DNA of 32,124 nucleotides from Thermoplasmatota archaeon (lineage in GTDB: Archaea; Thermoplasmatota; E2; DHVEG-1). Below are positions 1 to 32,124 of this stretch, piece after piece (the stretch's first letter is position 1; each line of letters begins with the position of its first letter). The DNA is taken from the NCBI GenBank assembly GCA_022866015.1, contig JALHTX010000140.1, positions 1-32,124 on the forward strand. The letters are read 5' to 3'. The notes beneath the pieces were generated by a model that had not been told where the DNA came from, did not search any database, and was given only the letters and a program-made list of their open reading frames with translations. The position numbers were made by a program, and so were the translations under genes.

Positions 1-1411
1 TATATCTCCTTTGTAGACAATACCCAAAAAGTTCCTGCATCGGAAGTATTTCTTCTTCTCTTAGAACTTCTTTAAAGAATTTTTCTATTTTTGGACACTC
101 TGCTTCAGGATTATAGTCTACTGCAAGTTTGCTTAAAAACCTGTATTTGGGGTCGTGTGGAAGGCGAGTCATAGTTCTGGCATCTAAAACACAATCATTT
201 AGATTAATTAGATATTCAGGGGGTTCAAGATCGCTTCTATCAATCGCTTCAAAGTCGTTAAACTGATCTAAAACTTCGGTTTTTGAGTTTTTCTTAACTA
301 TTGAGCCTAGATAATAAGATGTTGCTTCTCTTATTATTTGTTCTCCTGTATCTTGATAATAACCATCTTTATAGAAGTAAATACTCTTTCTCTGTATATT
401 TTTGTTTGAAACAATGAGAAAATTCCCCTTTTCGTTTCGTATTAAATCTGCTAAACATTTGTAACAGCAATATTTTGTATCTCCATTATACTGCCAAACA
501 TTGTATTTTTTTAGTAATTCTTCCTTCAAAATAAATGTTTTATTTTCTGGGATTTCATAACCATACTTTTCTCTTCCTATTTTGAGAATCTCTTTGAATT
601 TCTCTTTATTCTCTTTTTTATCAAAGAATCCCTCAGTACAATCTGAACAATCTATGATTCCTTCTAACATTCCAACTAGATATACTGCATCACCACCTGA
701 ATTACACCTATAGCAAGTCCAAAGGCCATTTTCTCCTTTATCTAAGTCAATTCTAATATTACTTCCTTTCTCTCCTTTTCTACTACTATGAATTGGATGT
801 TCTCCTTGCAGTGCATCTCCTTTTCTTGTTAATCCTTGTAATTTATCTGATTTTTCAACTATTTTTGCTATATCCCAATGCATTCCATTTGATATATTAT
901 TAGATTTTTTTTCTTTTTTAAGATAAGGTTCTAAGACTTCCATTAAATCTTTCTTTTTTATTGTCTTAATTTCTTCATCATAAAAGATTTCATAGAGATT
1001 TTTTGTTTCTGGATGGATTGACCCTGCTCCGATGACACATTGTCCAAAACCTTGAATATCACCAAAATGTCCATTTTTTTCATCAAGAATAATTTTTTCA
1101 TTTCCTAAATCGGGTACAATAAAATAAATATGGTATTTTCCACTTCCTGTTTTTGTGGTAAATGTTTTTGGTAATTTAAATAGAATATTTCTTGCAAATT
1201 CATCTTCATCTGCATCAATTATAAGAAGATAACCAAATCTGCCTACTACTCCGTATGCTTTTGCTGTTTTAAGATATTCTTGAAATTCTGGTTCATCCCA
1301 TTTATAATTCTTTGAAATATTCCAATCTTCTTCATAAGGTGCTTTAGTTCCATCTAATATTTTGACGAAACGGATATCTTCTCGTTGTAAATGTGGAGGA
1401 ATTTCTATCAT
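1..1411 (-). CDS. Replicase with N-terminal primase-polymerase (PrimPol) domain, DnaG-CHC2-like zinc motif and D5_N/P4-type primase-helicase region. The 3' end (helicase core) is off-window.
   Basis: Missing from the ORF track because no stop codon lies in-window. Hand translation from ATG 1411..1409 is open for all 470 codons. Motifs in order: MIEIPPHLQREDIRFVKILDG; GYLLIIDADEDEF; TKTGSGKYHIYFIVP; GAGSIHPETKNLYEI (PrimPol-type); GEHPIHSS...LWTCYRCNSGGDAVYLVG; DYNPEAECPKIEKFFKEVLREEEILPMQELFGYCL (D5_N / P4-primase C-terminal-like). Confidence 0.8.
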   Translation of the reverse strand, partial: MIEIPPHLQREDIRFVKILDGTKAPYEEDWNISKNYKWDEPEFQEYLKTAKAYGVVGRFGYLLIIDADEDEFARNILFKLPKTFTTKTGSGKYHIYFIVPDLGNEKIILDEKNGHFGDIQGFGQCVIGAGSIHPETKNLYEIFYDEEIKTIKKKDLMEVLEPYLKKEKKSNNISNGMHWDIAKIVEKSDKLQGLTRKGDALQGEHPIHSSRKGEKGSNIRIDLDKGENGLWTCYRCNSGGDAVYLVGMLEGIIDCSDCTEGFFDKKENKEKFKEILKIGREKYGYEIPENKTFILKEELLKKYNVWQYNGDTKYCCYKCLADLIRNEKGNFLIVSNKNIQRKSIYFYKDGYYQDTGEQIIREATSYYLGSIVKKNSKTEVLDQFNDFEAIDRSDLEPPEYLINLNDCVLDARTMTRLPHDPKYRFLSKLAVDYNPEAECPKIEKFFKEVLREEEILPMQELFGYCLQRRY

Positions 1412-1624
1412 TTAAAACTCCTCCTCAGAGATTTCTACAATTGGTATATCTGTCAGAGCCAGTAATACACTTTCACCTGCTTTTAAAATTCTCCCCATAC
1501 ATTTTGTGCCAGATTCTAGCTCAAAAAATATGAGACATTTTGCATCAAAAAATTTTTCAACTATTTCTTTTTGCATTTTTCTTTCCTCTCTATATATTAA
1601 TTGGTGAGAGCCACTAAATTTCAT
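1412..1624 (-). CDS. Hypothetical 70-aa protein, translationally coupled to the replicase
   Basis: ORF track. Its TAA (1414..1412) directly abuts the replicase ATG (1411..1409). No recognisable motif. Confidence 0.45.
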   Translation of the reverse strand: MKFSGSHQLIYREERKMQKEIVEKFFDAKCLIFFELESGTKCMGRILKAGESVLLALTDIPIVEISEEEF

Positions 1625-1740
1625 TTTCCCATCCCTTTTATTTTGCTTATTTTCTATATAATTTGTTGATAATGCTATTTAAAATTATCCTGTAAATACG
1701 ACAAAACGATATTTTATAGATATAATAGGAAACAAATGTT

Positions 1741-2409
1741 TCATAATATAGTTTTATCATAAATCTTCTTTAATTCTTCTTCATTCAAATACAGATAGTG
1801 TGACAAATCGATATTTCCTTTGGTGCTATGTCCCATAAGGATTTCTTTAACGGCATAGTCCCCGCCTCTCCTAGTCCACTCTTGAGAGAAGAACTTACGA
1901 AGGTCTTTAACTTTTATTGGTGCTTTTCTGAATAATCTGCTAATGTGAGAAGCACTAAAAAGGGATTTAAGTCTCTTATTCTTGTTGAATTGCTTTATAA
2001 ATGATTCTAAAGCCCTCTGAGCCTCTACATTAAAGAATGATACCCTGCTCCTCTTTGTTTTTGTTGTTTGATTATTCTTTGGATTATGTCTCACGTAGAC
2101 GGTTCTACTATTGATGTCAATATCCTTTAGCGTAAGTTGATAGAGTTCCTCTGCACGTAATCCACTACTTGCTCCTAATAAGACTATGGCTCGAATCTGC
2201 TTATTATACGTATTATTTTTAAAATATTCCAAGGTTGCTTCTATATTTTCTTTAGTCACTCTCTTAGGTGTATAACACGGCTCTTTAACAATCTTTAATT
2301 TATCTAACCAATCAACCCCTAGGTGTCTTAAAAACAATCGAAGCTGTAATAATCTTTTCCTATAGCTTGTAACACAGTATTTTTTCTGGATTTTATTGCA
2401 GTACAACAA
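1741..2409 (-). CDS. int: Tyrosine recombinase/integrase, catalytic C-terminal part (int(C)-like). The called start is only a TTG and the frame stays open upstream to 2628.
   Basis: Box I SGLRAEELYQL, then SHISRLFRK, then LMGHSTKGNIDLSHYLY (R...HxxR...H...Y pattern). The first codon at 2409..2407 is TTG. There is no ATG/GTG/TTG in the 73 open codons upstream. Confidence 0.85.
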   Translation of the reverse strand: MLYCNKIQKKYCVTSYRKRLLQLRLFLRHLGVDWLDKLKIVKEPCYTPKRVTKENIEATLEYFKNNTYNKQIRAIVLLGASSGLRAEELYQLTLKDIDINSRTVYVRHNPKNNQTTKTKRSRVSFFNVEAQRALESFIKQFNKNKRLKSLFSASHISRLFRKAPIKVKDLRKFFSQEWTRRGGDYAVKEILMGHSTKGNIDLSHYLYLNEEELKKIYDKTIL

Positions 2410-2574
2410 AGTTTTTTCTTTATTTATATTCCAATTACAGTAATTTAAATAATCTTTAATAAAATTATTAATATAATATGCCCATAATTTTGTTATACCT
2501 TCAAGTTTACGAAAAGATACGTATGATTTTAAATCGCTATTCTTAATAATAAATTGCTCATTCTCTCCTTTATT

Positions 2575-2647
2575 GGGCTTGTGGGGTAGCTTGGTATCCT
2601 TGTGGCTTCGGGAGCCATAGACTTGAGTTCAAATCTCAACAGGCCCA
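2575..2647 (+). tRNA. tRNA-Pro (anticodon CGG), no encoded CCA
   Basis: Hand-folded cloverleaf. Acceptor GGGCTTG/CAGGCCC; U8; D-loop with GG; anticodon stem GTGGC/GCCAT; loop TTCGGGA; T-arm TTGAG-TTCAAAT-CTCAA; discriminator A. Confidence 0.85.
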
Positions 2648-2845
2648 CTTTATCTTTTATTTTCTTGTTTCTTACAAAAATAGAGTACATAAAAATAGCA
2701 ATTTGTTAAATCTTCTCACTTACATTTGTTTACACAGATTTCATTACTCTATCATATATTAACTTCAAATCTTTTTCAGATCGAATCTTCAGATTGAAAG
2801 TTGTAATACTTAGATTAAACGATATTTAACATCTTAATATTATTT

Positions 2846-3961
2846 TTAGAGTAACTTAATCTTAATCACAATCATTTCTTCAGATGTTGCAAAGTTTCCT
2901 GCTTTATCAAAGGCTTTTGCTTTTATTCTATATATTCCAACTCCTTTTTCATCCCAAGTCCAGTTGTAAGGTTCATTGTTCAACGTTGCTTTTGTTTCAT
3001 TATTAATGAGAATTTCCACATAGCCCATACCAACAAATTCAGGATCACTTGCATTGATAGTGATATTAATGCGTCCAATAATTAAAGGATTCATTAATGG
3101 CCATCCAAATAGTTCTTCATTATTCAAGTATATCATAGAAAGTTTTGGTTGTTCAATTGAAACCTCAGGAGGTGTTTTATCTAGTTCATATTTAAAAAGC
3201 TGAATTGCGGTATCTACATCATAAACAGGCTCACCATTTTCTTGATATGAAAATTTATCACCGAAGTTCGATATTATCCATAGGAACCAATCACCTTGTG
3301 GATCATCATGACTTTGAATAGATATCCATCCTTCTCCATTACTAAGTTCAACGGATGTTGGTAGTATATATTCAAATTTTATGTGTTCATGAGATTTTGT
3401 TGTTTCATTCCAATATATTTCAGTATGTGTTATTTGCACATCTTCTGCAGATACATCAAAAGAAGCAATTTTGTTCTGTGGAGGCGCATTTGTTTTTTCT
3501 GATGGATCATCATAGAATTCTATGTAAAAATTCATTCCTTCAGGATCTCCATCAATAAATCCACCACCATCAAAGTATAAACAGAGACCCCACCAGGTAA
3601 TTTTTTCAATTTTTCCATTTACATCATAGAGATTTTCATACATTTTATAGCCATCATAACCAGCGTTTTTTTCAGATGTGAATGCTCGCTGTCCTTCATC
3701 TGGTGATGCTGGTGGTTGATCAAAAATGTTTACATATCTCCCATAATCATCCAAGGATTCCACAATTTCAGCATCAGCATTATAGATTTCATCGTTGCTA
3801 TTAACAAATTTATTTTCATTTGAAATTCCGGCTATTTCATTTGTTTGATTTCCATTGATACTTGGTAGTATTCCTGCTCCTAAAAACATACCTACAATTA
3901 CAAATATAAAAAATTTTCTTCTTTCTATCTTATACATACAAACTTCCCCCACATTTTCCAA
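2846..3961 (-). CDS. Secreted or membrane-anchored protein with a C-terminal Ig-like/beta-sandwich region. The likely true start is ATG 3937.
   Basis: ORF track. N-terminal hydrophobic segment KFFIFVIVGMFLGAGILP. The C-terminal INITINASDP...YRIKAKAFDKAGNFATSEE resembles bacterial Ig-like surface domains. Confidence 0.55.
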   Translation of the reverse strand: MENVGEVCMYKIERRKFFIFVIVGMFLGAGILPSINGNQTNEIAGISNENKFVNSNDEIYNADAEIVESLDDYGRYVNIFDQPPASPDEGQRAFTSEKNAGYDGYKMYENLYDVNGKIEKITWWGLCLYFDGGGFIDGDPEGMNFYIEFYDDPSEKTNAPPQNKIASFDVSAEDVQITHTEIYWNETTKSHEHIKFEYILPTSVELSNGEGWISIQSHDDPQGDWFLWIISNFGDKFSYQENGEPVYDVDTAIQLFKYELDKTPPEVSIEQPKLSMIYLNNEELFGWPLMNPLIIGRINITINASDPEFVGMGYVEILINNETKATLNNEPYNWTWDEKGVGIYRIKAKAFDKAGNFATSEEMIVIKIKLL

Positions 3962-4181
3962 CTAAATAATATAAATAAATTATATTTATTTATATATGAA
4001 TAATCTATCCATATCTCAACATCAATAACACTATACTAATATTTAAAACCTTATCATATATCTTTTTTAGATCCTCATGCACTCTTTTGGTAAATAAAGT
4101 ATAGACAAATGATCTTTTATGCATCATATCTTATTTCATTTCACAAAAAATAAGAAAAAAAGAGAAATAGTTTAAATTATT

Positions 4182-4487
4182 CTATTGTGGTACAAATCCA
4201 TCAATGAAATATTTTAGTATTAGGAATCTTTCCATTAATTTATTTAATAATATTTGGAAAAATCCCAATTCATCTGTGTAACTATTTTGTCCAGATTGCC
4301 TAACAATCATGCAATCTGTCTTTCTATTGATAAATACATCATTGCTTTCAAAGTAAAAATGATATGCTTCCGTTATTCCTTCATGATATAAATTAATTTA
4401 ATATCCAATAATCTCAAATATTCCCCAAGTATATCGACCTTCTTGAAATACCTTTAAGGAATTGTTTTCATAATAGCTATTCCTTAT
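4182..4487 (-). pseudogene. Possible gene remnant: about 100 codon frame with no start codon and one in-frame TAA (4400..4398)
   Basis: Hand translation: IRNSYYENNSLKVFQEGRYTWGIFEIIGY*INLYHEGITEAYHFYFESNDVFINRKTDCMIVRQSGQNSYTDELGFFQILLNKLMERFLILKYFIDGFVPQ*. Family not recognised. Confidence 0.2.
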
Positions 4488-4513
4488 TTAACATATATAG
4501 GAAAAAAATTGAA

Positions 4514-5143
4514 ATGAAAATAAATGAGATATTCTATTCTATACAAGGAGAAGGTAAATGGACAGGTCTTCCAAACATATTCATAAGAACAACAGGCTGC
4601 AACTTACGCTGTTCATATTGTGATACAAAATATGCATATGAAAAAGGAATAGAAAAAACAATACAAGAAATAACTAAAGAAATTAAAAAATATAAATGCA
4701 AAAAAATATGTATAACCGGTGGAGAACCATTACAACAAAAAGATATAATTGAACTAATAAATCACCTAATAGATTTAACATATAATATCCTAGTTGAAAC
4801 AAATGGTAGCCTAAAAATAGATTCTTTAAAAGACAAAAAAAATCTAATTATATCACTTGATATAAAAACCCCATCATCAAAAATGCATGAAAAAATGTTT
4901 TTACAAAATATAAACCTGTTAAGAAAAAAAGATCAAATAAAATTTATAATAAAAAACAAAAAAGATTATAACTATGCTAAAAAAATAATACAAAAATACA
5001 AACCAAAATGTGATATTTTTTTTCAACCAGTATGGAAAACAAATTCTGAAAAATTAGCAAAATGGATATTAGAAGATAATTTAAAAGTAAAACTTGGATT
5101 ACAAATCCATAAGATTATCTGGGGTGACAAAAAAGGAGTCTAA
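4514..5143 (+). CDS. queE: 7-carboxy-7-deazaguanine synthase (radical SAM)
   Basis: N-terminal IFYSIQGEGKWTGLPNIFIRTTGCNLRCSYCDTKY (CxxxCxxC radical-SAM cluster in QueE context) and ITGGEPL. Confidence 0.85.
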   Translation: MKINEIFYSIQGEGKWTGLPNIFIRTTGCNLRCSYCDTKYAYEKGIEKTIQEITKEIKKYKCKKICITGGEPLQQKDIIELINHLIDLTYNILVETNGSLKIDSLKDKKNLIISLDIKTPSSKMHEKMFLQNINLLRKKDQIKFIIKNKKDYNYAKKIIQKYKPKCDIFFQPVWKTNSEKLAKWILEDNLKVKLGLQIHKIIWGDKKGV

Positions 5144-5252
5144 AAAAATACTATTAACACAAAGTATATACATAATAAGTGTATTCTGAGTAAAAAATTG
5201 TAACAAATGATTATAAAAAATTTATTTAATTATTGAGAGGTGAAAGATAAAT

Positions 5253-5975
5253 ATGCAACCATCAAATATGGCATATGATAGAGCAATAACTGTTTTTTCG
5301 CCAGATGGAAGATTGTTTCAAGTAGAATATGCTCGTGAAGCAGTAAAAAGAGGAACAACCACAGTTGGTGTTAAATACAAAACAGGCGCAGTATTAATTG
5401 TTGACAAGCGCATCACATCACGCTTAATTGAACCAGGTTCTATCGAAAAAATATTTGAAATCGATGATCACATAGGTTGTGCAACATCAGGACTAGTAGC
5501 TGACGCAAGAGCATTAATTGACAGAGCAAGACTTGATGCTCAGATAAACGAAATTACCTACAATGAAAAAATACAGGTTAAAACACTAGTAAAAAGAATA
5601 TGTGATTTCAAGCAAACATATACACAATATGGTGGAGTAAGACCTTTTGGTACAGCATTATTAATAGCAGGTGTTGATGATTCTGGACCTAGGCTTTTTT
5701 CAACTGATCCATCAGGCGCATTAATGGAATATAAAGCCAGTAGTGAAGGCTCAGGTCGTAATGGTGCCATGAGTTATTTTGAAAGTAATTACAGAGATGA
5801 TATGAATATGGATGAAGAAATTCAGATGGCAATAAAAGCTCTACATAAAGGTACTGAAGGTAAGTTAAACCCCGATGCAACTGAAATTGGTATTGTTGAT
5901 AAAGATATAAAATTCCATATTTTAACACCAAAAGAAACCAAAGAGTACGTTTCAAAGGCTCTTGGGGGAAATTAG
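5253..5975 (+). CDS. psmA: Proteasome subunit alpha
   Basis: [40 protein letters not shown]. Classic archaeal alpha-subunit signature. Confidence 0.95.
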
Positions 5976-5977
5976 AA

Positions 5978-6673
5978 TTGGTAAGTTTAGATGACGCAGT
6001 AATTGCTCGTTTAAAAAAAGGAGAAGACCATTTCGAAATATTAGTTGATCCTTATCTAGCAGCAGATTTATTAGATGGAAAAGAAATAGATATTTCAAAA
6101 ATACTTGTTATTGATAAAATTTTTAAGGATTCAAAAAAGGGGACCCATGCATCCAGTGAATCTCTCCAAACTGTTTTTGGAACAAATAATATAACAGAAA
6201 TCGCAACCAAGATTATTAAAAAAGGCGAGATACAACTAACAACTGAACAGCGTAATAAAATGCAAAAAAATAAGAAAAACAGGATTATTGAAACCATTGT
6301 AAAAAACGCAATGGATCCTAAAACCAAGGCTCCACATCCACGACAGAGAATAGAACTTGCTATGGATCAAGCAGGAGTACATATTGATCCTTTCAAACCA
6401 GTAAGCGAACAAGTAAAAATGATAATCGAGGTACTAAGACCCATTATTCCTATTTCGATGGAGCAAGTACGTATATCTGTTAAAATACCTGCAGAGTTCA
6501 TTGGTCATGCATATGGCGAAGCCCGTAATTTTGGAGCACTTGAGCGTGAAGAATGGCAATCTGATGGCTCCTGGGTTGGAATCATAAGAATTGCTGCCGG
6601 TCTTCAAACAGACTTTTATGAAAAACTTAATGATTTAACAAAAGGAAACGTATCCACAAAGATTTTAAAGTAA
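5978..6673 (+). CDS. sdo1: SBDS-family ribosome maturation protein (TTG start)
   Basis: VIARLKKGEDHFEILVDP N-terminus, and position between psmA and rrp4 as in the archaeal exosome superoperon. Confidence 0.85.
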   Translation: MVSLDDAVIARLKKGEDHFEILVDPYLAADLLDGKEIDISKILVIDKIFKDSKKGTHASSESLQTVFGTNNITEIATKIIKKGEIQLTTEQRNKMQKNKKNRIIETIVKNAMDPKTKAPHPRQRIELAMDQAGVHIDPFKPVSEQVKMIIEVLRPIIPISMEQVRISVKIPAEFIGHAYGEARNFGALEREEWQSDGSWVGIIRIAAGLQTDFYEKLNDLTKGNVSTKILK

Positions 6674-6696
6674 ATACTATAAGGGTTAAGAGTTTT

Positions 6697-7377
6697 ATGA
6701 ACAAACAAACACGCGAAATTGTTATTCCAAGCCAGCTTTTAGGCGATATAAAAAACAAAAAAGCAGGTCATGGTACATTCATAGAAAACGGAAAGATATA
6801 TGCCGAAATTCTCGGTGTTTTAAGTGCTGATTCAGAGCATATTAACGTTATACCACTTAGAGGCAGATACGATCCGATTCAAGGAGATTTTGTAATAGGG
6901 ATAGTAATTGAAGCAATGTCTTCTAGTTGGCTTGTAGATATTAATGCTGCTTATCCTGCACTTTTACATGTAAACGAGGTTCAATGGGATGTAGAATTCG
7001 GCGAAACCGAACGTTATCTGAATGCAGGTGACACAATAATGGCAAAGGTTTTACAGGTTGATTCAGAAAAAAAATTACAAATAACGTTAAAAGACAGGAA
7101 CCTTTACAAAGTAAAAGGTGGTAACCTAATAAGTGTCGAACCCTCAAAGGTTCCAAGAATCATTGGTAAAAAAGCATCTATGATCTCACTTATTAAAAAA
7201 TATACTCGCTCCCGTATTTTTGTTGGACAAAACGGCAGGATATGGATAGAAGGTGAAGGACAGGATGTTCAAAAAGCAATAGAAATAATTGAATTAATAC
7301 AAAAAGAAGCTTTATCATATGGTTTAACAAATAAAATAGAAGATTTATTAAAAAAAGATTCAAAGGAAGTGCATTAA
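6697..7377 (+). CDS. rrp4: Exosome complex RNA-binding protein Rrp4 (S1 + KH)
   Basis: [18 protein letters not shown] (S1), GRIWIEGEG (KH) and operon position. Confidence 0.9.
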
Positions 7378-7379
7378 AA

Positions 7380-8102
7380 ATGAAAACAGAAATAAAATTA
7401 ATAAAAAACGGTAAAAGATTAGATGGCCGTAAAAACGACGAACTAAGACCCATAAAAATAGAAGCAGGAGTACTTCATAGAGCAGAAGGCTCCTGTTATC
7501 TAGAATGGGGTGGTAACAAAGTTCTTGCTGCAGTATATGGACCACGTGAAGCAGTACCACGTCATACTCAAAACCCTTTAAGAGCAATAGTAAACGCTCG
7601 TTATAACATGGCTGCTTTTAGTGTTGATGATAGGAAAAGACCTGGACCAGATCGCCGCAGCCGTGAGATTTCCAAAGTAATTTCTGAGGCCCTTGAAAAC
7701 ATAATAATAACAGAAAAATTCCCAAGAGCATCAATTGATGTAAGTATTGAAATTCTTGATGCTGAAGCAGGAACACGTTGCGCAGGGCTTACTGCTGCAG
7801 CAGAAGCACTTGTTGATGCAGGAATACCATTGAAAGATATACCTGTTGCTTGTGCTGCAGGAAAAATAGAAGGAGAAATAGTTCTTGACCTTGGTAAAGA
7901 AGAAGACAACTTTGGAGACGCAGATCTACCCATCGCAATAGCACCACGTACAGGAGAAATACTATTACTTCAGATGGATGGACATTTAACACAAAAAGAA
8001 TTTGACAAAGCACTTGATCTTGCAATAAAAGGCTGTAAAACTATTGCAGAGTTACAGAAAAAAGCAATTCTTGAAAAATATCAAAAAAACATGGAGGGAT
8101 AA
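7380..8102 (+). CDS. rrp41: Exosome complex exonuclease Rrp41 (RNase PH domain)
   Basis: [45 protein letters not shown]. Confidence 0.9.
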
Positions 8103-8106
8103 AAAA

Positions 8107-8946
8107 ATGTCAATTACTGCTGAGATAAAAAAAGATTACATAATAAAACTTGCTAAAAGTGGTAAACGAGTAGATAACAGAAAATTTGATGAATTCAGAA
8201 AAATAAAAATTGAAACAGATATAATCAAAAAAGCAGAAGGATCAGCAAAAGTAACAATTGGAAATACTCAAGTTATAGCAGGAATAAAAATGGATCTCGG
8301 AGAACCATATCCTGATGAACCTGATTCAGGTGTAATGACCACTGCTGCAGAACTTATACCTATGGCATCTCCTGATTTTGAATCAGGGCCACCAGATCAA
8401 GAATCAATAGAGCTTGCTCGTGTAGTTGACCGTGGAATACGTGAATCAAAAATAATAGATGTAGATAAATTATGCATAATCCCTAGCGAAAAAGTATGGA
8501 TGGTCTTTATCGATATTCATATACTTGATTATGATGGTAACTTGTTTGATACTGCAAGTCTTGCTTCACTAGCTGCTTTAATGACCGCAAAAGTTCCTAT
8601 CGAAAGGCTCAAACCAATCCTGGAGAACCTGCAAGAAAAACATCCATCAATTGAAAAATATTTAAAAGAGCATCCTAAAGATTTTCCACTACCACTAAGT
8701 GAACCACCAATTTCTTGTACCTCTGCAAAGTTTAATGGTATAGTTATAATGGATCCATCTCTTGACGAAGAGCAAATAGCAGAAGCAAGACTCACAATTG
8801 CAACTGATACAAAAGGCGATATTCGTGCTATGCAGAAAGGTTTAAATGGCAGTTTTACTGTTGACGAGATTAATAAAGTTATTAAATCATCGTTTGATAA
8901 CGGCAAGAAAATTCGAGAAATATTATATAAAAGTGTGGGTAAATAA
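8107..8946 (+). CDS. rrp42: Exosome complex protein Rrp42 (RNase PH-like)
   Basis: RVDNRKFDEFRKIKIETDIIKKAEGSAKVTIGNTQVIAGIK. ATG 8107 was chosen over the track start 8044, which overlaps the rrp41 end. Confidence 0.9.
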   Translation: MSITAEIKKDYIIKLAKSGKRVDNRKFDEFRKIKIETDIIKKAEGSAKVTIGNTQVIAGIKMDLGEPYPDEPDSGVMTTAAELIPMASPDFESGPPDQESIELARVVDRGIRESKIIDVDKLCIIPSEKVWMVFIDIHILDYDGNLFDTASLASLAALMTAKVPIERLKPILENLQEKHPSIEKYLKEHPKDFPLPLSEPPISCTSAKFNGIVIMDPSLDEEQIAEARLTIATDTKGDIRAMQKGLNGSFTVDEINKVIKSSFDNGKKIREILYKSVGK

Positions 8947-8948
8947 AT

Positions 8949-9278
8949 ATGGCAAAAAGAACTAAAAAAGTTGGATCAATTGGGCGCTATGGAGCAAGGT
9001 ATGGAGTTAGAGCAAAAACTCTCGTTAGAAACGTAGAGGTAGACCAAAAAACAAAACATATATGTCCTAGTTGCGGTCATCAAAAAGTAAGACGAATAAG
9101 CACTAGCATCTGGCAATGTGGTAAATGTAACATTAAATTTGCAGGTGGTGCATATAACCCAAAAACTGAAGCAGGCCAGACCGCTGAAAAAATGCTTCGT
9201 GGTGAAATCGAAATTCCAAAGATTCCGGAAGAAAAACCTGAAAAAATAAAACCCGAAAAAGAAGCTAAGGGTGAATAA
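8949..9278 (+). CDS. rpl37ae: Ribosomal protein L37Ae (eL43) with a C-terminal P/E/K-rich extension
   Basis: GRYGARYG...CPSCGHQKVRRISTSIWQCGKCNIKFAGGAY. Confidence 0.9.
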   Translation: MAKRTKKVGSIGRYGARYGVRAKTLVRNVEVDQKTKHICPSCGHQKVRRISTSIWQCGKCNIKFAGGAYNPKTEAGQTAEKMLRGEIEIPKIPEEKPEKIKPEKEAKGE

Positions 9279-9280
9279 TA

Positions 9281-9421
9281 ATGGCCGGTTACAAATGTGG
9301 ACTGTGTAAAAAAAGTGTTAAGTTTGATGTTAAAAATATTGGTATGCAATGCCCATATTGTGGTAGCAAGATTTTCTATAAGGAAAGACCAACGGTTTCA
9401 AAGAAAATAAAATCCATATAA
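9281..9421 (+). CDS. rpoP: DNA-directed RNA polymerase subunit P (Rpb12 homologue), 46 aa
   Basis: Below the track size cut-off. Hand translation: MAGYKCGLCKKSVKFDVKNIGMQCPYCGSKIFYKERPTVSKKIKSI (CxxC...CxxC). Canonical position after rpl37ae. Confidence 0.8.
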   Translation: MAGYKCGLCKKSVKFDVKNIGMQCPYCGSKIFYKERPTVSKKIKSI

Positions 9422-9450
9422 AAAAAATATTTTTTTATTTTTGTTTTTTT
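9422..9450 (+). terminator. Oligo-T tracts after rpoP (archaeal-type termination signal)
   Basis: ATTTTTTTATTTTTGTTTTTTT lies between the rpoP stop and the next ATG. Confidence 0.35.
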
Positions 9451-9687
9451 ATGAAAAAAGTATGTTTTGTTTTAGATTTTGAAAACTTTGATGACGCAAG
9501 AGTTGTTTATAATTCACTCAACCCTGAGATAAAACATAAGATACCAAAAACAAAAATTAAAGTAAAACTTAAAGAAACTGTTTTAAAAATTGATATAGAG
9601 GCAAATGACATAAGTTCTCTTCGCGCTGCATGTAATTCTTATCTACGTTGGATTAACACAGCACTTAATGTTAAAAAAACAGTTTAA
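9451..9687 (+). CDS. pcc1: KEOPS complex subunit Pcc1-like protein
   Basis: C-terminal SSLRAACNSYLRWINTAL resembles the Pcc1/CTAG family helix. Size and superoperon position fit. Confidence 0.6.
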   Translation: MKKVCFVLDFENFDDARVVYNSLNPEIKHKIPKTKIKVKLKETVLKIDIEANDISSLRAACNSYLRWINTALNVKKTV

Positions 9688-10982
9688 ATCTCTATTGTTT
9701 CTGTTCTACCAGGACCAATTGATATAAGAGCTATTGGTATTTTTGTTTCTTTTTCAATGTATTTTACATATTTTTGTGCTTCAGCAGGTAAATCTGATAA
9801 AGAATCTGAATCAGGTTTTATTTGGTCCCATCCTCTGAATTCTTTGTAGATTGGCTTACATTTTTTAACATCTTCAATATTTGCTGGAAAATATTCTATT
9901 TCTTTGCTATCTAACTTGTATTTAGTACATATTTTCACGTTATCCAATCCATTAAGTACATCAAGTTTTGTTATTACAAGTTTAGTAATATCCGATATCA
10001 TACATGAGTGTTTTACAACTAGAAGGTCAAGCCATCCACAGCGTCTTGGTCTATTAGTTGTAGTACCATATTCATGACCATTTTTTTGGAGATGTTCACC
10101 AGTTTTGTCTAAAAGTTCTGTCGGTAAAGGACCCTCACCAACTCTTGTAGTATATGCTTTTACTATTCCTATTATTTCATCTATATTTCTAGGTCCAATA
10201 CCTGTACCAATACTACAACCACCAGCAATTGTATGTGAAGATGTTGTAAAAGGATATGTTCCAAAATCAACATCTAGCATTGTACCTTGTGCACCCTCTA
10301 AAAGAATGTTTTTACCAGATTTTATTGCTTTGTTTAATTCAATATGTGTTTGAGAAATGTATTGCTTTAGTTGACAACCAAAACCTAAATATTTTTCCAA
10401 AATTATTTTTTTATCTAGTTTTTCAGATATTTCATATGCCCTAAATATTCTTTCTTTTATAGGTATTATAACATCTAATTTTTTACTAAGAAGTTCTTTA
10501 TTTGTTAAATCTATTGCACGTATTCCATTTCTTGCGATTTTATCACTGTAACAAGGCCCTATTCCTCTACCTGTTGTACCTATTTTTTTATCACCAAGAA
10601 ATTTTTCTTCTGCTCCATCAAGTATTTTGTGATAAGGCATGATTATATTTGCTCTATCACTGATTAGAAGTTTCGGTTTTATTCCACGGTTTTTAAGATC
10701 ATTGATTTCTTTTATTAGTATTTCAGGGTCAATTACTACCCCATTTCCTATTACTCCTATTTTACCCTGTATAACTCCTGAAGGAGTCAAATGAAGTTTG
10801 TATACTTCTTCACATACCTTGATAGTATGCCCGGCATTATTACCGCCTTGGAAACGAACTACATAGTCAGCATCTTTAGAATAATAATCAACGACTTTTC
10901 CTTTACCTTCATCTCCCCATTGAGTCCCGATCACTAGGTTTACTGTCATCTTATTCCACTTACTTGGCATATTAAAAGACAT
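9684..10982 (-). CDS. purA: Adenylosuccinate synthetase (probable true start ATG 10949)
   Basis: GTQWGDEGKGK P-loop, GNNAGHT, TTGRGIGP, TTNRPRRCGW. Confidence 0.95.
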   Translation of the reverse strand: MSFNMPSKWNKMTVNLVIGTQWGDEGKGKVVDYYSKDADYVVRFQGGNNAGHTIKVCEEVYKLHLTPSGVIQGKIGVIGNGVVIDPEILIKEINDLKNRGIKPKLLISDRANIIMPYHKILDGAEEKFLGDKKIGTTGRGIGPCYSDKIARNGIRAIDLTNKELLSKKLDVIIPIKERIFRAYEISEKLDKKIILEKYLGFGCQLKQYISQTHIELNKAIKSGKNILLEGAQGTMLDVDFGTYPFTTSSHTIAGGCSIGTGIGPRNIDEIIGIVKAYTTRVGEGPLPTELLDKTGEHLQKNGHEYGTTTNRPRRCGWLDLLVVKHSCMISDITKLVITKLDVLNGLDNVKICTKYKLDSKEIEYFPANIEDVKKCKPIYKEFRGWDQIKPDSDSLSDLPAEAQKYVKYIEKETKIPIALISIGPGRTETIEI

Positions 10983-11056
10983 AAATAAAGATAATGTAAG
11001 AAAAAAAATAAACTAGACGAAGGTTTTATAAAACAAATTTATTATTGACCCGTTAA

Positions 11057-12208
11057 ATGTCTAATACATGGACTTGGAATCCCTTTGATAATACAACAAA
11101 CAATACTACAGATTTAGATATCGAATTGTTGAAAACAGAAGTAGGAAAAAATTTTCCTATATACGATGTAAAATACGGTAAAGATGCTGCTGCTTTTTTC
11201 TGTAGAATAGACGAAAACCTACTCGAAGAAAAATTTGATGCCCTTCGAAAATCGCTATCTGATAAGGGGTTCATCCCAATTCTTAGACATGAGCATGGGG
11301 AACATATAATATATATCACAAAAAAACAAAAAAGAAAAGAAAAGCCGATTTGGATAAATATTTTGTTGCTTGCTGCAACAATTGTTACTACCATTATTAC
11401 AGGATCTCTTCTTTCACTTAACCATTTGGATATCTGGAGTATGCAAAATCCTATGGATATCTTTAAATTTGAGAATTTATTAAATGGTGCAATATTTTTT
11501 TCATTACCTCTTATGAGCATACTAATTGTTCATGAAATGGGGCATTATTTTATATCTAAAAAACATGGCATTTCAACATCTTTACCATATTTTATACCAC
11601 TACCACCTGTTTTGGGTTTTAATATCGGAACTTTTGGAGCATTAATATCTAGTAGGGACCCCATGCCAAATAAAAAAGCATTGTTTGATGTAGGTATTGC
11701 AGGGCCACTAGCAGGTTTTCTTGTTGCAATTCCTGTAACAGTAATCGGTATCGTAACAGCAAAAATTATTCCAGTTGTACCATTTGAAAATCTTGCTGAA
11801 GGACAGGTTGTTTTTGGGAGTTCATTTCTAATTGATATACTGACAAAAATAATACATAATTTGCCACAAGGTTATACAATAGATTTTAACCCAATTTTAT
11901 TTGCGGGTTGGGTAGGCCTCTTAATTACATCGATAAATCTACTACCCGCCGGTCAACTTGATGGAGGGCATATATTTAGAGCAGTTCTTGGAAATAAGCA
12001 AAAATATGCTGGATGGATAGCAATTTTTATAATGATTTTAACAGGTTGGTGGTTTTTTGCATTAATTATAATATTTTTAATGGGGACGATGCATCCACCT
12101 CCATTAAACGATGAAACTGGAATCGACTACAAACGAAAACTATTATTTGTTTTAGCAATAGTTATACTAATATTATGTTTCATACCAACCCCTATATATG
12201 TCAAATAA
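11057..12208 (+). CDS. Site-2 protease family (M50) intramembrane metalloprotease
   Basis: HEMGHYF (HExxH) in a TM segment, NLLPAGQLDGGH second motif, multiple TM helices. Confidence 0.85.
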   Translation: MSNTWTWNPFDNTTNNTTDLDIELLKTEVGKNFPIYDVKYGKDAAAFFCRIDENLLEEKFDALRKSLSDKGFIPILRHEHGEHIIYITKKQKRKEKPIWINILLLAATIVTTIITGSLLSLNHLDIWSMQNPMDIFKFENLLNGAIFFSLPLMSILIVHEMGHYFISKKHGISTSLPYFIPLPPVLGFNIGTFGALISSRDPMPNKKALFDVGIAGPLAGFLVAIPVTVIGIVTAKIIPVVPFENLAEGQVVFGSSFLIDILTKIIHNLPQGYTIDFNPILFAGWVGLLITSINLLPAGQLDGGHIFRAVLGNKQKYAGWIAIFIMILTGWWFFALIIIFLMGTMHPPPLNDETGIDYKRKLLFVLAIVILILCFIPTPIYVK

Positions 12209-12266
12209 ACTTAGTTTCATCGCAATCATTTAATAGTCTTAAAATAATCAACCTATTAAACAAAAT

Positions 12267-12500
12267 GTGATTCATATGAAAACATATCTAACAATTACAT
12301 TTAACAGTGAGGGAAGCAGACCTTCAGAAATAAAAACACAATTAATGAATCTAGGTTTTAAAGCTGCAAAAGGAAGCTATGATTTTGTATATGAGTGGGA
12401 TCAAAAAGAGGTAACAATAGATGAACTAGTATGGTTTGCAGATAAGATACATACTGCTTTAAAGCATCATAATATATTATTTTCAATAGACACCATATAA
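12267..12500 (+). CDS. Hypothetical small protein
   Basis: ORF track only. No motif recognised. Confidence 0.4.
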   Translation: MIHMKTYLTITFNSEGSRPSEIKTQLMNLGFKAAKGSYDFVYEWDQKEVTIDELVWFADKIHTALKHHNILFSIDTI

Positions 12501-12510
12501 AAATATAACA

Positions 12511-13236
12511 TTATTTCTTGTTTTTCCTTATTTTTTGTTTACTTCCACTTAAAACACCCATAAATGTATGATATTCCCATTTAGATGGCATCGCTCTACC
12601 CATAAGTCGTCTAAACATTACTTTCGTATTTTCTTTTTTATGTTCAGGATAATCAATACTGTCTAAAAGCTCTGAAAAAAAACTAAAAAGTTTTTCTTTT
12701 TCAATGCGATCAAGTGTTCTTTTTTTATTGTCTTTTTTTCCTTTATTTACAAACAAAGAAAACAAAACAATTGTTACAGCATGTGAAAGATTCATAGAAG
12801 GATAAGCGCTACTAGTTGGTATGCGAATCATTATGTCACACATAGCAATTTCTTCGTTGAAAAGACCATAATCTTCACGACCAAAAATAAGACCTACTTT
12901 TCCATCTGTTTCAAAGATATTATTACAAAAATCAAATAAGTTCAAAGGAAGTCTAAGATGTCTTTTATCTGTTTTACTTTCAATTGAACTCGTCGCAACA
13001 AGAAAATCTAGATTCTTTATCGCTTCATCAAATGAAGGAAAAATCTTTGCATCATTTAATATATCTTGTGCATGCATAGCACGTGCAAAACAGTCACCAT
13101 CTAATTCACATGGATTTATCAGATATAAGTTTTTAAAATTAAAATTTGCCATAGATCGTGCTACAGCACCTATATTTCCACCATATTTAGGTTCAACTAA
13201 AACTATGTAAAACTCAGGAATACTATTCCACTCCAA
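12511..13236 (-). CDS. SpoU/TrmH-family RNA 2'-O-methyltransferase (TrmJ-like)
   Basis: YIVLVEPKYGGNIGAVARSMANF, LIFGREDYGL, IPTSSAYPSMNLSHAV (SPOUT knot motifs). Confidence 0.8.
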   Translation of the reverse strand: MEWNSIPEFYIVLVEPKYGGNIGAVARSMANFNFKNLYLINPCELDGDCFARAMHAQDILNDAKIFPSFDEAIKNLDFLVATSSIESKTDKRHLRLPLNLFDFCNNIFETDGKVGLIFGREDYGLFNEEIAMCDIMIRIPTSSAYPSMNLSHAVTIVLFSLFVNKGKKDNKKRTLDRIEKEKLFSFFSELLDSIDYPEHKKENTKVMFRRLMGRAMPSKWEYHTFMGVLSGSKQKIRKNKK

Positions 13237-13249
13237 GTTATTATAATAC

Positions 13250-13633
13250 TTATTTAATCTGTAATTCTTCTTCTTTTTCCCTTAACATTTTCTGGTATTT
13301 GGAAGGCAGGTGTTTTACCATTTGTTTAACTTCAACATGTTTTTTTAAGAATTCTGATCTTTTATTTGTTTCAAGTTCCTCAAGCACAAATTTACGAGTC
13401 TTAAGGTGGCTATATAGATAATAAACTCCTATTACAAAAATAATTAAACCTATTATCAATATGTATAGACTCCAGTTAAGGGCTTCATCTGAAAAATCAA
13501 GTATATTTTTTGTTATATCTTTAAACCACATGCCAGTTATACCTATTAATAAAACAATACATCCTAGTATTGTAAATATGATGCTTAAAATAAAAACATA
13601 TTCTCGTAAAAAGCCTGTTATCTTTCCACTCAT
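13250..13633 (-). CDS. Small two-TM membrane protein
   Basis: ORF track. Two hydrophobic helices followed by a charged tail. Confidence 0.45.
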   Translation of the reverse strand: MSGKITGFLREYVFILSIIFTILGCIVLLIGITGMWFKDITKNILDFSDEALNWSLYILIIGLIIFVIGVYYLYSHLKTRKFVLEELETNKRSEFLKKHVEVKQMVKHLPSKYQKMLREKEEELQIK

Positions 13634-13664
13634 ATCTTTTTTTCACCTCTCAATTTTATTTTTT

Positions 13665-15083
13665 TTAATATGATTTTGCATATCTCATCCAAGTCACCCC
13701 ATGTTTTTTACAAACAGGGCATAACTTGTCACATTTATTATTTTCAATTGGTTCAACTAACGTGTTACCCTCTAAAACATTTTCGATTTCTAAAGCACAA
13801 TCTTTATTACCGCACCATGGTAATTCAACGATACCTTTCAAATTTTTTGCTTTTTCAATATTTTCAACTCTATGTATATTTTCATTTAGAATTTTTTTAG
13901 CGTTATCAAAAAGAGTCTTAGCAATATCAGATAGTTCTGATTTAATCATAACAATAGATGAATTAATTAGTATTGATTTCTTTTCAGAGTTGTCTCTTCT
14001 AACAAGTACTATCTGTTTATTTTCTATATCACGCGGACCAATTTCTACTCTGATTGGTACTCCTTTAAGTTCCCACTCATAATATTTGTTACCCGGTGTT
14101 ATATCACGATTGTCTATGTAAACCCTGAAACCTTCATTTTTTAGTTGTTTTTCAAGTGATTTACACGCATCAGTAACAGTTTTTTCTTTTCCTTTGAAAA
14201 TAATTGGGATTATAACAATTTGAGTTGGTGCTACCGCTGGTGGCATTATAAGGCCTTTATTGTCACCATGAATACCTATAAGAGCACCTAATATCCTCTC
14301 GCTCATACCATATGTTGTTTGGTGACAAAAAGCATGGTCTCCTTTTTCTGTTTCATAACTTATTTCATATGGTTTTGCAAAGTTATCACGATACTGATGA
14401 ATAGAACCAAGTTGTAGGGTTCTTAAAGAAGGCATTAATACATCTATACTTATTGTATAATATGCTCCTGCAAATTTATCCCATTCAGGTCTTTTACAAA
14501 ATATAAATGGCAGACATAGTTTTTCAAATAGTCTTTTAGCAATTTCTTTATCTTCATGTATTTGTTTTTCAGCGTCTTCAAAGTCAATATGACATGTATG
14601 AGCTTCAAAGAAATGAATTTCGCGAACACGAATAAAAGCACGAGTCTGTTTAGTTTCGTATCTAAAAGTGTTAACAATTTGATAAGTCTTAAGAGGAAGA
14701 TCTGCGTGTGATCGTATCCAAAGTGAAAACATAGGATACATAGCAGTTTCACTAGTAGGTCTTAATAGCCAACGTTCCTCAAGCTTGTTAAGACCTGCAT
14801 GAGTAACCCAATAGACTTCACTACCAAACCCTTCAATATGTTCCTCTTCTTTTTTAAAAGAAGATTCAGGTATTAGTAATGGGAAACATAATTCCTGATG
14901 ATTGGTTTTTATCATTTCTTCTCTGATCATTTGATCCACATGACCCATAAGAGTCCAACCATATGGACGCCAGACATTCATACCTTTTATCGGATATCTT
15001 TTATCACATAAGTCTGCAAGTTCTACTATTTCATTATACCATTCGTTGAAATCATCTGTTTTTTTTACTTTTGTCTCCGGCAT
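13665..15083 (-). CDS. proS: Prolyl-tRNA synthetase, archaeal/eukaryotic type
   Basis: FNEWYNEIVELADL, RPTSET, TFRYE, GMSERILGALI, C-terminal Zn-binding domain ending WMRYAKSY. Confidence 0.95.
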   Translation of the reverse strand: MPETKVKKTDDFNEWYNEIVELADLCDKRYPIKGMNVWRPYGWTLMGHVDQMIREEMIKTNHQELCFPLLIPESSFKKEEEHIEGFGSEVYWVTHAGLNKLEERWLLRPTSETAMYPMFSLWIRSHADLPLKTYQIVNTFRYETKQTRAFIRVREIHFFEAHTCHIDFEDAEKQIHEDKEIAKRLFEKLCLPFIFCKRPEWDKFAGAYYTISIDVLMPSLRTLQLGSIHQYRDNFAKPYEISYETEKGDHAFCHQTTYGMSERILGALIGIHGDNKGLIMPPAVAPTQIVIIPIIFKGKEKTVTDACKSLEKQLKNEGFRVYIDNRDITPGNKYYEWELKGVPIRVEIGPRDIENKQIVLVRRDNSEKKSILINSSIVMIKSELSDIAKTLFDNAKKILNENIHRVENIEKAKNLKGIVELPWCGNKDCALEIENVLEGNTLVEPIENNKCDKLCPVCKKHGVTWMRYAKSY

Positions 15084-15150
15084 ATTTTTTTCAACCTACA
15101 AAACCAAAAAAGAAAAAATGCTATTAAATATAACGATAAAAAAAGAACGC

Positions 15151-15300
15151 TTAGACTCCACGTCCTTCTTTTGCTTTTACTCTTAACTCTTTTGATCGGC
15201 ATCTTCGACATCTTTCTGCCTTTGGTGCATTAATACAACCGCATTTCATACATACCTTTTTGTTTAGTGTACGTGCTTCTGCTTCAGGGAATCTTGCCAT
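15151..15300 (-). CDS. rpl40e: Ribosomal protein L40e, 49 aa
   Basis: Below the track cut-off. Hand translation: [49 protein letters not shown]. Confidence 0.85.
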
Positions 15301-15422
15301 ATATGATACCGCCTTTAACTTCTAGGGAATAAGGATTTATTATATAAAGATTAGTGCAACTTAAACAGAATAAAAAAAAAGTTTTTTAAAAATTATAGAA
15401 ATATACTTAACTATAAATAACT

Positions 15423-16010
15423 ATGAAGGGAAATGGCGAGCAAAAGGTGAAGGCTAGTACTATCTGTCCAAAGTGTAAAAGCGAGTTTATTTTAGAGTTA
15501 ACAGAAGATAAAAAGGTAAATGATGTAATCTGCCCAGAATGTCTAAATAAATTTAGTATTGACACTAAATGTGAATCTAAGGAATTAGACTGGCAAGAAT
15601 ATGGCGAACCACGTAAAACCATTCTTTCATGTATTAAACCACGTTCTAATAAACCATTAATCGCTGTCATATTACTTGTTTGTGTTTTTTTAATTGGAAT
15701 ATCAACTGCGGTTTCCTACGTTGTTTTTATTCAAACTACATCTTATGCCATTTCTTTTATGGATTTTTTTAAGGACAATATAAATGTTGCCCACTCCATC
15801 ATAATAGTTATTTTTTCAATTTTTGCGTTAATTGCTGTATTTGCTTGTATTAAACGTAAATATTTTGGTCTTGCAATTGTTGGCTCATTTATAGCAATTT
15901 TTTCGTTTGGTTTTTTCTTTATTGGCTCTATTCTTAGCATAATTGCTTTTGTAATAATTTATCGCTCAAGAGATGAGTTTGAAGATGAAAAGAAGGGAAA
16001 AATCTTCTAG
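15423..16010 (+). CDS. Membrane protein with N-terminal zinc ribbon
   Basis: CPKC...CPEC followed by about 4 TM helices. Confidence 0.5.
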   Translation: MKGNGEQKVKASTICPKCKSEFILELTEDKKVNDVICPECLNKFSIDTKCESKELDWQEYGEPRKTILSCIKPRSNKPLIAVILLVCVFLIGISTAVSYVVFIQTTSYAISFMDFFKDNINVAHSIIIVIFSIFALIAVFACIKRKYFGLAIVGSFIAIFSFGFFFIGSILSIIAFVIIYRSRDEFEDEKKGKIF

Positions 16011-16536
16011 AGTTACCATCATTATTAGTTTATTATTTTTATTATTTTTGATATGGATTTTATTGCAGTTTTTAGCACCAATAGCATTACCTTATCAAAG
16101 CGTTAGTGAACTAGATGGAACTACGATATTTATTGATAACCAAGAAAAAATTAATAATATGACTACACCGTGGGGTTCTATCTATGGTTGTGGTGATAGA
16201 CTTTGTCATCAAAAAGCAGATAGAAGTTTTTTTATAAATGGAAATGAAATGCCTTTTTGTACTCGTTGTACTGCTATATGGCTTGGCCTTGCAATAGGTT
16301 TAGGTTTTATGACTTTTTATAAAATAAATCTAGATGAAAAATTTATTATTCTAATATTTATAGGTTTGTTTCCAATCGGTATAGATGGCTTTGGCCAATT
16401 ATTTGGACTTTGGGAGAGTAATAATATAATAAGAGTAATAACAGGTGTTTTAACAGGATTTATATGTGGTCTAGCAATAGGTATTATTATCGACGAAGTT
16501 AGTGATATTTTTATAAGTAGGAAAAAAAACTATTAA
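15973..16536 (+). CDS. DUF2085-like membrane protein
   Basis: CHQKADRSFFINGNEMPFCTRCTAIWLG motif and TM helices. Start uncertain because it overlaps the upstream gene. Confidence 0.55.
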   Translation: MSLKMKRREKSSRVTIIISLLFLLFLIWILLQFLAPIALPYQSVSELDGTTIFIDNQEKINNMTTPWGSIYGCGDRLCHQKADRSFFINGNEMPFCTRCTAIWLGLAIGLGFMTFYKINLDEKFIILIFIGLFPIGIDGFGQLFGLWESNNIIRVITGVLTGFICGLAIGIIIDEVSDIFISRKKNY

Positions 16537-16617
16537 TTACATTAGTTTTTCAAAAAACGACATTTATTTATATAGTAAGAAGCTACTAAAACTAAAAAAT
16601 ATACAGGAGAGAAAGAA

Positions 16618-17313
16618 ATGGAAGATTTAAAAAACGCTAAGATTTTAGGTGGCTTAGGTGCATTATTAATGCTCGTTGGATGGATTATTCCTACAGCAGG
16701 TTTTTTAATTGTCCTTGTTGGACTGATTCTGCTCTTTATTGGGGTAAAATATATTGCTGATGAGACCAAAGATAATACAATATTTAGAAACTATCTGTAT
16801 TTTTTCATTTGTACGTTTATTGCTATCGTTGCAGTTTGTGCTATTTTATTCGTTACACTCGCATCAGTAGGCGGAATTGCGTACTTTACTTCATTTCAAG
16901 ACATGGACATGACGGATCCTATGGCAGTTTTTAATTATTTATCACCGTTTTTAGTAGGTTGTGCAGCAGCTTTTCTCATAGGATGGATTTTTTTAATAAT
17001 CGGTGCTTTTTATCTGAAAAAAAGTTATAATAGTATCACCGAACATACAAAAGTAGGATTATTCAAAACAACTGGTCTTGTCTATCTTATTGGAGCTTTC
17101 ACCTTGATTATCGGTATCGGAGTAATTATTATAATAATTGCAAAAATAATGGAGATCATCTCATTCTTTACTCTTCCAGATGTATTACCAACTGGTGCAC
17201 CTGGAACTATAGGTCAACAACCTGGAAGAATTTGTCCAAATTGTGGAAGACCCATTCCAATGGATTCACAAGTATGCCCATACTGTGGTAAAGATTTCAG
17301 ACCACCAATATAA
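16618..17313 (+). CDS. Polytopic membrane protein (DUF996-like) with C-terminal zinc ribbon
   Basis: Several TM helices, then ICPNCGRPIPMDSQVCPYCG. Confidence 0.5.
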   Translation: MEDLKNAKILGGLGALLMLVGWIIPTAGFLIVLVGLILLFIGVKYIADETKDNTIFRNYLYFFICTFIAIVAVCAILFVTLASVGGIAYFTSFQDMDMTDPMAVFNYLSPFLVGCAAAFLIGWIFLIIGAFYLKKSYNSITEHTKVGLFKTTGLVYLIGAFTLIIGIGVIIIIIAKIMEIISFFTLPDVLPTGAPGTIGQQPGRICPNCGRPIPMDSQVCPYCGKDFRPPI

Positions 17314-17397
17314 TAAAAAAAATAGTTGGAAAAGAATTATTTCTTTTCCTCTAAATTTTTCTTTTTTAATTACAATATTATAAGTATTAAGTAAGTT

Positions 17398-17838
17398 TTA
17401 ATGAAATTCTTTTCTAGATAAATATAGCAAAACTACAGCTATAACTGATAAGATTCCAGGAATTATTAAAGGCCATATTGTAAAAATACCAATAATTGCA
17501 CAAGTTAAACAGATACCCCATAATTTTTTTCTAAAACAAAGAATACCACCAAGTATTGGAAATATAGAAATAACCATTGCAATTGAAAGGCAGATATTCA
17601 TCAAACCAATTACATCGTCTAATGTAATATTAGGATCTATTTCTGTAAACTGAGATATATTAATAAATTGTCCAGGATTAGAGGAGAGGGTTGCATTAAG
17701 AAATATCAACATAATAATTGATAAAACTCCAGCAATGATTAATAAAACACCTGCAATAATTATTTTTGGACTAGTTTTATTTTCTTTAGCATATGGGTTT
17801 AGTTGTAAATCATTTTCAAGCATTTGATTTTCATTCAT
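17398..17838 (-). CDS. Membrane protein (about 4 TM)
   Basis: ORF track. Hydrophobic helices. Confidence 0.45.
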   Translation of the reverse strand: MNENQMLENDLQLNPYAKENKTSPKIIIAGVLLIIAGVLSIIMLIFLNATLSSNPGQFINISQFTEIDPNITLDDVIGLMNICLSIAMVISIFPILGGILCFRKKLWGICLTCAIIGIFTIWPLIIPGILSVIAVVLLYLSRKEFH

Positions 17839-17840
17839 AT

Positions 17841-18530
17841 TTACACCTTACTTTTTTTACTTCTTTTTCTTCTTTCAATCTGAATAATTATCAATGGTAA
17901 TACCTTTTTGATTACATAAAAAAAAGATAACAATCCATAAACAATTACCAAACAAACAAAAATAATCTGTATATTTAATGTATCAATATTTGAATATGAA
18001 ATCATTAAACCAAGTAACAGATTAAAAGGTAGCTGAAGTAAAATACTAGTAATTAAAAAACGAGTAAGTTTTCCTTGAAAAACACCAAAACCGATGTAGG
18101 CACCTGTTGCTCCATGAAATAATATTATTCCAACCGAGCCTATAGTGATAAAAGTTAAAATATAAATATTATTTGTCGAAATAGCTGCAGTTGCAATTAT
18201 CATAAAAGGAGTGAAAGAAGACCCAAATCCTAGGCCTAATGATAATCCATAAATTGGTGTTTCACTTTTTGTTTGGAATCTACGAAGGTTTAAAACAATT
18301 GTTTTGAATAATTGGTCAAAAAATGAAAGTACAATAATAAAAATTATTGATAAAGAAATAGTAAAAGACTGCACAAATGCTGCAATAAAACCCATTATGA
18401 TTCCTGCTATAAAAGTAAGAAACATGATTTTATCTTTATAATATCCTTCATATCCTTTAAGACTTATGTACATTATTATAAGGGCTGGTATAACACCAAG
18501 AAATAAGCTTGCTTGTGGTAATAAGTCCAT
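17841..18530 (-). CDS. Polytopic membrane protein (7-8 TM), function unknown
   Basis: ORF track. Adjacent to and co-oriented with 17398..17838 (3-nt gap). Confidence 0.5.
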   Translation of the reverse strand: MDLLPQASLFLGVIPALIIMYISLKGYEGYYKDKIMFLTFIAGIIMGFIAAFVQSFTISLSIIFIIVLSFFDQLFKTIVLNLRRFQTKSETPIYGLSLGLGFGSSFTPFMIIATAAISTNNIYILTFITIGSVGIILFHGATGAYIGFGVFQGKLTRFLITSILLQLPFNLLLGLMISYSNIDTLNIQIIFVCLVIVYGLLSFFYVIKKVLPLIIIQIERRKRSKKSKV

Positions 18531-18576
18531 TTTAATTCTCTAGTGAAATACAGAAGTATATATTAAAGATAATTGA

Positions 18577-19278
<702 letters not shown>

Positions 19279-19349
19279 AAAAAATTATTCTATTTTTTAA
19301 AATTATAATAAAACTAATAATGTTAATATGTAAATCGATTGAGATAAAA

Positions 19350-19505
19350 TTATTTTCTAAGTTTTCTAATTGTAAATTCTCCTTTTACTGTAGGTATTAT
19401 CTCTATCTCATCTCCATCATTTATATCATGGGCTTTTGCTAATTGACTAGGTATTGTAACCACCAGACTACTACCTACAATTCGGGCTTTTCTTGTTAGA
19501 GGCAT
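19350..19505 (-). CDS. AbrB/SpoVT-family DNA-binding protein, 51 aa (antitoxin-like, no partner)
   Basis: Below the track cut-off. Hand translation: MPLTRKARIVGSSLVVTIPSQLAKAHDINDGDEIEIIPTVKGEFTIRKLRK (swapped-hairpin motif). Confidence 0.6.
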   Translation of the reverse strand: MPLTRKARIVGSSLVVTIPSQLAKAHDINDGDEIEIIPTVKGEFTIRKLRK

Positions 19506-19697
19506 ATCCCATCAACCACAGAAAAAAGTAATGTATACTTGAATATATATATGTTTTGATATTTTCAAATATCTCTAAATATAAACCCTAAAAAATACAA
19601 AAAATGATAAGAAAACAAAACAGACAACAATAAATAAAAGACCAAAAAGTTATCAATACAAACCAGATATCCCATGACTTGGAACGAAGCATATATT

Positions 19698-20357
19698 ATG
19701 AAGATATTTATCGACACAGCAGATTTAAATGAAATAAAAGAAATAGCAAGTTGGGGAATACTAGATGGAGTAACAACTAACCCTACACTTGTTGCAAAAA
19801 CAGGTAAATCATTCAACGAAATAATAGATGAAATATTCAAACTAGTTGATGAACCAATAAGCCTAGAAGTATTAAGCGAAAACGCAGAAGACATGGTAAA
19901 AGAAGCAAAAGAACTTGTAAAAAAAGTCCAAGAAAAATACCAAAAAAACGTTGTAATAAAAATACCTATGAACTCCGAAGGACTAAAAGCAGTAAAAAAA
20001 CTTTCAAAAGAAAAAATAAGAACAAATGTAACCCTTATTTTTTCTGCAAACCAGGCACTCTTGGCTGCAAAAGCAGGAGCAACATATATAAGCCCATTTA
20101 TCGGAAGGCTTGATGATATTGGGCAAGACGGAATGCAAATAATAGAAGAAATAACAGAAATATTTTATAACTATGATATTAAAACAGAATTAATAGTTGC
20201 AAGTATACGCCACCCAATCCATGTAATTGACGCAGCAAGACTAGGCGCAGATATAGCAACAATACCACCAGAAGTAATTAGAAAAATGGTTAAACATTCA
20301 CTAACTGATAAAGGAATGCAAAGCTTTCTTTCAGATTGGAAAAAAGTAAAAAAATAG
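19698..20357 (+). CDS. tal: Transaldolase / fructose-6-phosphate aldolase family
   Basis: [15 protein letters not shown]...[21 protein letters not shown] 19698 preferred to the track start 19674. Confidence 0.9.
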
Positions 20358-20433
20358 AGTTTTATATTCTTTCTATTTTACCAAATATGAATTTTTTCTC
20401 CTGTTGATATAAAAATAAAAATCAGTGTAAACA

Positions 20434-20466
20434 AATTTAGTGTAGGGAAAGGGATTTAGACTTCAA
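20434..20466 (-). repeat. tRNA-3'-end-like repeat, copy A (degenerate)
   Basis: AATTTAGTGTAGGGAAAGGGATTTAGACTTCAA. 25 of 33 positions match copy B (hand count). Confidence 0.5.
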
Positions 20467-20515
20467 GTTAAAATCTCTTTTATAGCTTCTAATATCTTTT
20501 CATTTAGCAGATTTC

Positions 20516-21487
20516 TCATCTTTCAAATACTATGTTTTTATATGATTTATAATCAATATCTGGGAATTTGGGTTTAAATCTTGCTCTTATCTCTTCATCA
20601 TACTTTTTCTCTCCGCCTTTTGCTTCAAGTATCTTTTTTCCTGCTTCTATCTGATTGATTATATTAACATTAAGTGTGTTTAATGTACCTGGACCAAGTC
20701 TAGATAGAAGACTCATAGTAAGACCTACGCCATATGGTACTGATTCTGTTATAAAAATCGTACCAGGAACTGCTTCAAACCATGTACCTATTGATTCCTC
20801 CCCAAATTTTGTAATTGGAACGCCCATTGCTGCTTGGCGTTCAGGTGTAGGTCCTGCATGACCTACTACCCATTTACCATCAATACAAACCTCAATGTCT
20901 GCCTCTATTGAAAAATAACCAAGTGCATCATACCATCTACGCATCATTGTATCATATAAATCATCATACATTGATCGATTTTCAATTGCTGCAAACATTT
21001 TATATCTCGTTTTTAATCCAGCACATCTACATAAAGCTGCAAAAACGCTGTTTATATGTATACATGTACCTGTTCCTTGCTGGAGTGTTTGATCAACATC
21101 ATTTAATTTAAGTATTTCAAGTTCTAAATTCCTTTTACACCATTCAAAAGCTACTTCTGCAAATTCATAATCAGTTTTTTTAAAAACACCAAGTTGATGA
21201 GCTAGTGCTATTATGTTTTTATCATGTGAATTACACCATAATGTTGGTCGTTTATATTTTTCATTTTTATTAAAATATTGCATTCCTTCTTTATATTCAG
21301 GTAATTTGTATCTTCTCATTGGTCGGACATATTTTAGTCCAGTAGAAGGTTTTCTACTTAATTTTTTAATATCGCTCATGTTTGTTAAAAAAACCTTTGA
21401 AAAAGCTAGACCTCCACCAATCAGCAATTTTACATAGGTCTTATTAGGAATATATTCTCGGTCTTTCATCTCTAATAAACTTGTCAT
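20516..21487 (-). CDS. Transglutaminase-like (papain-fold) domain protein
   Basis: QQGTGTCIHINSVFAALCRCAGLKTRY resembles the Cys-containing core of transglutaminase-like domains. The downstream His/Asp positions are not canonical. Confidence 0.5.
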   Translation of the reverse strand: MTSLLEMKDREYIPNKTYVKLLIGGGLAFSKVFLTNMSDIKKLSRKPSTGLKYVRPMRRYKLPEYKEGMQYFNKNEKYKRPTLWCNSHDKNIIALAHQLGVFKKTDYEFAEVAFEWCKRNLELEILKLNDVDQTLQQGTGTCIHINSVFAALCRCAGLKTRYKMFAAIENRSMYDDLYDTMMRRWYDALGYFSIEADIEVCIDGKWVVGHAGPTPERQAAMGVPITKFGEESIGTWFEAVPGTIFITESVPYGVGLTMSLLSRLGPGTLNTLNVNIINQIEAGKKILEAKGGEKKYDEEIRARFKPKFPDIDYKSYKNIVFER

Positions 21488-21606
21488 ATTGACTACTCCC
21501 CTAACAATAAATGAAAATTTTAGATATATTATTTATGAATAATTGAATATGATATTTGTATATCATTTTTCCTGAATTTCTGTTATTTTCTAAGAAATAA
21601 AATTTT

Positions 21607-21639
21607 AATTTAGTGCAAGGGAAGGGATTTGAACACCAA
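21607..21639 (-). repeat. tRNA-3'-end-like repeat, copy B (candidate att remnant)
   Basis: The reverse complement reads GTTCAAATCCCTTCCCTTGCAC: T-loop, T-stem 3' strand, acceptor 3' strand and discriminator. No matching 5' half is present. Confidence 0.5.
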
Positions 21640-21733
21640 AATACCAGCATGATAAAGATTGACAGATTATGAATACAAGTGTAATCATAATAAGAAATAC
21701 TGAGAGTACAGTCCAAAATTATTTGTTTCCTGT

Positions 21734-22204
21734 TTATAGATTTTTTCTTTTATGCTTCTTCTTTCTAAACCTTGTTGTTTCCTCTATGACTTCCACAGGT
21801 TTATATGGGGGTCTCTTTAACTCCGTCTCTAGCCTCCCCAACCAGTCCTCAAGCTTATACACCTTCTCATGGAATTGCGCTCTTTTATGTGCTTGTTTAT
21901 ACGTCAAGCCTTTCGTCTCCATCAATTCCAGTTCAAACTTCTCATGCCCCTGAAGAATACGCTCCCTTCGTTTAGGGTCGTCATACACGTTCTTTCGTAT
22001 CCAAATCTCATTTTCTGGTATCTTATGTCGGAGACTAACAGGCAATTCGTTTTCTGGAAGCAAACCGTGTAGAGCGATATAGTCTCCCATCACCGATTGT
22101 GGCTTCACTTTCACGATAAAAGGCAGGGTTTCCTTCCCACGGCCATACGGGTCATACCGTTTCGCATCAACTCCTTTTTTTATTTCGCTCTTCTTCTTTT
22201 CCAT
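21734..22204 (-). CDS. Hypothetical basic protein in a GC-richer segment
   Basis: ORF track. By eye the composition is clearly less AT-rich than the flanks. No SD before the ATG. Family not recognised. Confidence 0.5.
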   Translation of the reverse strand: MEKKKSEIKKGVDAKRYDPYGRGKETLPFIVKVKPQSVMGDYIALHGLLPENELPVSLRHKIPENEIWIRKNVYDDPKRRERILQGHEKFELELMETKGLTYKQAHKRAQFHEKVYKLEDWLGRLETELKRPPYKPVEVIEETTRFRKKKHKRKNL

Positions 22205-22267
22205 TAGCCGACCATCTCTTTATATCATTCAGATACGTTTCAAAAAAGGGTTAGAGTTTGGTTTTTT

Positions 22268-22425
22268 TCAATCAACTTTAATTTTATCTACTTTTGTTCC
22301 TTTTCTCTCATGGACTTGGAATATATGCATTTCTAGGGCTTTGTTAGTACTAAAAATTTTTTTACAATATCTACATTTAGGTATAATTTTTCCACTTAAA
22401 TTTTTAATTTCTTTTTTTTATTCAT
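22268..22425 (-). pseudogene. C2H2 zinc-finger gene needing a -1 shift (or +1 nt) in an A8 tract to join its ATG to the finger
   Basis: ATG 22425..22423 reads MNKKKKLKI*. The frame entered after a -1 slip at A_AAA_AAG (22412-22419 is T8 on the plus strand) reads EIKNLSGKIIPKCRYCKKIFSTNKALEMHIFQVHERKGTKVDKIKVD*. Confidence 0.4.
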
Positions 22426-22537
22426 TAATCGCCGTGGTATGTGATAATGTAATTTTTTTCTGCCATTCATTAGTTTGAGGTATCTCAAAATCGTTCATCC
22501 AGTCATTAAATATATTGATATTTCTCATTTTTTTCAT
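22418..22537 (-). CDS. Hypothetical 39-aa protein
   Basis: Hand translation: MKKMRNINIFNDWMNDFEIPQTNEWQKKITLSHTTAINE. GGAAGG SD-like sequence upstream. Confidence 0.3.
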   Translation of the reverse strand: MKKMRNINIFNDWMNDFEIPQTNEWQKKITLSHTTAINE

Positions 22538-22594
22538 TTGTTTTTCCTTCCATCAAATCTAAAATTAATAATAGATTAATAGATATTAGAACTT

Positions 22595-22750
22595 TCAATT
22601 TGGCTTTATTTCATCTATATTTTTCCAAGCTTTTTCGACACTTTGTCCAAATGTTCTCACTTCTATTTTCTTTTTTAATCTAGAAATACGTATCCTCTCA
22701 CGCATTTCACTTATTCTTCTATCTATATGCTTTTCAAAAGCGTCACTCAT
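22595..22750 (-). CDS. Hypothetical 51-aa protein
   Basis: Hand translation: MSDAFEKHIDRRISEMRERIRISRLKKKIEVRTFGQSVEKAWKNIDEIKPN. GAGGGAG SD lies 6-7 nt upstream. Confidence 0.35.
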   Translation of the reverse strand: MSDAFEKHIDRRISEMRERIRISRLKKKIEVRTFGQSVEKAWKNIDEIKPN

Positions 22751-22811
22751 TTTTTTCTCCCTCTTTTAAACATATTAATACCAATAATAGTTATATTTCA
22801 ATAGATCAAGT

Positions 22812-22907
22812 TTATACATGTGTTCCAAATTTTATCATGTGATCTTTTAATGAATCGTAGGTTCTAAATTTTCGTCCACAATAAATACATCTGCAAGTTT
22901 TTGCCAT
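22812..22907 (-). CDS. C2H2-like zinc-finger protein, 31 aa
   Basis: Hand translation: MAKTCRCIYCGRKFRTYDSLKDHMIKFGTHV. Starts 14 nt after the RHH-1 stop. Confidence 0.5.
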   Translation of the reverse strand: MAKTCRCIYCGRKFRTYDSLKDHMIKFGTHV

Positions 22908-22920
22908 ATTTTCCCTTCTT

Positions 22921-23070
22921 TTAGTTTTGTTTTTTATAACACTCCATCATGTAGATAATCTGACGGCTAACAGGTCTACGTTCCTTATTAGCTAATTCTC
23001 TAAGCTGTTTAAAATCTGCATCTGAAAGGCTGATTGTTGTTCTTTTAGTCATAGATTTTTTCCCCCGCAT
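22921..23070 (-). CDS. Ribbon-helix-helix (CopG/Arc/MetJ-type) protein, RHH-1
   Basis: Hand translation: MRGKKSMTKRTTISLSDADFKQLRELANKERRPVSRQIIYMMECYKKQN. GAGGGAGA SD upstream. Alternative start at ATG 23052. Confidence 0.7.
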   Translation of the reverse strand: MRGKKSMTKRTTISLSDADFKQLRELANKERRPVSRQIIYMMECYKKQN

Positions 23071-23097
23071 AAAATCTCCCTCTTATTCTTATTAGTA

Positions 23098-23179
23098 TTA
23101 TGCAAAGTTATATAATATTAAGTAACTATACTATAATATAAATAACTTTGTGCATAACATTAAATACATTTATGCATAA
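23098..23179. promoter_or_regulatory. Promoter/operator region of RHH-1 with three TGCA(T/A)A motifs
   Basis: TTATGCAAA 23098-23106, TGCATAA 23151-23157, TATGCATAA 23171-23179. An A/T-rich TATA-like CTATAATATAAAT lies between them. Confidence 0.4.
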
Positions 23180-23238
23180 TTAATATCTGCGATAATGAAA
23201 TAGCCTACTCGCATTTTTAAAAAAAAGCACCCAATAAA

Positions 23239-23379
23239 TTATTTTTCCTTTTGTTGTTTTAAATAAAAATGCATCATGTAAACGAGCTGACGGCTAATAG
23301 GTCGATGTTCTTCTTTAGCTAATTCTCTAAGTTGTTTTTGCTCTTCATCTGAAAGGCTGATTGTTGTTCTTTTAGCCAT
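23239..23379 (-). CDS. Ribbon-helix-helix protein, RHH-2 (paralogue of RHH-1)
   Basis: Hand translation: MAKRTTISLSDEEQKQLRELAKEEHRPISRQLVYMMHFYLKQQKEK. 29 of 43 aligned residues are identical to RHH-1 (hand count). GGAGTG SD upstream. Confidence 0.7.
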   Translation of the reverse strand: MAKRTTISLSDEEQKQLRELAKEEHRPISRQLVYMMHFYLKQQKEK

Positions 23380-23395
23380 AAAAATCACTCCGCTG

Positions 23396-23538
23396 TATGC
23401 ATAATTGCATATTTCAACATTATTATTTTTTCATATTTTTCACATTTAATTATTGTTATGCAAAAGAGAATAACATTAATAAAAATAACATATTATAATA
23501 TAACAATGCATAACTTTAAATACAAATATGCAATATGC
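23396..23538. promoter_or_regulatory. Promoter/operator region of RHH-2, paralogous to 23098-23179
   Basis: TATGCATAA 23396-23404, TTGCATAT 23405-23412, TTATGCAAA 23456-23464, ATGCATAA 23506-23513, TATGCAATATGC 23527-23538. Confidence 0.4.
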
Positions 23539-23832
23539 TTATTGATGGTTGTTGAGGAAATGTGAAAACAACTCCTAGCAATCTATAATAGTTAAACAAA
23601 ATCCTTGGGGATGATGGGCTTAATCTTTTAAAAAAAACATCCTTTAGATCGCTCCGCACAGTAAAGAGATTCCTCTCCAATACCCTTTCATCCCTATCCC
23701 ATCTCAACATTTTCAATATTAATTTCTACGTTCATTGAAAAAATAGTTTGTGTCAAAAAAAAAGTATTAATGATGCAAAGAAAGAGTTGTTTTCATTGAT
23801 TCTTCTTTTATGCTATATCTGCTCCCTCAAAC

Positions 23833-24030
23833 CTACCATTTCCTTTTCATTTTCATTCTTTCAGCATCTTCGTCTTTTCTATTAGTATTAATCTTTGTTT
23901 TTTTCAAGTATTCTTCTAAGCATAATTTACAAATAGCAACAATTTCTAGTCCATTGTCACCTGTTGTATAATGAATGGTTATGTCCTCTGCCTGAAAAAC
24001 TTTACCACATCTATTACATATATATTTCAT
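23833..24030 (-). CDS. Zinc-ribbon protein, 65 aa
   Basis: ORF track. CNRC...CKLC. AAGGTGA SD upstream. The ATG abuts the RHH-3 stop. Confidence 0.55.
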   Translation of the reverse strand: MKYICNRCGKVFQAEDITIHYTTGDNGLEIVAICKLCLEEYLKKTKINTNRKDEDAERMKMKRKW

Positions 24031-24195
24031 TTATTTCACCTTATTATGCCCGCTTAATTTATTATTTTTTATGTAGAAATTTGTCATATAAACTATTTGT
24101 CTGCTATATGGTCTTTCTTCTTCTTTTGCGAGTTTTTTGATTAGTGTGTTTTCTTTTTTTGTTAGGGATATGTTCATTCTTATTCTTTTTTTCAT
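24031..24195 (-). CDS. Ribbon-helix-helix protein, RHH-3
   Basis: Hand translation: MKKRIRMNISLTKKENTLIKKLAKEEERPYSRQIVYMTNFYIKNNKLSGHNKVK. Shares the ISL...L..LAKEE.RP.SRQ.(V/I)YM core with RHH-1 and RHH-2. Confidence 0.65.
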   Translation of the reverse strand: MKKRIRMNISLTKKENTLIKKLAKEEERPYSRQIVYMTNFYIKNNKLSGHNKVK

Positions 24196-24199
24196 GTTT

Positions 24200-24246
24200 T
24201 ACACAAACATGTAATAATTTTACACATTTATATGCCTTTGTACACA
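24200..24246. promoter_or_regulatory. Three phased TACACA repeats in the divergent intergenic region next to RHH-3
   Basis: TACACA at 24200, 24221 and 24241, spaced 21 and 20 nt apart. The first starts 5 nt from the RHH-3 ATG. Confidence 0.4.
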
Positions 24247-24312
24247 ATGATATATACCACCTGTTGCATACTACCATCATCCGACAAATTTTGGAAAGGA
24301 CAGGTGAGGTCA

Positions 24313-24402
24313 ATGGAGATCATCGAACAAGTAAAACGACTGTTGGAATCACATATGATAAACAGTGGAATCAGAAATTTACTTCCGGAGCCTATGACTT
24401 AA
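24313..24402 (+). CDS. Micro-ORF 1 (29 aa) behind the conserved GGAAAGGACAGGTGA leader
   Basis: Hand translation: MEIIEQVKRLLESHMINSGIRNLLPEPMT. AGGTGA lies 5 nt before the ATG. Confidence 0.3.
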   Translation: MEIIEQVKRLLESHMINSGIRNLLPEPMT

Positions 24403-24410
24403 CGTTAACT

Positions 24411-24470
24411 CTGAAAGATAAGGATGCGAGATAAACGAAATATCAAGGGCGATTATATCGTCCAAATCTC
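24411..24470 (+). repeat. 60-nt conserved intergenic element, copy 1
   Basis: CTGAAAGATAAGGATGCGAGATAAACGAAATATCAAGGGCGATTATATCGTCCAAATCTC. 50 of 60 ungapped matches to copy 2 (hand count). Confidence 0.6.
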
Positions 24471-24489
24471 ATTTAGGAGGAGAAATAAT

Positions 24490-24771
24490 ATGACAGAGAC
24501 AGATTGTGAAGAATGTAATAATAAATTAGGTATTCTAGAAGGGTATTATCACCCTACATTAGGAAAAAGGTTTTTAGTATGCAAGGAATGTTTTGGTAAA
24601 GTAGACGAAAGTATGCAAAGATGGAGCAAGTTTTGTCTTTCAGATTCATTCAACGCAGAATCACATAAGATTGACATCGAAGATGCGTGGAATAACAGTA
24701 TATCAAATGATCTTCCTTTGCAAAAATGGTTTAGGAATCTTTGGATTAAAATAGGATGTCCGGGTGCATAG
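24490..24771 (+). CDS. Zinc-ribbon protein, 93 aa
   Basis: AGGAGGAG SD then ATG 24490. MTETDCEECNNKLG...LVCKECFGK. The track start 24424 would read through the repeat element. Confidence 0.5.
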   Translation: MTETDCEECNNKLGILEGYYHPTLGKRFLVCKECFGKVDESMQRWSKFCLSDSFNAESHKIDIEDAWNNSISNDLPLQKWFRNLWIKIGCPGA

Positions 24772-24808
24772 AATAAGATATAAAACCCGGAAAGGACAGG
24801 TGAAATCA

Positions 24809-24931
24809 ATGAATATGGAGAGAGAATATACGGTCTTTGAAAACGATATGGACTATAGGAAGAGAAAACGACTTCAAGCATTAGAAGCGGATGACTTTAG
24901 AGGAGCAATATTTACAAGGATGGATAGATGA
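24809..24931 (+). CDS. Micro-ORF 2 (40 aa) behind the same conserved leader
   Basis: Hand translation: MNMEREYTVFENDMDYRKRKRLQALEADDFRGAIFTRMDR. Leader GGAAAGGACAGGTGAAATCA precedes the ATG. Confidence 0.3.
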   Translation: MNMEREYTVFENDMDYRKRKRLQALEADDFRGAIFTRMDR

Positions 24932-24946
24932 GTTACATATCTAACG

Positions 24947-25006
24947 CTGAAAACTAAGAAATCGAGATAATCGAAATATTAAGGACGAGTATATCGCCCA
25001 AATCTC
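24947..25006 (+). repeat. 60-nt conserved intergenic element, copy 2
   Basis: CTGAAAACTAAGAAATCGAGATAATCGAAATATTAAGGACGAGTATATCGCCCAAATCTC. Confidence 0.6.
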
Positions 25007-25180
25007 TTTTTTTTAAACAATTGTTTAGGAGAGATTTATAAGTAATTAGTTGTTTTGAAATTGTAGTTTAGAAGGAAGAAAAAATGACTGGGGATAAAAA
25101 TTAATATAAATATAGGAAAGAGGGAGATATAAATAGAAGAAATAAAAAAAGAGAGAGAGAAGAAGAAAAAGTAGAAGAAG

Positions 25181-25444
25181 ATGAACAGACGAAGAATGAT
25201 TTGGAATAGGTTTGAGGTGAGACAAATGAAAGATGAAAAATATCCCAAAGACGAAGACAAAAGGAGCAAAAAACGACTAAGAAAACTAAGAAAAGAAGAA
25301 GAAAAATACGAAGAAACGCAGAAAGAAGAAAAAGAAAAAATACAAAAAGATAAAAACATAGATGAAGAAGAAGACGAAGAAAAAGAAGAAGATGAATATG
25401 CAAATTATTCAGAAAAAAGAAAAGTAGAAGATAATAACATGTAG
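25181..25444 (+). CDS. Lys/Glu/Arg-rich low-complexity protein encoded in a polypurine tract
   Basis: ORF track. Same strand as the neighbouring modules. The antisense ORFs are F/L/S low-complexity shadows. Confidence 0.35.
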   Translation: MNRRRMIWNRFEVRQMKDEKYPKDEDKRSKKRLRKLRKEEEKYEETQKEEKEKIQKDKNIDEEEDEEKEEDEYANYSEKRKVEDNNM

Positions 25445-25488
25445 CCATAAAAGAGGTTATGAAATTGTAGTTTTGAGGGAGGAAAAAA

Positions 25489-25563
25489 ATGTTTAATAAT
25501 CAACCAGAACCAGATATTCCATTTCCTGGGGATCCTGATCCGGATGACGAAGAAGATGAATAA
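25489..25563 (+). CDS. Acidic micro-ORF, 24 aa
   Basis: GAGGGAGG SD, then ATG. Hand translation: MFNNQPEPDIPFPGDPDPDDEEDE. Confidence 0.3.
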   Translation: MFNNQPEPDIPFPGDPDPDDEEDE

Positions 25564-25686
25564 AAAACTATGTGGCAATCATTAACACGATTGCACGTAT
25601 AGAATATATATTACTTTCTGAAAAAAGAGCTGGATGTCAGCCTGTTTTTGTTTTGCTCCATATACTAGAAAAAACAGATATTTTTG

Positions 25687-25983
25687 TTAGCGCTTTCCAA
25701 ATTCTTTTTTTCTTTCTTTTGTAGTCATACCTGTTGCTTCAAAAAGAAATTCGTTCCATTTTTTAATAATGCTATAATCTCCACAGACTGTTTTAGGTGG
25801 TTCAATATCAACAAGTAAAAAATTTTTTTCTTGTTTCATGTCAATTTTTCCGATGCCTTCTACTTCAAATTTTATACCTGTGGTAATGTTACCCTTTGCT
25901 CCAAAGAATTTGTTTATAAGTGCCCCAATGTCTGGATTATGGCCTTTCTTAATCTTGTATTCTCTCATGCTTGTACAACCCAC
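25687..25983 (-). CDS. Conserved-looking hypothetical protein (likely start ATG 25968)
   Basis: ORF track. No motif that I can name with confidence. Confidence 0.5.
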   Translation of the reverse strand: MGCTSMREYKIKKGHNPDIGALINKFFGAKGNITTGIKFEVEGIGKIDMKQEKNFLLVDIEPPKTVCGDYSIIKKWNEFLFEATGMTTKERKKEFGKR

Positions 25984-26013
25984 TTTGTGAAATATAAAAA
26001 TCTATTATTAATT

Positions 26014-26517
26014 TTATGCTAAAAGTTCAAATACTTTTTCAACTGCATCTTCTGCAGAAACTGCAACCATAAAATTAGATTCAACTCCTTGCATAATGTT
26101 GCCATTTATAATTTGATCAACGCATCCACCAGTACCTTTTATGAGAATAAGAGGTTTTTCTGAAATCATTCTAAAGCAAATCTCATTAAGTGTACCCCAA
26201 CGTCCGCCAATTGCAATTGTTACATCACCTGTTCTTGACACCAAACAATTCCTAACATTACCAATTCCTGTAGAAATAGCAATATCAATAAATTCATTTG
26301 CTTCATCTTTTTCATAGGGCATTATACCAACGGTGATACCACCTTCTTTTTTTGCACCACGACAAACTGCTTGCATTACGCCATTGCGGCCACCACATAC
26401 TACAACGCCACCTCTCTGAGCAATAAGCATACCTACTTTTTCTGCTACTTCTAATGCATAATTAGTAAGTTTTTCATCAAAACCATCGCTTCCACAAATA
26501 GAAATTAGCTTTTTCAT
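26014..26517 (-). CDS. TIGR00725 / LOG-like (SLOG superfamily) Rossmann-fold protein
   Basis: ISICGSDG, VVCGGRNGVMQAVCRGA, GGITVGIMP, IAIGGRWGTLNE. Confidence 0.7.
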   Translation of the reverse strand: MKKLISICGSDGFDEKLTNYALEVAEKVGMLIAQRGGVVVCGGRNGVMQAVCRGAKKEGGITVGIMPYEKDEANEFIDIAISTGIGNVRNCLVSRTGDVTIAIGGRWGTLNEICFRMISEKPLILIKGTGGCVDQIINGNIMQGVESNFMVAVSAEDAVEKVFELLA

Positions 26518-26616
26518 GCAAAGGTTTTATTTACAATTTGTTTTTAATTGTTTCTCCCACAAATTTTATAAATAACCCTCCCTTTCACTTCTTTTCACTT
26601 ACCTGGAGAAAAATAT

Positions 26617-26982
26617 ATGACGAATAAAAACATTAAAACAAATCCTGCATTAAATTCATTAATTCATGAGCTAAAAAAACAAGCTAGTGAAAAAGATGCA
26701 ACTATTTGGAAAGATTTAGCCTTAAGACTAGAGAAATCCTCAAAAAATTGGGCTGAAGTAAACCTTAATAGGATAAGTAAATACATAAATGATAAAGAAA
26801 CTGCGCTAGTTCCGGGTAAAGTCTTATCTACAGGGGATCTTACCAAAAAGGTTTCAATTGCGGCTTGGTCATTTTCTGAAAAAGCAACAGAAAAAATTAA
26901 AAAAGCAGGCGGTAAAACAATGACGATTCAAGAACTTATGAAATCAAACCCAGATGGGAAAAATATTAGAATATTGGGATGA
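26617..26982 (+). CDS. rpl18e: Ribosomal protein L18e
   Basis: NPALNSLIHELKK...IWKDLALRL...VNLNRISKY...ALVPGKVL, and operon position before rpl13. Confidence 0.9.
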   Translation: MTNKNIKTNPALNSLIHELKKQASEKDATIWKDLALRLEKSSKNWAEVNLNRISKYINDKETALVPGKVLSTGDLTKKVSIAAWSFSEKATEKIKKAGGKTMTIQELMKSNPDGKNIRILG

Positions 26983-26988
26983 AGAAAT

Positions 26989-27402
26989 ATGGTAGCAATA
27001 ATTGATGCGACAGGCGCAATACTTGGAAGATTAGGCACAAATGCTGCAAAAAGACTTCTAAAAGGAGAAGAAATTGCAGTTATAAATAGTGAAAAAGCAA
27101 TTATATCTGGTAAAAAAGCTTCAATTAAAAATATTTACAAACAAAAAAGAGAAGTTGGAACCTATAGAAAAGGACCTTTTTTCCCAAGAACGCCTGATAA
27201 GATTGTTAAAAGAACAATTCGAGGTATGATTCCTTATCAAACATCCCACGGTCGTCAAGCTTTTAAACGCCTTAAATGCTATACCGGTATTCCAAGGGAG
27301 TTTGAAGGACAAAAATTTGAAAAAATTACCGAAGCTGTTAAGCAACCAGTTGATTTTATGACAGTTGAAGAACTTTCAAGATTTTTAGGAGCAAAGATTT
27401 AA
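26989..27402 (+). CDS. rpl13: Ribosomal protein L13
   Basis: [39 protein letters not shown]. Confidence 0.9.
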
Positions 27403-27403
27403 T

Positions 27404-27808
27404 ATGGTAAAAAAAGTAGTAAATACATCAGGTAAAAGAAAAACTGCAGTTGCTCGTGCAGCGGTTCAGAAGGGAACAGGTCTTGTAAGAATAAATAAGA
27501 TACCTGTTGAACTTTATGAGCCTGAGATTGCTCGTTGGAAAGTAATGGAGGCTCTTAAAATCGCAGAAAGTCATTTGGATAAAATAAACATAGATGTAAC
27601 TGTTAATGGTGGCGGCTTCATGGGTCAAGCAAGTGCTGTAAGAACAGCTATTGCAAAAGGAATTGTTGAGTTTACTGGTGACCCAAATTTAAAGATTGCA
27701 TATCTTGATCATGATAGAAGTCTTCTTGTTAGTGATTCAAGAAGAAAAGAACCGAAAAAACAATTGGGTCGTGGTGCCCGTAAAAAAAGACAGAAATCAT
27801 ATAGGTGA
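27404..27808 (+). CDS. rps9: Ribosomal protein S9
   Basis: [21 protein letters not shown]-terminal RKKRQKSYR. Confidence 0.9.
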
Positions 27809-27815
27809 AGATTTT

Positions 27816-28040
27816 ATGATTATACCAGTAAGATGTTTTACATGTGGAAAAATAATTGGAGATGCATTTGAAGAATACACCAAGCGTTATGAGATCTACA
27901 AAAAAGCATTTGACGCTGGTGAGAACCCAAAAGAAACACCTAAACAAATACTTGACGAACTAGGTATCGATAGATACTGCTGCAGACGTATGATTCTTAC
28001 ACATGTAGAGCTCATCGGTGAATCAGCACCTTTTGAATAA
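27816..28040 (+). CDS. rpoN: DNA-directed RNA polymerase subunit N (Rpb10 homologue)
   Basis: [12 protein letters not shown]...[15 protein letters not shown] 27816 was chosen because the track start 27696 lies inside rps9. Confidence 0.9.
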
Positions 28041-28130
28041 AAAAATATTTTAGATTTTTTAAATCCAAATTTTTATCTATTTTTATAATATACCCATCAT
28101 AGTCAATGTGTAGTCTAAAAAGATTTTCTT

Positions 28131-28205
28131 GGGCGTGTGGCCTAGCCTGGATAAGGCACCGGCCTTCTAAGTCGGTAATCGCGGGTTCGAATCCCGCCAC
28201 GTCCG
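28131..28205 (+). tRNA. tRNA-Arg (anticodon TCT)
   Basis: Hand fold. Acceptor GGGCGTG/CACGTCC; D-arm GCCT-AGCCTGGATA-AGGC; anticodon stem CCGGC/GTCGG; loop CTTCTAA; T-arm GCGGG-TTCGAAT-CCCGC. Confidence 0.85.
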
Positions 28206-28403
28206 CTCTTTTTACAATTAACAATTAATTAATATAGTAAATACTGCATTATATTATTTAATTATTTAAAGTATATTTAGTTATGGTTTAGGGATGCGAG
28301 ATGGGATGTAAAAAGTTTATTGAATTAAATTATAAAAATAAATATTCTAGAGTATACCTAAGAAATTTAATATATTTTTATTGTTTTTTGTAAGGTTTTA
28401 TAA

Positions 28404-30410
28404 ATGAAAGATGAACCAGCAATTGTAAAAGAGTTAAGACAAGCTGAGGAACTCGGCCTTCTTAAATCTGATTTACAGGGAAATTTAAGTATAAGAGATA
28501 ATAATATTATTGGTACAATAGATATTAATCGCGATATAACCAAGATTAAAAAATCAGATGAAAAATATAAACATTTATTTGATAATGCAATGGATCCTAT
28601 AGTAATCATAGATAAAAAAGGTAAATTTGTTGATGTTAACGAACAGGTAATAAAACTTTTTGAATATGATAAAAAGGAATTAATCGGTAAAGATTTTACT
28701 AAAATAAATATTTTAACACAAGCGAGTATCAAAAAAGCTCAAGATAATTTTTTAAAGAGAATGAAAGGTGAAAATGTACCACCTTATGAAATTGAAGTTA
28801 TTACAAAAAATGGTAAAATAATTCCTACTGAGTTGAACGCCAGTATAATTTATGAATGTAACGAAGTAAATGGAGATTTAATAATATTAAGAGATCTTAG
28901 AGAAAGATATAAAAGTAAAAAAATTGAAAAAGAGTTAAATACGTATGAACAAAAATTTAGAGATATTTTCGAAGGGACAAGTGATCTGCTGTTATATATT
29001 GAAAAAGGAATAATTCTAGACGTAAATAACGCATTAATCAATATGCTTAATATTAAAAAACAAGATGTTGTAGGGAAAAAAATTTCTATTCTTAAAAATT
29101 TTTTCTCTCAAGAAGATATAGAAAAACATACTAATGCAATTGAGTTAGCAGCAACTGGTAGCTATGTTACAGATTATGAAACTGAATTAACAACCAATAA
29201 AGGAGTCAGATACGAGTTTTTATTCTCAGTAGATTGTATTTATAACGACGAGAATATAAAAGGAATACTGTTACGGGGTAAGGATATAACACAACGCCAT
29301 CATGAATGGAAAGAACTTATAAAACTCGAGGAGAAATATAGAGTTCTTGCAGAAACATCTGCTGATGGAGTTATAACAATTGATCCTCTTGGAAGACTAA
29401 CATATGTAAATCCTTCTTTTGAAAAGATGCTAGATAAACATAAAAGTCAGATTCTTGCGACACTACTGCGTAATTATCTATCTGAGGATTCTGTTTACCT
29501 ATTCCAACAAATATTTATAGATGCACGCAAAGAAGATAAAAAAATTGAAAACGTAGAATTAGAACTAGTACATACAAACGGTCAAAAAGTACCAATAGAA
29601 GTAAATATTGCATCATTTAAAAAAGATGGCGAATTTGCAGGAATGGTTCTTACAATACGTGATATAACAGAACGCAGAAAAATAGAAGATGAACTTAAAA
29701 AATCAGATAAGCTTAAAACAGAGTTTATGAACATTGCAGCACATGAACTTAAATCACCTGTGACACCAATAAAAGGATACCTTGACCTGATAATATCAGA
29801 TAAAGACACTAATGAAAAAATAAAAAACTGGGCTAAAATAAGTCTGAGAAACTCTGAAAGATTATTAAAATTAGTAAATGATATACTTGATGTATCAAGA
29901 CTTGACACAGATACGATGCGTTTTGATATGGAGAAAATATCAGTAGTAGACATATTAGATGAAGTAGCAGAGGATATGAAACCTGCAGTTGAAGGAAAAG
30001 TACTAAAATTAATAACAGATATACCCCGAGATCTGCCCGATATAACAGGGGATAAATGTAGACTTGCACAAGTACTTAAAAATTTATTAGTAAACGCTTT
30101 AAAATTTACAGATAATGGTTCAATAAGTATAATTGCAAAACAGAAAAAAGATCATATTTTGATATCTGTAACAGATTCTGGCATAGGAATATCTAACGAC
30201 GAACTTAAAAAAATATTTAATAAGTTTTATCAAGTATATACAGGTGATAATAGGAAAAATGAAGGAACAGGTTTAGGTCTTTTTATATGCCGTAATATAA
30301 TTCAAAAACATAACGGTAAAATATGGGCAGAAAGCCAAGTAGGCAAAGGAAGTACATTCTATATAGAAATTCCATATCTACATAAAATGAAAGTAAATTT
30401 AAAAAAATAA
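28404..30410 (+). CDS. Multi-PAS sensor histidine kinase (HisKA + HATPase_c), cytoplasmic, no adjacent response regulator
   Basis: Repeated PAS-like blocks; H-box MNIAAHELKSPVTPI; N-box LLVNALKFT; DSGIGI; GTGLGLFICRNII. Confidence 0.9.
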   Translation: MKDEPAIVKELRQAEELGLLKSDLQGNLSIRDNNIIGTIDINRDITKIKKSDEKYKHLFDNAMDPIVIIDKKGKFVDVNEQVIKLFEYDKKELIGKDFTKINILTQASIKKAQDNFLKRMKGENVPPYEIEVITKNGKIIPTELNASIIYECNEVNGDLIILRDLRERYKSKKIEKELNTYEQKFRDIFEGTSDLLLYIEKGIILDVNNALINMLNIKKQDVVGKKISILKNFFSQEDIEKHTNAIELAATGSYVTDYETELTTNKGVRYEFLFSVDCIYNDENIKGILLRGKDITQRHHEWKELIKLEEKYRVLAETSADGVITIDPLGRLTYVNPSFEKMLDKHKSQILATLLRNYLSEDSVYLFQQIFIDARKEDKKIENVELELVHTNGQKVPIEVNIASFKKDGEFAGMVLTIRDITERRKIEDELKKSDKLKTEFMNIAAHELKSPVTPIKGYLDLIISDKDTNEKIKNWAKISLRNSERLLKLVNDILDVSRLDTDTMRFDMEKISVVDILDEVAEDMKPAVEGKVLKLITDIPRDLPDITGDKCRLAQVLKNLLVNALKFTDNGSISIIAKQKKDHILISVTDSGIGISNDELKKIFNKFYQVYTGDNRKNEGTGLGLFICRNIIQKHNGKIWAESQVGKGSTFYIEIPYLHKMKVNLKK

Positions 30411-30430
30411 AGTAATTGTTGGTGATATAA

Positions 30431-30769
30431 ATTAGGAAAAAATGTCCTGAGTGCAGTTCTAAAGCAGTAAAACTATACCTAAATAAAAGTTTCGAAGGAA
30501 AAAGAGCATGGATTCCAACAGCCTGGACTTGCACAGAATGTGGATACACATACAATGTTGCTGCAGAAACCCTGATGTATAAAATTGGAAATGAGGCATA
30601 TGATGAAAAATATCATGAAAAATGCCCAAAATGCAGCTTAAACCTTGTTAGATTATATCGGCATATAAATCCAAAACATGGTAAACAAAAATGGGTTTCA
30701 ATTGGATGGTACTGCACTCGTTGTAAATATGTATGGATGGATAAAAAAACAAAAGAAGAATCAAAATAA
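30431..30769 (+). CDS. Tandem double zinc-ribbon protein. Only the second ribbon (from ATG 30575) has a canonical start.
   Basis: The frame is open from 30431: IRKKCPECSSKAVKLYLNKSFEGKRAWIPTAWTCTECGYTY...MYKIGNEAYDEKYHEKCPKCSLNLVRLYRHINPKHGKQKWVSIGWYCTRCKYVW. Confidence 0.4.
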   Translation: MRKKCPECSSKAVKLYLNKSFEGKRAWIPTAWTCTECGYTYNVAAETLMYKIGNEAYDEKYHEKCPKCSLNLVRLYRHINPKHGKQKWVSIGWYCTRCKYVWMDKKTKEESK

Positions 30770-30979
30770 AAAATATTGCAGTTCAATCAGGATTACTTCG
30801 TCTAATGCTTTTTTTAAACTCAGCAACAAAAAAATGACTTTTAAAATTTTTTTAATTATTATAAAACTACTTAATTAACTTTATGTTTATAACATAAAAA
30901 AATAGCATAGGTTTTTCCGAAAACCATTAAATATAAGTATTTGTTTAGGGCAAGCTATAACCTAAGAGGAAAAAGTATT

Positions 30980-31078
30980 ATGAAGCGTAGTTCAAGAGTC
31001 TGGAAGAAAAAGGGTAAAATGCGATGGAAATGGCGAAAGAAACGAATGAGACGTGAAAAAAGAGCAAGAAGGAAATAA
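30980..31078 (+). CDS. rpl41e: Ribosomal protein L41e-like, 32 aa
   Basis: Hand translation: MKRSSRVWKKKGKMRWKWRKKRMRREKRARRK. Matches my recollection of the archaeal L41e pattern RSSR.WKKKG.MRWKW.KKR.RR.KR. AGAGGA SD upstream. Confidence 0.65.
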   Translation: MKRSSRVWKKKGKMRWKWRKKRMRREKRARRK

Positions 31079-31092
31079 CGATAAATATTTAC

Positions 31093-31231
31093 GGGGGTAT
31101 GGTGTAACCCGGCATCATTGTGGGCTCCAGTTAGGAATGATTAAAAGAGGGTCATCTGAAAGGTGATGAGTAACTGGAGCGATGACCTAAGAAGAGACCC
31201 GCCGATCTGGGTTCAAATCCCAGTACCCCCA
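31093..31231 (+). tRNA. tRNA-Trp (anticodon CCA) with a 66-nt intron at the canonical 37/38 position
   Basis: Acceptor GGGGGTA/TACCCCC; D-arm; anticodon stem GTGGG (31120-31124) / CCCGC (31198-31202); loop CTCCAG|intron|A; T-arm CTGGG-TTCAAAT-CCCAG; discriminator A. Confidence 0.85.
31131..31196 (+). ncRNA. tRNA-Trp intron containing a box C/D guide RNA module
   Basis: C AUGAUUA 31137-31143; 12-nt spacer; D' CUGA 31156-31159; 3-nt spacer; C' GUGAUGA 31163-31169; 12-nt spacer; D AUGA 31182-31185. Both spacers are complementary to the tRNA itself. Confidence 0.7.
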
Positions 31232-31262
31232 TCACTTAAAAAAATAAAAATGGTGAAAAAAA

Positions 31263-31466
31263 ATGATGAAAATTAATATTAAAAACTTCAATTTTTATAC
31301 AATACTATCACTTTTGTTTTTAATAGCGGGAATAGGAATCTGGTTAATCTGGATAATAAGATATGGTGTAGTATATGATATAGGAATATACTCTCTAGCA
31401 ATAGTATTTATTATACCAGGTATAGTCGGTTTTATCCTATCGCTCATGGATAAAAAAGAAGATTAA
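31263..31466 (+). CDS. Small two-TM membrane protein
   Basis: ORF track. Two hydrophobic helices. Confidence 0.4.
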   Translation: MMKINIKNFNFYTILSLLFLIAGIGIWLIWIIRYGVVYDIGIYSLAIVFIIPGIVGFILSLMDKKED

Positions 31467-32124
31467 ATCATCTTCCAAGTTAGTATTTGATTCTTTGTTG
31501 CACTTACTTCATCTAAACGTTTGGTAGGAGTATTAACAGGAGAATTTTTAACAATATCTGGTTTTTCATCTGCAATTTTTATAAGTGTTTCAATGTATTT
31601 ATCAAGGTCTTTTTTTGATTCAGATTCAGTAGGCTCGATCATAAGTGCTTCTTTTACGATAAGCGGAAAATAAACTGTTGGCGGATGCAGACCGTTGTCT
31701 AATAGTCGTTTTGCAACATCCATTGCACGAATATCTTTTTCTTGTTTTAGTTTTTCACAGCTTAGAACAAACTCGTGTTTTCTCAAGTTTTTAAATGGCA
31801 TTTCGTATTTACCACTATCTAGTATCTTTTTCTTCATATAATTAGAGTTTAGGACAGATATTTCTGATGCCTGGCAAAGACCATTTCCACCCATCATAAG
31901 TATATAAATATAGGCTTTCAAAAGTACCGAGAAATTACCATAGAAACCTTTTATTTTTCCAATAGAATCAGGTGCATCATAATCAAAGATATAGTCTCCA
32001 TAATATGCAAAATTGTTGTCATGACAACAGGAATCTTTATCATTCTTAGAGTGTCGAGTACAAGTGACTCCTAACACATCAACAGATTTCAAAATGCCAT
32101 TGGGATCATTGAAATCTCCCATCA
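31463..32124 (-). CDS. gcvPB: Glycine dehydrogenase (decarboxylating) subunit 2, C-terminal part. The N-terminus lies off-window to the right.
   Basis: GNGLCQASEISVLNSNYM, HEFVLS, DVAKRLLDNGLHPPTVYFPLIVKEALMIEPTESE. The frame stays open to the window edge upstream of the track ATG 32122. Confidence 0.9.
   Translation of the reverse strand, partial: MGDFNDPNGILKSVDVLGVTCTRHSKNDKDSCCHDNNFAYYGDYIFDYDAPDSIGKIKGFYGNFSVLLKAYIYILMMGGNGLCQASEISVLNSNYMKKKILDSGKYEMPFKNLRKHEFVLSCEKLKQEKDIRAMDVAKRLLDNGLHPPTVYFPLIVKEALMIEPTESESKKDLDKYIETLIKIADEKPDIVKNSPVNTPTKRLDEVSATKNQILTWKMI

Follow-up and report, generated by a model that had tools for sequence, protein, structure and literature searches.

A start-less XerA-like integrase frame abutting an intact tRNA-Pro(CGG) gene in a Thermoplasmatota archaeon: probable end of an element that splits its own integrase gene

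An integrase frame without a start codon beside tRNA-Pro(CGG)

The window analyzed here is a 32,124-nucleotide stretch of DNA from a Thermoplasmatota archaeon (GCA_022866015.1, JALHTX010000140.1), and the features of interest lie close to its left end. An intact tRNA-Pro(CGG) gene was located with ARAGORN on the plus strand at 2575..2648 (anticodon 2609-2611), and its sequence is near-identical to those of the tRNA-Pro(CGG) genes at the related loci L042 and L004. On the minus strand, translation, Pfam searches and homologues define a start-less integrase frame of 295 codons (1741..2628) which runs from 2628 down to 1744 and terminates with TAA at 1743-1741. This frame, referred to below as int(C), matches PF00589 with 51 bits and PF16795 with 28.4 bits (cut-off 27). 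Also on the minus strand are a 70-aa ORF that has no family match (1412..1624) and whose stop codon abuts the ATG of the following gene, a primase or primase-helicase (2..1411) with Prim-Pol and D5_N domains identified by Pfam and a match to DNA primase in PHROGs. The primase gene is cut by the contig end such that ~260 C-terminal residues are missing; full-length homologues are ~730 aa and include DUF5906.

The initial annotation had described the integrase frame as devoid of start codons upstream of a TTG at 2409 and as closed by a TGA within the oppositely oriented tRNA gene. Translation of the minus strand bore out each of these particulars. From 2628 to 2410 the frame is free of ATG, GTG and TTG codons, so that the TTG at 2407..2409 is its earliest start codon, and the frame is shut upstream by a TGA (2629..2631) in the T-loop, at a site which is outside the att sequence described below and which would be host-derived. 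The tRNA gene of L004 has TGA at the identical T-loop site. The partition of the start-less stretch also was arithmetically correct, with 18 codons (2575-2628) that are the antisense of tRNA nucleotides 1-54 and a further 55 codons that span 2410-2574. As the TTG lies 41 codons inside the conserved integrase core, it is not the true integrase start; the NCBI annotation of the integrase nevertheless consists of a 172-aa product only (P0002). An intact gene with an overlooked start is ruled out by the lack of any start codon and by the stop codon within the tRNA.

Two related claims stood in part. The 55 codons upstream of the TTG had been considered to read as integrase sequence, which is correct from residue D32 (2535) onward, where conserved integrase sequence begins, but not for the first 13 codons (2536..2574, minus strand). 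These constitute a variable spacer of 39 nt (NKGENEQFIIKNS) that separates att from the conserved core. Spacers of the same length occur in L004 and L094, and one of 41 nt in L089. Likewise, the open run had been judged improbable by chance. When chance levels were computed from the codon frequencies of the window itself, 73 codons with neither a stop nor a start had a probability of ~2e-4 and 55 codons without a stop one of ~0.03, but the value for the 18 tRNA codons was ~0.32, so that the tRNA portion carries no significance by itself.

Homology provides the decisive evidence. In a protein search 340 proteins matched the 295-codon frame at E<=1e-3, most of which cover ~90% of the frame, and more than 300 homologues can be aligned with the start-less codons. 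The named homologues derive from MAGs of Thermoplasmatota, Thermoplasmata or Thermoplasmatales. Moreover, the frame that runs through the tRNA is the one used by the integrase genes of two relatives that are not split, L094 and L095. On these comparisons, the codons upstream of the TTG are genuine integrase sequence. A second ORF that passes through the whole antisense tRNA (2529-2690) was rejected as a gene, since it is in another frame and its homology is limited to tRNA-derived peptides. A search of the window for another copy of the tRNA 5' segment gave none.

The integrase core and the tRNA-derived block in unsplit genes

The conserved portion of int(C) (1744..2535, minus strand) is a two-domain core, comprising core-binding and catalytic domains, that resembles XerA as judged by the NCBIfam XerA model (62 bits) and by matches to PDB entries 5hxy and 4a8e. 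The catalytic residues, all on the minus strand and invariant in alignment A1, are R158 (2155-2157), E161 (2146-2148), K190 (2059-2061), K241 (1906-1908), R244 (1897-1899), H267 (1828-1830) and Y278 (1795-1797). The R..KxxR..Y tetrad is present as R158, K241-D-L-R244 and Y278. One related integrase (P0001) is 83% identical to that of the window and apparently is a second integrase of the same MAG (MCJ7570443.1, on a contig of 24,316 nt). In genes restored by the joining of split halves, which are considered below, the core is preceded by a head of ~45 aa with the pattern M.KIRTTITI.KDLL.KA...ISSF..EL..Y that matches the Pfam families CcdA and DUF6364, both of which are ribbon-helix-helix (RHH) families.

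The unsplit integrase genes of L089, L094 and L095 each contain ~40 nt that copy the 5' half of tRNA-Pro(CGG) in antisense orientation. The L094 gene (P0157) is organized as RHH head, att block, 39-nt spacer and core. Its in-gene attP (248-288; TCCCGAAGCTACAAGGATACCAAGCTACCCCACAGGCCCAA) is identical at 39 of 41 bases to window positions 2613..2573 and is translated in the same frame, yielding the peptide RSRSYKDTKLPHRP in L094 and GSRSHKDTKLPHKP in the window. The gene of L095 (P0158) has the same design and is located in a 7.8-kb run of small co-directional ORFs. In L089 (P0050) an ATG is followed by the RHH head, a 41-nt att block, a 41-nt spacer and the core, and the 41 nt of the att block are identical to the antisense of the L004 tRNA-Pro from -2 to +39. 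L001, which also is unsplit, carries a copy of a tRNA half in-frame between head and core. In alignment A3 the integrated and unsplit forms diverge exactly at the att edge: upstream of the att block, integrated loci have the tRNA and unsplit loci have the coding DNA of the N-terminal fragment, int(N). No tRNA was found by ARAGORN in the L089 and L094 contigs. The contigs with unsplit genes are linear pieces whose termini do not overlap, and they therefore are at most putative free episomes.

The att core of the window, which was placed by analogy with the L094 match and not by a second copy in the same genome, would extend over 2573..2613 (TTGGGCTTGTGGGGTAGCTTGGTATCCTTGTGGCTTCGGGA), equivalent to tRNA positions -2 to +39, and reach as far as the 3' border of the anticodon loop. 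The DNA to the left of this block would belong to the element, and the 3' part of the tRNA to the right would be host DNA. The presence of attP inside the integrase ORF is directly apparent in the unsplit relatives; for the element in the window, the 39/41 identity of the att block and the identical reading frame point to the same arrangement. An attP that spans the whole tRNA was excluded by the in-frame TGA in the T-loop. The inner edge of the window att, at the 3' side of the anticodon loop, is the mirror of that at the type A sites defined below.

The att DNA of L089 is read in another frame (PKLQGCQATLQAQ) than that of L094, L095 and the window, and in other family members tRNA halves of either orientation are translated at the same position in the protein. 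As att DNA is read in two frames and in either orientation, the att peptide appears not to be under sequence constraint. It probably is an unconstrained linker, a property that would explain the ability of the family to switch targets. In an AlphaFold model of the unsplit protein P0050, the core (residues 62-334) is predicted confidently with pLDDT above 90; the first 60 residues, for which the alignment is shallow, are of low confidence, which neither proves nor disproves a disordered linker.

Gene splitting and att geometries in the integrase family

The family comprises 283 confirmed metagenome loci, and with a profile of the clade that includes the window, 66 cluster representatives (50% identity, E<=1e-30) were recovered. 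Eighty metagenome loci were fetched and a few more were added via protein look-up, of which 86 were classified. At 84 of the 86 loci the conserved core is preceded by a tRNA or tRNA fragment at a distance of no more than ~70 nt, and usually of 14-47 nt; the region upstream of the core in the other two (L063 and L073) contains no tRNA-like match. Both att copies were identified at six loci. The direct repeats in four of these (L017, L049, L018 and L054) are 44-48 bp long and extend from the tRNA 3' end to the anticodon loop, the repeat in L042 is 42 bp and corresponds to tRNA-Pro(CGG) from -3 to +39, and that in L069 is 22 bp. Joining of the element ends in silico restores ORFs of 340-396 aa at all six loci, each with an RHH head, an att-encoded linker and the core. 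These reconstructions, which involve loci of types A and C only, show that the family splits its own integrase gene. The restoration of a full-length integrase that was envisaged by the initial annotation thus succeeds in six relatives; the far end of the element in the window would lie beyond position 1. Whereas the six relatives possess int(N) and direct att repeats at the element borders, the window has int(C) and one att copy.

The geometry of each of the 86 loci was assessed by running a tRNA profile over the 140 nt upstream of the core. Four arrangements were distinguished. In type A (~56-62 loci) the core is adjoined by an antisense 3' tRNA half, which is the classical SSV/pT26-2 pattern. 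A sense 5' tRNA half adjoins the core in type C (~12 loci), a complete sense tRNA in type D (4 loci), and a complete antisense tRNA in type B, which is confined to three loci, namely the window, L004 and L003. L089 represents the unsplit form of type B, and L087 and L084 those of type D. Where att is the tRNA half that faces int(C), the intact tRNA adjoins int(C), as in types B and D; otherwise it adjoins int(N), as in types A and C. In a neighbor-joining tree of the cores, all type B loci and three of the four type D loci form one clade that is apart from all loci of types A and C. The geometry in the window is the rarest of the four.

The abutment of int(C) with the 5' half of an intact antisense tRNA, to which the initial annotation had drawn attention, is reproduced at L004 and L003. 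At L004 the junction matches that of the window: an antisense tRNA-Pro(CGG), the same frame (TQVYSSRSYKDAKLPYRP), the TGA in the T-loop and the 39-nt spacer are present, and the host flank is syntenic, as both loci have a QueE-like radical SAM gene past the tRNA 3' end. The L003 junction has the same geometry at a tRNA-Arg gene. In L042, tRNA-Pro(CGG) is flanked by a type C element on its 5' side and by the int(N) of a type A element on its 3' side, which shows that this tRNA gene is heavily targeted. All three type B loci end 1.5-3 kb past int(C) and none shows both ends of its element. No second att copy and no RHH int(N) was found in the window, L003, L004 or L086-L088, and a homologue search with the N-terminus of P0050 produced no candidates for split int(N) fragments. 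A scan of viral contigs for the family returned only three distant loci, scans of viral collections with degenerate attP patterns gave no matches, and a scan of a genome collection with the core protein yielded a single, unrelated bacterial locus.

Directly observed in the window are the junction on the right, int(C), the intact tRNA gene and the primase gene. Taken with the relatives, they suggest that positions 1 to ~2613 very probably are one end of an integrated mobile element whose XerA-like integrase gene was self-split at the tRNA-Pro 5' half. In the free element, the gene would consist of a promoter and start codon followed by an RHH head of ~45 aa, a linker encoded by attP, the 39-nt spacer and the XerA-like core, which is a complete two-domain tyrosine recombinase with R-E-K-KxxR-H-Y residues. 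The attP site would be a ~41-nt antisense copy of tRNA-Pro(CGG) from -2 to +39 that recombines with the tRNA-Pro gene of the chromosome in its 5' half, the crossover probably being in the vicinity of the anticodon loop. Integration would place the element upstream of the tRNA body and cut the integrase gene in two. The int(C) fragment would be left without start codon, promoter and RHH head, and presumably silent, adjoining the rebuilt intact tRNA and reading away from it. At the far end, beyond position 1, a second att copy of ~41 bp and an int(N) that terminates in ...SRSHKDTKLPHKP would be expected. The element would remain fixed at this site unless integrase were provided in trans.

A further consequence of such an insertion is that the tRNA promoter would have to be provided by the element, on the strand antisense to the codons of the int(C) spacer. 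The rebuilt tRNA of pTN3 likewise is parted from its own promoter (PMC5495485). A TATA-like box (TTAATAATAAATT) on the plus strand at 2543..2555, which is -32 to -20 from the tRNA 5' end and antisense to int(C) codons, is a candidate for the promoter supplied by the element. Boxes of the CCTTTTTATA type are located at ~-40 to -30 in L004, L089 and L094, where they are formed by the codons for (L/V)YKKD, and L003 has TTTATTAT at -29 to -22. The best match to TTTAWATA is 6-7 of 8 positions in the four type B spacers compared to a mean of 5.7 in 56 type A spacers, 9% of which reach at least 7 of 8. The enrichment is suggestive only, as it concerns four loci and AT-rich motifs in AT-rich DNA.

Two homologues of the primase (44-46% identity) are encoded on contigs of 35-41 kb that also bear terminase, portal and HK97-type capsid genes, and the element therefore may be a head-tailed provirus; with 2.6 kb of sequence to go by, it could just as well be a plasmid. 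By contrast, three complete elements of the family, L017, L018 and L069, are 2.5-6.6 kb in length and encode predicted secreted or membrane proteins, and no recognizable replication gene was found in these three.

The same junction might instead be a dead remnant from which int(N) or the far att copy has been lost or has decayed, with int(C) persisting as a vertically inherited pseudogene. The comparison with L004 lends this reading some weight, as the two loci share the QueE-like flank and the junction, yet their int(C) sequences are only 53% identical and no obvious element genes are recognizable in the 1.5 kb after the L004 int(C). Orphan RHH ORFs in L004 and L019 can be viewed similarly, and some such insertions may indeed be remnants. 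However, int(C) of the window is an unbroken frame of 295 codons with all catalytic residues that lies beside an unbroken primase ORF, and a decaying pseudogene in DNA of 30% GC would soon gain stop codons. Close unsplit relatives moreover carry a nearly identical attP, and repeated recent insertions at a hot spot fit the data better than a single old event. A fossil junction consequently is improbable in the window.

An assembly chimera between a free element and the host chromosome is very unlikely. The ~41 bases common to the attP of the element and the host tRNA-Pro are an exact repeat between both molecules through which the sequences might have been joined erroneously, the contig stops in the primase gene 2.6 kb past the junction, and the contigs of L003 and L004 likewise break off shortly past int(C). 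But current assemblers finish with k-mers longer than 41 bp (k141 occurs in the names of related contigs), and the junction recurs in three independent assemblies. Relatives of types A and C contain both junctions in single contigs, and the att block in the window has the host tRNA's own variants throughout. Similarly, it is very unlikely that int(C) is a working, headless recombinase, with the core alone expressed by read-through or from a start that is internal or non-canonical: splitting costs the protein no more than its head and linker, the core can be aligned with XerA over its whole length and start codons immediately upstream of the core occur in some relatives (P0018), but the window lacks ATG, GTG and TTG for 73 codons with the first one being 41 codons into the core-binding domain, the upstream frame is shut by the stop inside the tRNA, and published split integrase fragments are inactive (PMC8371274).

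Relation to known archaeal integrases

Self-splitting (suicidal or type I) integrase architecture is described for SSV1, pTN3 and pT26-2 (PMC8371274, PMC7253208). The integrase in the window had been labeled SSV-type in the initial annotation. The architecture and the R..KxxR..Y tetrad, in which Lys replaces His II and which is an SSV-type signature (PMC5861418), are in keeping with that label, but the sequence is not: there is no BLAST match to SSV1 Int and the closest known protein is XerA. PF16795 (Phage_integr_3) is said to mark the SSV, pTN3-like and pT26-2-like families (PMC8371274). The score of 28.4 bits for the window contrasts with 207 for SSV1 Int, and among the relatives P0071 scores 23.8, which is below the cut-off, and P0050 has no match. 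The window resembles SSV1 (Fuselloviridae), whose integrase is the founding example of type I, in self-splitting, in the use of a tRNA target, in the antiparallel orientation of int and tRNA, in the R..KxxR..Y tetrad and in the att boundary at the anticodon loop. In contrast, SSV1 uses the tRNA 3' half so that int(N) adjoins the intact tRNA, whereas int(C) does so in the window, and SSV1 Int has the D-335 N-terminal domain (PF07935) in place of the RHH head. A tblastn search of a phage collection that contains SSV1 gave no match to SSV1 Int, comparison by hhalign produced a probability of 44% over 94 columns, and SSV1 Int was not among the best 50 fold matches.

The suicidal integrases of the pTN3/TKV4 type in Thermococcales (Cossu et al., 2017, PMC5495485; Krupovic and Bamford, 2008, cited therein) are closer in their mode of integration. 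The pTN3 attP lies inside the int ORF, its attB consists of ~41 bp of a tRNA 5' half and the full tRNA is rebuilt; correspondingly, the att block of the window matches the tRNA 5' half from -2 to +39. According to a review, the rebuilt pTN3 tRNA is expressed from the integrase promoter (PMC8371274), which implies that tRNA and int are co-oriented as in type C, exemplified by L042. On this comparison, in which pTN3 is represented by its published description only, the window differs in that the tRNA is antisense to int and that int(C), rather than int(N), touches the intact tRNA. The hosts differ also: pTN3 resides in hyperthermophiles, and the relatives of the window stem from sediment and other environmental metagenomes.

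A tRNA 5'-half att has been called 'unique in archaea' for pTN3-like integrases (PMC8371274). Badel et al. (2020, PMC7253208) report an att in a tRNA 5' half also for AveSNP6_IE1, a relative of pT26-2. The suggested departure from the classical Sulfolobus cases thus has precedents as regards the tRNA half; the antisense orientation with int(C) at the tRNA is at most sparsely documented. Nearly all members of the pT26-2 family differ from the window by using the tRNA 3' end, and their hosts are Thermococcales, Archaeoglobales and Methanosarcinales (PMC7253208). In a tblastn search of a plasmid collection, only integrases of Sulfolobales plasmids matched, with 25-27% identity.

XerA of Pyrococcus abyssi (4a8e) and Thermoplasma acidophilum (5hxy) is the best match in both sequence and fold and includes both core domains. 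The PDB match to 5hxy was 4e-14 and the Foldseek match to the same structure was 9e-11 over both domains, and 4a8e also was matched. Scores with the NCBIfam XerA model NF040815 were 62-68 bits compared to a curated full-length cut-off of 220. XerA is a chromosomal dimer resolvase that acts at dif, has neither an RHH head nor an internal att site and is unsplit. In the family described here, by contrast, K replaces the usual His II, 84 of 86 loci are linked to a tRNA or tRNA fragment, and the copy in the window lies beside a primase gene rather than standing alone outside a mobile element.

The mechanism as such is already known and is not categorically new. What looks new is an XerA-like, RHH-headed self-splitting family in Thermoplasmatota MAGs that uses either tRNA half in either orientation; the arrangement in the window, with an antisense tRNA against int(C), is at most sparsely documented. 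In the literature searched, a limited library of full texts, the suicidal integrases described are confined to Sulfolobales, Desulfurococcales, Thermococcales, Archaeoglobales and Methanosarcinales, with none from Thermoplasmatota. It is proposed tentatively that this is an undescribed self-splitting family of independent origin, or else a very deep branch, whose att site lies in an unconstrained linker and so could be re-set across four geometries; in the clade of the window, int(C) would always abut the intact tRNA and the element would encode the tRNA promoter.

Self-splitting integrases have been presented as a single-origin peculiarity of hyperthermophilic archaea (PMC8371274), a view on which a sizeable family that shares this design, and that occurs both in Thermoplasmatota MAGs and in metagenomes from sediment and other environments, has a bearing. 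One family that exhibits every att geometry also provides a natural data set on how integrases with a self-encoded target change that target. The split gene can be used to fix element borders at tRNA genes in Thermoplasmatota MAGs. Public annotations of these integrases are systematically wrong, either with starts placed inside the antisense tRNA or with truncated genes such as the 172-aa product annotated here.

Gene content of complete elements and relatives of the window primase

Three among the complete integrated elements of the integrase family, at the related loci L017, L018 and L069, span 2.5–6.6 kb. Besides the split integrase, the cargo between the att repeats of these elements comprises predominantly predicted secreted or membrane proteins and includes no recognizable replication gene. 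The closest full-length relatives of the window primase that have long contigs are encoded at L091 and L093 and share 44–46% identity with it. As the L091 and L093 primase genes adjoin genes for terminase, portal and HK97-type capsid proteins, the two primases belong to genomes of head-tailed archaeal viruses. No integrase of the window's family was found in the 15–19 kb covered at these two loci.

Unsplit integrase genes, a doubly occupied tRNA and orphan RHH frames

An unsplit A-type integrase gene, in which attP is the 3′ half of tRNA-Pro(CGG), is located at L001:10001–11032 in a 41-kb contig amid peptidase, FG-GAP and beta-propeller genes. A search of 14.6 kb of this contig revealed no tRNA, and the setting may be either an episome or a chromosomally located element with an intact gene. 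At L089, the locus of an unsplit B-type gene, two direct copies of CTCGGACAAAGCTATAGTATG are present at positions 110–160, ~330 nt upstream of the integrase gene. The copies are candidate protein-binding sites that could act as an origin or as arm sites for the RHH head.

Integrated elements occupy both flanks of the tRNA-Pro(CGG) gene of L042 (6915–6987, within the region L042:6677–7243). The 5′-side element is present in full, its second att copy being at 1080, and its int(N) begins with the ATG at 6677 and runs in the sense direction into the tRNA gene. On the 3′ side, a different int(N) runs from 7243 antisense into the same gene. Orphan RHH frames that resemble int(N) also were observed on the minus strand at L004:6772–7011 and L019:4509–4634, in each case on the strand opposite to the local int(C). 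No tRNA-like sequence follows either frame, and the two may be leftovers of other elements or free-standing regulators.

Annotation of the window integrase and a second related protein

Gene callers often place the integrase start inside the antisense tRNA, yielding N-termini such as MGLLRFELKS... and MGPPRFELES..., and many database proteins begin there, including P0005, P0016 and P0020. These N-termini are tRNA-derived artefacts, as is that of a 53-aa minus-strand ORF in the window (2529–2690) which traverses the whole antisense tRNA in a frame other than that of the integrase. The annotation of the window integrase itself (P0002; MCJ7570986.1) covers 172 aa only. A protein that is 83% identical to it, P0001 (MCJ7570443.1), is encoded outside the window on a 24,316-nt contig. 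The two integrases probably belong to one MAG because the accession numbers of P0001 and the window proteins are close. If so, a single genome harbors a second related element that could provide integrase in trans or recombine with the window element.

Repeats elsewhere in the window

Two further repeats in the window are unrelated to its integrase: a 127-nt direct repeat at 22927–23380, whose two copies are 83% identical and spaced by 327 nt, and a purine-rich stretch of GAA/AAA-type repeats at 25158–25438.

Follow-up and report, generated by a model that had tools for sequence, protein, structure and literature searches.

A cluster of tiny genes, three of which encode ribbon-helix-helix proteins

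The window, a 32,124 nt stretch of DNA from the chromosome of an uncultured Thermoplasmatota archaeon, harbours three small genes, designated RHH-1, RHH-2 and RHH-3, which encode ribbon-helix-helix (RHH) proteins and are each preceded by a control region containing short repeated boxes (Table 1). They lie within a 3 kb cluster of eleven tiny genes, comprised of the three RHH genes, a C2H2 finger gene, zinc ribbons, p29, p39, p51, p55 and p87.

Table 1. Positions of the genes, boxes and conserved non-coding regions, numbered from the first base of the window
Feature	Position	Strand	Description
p39	22418-22537	-	Tiny gene downstream of the zinc finger
p51	22595-22750	-	Tiny gene downstream of the zinc finger
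C2H2 zinc-finger gene	22812-22907	-	31 aa, single finger; 13 nt after the RHH-1 stop codon
RHH-1	22921-23052	-	43 aa from ATG at 23052 (MTKRTTISL...); ORF list
RHH-1, longer form	22921-23070	-	49 aa from alternative upstream ATG at 23070
RHH-1 upstream control region	23098-23179	-	TGCA-centred boxes a1, a2 and a3
Box a3	core 23101-23104		TTTGCATAA; RHH-1 control region
Box a2	core 23151-23154		RHH-1 control region
Box a1	23170-23179		TTATGCATAA, perfect palindrome
RHH-2	23239-23379	-	46 aa; ORF list
RHH-2 upstream control region	23396-23532	-	Layout as in the RHH-1 region
RHH-2 extra conserved proximal block	23396-23431		Ends in imperfect palindrome ATATGCAATTATGCATA
Box b3	core 23459-23462		RHH-2 control region
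Box b2	core 23507-23510		RHH-2 control region
RHH-2 TATA-like sequence	23514-23523		GTATTTAAAG; between b1 and b2
Box b1	core 23529-23532		RHH-2 control region
Conserved non-coding element	23575-23713	-	G-tract/purine-rich; nhmmer
Zinc-ribbon gene	23833-24030	-	65 aa, CxxC..CxxC; ATG abuts the RHH-3 stop codon
RHH-3	24031-24195	-	54 aa; ORF list
RHH-3 promoter	24200-24246	-	Three TGTGTA boxes (TACACA on the + strand)
TACACA box	24200-24205		-10 to -5 from the RHH-3 ATG
TACACA box	24221-24226		-31 to -26 from the RHH-3 ATG
TACACA box	24241-24246		-51 to -46 from the RHH-3 ATG
Remainder of bidirectional intergenic module	24247-24313	.	Conserved
p29	24314-24402	+	Divergent 29 aa ORF; GGTGAGG Shine-Dalgarno
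p93	24488-24771	+	Small-gene row after p29
p55	24809-24931	+	Small-gene row after p29
p87	25181-25444	+	Small-gene row after p29

Minimal single-domain RHH proteins

An earlier note on this DNA had described three homologous RHH genes with a common core, and the core ISL..LA..E.RP.SRQ..YM is present in all three; HMMs built for each family and run against all six frames detected exactly these three members in the window (RHH-1 with E = 9.7e-29 against its family HMM). RHH-2 passes the curated threshold of the Pfam family RHH_5 (PF07878; 27.1 bits, cutoff 26), RHH-1 falls just under it (25.7 bits) and RHH-3 alone has no Pfam match; the RHH-3 family aligns with the RHH-1/2 family at an hhalign probability of 99.1% (E = 1.4e-18). 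Homologues were collected for both RHH-2 (n = 126, 72-100% identical) and RHH-3 (n = 124).

The AlphaFold2 model of RHH-2 (pLDDT 75.5) consists of an extended segment (residues 1-10) and two helices (residues 11-24 and 28-45), the strand not being formed, as expected for a monomer. The best Foldseek matches to this model were AmrZ, CopG, CopA, ParG and Arc, and the top 35 were almost all RHH proteins, including ORF56 (PDB 3ft7) at rank 22; these have TM scores of 0.6-0.74 and E values of only 0.2-1, owing to the domain being so small. CopG was also the best PDB sequence match, through a full-length, end-to-end but sub-threshold alignment (E = 0.15). The structural model of RHH-3 is of low confidence and too weak for judging topology, making its fold search uninformative. 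The reading of the three as RHH proteins is upheld, for RHH-2 by the model, Foldseek and Pfam, and for RHH-3 by the hhalign comparison.

Each protein, of 43-54 aa, is taken up entirely by the RHH domain and has no C-terminal extension, and all three are minimal single-domain RHH proteins, probably transcription factors, encoded on a Thermoplasmatota chromosome. They would be expected to dimerise and to bind DNA sequence-specifically through their paired N-terminal strands. This strand, KRTTISLS, is identical in RHH-1 and RHH-2 and invariant across the RHH-1/2 family; that of RHH-3 is RIRMNISLT. Of the two potential starts of RHH-1, the one giving the 43 aa form is favoured, as across 14 loci the GGGGGA Shine-Dalgarno (23061-23066) is conserved and the start codon varies between ATG, GTG, TTG and ATT. 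RHH-2 looks monocistronic, with a T8 run after the gene (23219-23226, + strand), and RHH-3 lacks a Shine-Dalgarno, its predicted leader being very short.

TGCA boxes of the RHH-1 and RHH-2 promoters

The coding parts of RHH-1 and RHH-2 are 83% identical over 127 nt, and the two units are alignable from the distal TGCA box to the stop codon, in agreement with the original description of a tandem duplication that includes the promoters; the RHH-2 leader is about 31 nt longer than that of RHH-1. Of the 16 loci in which both positions are visible, 15 have RHH-2 followed by RHH-1, and the comparison across genomes suggests an old duplication that has become fixed, rather than one that arose locally.

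TGCA cores occur where they had been placed by the earlier note, upstream of both RHH-1 (23101, 23151 and 23173) and RHH-2 (23398, 23406, 23459, 23507 and 23529). Seven of the 12 TTATGCA/TGCATAA heptamers in the window fall within 420 nt, and none of 300 Markov simulations produced so dense a cluster, whether based on whole-window or local AT-rich composition. Each promoter has two TATA-like candidates, although TATA boxes and start sites in DNA this AT-rich are guesses. Upstream of RHH-1, boxes a1 and a2 are spaced 22 bp apart with the TATA-like GTATTTAAtG (23158-23167) between them, and a3 comes after a second TATA-like sequence, TTATATAAC (23107-23115). In the RHH-2 control region, the imperfect palindrome ATATGCAATTATGCATA that ends the extra proximal block constitutes boxes b4 and b5 (cores at 23406 and 23398), just upstream of a GGAGTGA Shine-Dalgarno (23385-23391). 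An 11-codon upstream ORF in the RHH-2 leader was rejected as a candidate gene: its start codon is lost in three related loci and its stop codon in a fourth.

Among the RHH-1 promoters of 14 loci, GTAT.TA..GTTAT..A and TA..TAA...T...TAAT are invariant, TATA-adjoining TTATGYA and TTGCATAAT are invariant or nearly so, and box a1 is only partly conserved. Similarly, among 11 RHH-2 promoters, TAT.TAA..TTAT..AT and AAAAATAA.AA..TTGA.ATATGCAAT are invariant or nearly so, with TTATGYAT and ATATGCAAT conserved and boxes b1 and b3 more weakly so. A scan of the genome collection with the 17-mer GTATTTAAAGTTATGYA was too unspecific to delimit a regulon, the matches listed including chance ones in AT-rich bacteria.

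The RHH-3 promoter and its bidirectional module

The three TACACA hexamers upstream of RHH-3, which had been reported as phased at 20-21 nt, have start-to-start spacings of 21 and 20 nt, the last ending 4 nt from the ATG, and as TGTGTA boxes on the coding strand they bracket the TATA-like GCATATAAAT (24227-24236). Three TACACA within 50 nt were found in none of 300 simulations under the whole-window model and in 4% under a model trained on the same intergenic regions, which is a conservative test; like the heptamers, the hexamers cluster beyond chance, as judged by simulation of the window. Boxes 1 and 3 and the ATATAA are at least 95% conserved across 40 distinct loci, among which box 2 is degenerate, T(G/A)TGTA. 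The remainder of the module contains GTATATAT, a candidate TATA box for the divergent gene, as well as GTAGTAT-type repeats, a TATGCA half-box (core at 24265) and the covarying palindrome CCAAAATTTGTCGG; the divergent small ORF also has its leader and Shine-Dalgarno here. The full RHH-3-type promoter module is present without an RHH gene at nine other loci, which would fit a factor acting in trans.

TGTGTA boxes accompany the RMNISLT strand and TGCA boxes the KRTTISLS strand, a protein-to-box assignment consisting of a single contrast between two families; the CCGA..TCGG palindrome and GTAGTAT repeats in the same region could be alternative true operators. Each RHH gene had been thought to possess a private set of boxes. 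This stands for RHH-3, with its own TGTGTA type, but not for RHH-1 and RHH-2, as these have the same TGCA box type, the same layout and an identical beta-strand.

Neighbouring tiny genes and a conserved non-coding element

As had been described, RHH-1 and RHH-3 are each followed immediately by a gene for a zinc-binding protein, with operon-like spacing. The product of the 31 aa gene matches Pfam zf-C2H2_4 slightly below the cutoff (E = 1.3e-5, 25.9 bits, cutoff 27), and RHH-1 and this finger gene are probably on one transcript; of 15 distinct loci, 7 have it after RHH-1, and in two loci it comes after p55 instead. The 65 aa gene, whose GGTGA Shine-Dalgarno lies inside the 3' end of RHH-3, has weak zinc-ribbon DUF matches only; among 42 loci, 33 have it as the gene next after RHH-3. 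Using tblastn, p51 and p39 were found in the same order at three other loci, while at two further loci p39 is kept after the zinc finger and p51 is not detectable. The divergent position occupied here by p29 is taken by a p55 homologue in most other loci.

As many RHH proteins are antitoxins, Foldseek matches include the domains of CopA, AtaR, MazE6 and VapB, and a small gene lies directly downstream of both RHH-1 and RHH-3, the RHH genes might encode type II antitoxins, orphan or otherwise, with the small downstream genes as toxins. This is highly improbable, given that an RHH domain filling the entire protein leaves no toxin-binding tail, no toxin, PADLOC or NCBIfam match was obtained for the 31 and 65 aa zinc-binding proteins encoded downstream, RHH-2 lacks a partner gene after it and inheritance looks strictly vertical. 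The earlier note had likewise argued against a toxin-antitoxin locus, and searches for a toxin or defence partner detected none.

Upstream of RHH-2, wherever it was found by nhmmer, is the G-tract/purine-rich element, represented by 12 sequences, including that of the window, from 10 distinct loci. It was rejected both as a structured RNA, with single-sequence fold z-scores of -0.2 and -1.3 and no RNAalifold consensus, and as protein-coding, having indels that are not multiples of three; it has no Rfam match even at E <= 1.

Distribution and inheritance

The RHH-2 to RHH-1 and RHH-3 to zinc-ribbon pairs are old, and recur in about 60 Thermoplasmatota loci. The cluster is flanked by chromosomal housekeeping genes, and the flanks are not common between loci. 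When RHH proteins are compared with prolyl-tRNA synthetase (ProRS) from the same MAGs, their identities are alike (for example, 90% against 85/93% and 78% against 72/88%), and since RHH divergence tracks that of ProRS, the tiny-gene cluster looks to be a vertically inherited chromosomal gene set in this uncultured lineage. A search of the literature for this RHH family in Thermoprofundales/MBG-D found nothing.

The locus had originally been likened to those of archaeal viruses and plasmids. An origin in an integrated plasmid or virus, with the RHH proteins being CopG-, omega- or SvtR-like regulators, could account for the occurrence of the cassettes in different contexts and with shuffled gene order in different MAGs, for the presence of two to three RHH-3 copies in some genomes, and for the weak PHROG Arc-like and zinc-ribbon (Lar-like) matches that are the only mobile-element signal among the neighbours. 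Nevertheless, the cluster and its adjoining genes include no replication, integrase, capsid or partition gene, the only recombinase being 20 kb away beside tRNA-Pro; the GC content of the cluster is that of its flanks; no terminal repeats were seen; and RHH identity tracks that of ProRS, all of which makes a mobile origin improbable. ORF56 of pRN1, and SvtR, AvtR and E73 of crenarchaeal viruses, are minimal archaeal RHH repressors of Sulfolobales mobile elements; RHH-1, RHH-2 and RHH-3 differ from them in having no such plasmid or viral context.

Proposed mechanism

The most likely mechanism, which we regard as probable, is CopG/Arc-like auto- and cross-repression at boxes flanking the TATA-like sequences. 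The paired N-terminal strands of each RHH dimer would read short boxes surrounding the TATA-like sequences upstream of its own gene, such that accumulation of the protein would shut that promoter off. RHH-3 would read the TGTGTA boxes, two helical turns apart, of which one lies upstream of the putative TATA box, one immediately after it and one across the predicted transcription start; binding would repress the RHH-3/zinc-ribbon operon, and would probably also affect the divergent small-gene operon, as the 115 bp control region is common to both. RHH-1 and RHH-2, having identical reading strands, would recognise TGCA-centred (TTATGCATAA-like) boxes of one kind at either promoter. They would in this way regulate both themselves and each other, and the RHH-1 promoter would have the C2H2 finger, p51 and p39 as its output. 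Dimerisation, the pairing of each protein with its boxes, and repression in preference to activation are inferred.

The conservation of the repeats in orthologous promoters of many genomes leads to their being read as functional cis-elements, as had been anticipated, but whole intergenic regions are conserved, not just the boxes, which are therefore not uniquely singled out. Hence it is conceivable, though rather unlikely, that the RHH proteins have their targets elsewhere, as do CdrS and aCcr1, which act mainly on other genes, and that the boxes belong to the core promoter or leader, or are bound by other factors, the co-encoded zinc-finger proteins among them. Consistent with this, GTATTTAAAG-TTATGYA-like strings also occur in unrelated archaea at positions resembling promoters, which shows a portion of the GTATTTAAAGTTATGYA block to be generic archaeal TATA context. 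By contrast, the boxes show internal repetition, palindromic symmetry or a phasing of two helical turns, both paralogous promoters have them in common, and their type switches together with the DNA-reading strand; furthermore, autoregulation is the rule for minimal RHH proteins such as CopG, Arc, Mnt and omega. Autoregulation of the three genes through their own boxes is accordingly the reading that we prefer.

Relationship to known RHH regulators

CopG, Arc and Mnt repress their own promoters, their dimers binding cooperatively to sites, symmetric or repeated, within reach of the core promoter elements and overlapping them. CopG (RepA) of plasmid pMV158 is, like RHH-1, RHH-2 and RHH-3, about 45 aa long and composed of an RHH domain only, and its strand MKKRLTITLS resembles MAKRTTISLS. 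Unlike CopG and the phage P22 proteins Arc and Mnt, the three genes described here are chromosomal, archaeal and vertically inherited, with no rep gene or phage context; there are three paralogues with two box types, the promoters are of the TATA/BRE type instead of -35/-10, and the usual inter-helix G-x-S/T/N turn is replaced by R-P-x-S. The omega repressor of pSM19035 (inc18 plasmids) is plasmid-borne, with copy number, partition and a toxin-antitoxin system under its control, and acts at several promoters via arrays of short repeats that vary in number and orientation. These arrays are comparable to the direct and inverted TGCA boxes at two promoters and the TGTGTA modules at several sites, although omega heptads abut, whereas the boxes here are 20-22 bp apart.

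Among chromosomal archaeal regulators, aCcr1 (the SiL_0190/SIRV2 gp21 clade) is a cell-cycle RHH regulator of about 59 aa in Sulfolobales, which is 76-100% identical across the order, belongs to a set of five small, conserved RHH paralogues in each genome and has known viral homologues; it targets cell-division genes through the box AGTATTA, a 7 nt motif bound twice in the cdvA promoter, at -10 to -2 and -46 to -40 (bioRxiv 10.1101/2022.07.28.501860). The geometry of these boxes (about -10 and about -43) is that of RHH-3 boxes 3 and 1, a resemblance in geometry only, as the phylum is different, the boxes here are TGCA-centred or TGTGTA, and the only putative targets here are local promoters. 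CdrS, in Halobacteria and other Euryarchaeota, is a basic, essential chromosomal RHH factor of 61 aa with a symmetric motif, and in Halobacteria its promoter is regulated by CdrL, a second RHH protein with a zinc-ribbon domain (PMC7439475, PMC8406309). This is reminiscent of the putative RHH-regulates-RHH arrangement with zinc ribbons nearby, although the zinc-binding proteins at this locus are encoded by separate genes and not fused as in CdrL. CdrS is defined by co-transcription with ftsZ2, and a six-frame search of the window and of 62 related loci (323 kb altogether) found no GGGTG[ST]G, the FtsZ/tubulin signature.

A more ambitious interpretation would make the 3 kb cluster a lineage-wide master regulatory hub, of a rank like that of aCcr1 in Sulfolobales or CdrS in haloarchaea. 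RHH-3 would then act in trans on a very highly conserved bidirectional promoter module copied around the genome with or without an RHH gene, the gene-less copies driving small RNAs or other tiny genes, and RHH-1 and RHH-2 would form a two-node switch over zinc-finger micro-proteins. Such a role is doubtful. The three genes appear to be a well-supported, if fairly ordinary, case of self-regulating repressors, and they leave existing knowledge of how RHH proteins work unchanged.

To our knowledge, next to nothing is known of regulation in the uncultured benthic Thermoplasmatota. The RHH genes and their promoters rank with the most conserved small genes and non-coding stretches of the sampled loci, and as promoter DNA is about 80% identical between genomes whose ProRS proteins are 72-80% identical, they provide candidate protein/operator pairs ready for heterologous assays. 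They also indicate that tiny regulators too short for the usual ORF cut-offs can belong to the vertically inherited core of a genome, and need not be the cargo of mobile elements.

Three ribbon-helix-helix genes in two related families

The three tiny ribbon-helix-helix (RHH) genes that the earlier note had placed below the ORF cut-off were all found where it put them, share the core ISL..LA..E.RP.SRQ..YM and are the only members of their family in a six-frame translation of the window. The start of RHH-1 most likely lies internally, predicting a protein of 43 aa, because a GGGGGA Shine-Dalgarno sequence is kept in 14 loci 5' of a start codon varying between ATG, GTG, TTG and ATT; the upstream ATG at 23070 occurs only in the window and one related locus, L001.

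RHH-2, at 27.1, clears the Pfam RHH_5 gathering threshold of 26, of which RHH-1 falls 0.3 bit short, and the single end-to-end PDB match to a profile of 26 RHH-2 homologues was CopG, below significance (E 0.15). The AlphaFold2 model of RHH-2 (pLDDT 75.5) has an extended N-terminus followed by two helices, and nearly all of its top 35 Foldseek matches in the PDB were RHH proteins, including AmrZ, CopG, CopA-SO, ParG, Arc, AtaR and pRN1 ORF56, with TM scores of 0.6-0.74 and E-values of 0.2-1, as expected for a domain of 46 residues. RHH-3 alone had no Pfam match and a poor AlphaFold2 model; by hhalign, its family is unambiguously homologous in sequence to that of RHH-1 and RHH-2 (99.1%, E 1.4e-18). 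Cluster representatives numbered 126 for the RHH-1/2 family and 124 for the RHH-3 family, mostly 75-95% identical.

Duplicated promoters and TGCA boxes

RHH-1 and RHH-2 share 83% DNA identity across 127 nt and can be aligned from the distal upstream box through the stop codon, the RHH-2 leader being ~31 nt longer, which bears out the suggested tandem duplication inclusive of promoters. The TGCA motifs and the three TACACA hexamers are likewise present as described, and their clustering was rare in first-order Markov simulations. Seven of the 12 TTATGCA/TGCATAA heptamers in the window are packed within 420 nt, a density reached in 0 of 300 simulations, also when the local AT-rich composition was modelled; a trio of TACACA inside 50 nt arose in 0 of 300 under the global model and in 4% when the model was trained on these same regions. 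The two half-sites together form the palindrome TTATGCATAA, and the distal TGCA pair, 22 bp apart, encloses a TATA-like box.

Invariant blocks upstream of RHH-1 (14 loci) comprise GTATTTAAAG-TTATG(C/T)A, TATATAAC-tTTGCATAAT and the Shine-Dalgarno sequence, and those upstream of RHH-2 (11 loci) comprise TATTTAAAG-TTATG(C/T)AT, TTATA.TATAATATG and, directly before the Shine-Dalgarno sequence, AAAAAATAATAATGTTGAAATATGCAAT.GTGCATA; boxes a1 (RHH-1), b1 and b3 (RHH-2) are only partially conserved. Strings like GTATTTAAAGTTATGYA occur in promoter-like positions of unrelated archaea, and part of the TATA-like/TTATG(C/T)A block is generic, as would suit the rather unlikely alternative in which the boxes belong to the core promoter or are bound by other factors. 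On the other side, protein and box type change together: the RHH-1/2 family has an invariant reading strand, R-T-T-I-S-L, paired with TGCA boxes, and the RHH-3 family has R-M-N-I-S-L, paired with TGTGTA boxes. As the hydrophobic I and L must face the core, the outward positions would be R/T/S and R/N/S, respectively; this is one natural contrast, not proof. Of the private repeat set ascribed to each gene, only that of RHH-3 stood, RHH-1 and RHH-2 having TGCA boxes and strand in common, so that cross-regulation would be expected.

Upstream of RHH-2 orthologues, at a distance of 200-300 nt, is a conserved element with purine/G-tract runs (GGAGGGATGGGAAGGGATGAGGG...GGAGAGGAGAG...GGGATG), a T-run/A-run and then CCCATCATCCC, in G-quadruplex-like spacing within a genome at 30% GC. 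It is not coding, yielded no consensus RNA fold or Rfam match, and might represent a small RNA that ends with the T-run.

The RHH-3 promoter

The 115 nt that separate RHH-3 from its divergent neighbour hardly vary over 40 distinct loci, the consensus being GTATATATCAT-TGTGTA-cAAAggcATATAAgt-(g/a)TGTAAAATTATTACATgtt-TGTGTA-aa..ATG. Boxes 1 and 3 and the ATATAA are at least 95% conserved, and box 2 is degenerate. Located at -51..-46, -31..-26 and -10..-5 relative to the ATG, the boxes flank the TATA-like element on both sides and, since archaeal transcription usually starts ~26 nt from the TATA box, would also overlie the point where a near-leaderless mRNA is predicted to begin.

The divergent half holds GTAGTAT-type repeats with a ~14-nt period, triplicated in locus L023, and also a moderately conserved TATGCA half-box, possibly a link between the RHH-1/2 boxes and the RHH-3/p55 promoter (p55 being another of the tiny genes). 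A palindrome in the divergent leader, CCGAAATTTGTCGG, keeps its position in 40 loci while its arms covary, reading CCAA..TTGG in L044 and L049; the choice is between a 5' UTR RNA hairpin and a palindromic protein site. The leaders and Shine-Dalgarno sequences of p29 and p55, whose coding sequences are unrelated, share an almost identical 26 nt, CGGAAAGGACAGGTGA(A/G)(A/G)TCAATG.

Nine related loci carry a complete RHH-3-type module (divergent gene start, conserved spacer and three TGTGTA boxes) with no RHH gene behind it. This extra copy, absent from the window, typically sits ~1.6 kb upstream of the true RHH-3 gene. Several of these modules face just ~70-100 nt of conserved non-coding DNA and then a convergent gene. 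Such modules may drive a small RNA, and would fit a factor acting in trans.

Positions of features in the window and in related loci (L handles)
Feature	Position	Strand	Remark
RHH-1 ORF	22921-23070	-	as listed; start most likely at 23052
RHH-2 ORF	23239-23379	-	ORF listing
RHH-3 ORF	24031-24195	-	ORF listing
TGCA cores, RHH-1	23101, 23151, 23173		
TGCA cores, RHH-2	23398, 23406, 23459, 23507, 23529		
TACACA, RHH-3	24200, 24221, 24241		TGTGTA on RHH-3 strand
Perfect palindrome of half-sites	23170-23179		
Element upstream of RHH-2	23575-23713	-	
Same element in relatives	L001 3796-3917, L011 2173-2305, L010 417-548, L024 1400-1523		also in others
GTAGTAT-type repeats	24250-24275		L023, ~3440-3490
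TATGCA half-box	24265		core
Divergent-leader palindrome	~24283-24296		
p29 and p55 leaders	24290-24316, 24788-24813	+	
p55 start	24809	+	ATG (MNMEREY...), not GTG 24764 of ORF list
RHH-less modules	L021 1902, L026 906, L027 540, L030 897, L032 528, L034 1137, L041 952, L048 955		
RHH-less module	L045 154	-	
Eleven tiny genes	22418-25444		
Recombinase-like ORF	1741-2409	-	
tRNA-Pro(CGG)	2575-2648	+	

A recurrent cluster of tiny genes

The zinc-finger or zinc-ribbon genes reported immediately after RHH-1 and RHH-3 are there: a C2H2 finger gene begins 13 nt past RHH-1, and a zinc-ribbon ATG abuts the RHH-3 stop, its GGTGA Shine-Dalgarno sequence lying within RHH-3. In 62 related loci, together 323 kb, RHH-2 precedes RHH-1 in 15 of the 16 with both positions visible. 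The finger follows RHH-1 in 7/15 distinct loci, often with p51 and p39 behind it, a trio placed after p55 in L023 and L046; a zinc ribbon follows RHH-3 in 33/42, often then p87, and the divergent neighbour is p55 in most cases and p29 in some. Eleven tiny genes (29-93 aa) lie within 3 kb: the three RHH genes, the C2H2 finger, the CxxC zinc ribbons ZnR65 and p93, and p29, p39, p51, p55 and p87. None has a curated family assignment beyond the RHH and zinc-finger matches. Every one of them turns up again in related MAGs, in a changed order, so that the window holds all eleven members of a recurrent, reshuffled set.

The window (32 kb, ~30% GC) is an archaeal chromosome segment encoding the proteasome-alpha/SBDS/Rrp4/Rrp41/Rrp42 superoperon, adenylosuccinate synthetase, ProRS, triose-phosphate isomerase, transaldolase, ribosomal proteins L18e, L13 and S9, and two tRNAs. 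By ProRS, its closest genomes are uncultured Thermoplasmatota MAGs: identity is 90% to Mix_mud04.2021.02.43, 72-83% to a large set of "Thermoplasmatales/Thermoplasmatota archaeon" MAGs and at most 62% to other Thermoplasmata. MAGs SM1-50 and SG8-52-3, which we take to be Marine Benthic Group D (Thermoprofundales), contribute related loci. Records labelled 'Firmicutes bacterium' and 'Promethearchaeota archaeon' (L020, CALMFM010000114.1; L024, protein P0082) carry Thermoplasmatota-type RHH cassettes, probably through binning errors in public MAGs.

The earlier note had likened the genes to the switch sets of archaeal viruses and plasmids. Gene order is shuffled and flanking genes vary from locus to locus, as a mobile-element origin might predict, but we consider such an origin highly unlikely. 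RHH identity follows ProRS identity within the same MAGs (ProRS, RHH-2 and RHH-3, respectively: Mix_mud04, 90%, 85% and 93%; PPR_0066, 78%, 72% and 88%; Prado234, 77%, 74% and 87%; SRP332253_co2_155, 80% and 76%, RHH-3 not found), GC is uniform across the region, and the cluster lacks genes for replication, integration or structural proteins and gave no defence or toxin matches. Together these speak for strongly constrained, vertical inheritance and against a virus or plasmid. The lack of toxin matches also agrees with the note's rejection of a toxin-antitoxin system, which, for all the small size and adjacency of the genes, is scarcely credible. A tyrosine-recombinase-like ORF adjoining tRNA-Pro(CGG), ~20 kb away, may mark the edge of an integrated element and appears unrelated to the cluster.

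Proposed regulation and relation to known systems

The feature is real and strongly conserved. RHH-1, RHH-2 and RHH-3 probably act by negative autoregulation at putative operators, in the manner of CopG and Arc, which with omega are closest in mechanism. RHH-3 dimers would occupy one DNA face, on boxes that are spaced by two helical turns and surround the TATA box and the start site of transcription; the TGCA-centred boxes of the RHH-1 and RHH-2 promoters would be recognized by RHH-1 and RHH-2 alike. In biology, chromosomal archaeal micro-RHH regulators are closest, such as aCcr1 of Sulfolobales, one of five small conserved RHH paralogues in each genome, which binds a 7-nt box present at ~-10 and ~-43 (bioRxiv 10.1101/2022.07.28.501860), and CdrS/CdrL (PMC7439475, PMC8406309). 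The ftsZ2 synteny that defines CdrS is missing, an FtsZ/tubulin signature being found neither in the window nor in the 62 related loci, so the genes do not qualify as CdrS on this count. Judged from sequence, the three are best filed as minimal autoregulatory RHH transcription factors, a class already known; what is notable beyond that class is the very high conservation of their promoters and the recurrent cluster of tiny genes.

Follow-up and report, generated by a model that had tools for sequence, protein, structure and literature searches.

The window, a 32,124-nt stretch of DNA from a Thermoplasmatota archaeon, carries on its forward strand a tRNA-Trp(CCA) gene interrupted by an intron of 66 nt (Table 1; gene sequence GGGGGTA...TACCCCCA). 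Once 31131-31196 are taken out, the sequence reads as a 73-nt cloverleaf with anticodon CCA, and ARAGORN, when introns are allowed, reports tRNA-Trp(cca) with a mature length of 73 nt and a 66-nt intron at exactly 31093-31231. In E-value mode the Rfam tRNA model scores 40.2 bits, with a 70-nt insert placed in the anticodon loop. The gene is absent from the default ARAGORN output and from the Rfam gathering-mode output, and routine annotation would probably overlook it. Every coordinate given for the gene and its intron in an earlier note on this DNA proved correct, both by sequence reading and by ARAGORN -i. As a separate observation, an L41e-like ORF is without a Pfam or NCBIfam match.

The dinucleotide AG is found at both junctions (..CUCC AG/UUAGG....GAAG AG/ACCC, slashes marking the cuts), and due to this repeat the start of the intron is ambiguous by 2 nt, within 31129-31131, when judged from the sequence alone; ARAGORN prints the intron 2 nt upstream, at the 35/36 alternative. 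The canonical 37/38 cut is the one selected by the bulge-helix-bulge register described below. The mature tRNA and the N+5 geometry of both guides are identical under all three possible starts, and a different intron boundary, which the earlier note had raised as a challenge to that geometry, leaves it unchanged in each of the AG-repeat alternatives.

The intron has the layout box C(7)-12-D'(4)-3-C'(7)-12-D(4), in DNA letters ATGATTA-12-CTGA-3-GTGATGA-12-ATGA, followed 3' of box D by the tail CCTAAGAAGAG, in which 31191-96 read GAAGAG. With one mismatch allowed, the full box-layout pattern has one match in the window and none in 100 shuffles, bearing out the earlier proposal of a complete box C/D guide with all four boxes and spacers of about 12 nt; when all 2.19 Mb of the genome were scanned for the boxes under looser settings, the intron site and one poor match came up, against 0-1 matches in shuffled genomes. 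The parts of a K-turn are present, namely the UUAGG/CCUAA stem, a 3-nt AAU loop, the G.A, A.G and U.U pairs, and a Watson-Crick U-A pair at 4b:4n, which in the numbering of PMC6009581 is the pair between box C position 6 and box D position 1.

In a covariance-model check, Rfam archaeal C/D families match the intron from end to end, but they do not reach their gathering scores: sR3 (RF01133) gives 30.6 bits against a gathering score of 41 in E-value mode, and snoPyro_CD (RF00095) gives 27.4 bits against 45. In the genome-wide search sR3 scores 19.7 bits at the intron. The sR3 model also matches M. jannaschii and M. acetivorans, and from these matches together with its guide cores we infer that RF01133 represents the tRNA-Trp intron RNA of other Euryarchaeota. 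By these scores the intron resembles RF01133 and RF00095, but is not a scored member of either.

Table 1. Coordinates of the tRNA-Trp gene and of the elements of its intron within the window.
Feature	Positions	Strand	Remarks
tRNA-Trp(CCA) gene with intron	31093-31231	+	mature tRNA 73 nt; CCA not encoded; ARAGORN -i, Rfam tRNA model
Exon 1	31093-31130	+	positions 1-37; anticodon C34 C35 A36 at 31127-31129
Intron, putative box C/D guide RNA, 66 nt	31131-31196	+	canonical 37/38 site
5' terminal stem strand UUAGG	31131-31135	+	pairs with 31186-31190; canonical stem of the C/D K-turn, also splicing helix h'
Unpaired A	31136	+	
Box C AUGAUUA (DNA ATGATTA)	31137-31143	+	consensus RUGAUGA; position 6 is U
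C-D' spacer, putative D' guide, 12 nt, AAAGAGGGUCAU (DNA AAAGAGGGTCAT)	31144-31155	+	N+5 (31151) opposite C39
Box D' CUGA (DNA CTGA)	31156-31159	+	
D'-C' linker AAG, 3 nt, loop of the K-loop	31160-31162	+	
Box C' GUGAUGA (DNA GTGATGA)	31163-31169	+	
C'-D spacer, putative D guide, 12 nt, GUAACUGGAGCG (DNA GTAACTGGAGCG)	31170-31181	+	N+5 (31177) opposite C34
Box D AUGA (DNA ATGA)	31182-31185	+	A1 in place of the C of consensus CUGA; pairs with U31142 (box C)
3' terminal stem strand CCUAA	31186-31190	+	pairs with UUAGG
GAAG, 3' strand of the 4-bp central bulge-helix-bulge helix	31191-31194	+	pairs with C32-C35 (31125-31128), C34.A mismatch
3' bulge A31195 G31196 / A31197	adjoins GAAG on its 3' side	+	
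Exon 2	31197-31231	+	positions 38-73; C39 at 31198

Guide pairings and conservation of the intron

The D guide forms ten contiguous Watson-Crick pairs, from N+2 to N+11 (31180 to 31171), with 31124-31133 across the junction of exon 1 and the intron, a target which runs from G31 to G37 and takes in the first three intron nucleotides; its N+5 nucleotide (G31177) faces C34 (31127). As the duplex takes in intron nucleotides, the substrate of the guide would be the unspliced precursor. The D' guide pairs N+3 to N+7 (31153 to 31149) with G31196, A38, C39, C40 and C41, has an A.G mismatch at N+8, and pairs again at N+9 as G-C43, with a G.U at N+1 and a mismatch at N+2; here N+5 (G31151) faces C39 (31198). 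Both pairings had been read correctly in the earlier note, the first with its ten pairs and C34 opposite N+5 of box D, the second as six pairs plus one mismatch at 31196-31202 with position 39 at N+5. Positions 34 and 39 are also, as had been stated, the known targets of the tRNA-Trp intron guide (PMC4090602, PMC6313347, PMC7994747). Methylation of C39 in tRNA-Trp is likely less secure than that of C34, since the D' duplex is short, holding only five contiguous Watson-Crick pairs and G-C43 around the mismatch at N+8. When the rest of the genome was searched for sites that would suit either guide better, only chance-level 9-11-mers in unrelated contigs came up, and as no rRNA genes were found in the assembly, room is left for other guide targets such as rRNA.

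The gene including its intron was matched in 54 of 61 sampled kin genomes, and in 43 of the 61 the match was full-length at 81-99% identity, covering the window's genus, family, order and class. Among 45 distinct introns of the family, box C is invariant at positions 2-6 and conserved at 98% at position 1 and 93% at position 7, boxes D' and D are invariant, and box C' is 98-100% conserved in the family except for its first purine (60%). The D-guide sequence UAACUGGAGC is likewise invariant in these 45 introns, and the D' guide GGGUCAU (GGGTCAT) is 98-100% conserved in the family while its N+12, N+9 and N+8 vary. The D'-C' linker varies freely (AAG, TCT, TTTG, TATG and others), and at N+12 conservation in the family falls to 43-62% in both spacers. 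This is the pattern that would be expected of a working guide RNA and not of a spacer, and loss of boxes or spacers from orthologous introns, which would have spoken for the latter, is not seen in the window's family, where boxes and guide cores are kept.

The weakness of the D' duplex nevertheless invites the alternative that only the D guide, directed at C34, is active, with the D' half vestigial or aimed at some other RNA, rRNA for example. The duplex is weak across the family as well, with the mismatched A at N+8 found in 79% of family introns; at its outer pairs the D' duplex reaches only 67% pairing in the class alignment; and the assembly lacks the rRNA genes in which another target might lie. 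This is judged unlikely, however, because the GGGTC core facing G(-1)/A38-C41 has 98-100% conservation within the family and sets position 39 opposite N+5, the same arrangement as in systems studied by experiment (PMC4090602, PMC6313347), and because box D' CUGA and box C' GUGAUGA are intact with a spacer of 12 nt. The third spacer nucleotide before box D' moreover follows the end of the intron among the 120 introns of the phylum sample described next, being C if the last intron nucleotide is G, and U in introns of the Methanomassiliicoccales type, whose last nucleotide is A, a correspondence seen by eye and uncounted.

At the level of the phylum, 201 of 401 sampled genomes carry a match to a strict motif (GCTCCAG, 20-120 nt, CTGGAGCNNTGA). 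The introns of the phylum sample were collected by a pattern in which GCTCCAG, CTGGAGC and the box D TGA are fixed and thus invariant by construction, leaving as free positions only i1-i4, N+9 to N+12, box C, D1 and the D' half; the sets parsed comprise 120 distinct introns, 102 of them with complete 3' tails. A single scan of named genomes used TAACTGGAGCGMTGA, which gives many chance bacterial matches, and real tRNA-Trp introns stand at only about 35 of its 120 loci. Identical or near-identical introns were found on MAG contigs titled Thermoplasmatota, Thermoplasmata or Thermoplasmatales archaeon, and more distant versions in MAGs of Methanomassiliicoccales and Methanomethylophilaceae.

At the free end of the D guide, the 120 introns show U-A at N+9 throughout (120/120), U-A 91, U.G 22, G-C 6 and C-G 1 at N+10, and A-U 118 and G-C 2 at N+11, while N+12 is paired in only 13% and is random. 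Random pairing at N+12 next to compensatory changes at N+10 and N+11 implies that the duplex ends exactly at N+11, which is where the earlier note had placed its end. In the class alignment the D-guide helix is 99.6% paired.

Covariation of the terminal boxes and the splicing motif

The two terminal boxes of the intron depart from consensus in a correlated manner, and the earlier note had explained the change of G6 to U in box C and of C1 to A in box D as a compensated pair. Across the phylum sample, C6 and D1 form a Watson-Crick pair in 105 of the 120 introns, and all four types occur (U-A 80, G-C 20, A-U 4, C-G 1), a level of pairing reached by none of 10,000 shuffles (mean 67). The predicted covariation is therefore found in the orthologues, and the explanation stands. 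Of the 15 introns with non-Watson-Crick combinations, 12 have a box C position 7 that is complementary to D1, as if the pairing had slipped by one nucleotide. The U-A and G-C states are both found inside and outside the window's class, so that, were the class monophyletic, two or more independent double changes would be required; this count of U-A/G-C switches, to which the A-U and C-G states are added, is argued from family and class labels. The U6/A1 state is held in 12 families, including introns from contigs titled Methanomassiliicoccales, and in much of the phylum U-A predominates. The U-A pair at 4b:4n is within the known variability of K-turn pairs (PMC6009581) and is not a peculiarity of the window.

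The stems around this pair behave in the same way. The three terminal-stem pairs adjoining the K-turn loop are Watson-Crick in 99, 95 and 81% of the 102 introns with complete tails, with exchange between G-C and A-U. In a 45-sequence class alignment, the nested fold composed of the acceptor, anticodon and T stems, the splicing helix (BHB), the terminal stem and C6:D1 reaches 94.2% pairing, whereas sliding the partners gives 38-52%, and seven of its pairs have changed on both sides.

A different cause for the A at box D position 1 is suggested by the minimum-energy fold of the naked intron, a hairpin of GGGUCAUC (31149-56) with GAUGACCU (31181-88) at -14.2 kcal/mol and a z-score of -2.9, which hides box D along with half of the D' guide; A1 could then be kept by its pairing with the end of the D' spacer in a self-masking hairpin, and not by the K-turn pair. 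The hairpin is 97.8% paired in the class alignment, and within the class its pair U31155:A31182 becomes G:C along with box D position 1. Phylum-wide, however, this pairing fails, the spacer end and D1 reading U-A in 66, G-C in 20 and G.A in 25 of the 120 introns, where C6:D1 is Watson-Crick in 105, and outside the class two extra pairs of the hairpin are lost. At the remaining hairpin positions pairing is uninformative, because the guide, box D and the terminal stem already dictate the nucleotides there. Because box D with the adjoining stem (UGACC) resembles the target of the D' guide (GACCC), the hairpin is probably in large part a by-product. It was rejected as a general cause of the covariation at D1 and kept for the class only, and even with that scope it is rather improbable, slightly more so than an inactive D' half.

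The ends of the intron also form a bulge-helix-bulge with exon 1, in a register where C32 pairs with G(-3), U33 with A/G(-4) and C35 with G(-6), C34 is mismatched, and the bulges are A G / A38 on the 3' side and A36 G37 (/ U) on the 5' side. Among the 102 introns, position 32 is C-G(-3) in all 102, position 33 is U-A or U.G(-4) in 100 and position 35 is C-G(-6) in 101, while position 34 is mismatched in 90 (C.A 72, C.U 17, C.C 1) and paired in 12. The earlier note had taken CTC/GAG for the splicing helix; this pairing belongs to another register and is unsupported, as the comparison of the 102 introns fits the standard one. Its second helix, TTAGG/CCTAA, does serve as the outer splicing helix, but not as an alternative to the guide fold, being the K-turn terminal stem of the guide itself. 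The mutual exclusion of guide and splice structures claimed on this basis holds in part: it does not extend to the TTAGG/CCTAA stem, but the duplex of the D guide with its target and the splicing helix both use 31124-31133 and cannot coexist in one molecule, so that the duplex would exclude splicing in cis. This agrees with the trans action described in the literature, in which the guide acts from another pre-tRNA or from the excised intron (PMC4090602).

Relation to known tRNA-Trp intron guides and proposed maturation

Methylation guides within the tRNA-Trp intron have been recognised from 2000-2001 onwards and are to be expected in lineages of Euryarchaeota. Taken together, the features described above are best explained if this tRNA-Trp(CCA) intron functions as a box C/D guide RNA and is an orthologue of the intron guide of Haloferax volcanii and Pyrococcus, a reading to which a probability of about 0.88 is given. 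The opposite reading, a decaying relic of a C/D guide that persists as a mere spliced-out spacer with boxes worn down in a 31% G+C genome, could appeal to the two off-consensus positions in the terminal boxes, to Rfam C/D scores that are all below gathering, and to the tolerance of intron loss in H. volcanii (PMC4090602, in its citation of Joardar 2008), but it is strongly disfavoured to the point of being scarcely credible, since the family keeps boxes and guide cores at 98-100% conservation next to nucleotides that vary, U6/A1 is not confined to the window's lineage, and three interactions carry compensatory changes. As U6 and A1 keep a Watson-Crick pair at 4b:4n, they amount to a compensated box variant and not to decay; the earlier note had likewise taken the U6/A1 change as support for function, and the compensatory changes together with the conserved guide cores favour that view.

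The genome, which is 83% complete with 2.19 Mb and 31% G+C, encodes the proteins that such a guide would need, all of them above the Pfam cut-offs: fibrillarin (263.6 bits), Nop5 (147.7 bits), L7Ae (99.8 bits) and a two-domain splicing endonuclease (102 bits). RNP assembly, methylation and splicing may then be pictured as follows. L7Ae would bind the terminal K-turn, made up of UUAGG/CCUAA, the AAU loop, G.A, A.G, U.U and the U-A pair, as well as the internal D'/C' K-loop, after which Nop5 and fibrillarin would assemble on the intron RNA. The D guide would pair with G31-G37 and the first three intron nucleotides of pre-tRNA-Trp, either in cis or on another molecule, and fibrillarin would 2'-O-methylate C34 on this duplex, while the D' guide would pair in the region of the 3' splice junction and of the anticodon stem's 3' strand, leading to methylation of C39. 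The bulge-helix-bulge fold would subsequently take up the terminal stem again as its outer helix, the splicing endonuclease would cut at 37/38, and the exons would be ligated.

Pre-tRNA-Trp intron guides have been described in H. volcanii (Cm34, Um39) and in Pyrococcus as sR50, and the positions methylated through the tRNA-Trp intron in the systems studied are Cm34 together with Um39 or Cm39 (PMC4090602, PMC6313347, PMC7994747). For the H. volcanii guide the primary reports are Clouet d'Orval 2001, Bortolin 2003 and Singh 2004, as cited in PMC4090602, PMC7994747 and PMC3326292. As far as these citing accounts describe it, the likeness is close: there too the 37/38 intron of tRNA-Trp(CCA) is itself a double-guide C/D RNA, with the D guide lying over the exon 1/intron junction and directed at C34, the D' guide directed at position 39, and guide pairing and the splicing fold in competition for the same nucleotides. 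Unlike the intron of H. volcanii, which has 105 nt (PMC3326292), the one described here has 66 nt, position 39 is a C so that the predicted product is Cm39 and not Um39, and the terminal boxes are AUGAUUA and AUGA. In its compact size of about 55-65 nt, its 12-nt spacers and its K-turn and K-loop, the intron resembles Pyrococcus sR50 (PMC7994747) and Rfam RF01133 sR3, sharing with the sR3 consensus the guide cores CGGGUC and UGGAGC, whereas the consensus boxes there are the canonical AUGAUGA and CUGA. The tRNA-Trp intron of Sulfolobus solfataricus, a stable excised intron which forms a 65-nt circle (PMC3326292), is similar in length and in its complementarity to positions 34 and 39, but its C and D boxes are unrecognisable, while all four boxes are recognisable here. 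Finally, a survey of Pyrobaculum and Pyrococcus C/D RNAs has documented that the K-turn varies in pair type beyond its two G.A pairs (PMC6009581), and the U-A pair at 4b:4n falls within that variation; in contrast to the survey, a single orthologous RNA is followed here across a phylum, making the exchange among G-C, U-A, A-U and C-G direct.

A more speculative proposal is that, in this class, the U-A pair at 4b:4n, the conserved C34.A mismatch of the splicing helix and the hairpin of GGGUCAUC with GAUGACCU vary in concert and form a tuned conformational switch that would act as a lineage-specific kinetic checkpoint in the maturation of tRNA-Trp. This is a long shot; if true, a weakened K-turn and splicing helix, together with a masked D box, would order L7Ae loading, C34/C39 methylation and endonuclease cleavage.

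In its kind the element offers little that is new, as it would be the known archaeal methylation guide of the tRNA-Trp intron. What the intron does provide is one orthologous RNA in which the fourth pair of the box C/D K-turn varies naturally and cleanly among G-C, U-A, A-U and C-G, a covariation series which backs the structural model and with which covariance models of C/D sRNAs could be improved; pattern searches with RUGAUGA/CUGA will miss the tRNA-Trp intron guide in much of the phylum. For the organisms themselves, the putative guide is kept almost invariant in a large, uncultured and AT-rich family of Thermoplasmatota, whose tRNA-Trp gene default tRNA and Rfam annotation misses entirely.

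The unpaired position 34 in the splicing motif

A mismatch at C34 (window position 31127, facing 31192) interrupts the central helix of the bulge-helix-bulge splicing motif and is conserved in the orthologs. Among the 102 introns of the phylum with complete 3' tails, the base opposite position 34 is an A in 72 (C.A) and a U in 17 (C.U); nearly all of the listed introns with the canonical K-turn pair (box C G6 and box D C1), as judged by eye rather than by count, place a C34-G pair in the splicing helix. Across the phylum sample, the strict tRNA-Trp intron motif is rare or absent in several well-sampled families, being found in 2 of 58 genomes of family f32, 3 of 36 of f14, none of 9 in both f27 and f16, and, among those listed, 1 of about 27 in f39. 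These motif-poor families have either a diverged guide or no intron.

Genes surrounding tRNA-Trp

The tRNA-Trp gene begins 14 nt past the end of a 32-aa lysine/arginine-rich ORF, which from its sequence looks like ribosomal protein L41e, by its motif WRKKRMRR.KR; the ORF has no match in Pfam or NCBIfam. The peptide is encoded immediately 5' of tRNA-Trp in at least 14 of the 27 family loci, a count from a crude ORF scan that is a lower bound because the scan overlooked the copy at the window's own locus. A shared transcript of the L41e-like ORF and tRNA-Trp seems possible. Further 5' sits a 64-aa zinc-ribbon-like ORF, for which Pfam and NCBIfam gave no significant family match. The glycine dehydrogenase subunit 2 gene, which continues beyond the window end, is an ordinary neighbor.

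Features in the window and at two other sites of the same genome (contigs C82 and C375)
Feature	Location	Strand	Basis
64-aa ORF, two CxxC pairs	window 30575-30769	+	sequence
32-aa ORF, MKRSSRVWKKKGKMRWKWRKKRMRREKRARRK	window 30980-31078	+	ORF reading
Glycine dehydrogenase subunit 2, C-terminal part	window 31463-32122	-	GcvP2_C, 103 bits
Intergenic stand-alone C/D sRNA candidate	C82, about 3862-3921 (L225 262-326)	-	box layout and terminal stem
tRNA-like sequence, CAU anticodon, ..GCGCCUGACUCAUAAGCG..	C375, about 22380	-	

Other RNA candidates in the same genome

What looks like a long intron follows the CAU-anticodon tRNA-like sequence. The stand-alone C/D sRNA candidate has the layout GUGAUGA-11-CUGA-13-GUGAUGA-12-CUGA and a terminal stem of 4 bp. 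The N+5 position of its D guide would face C34 in a CAA anticodon loop of the tRNA-Leu(CAA) type, a tRNA not found in the incomplete assembly of this genome. As all boxes of the candidate are canonical, the window's genome would use canonical G-C boxes at a site other than the tRNA-Trp intron.
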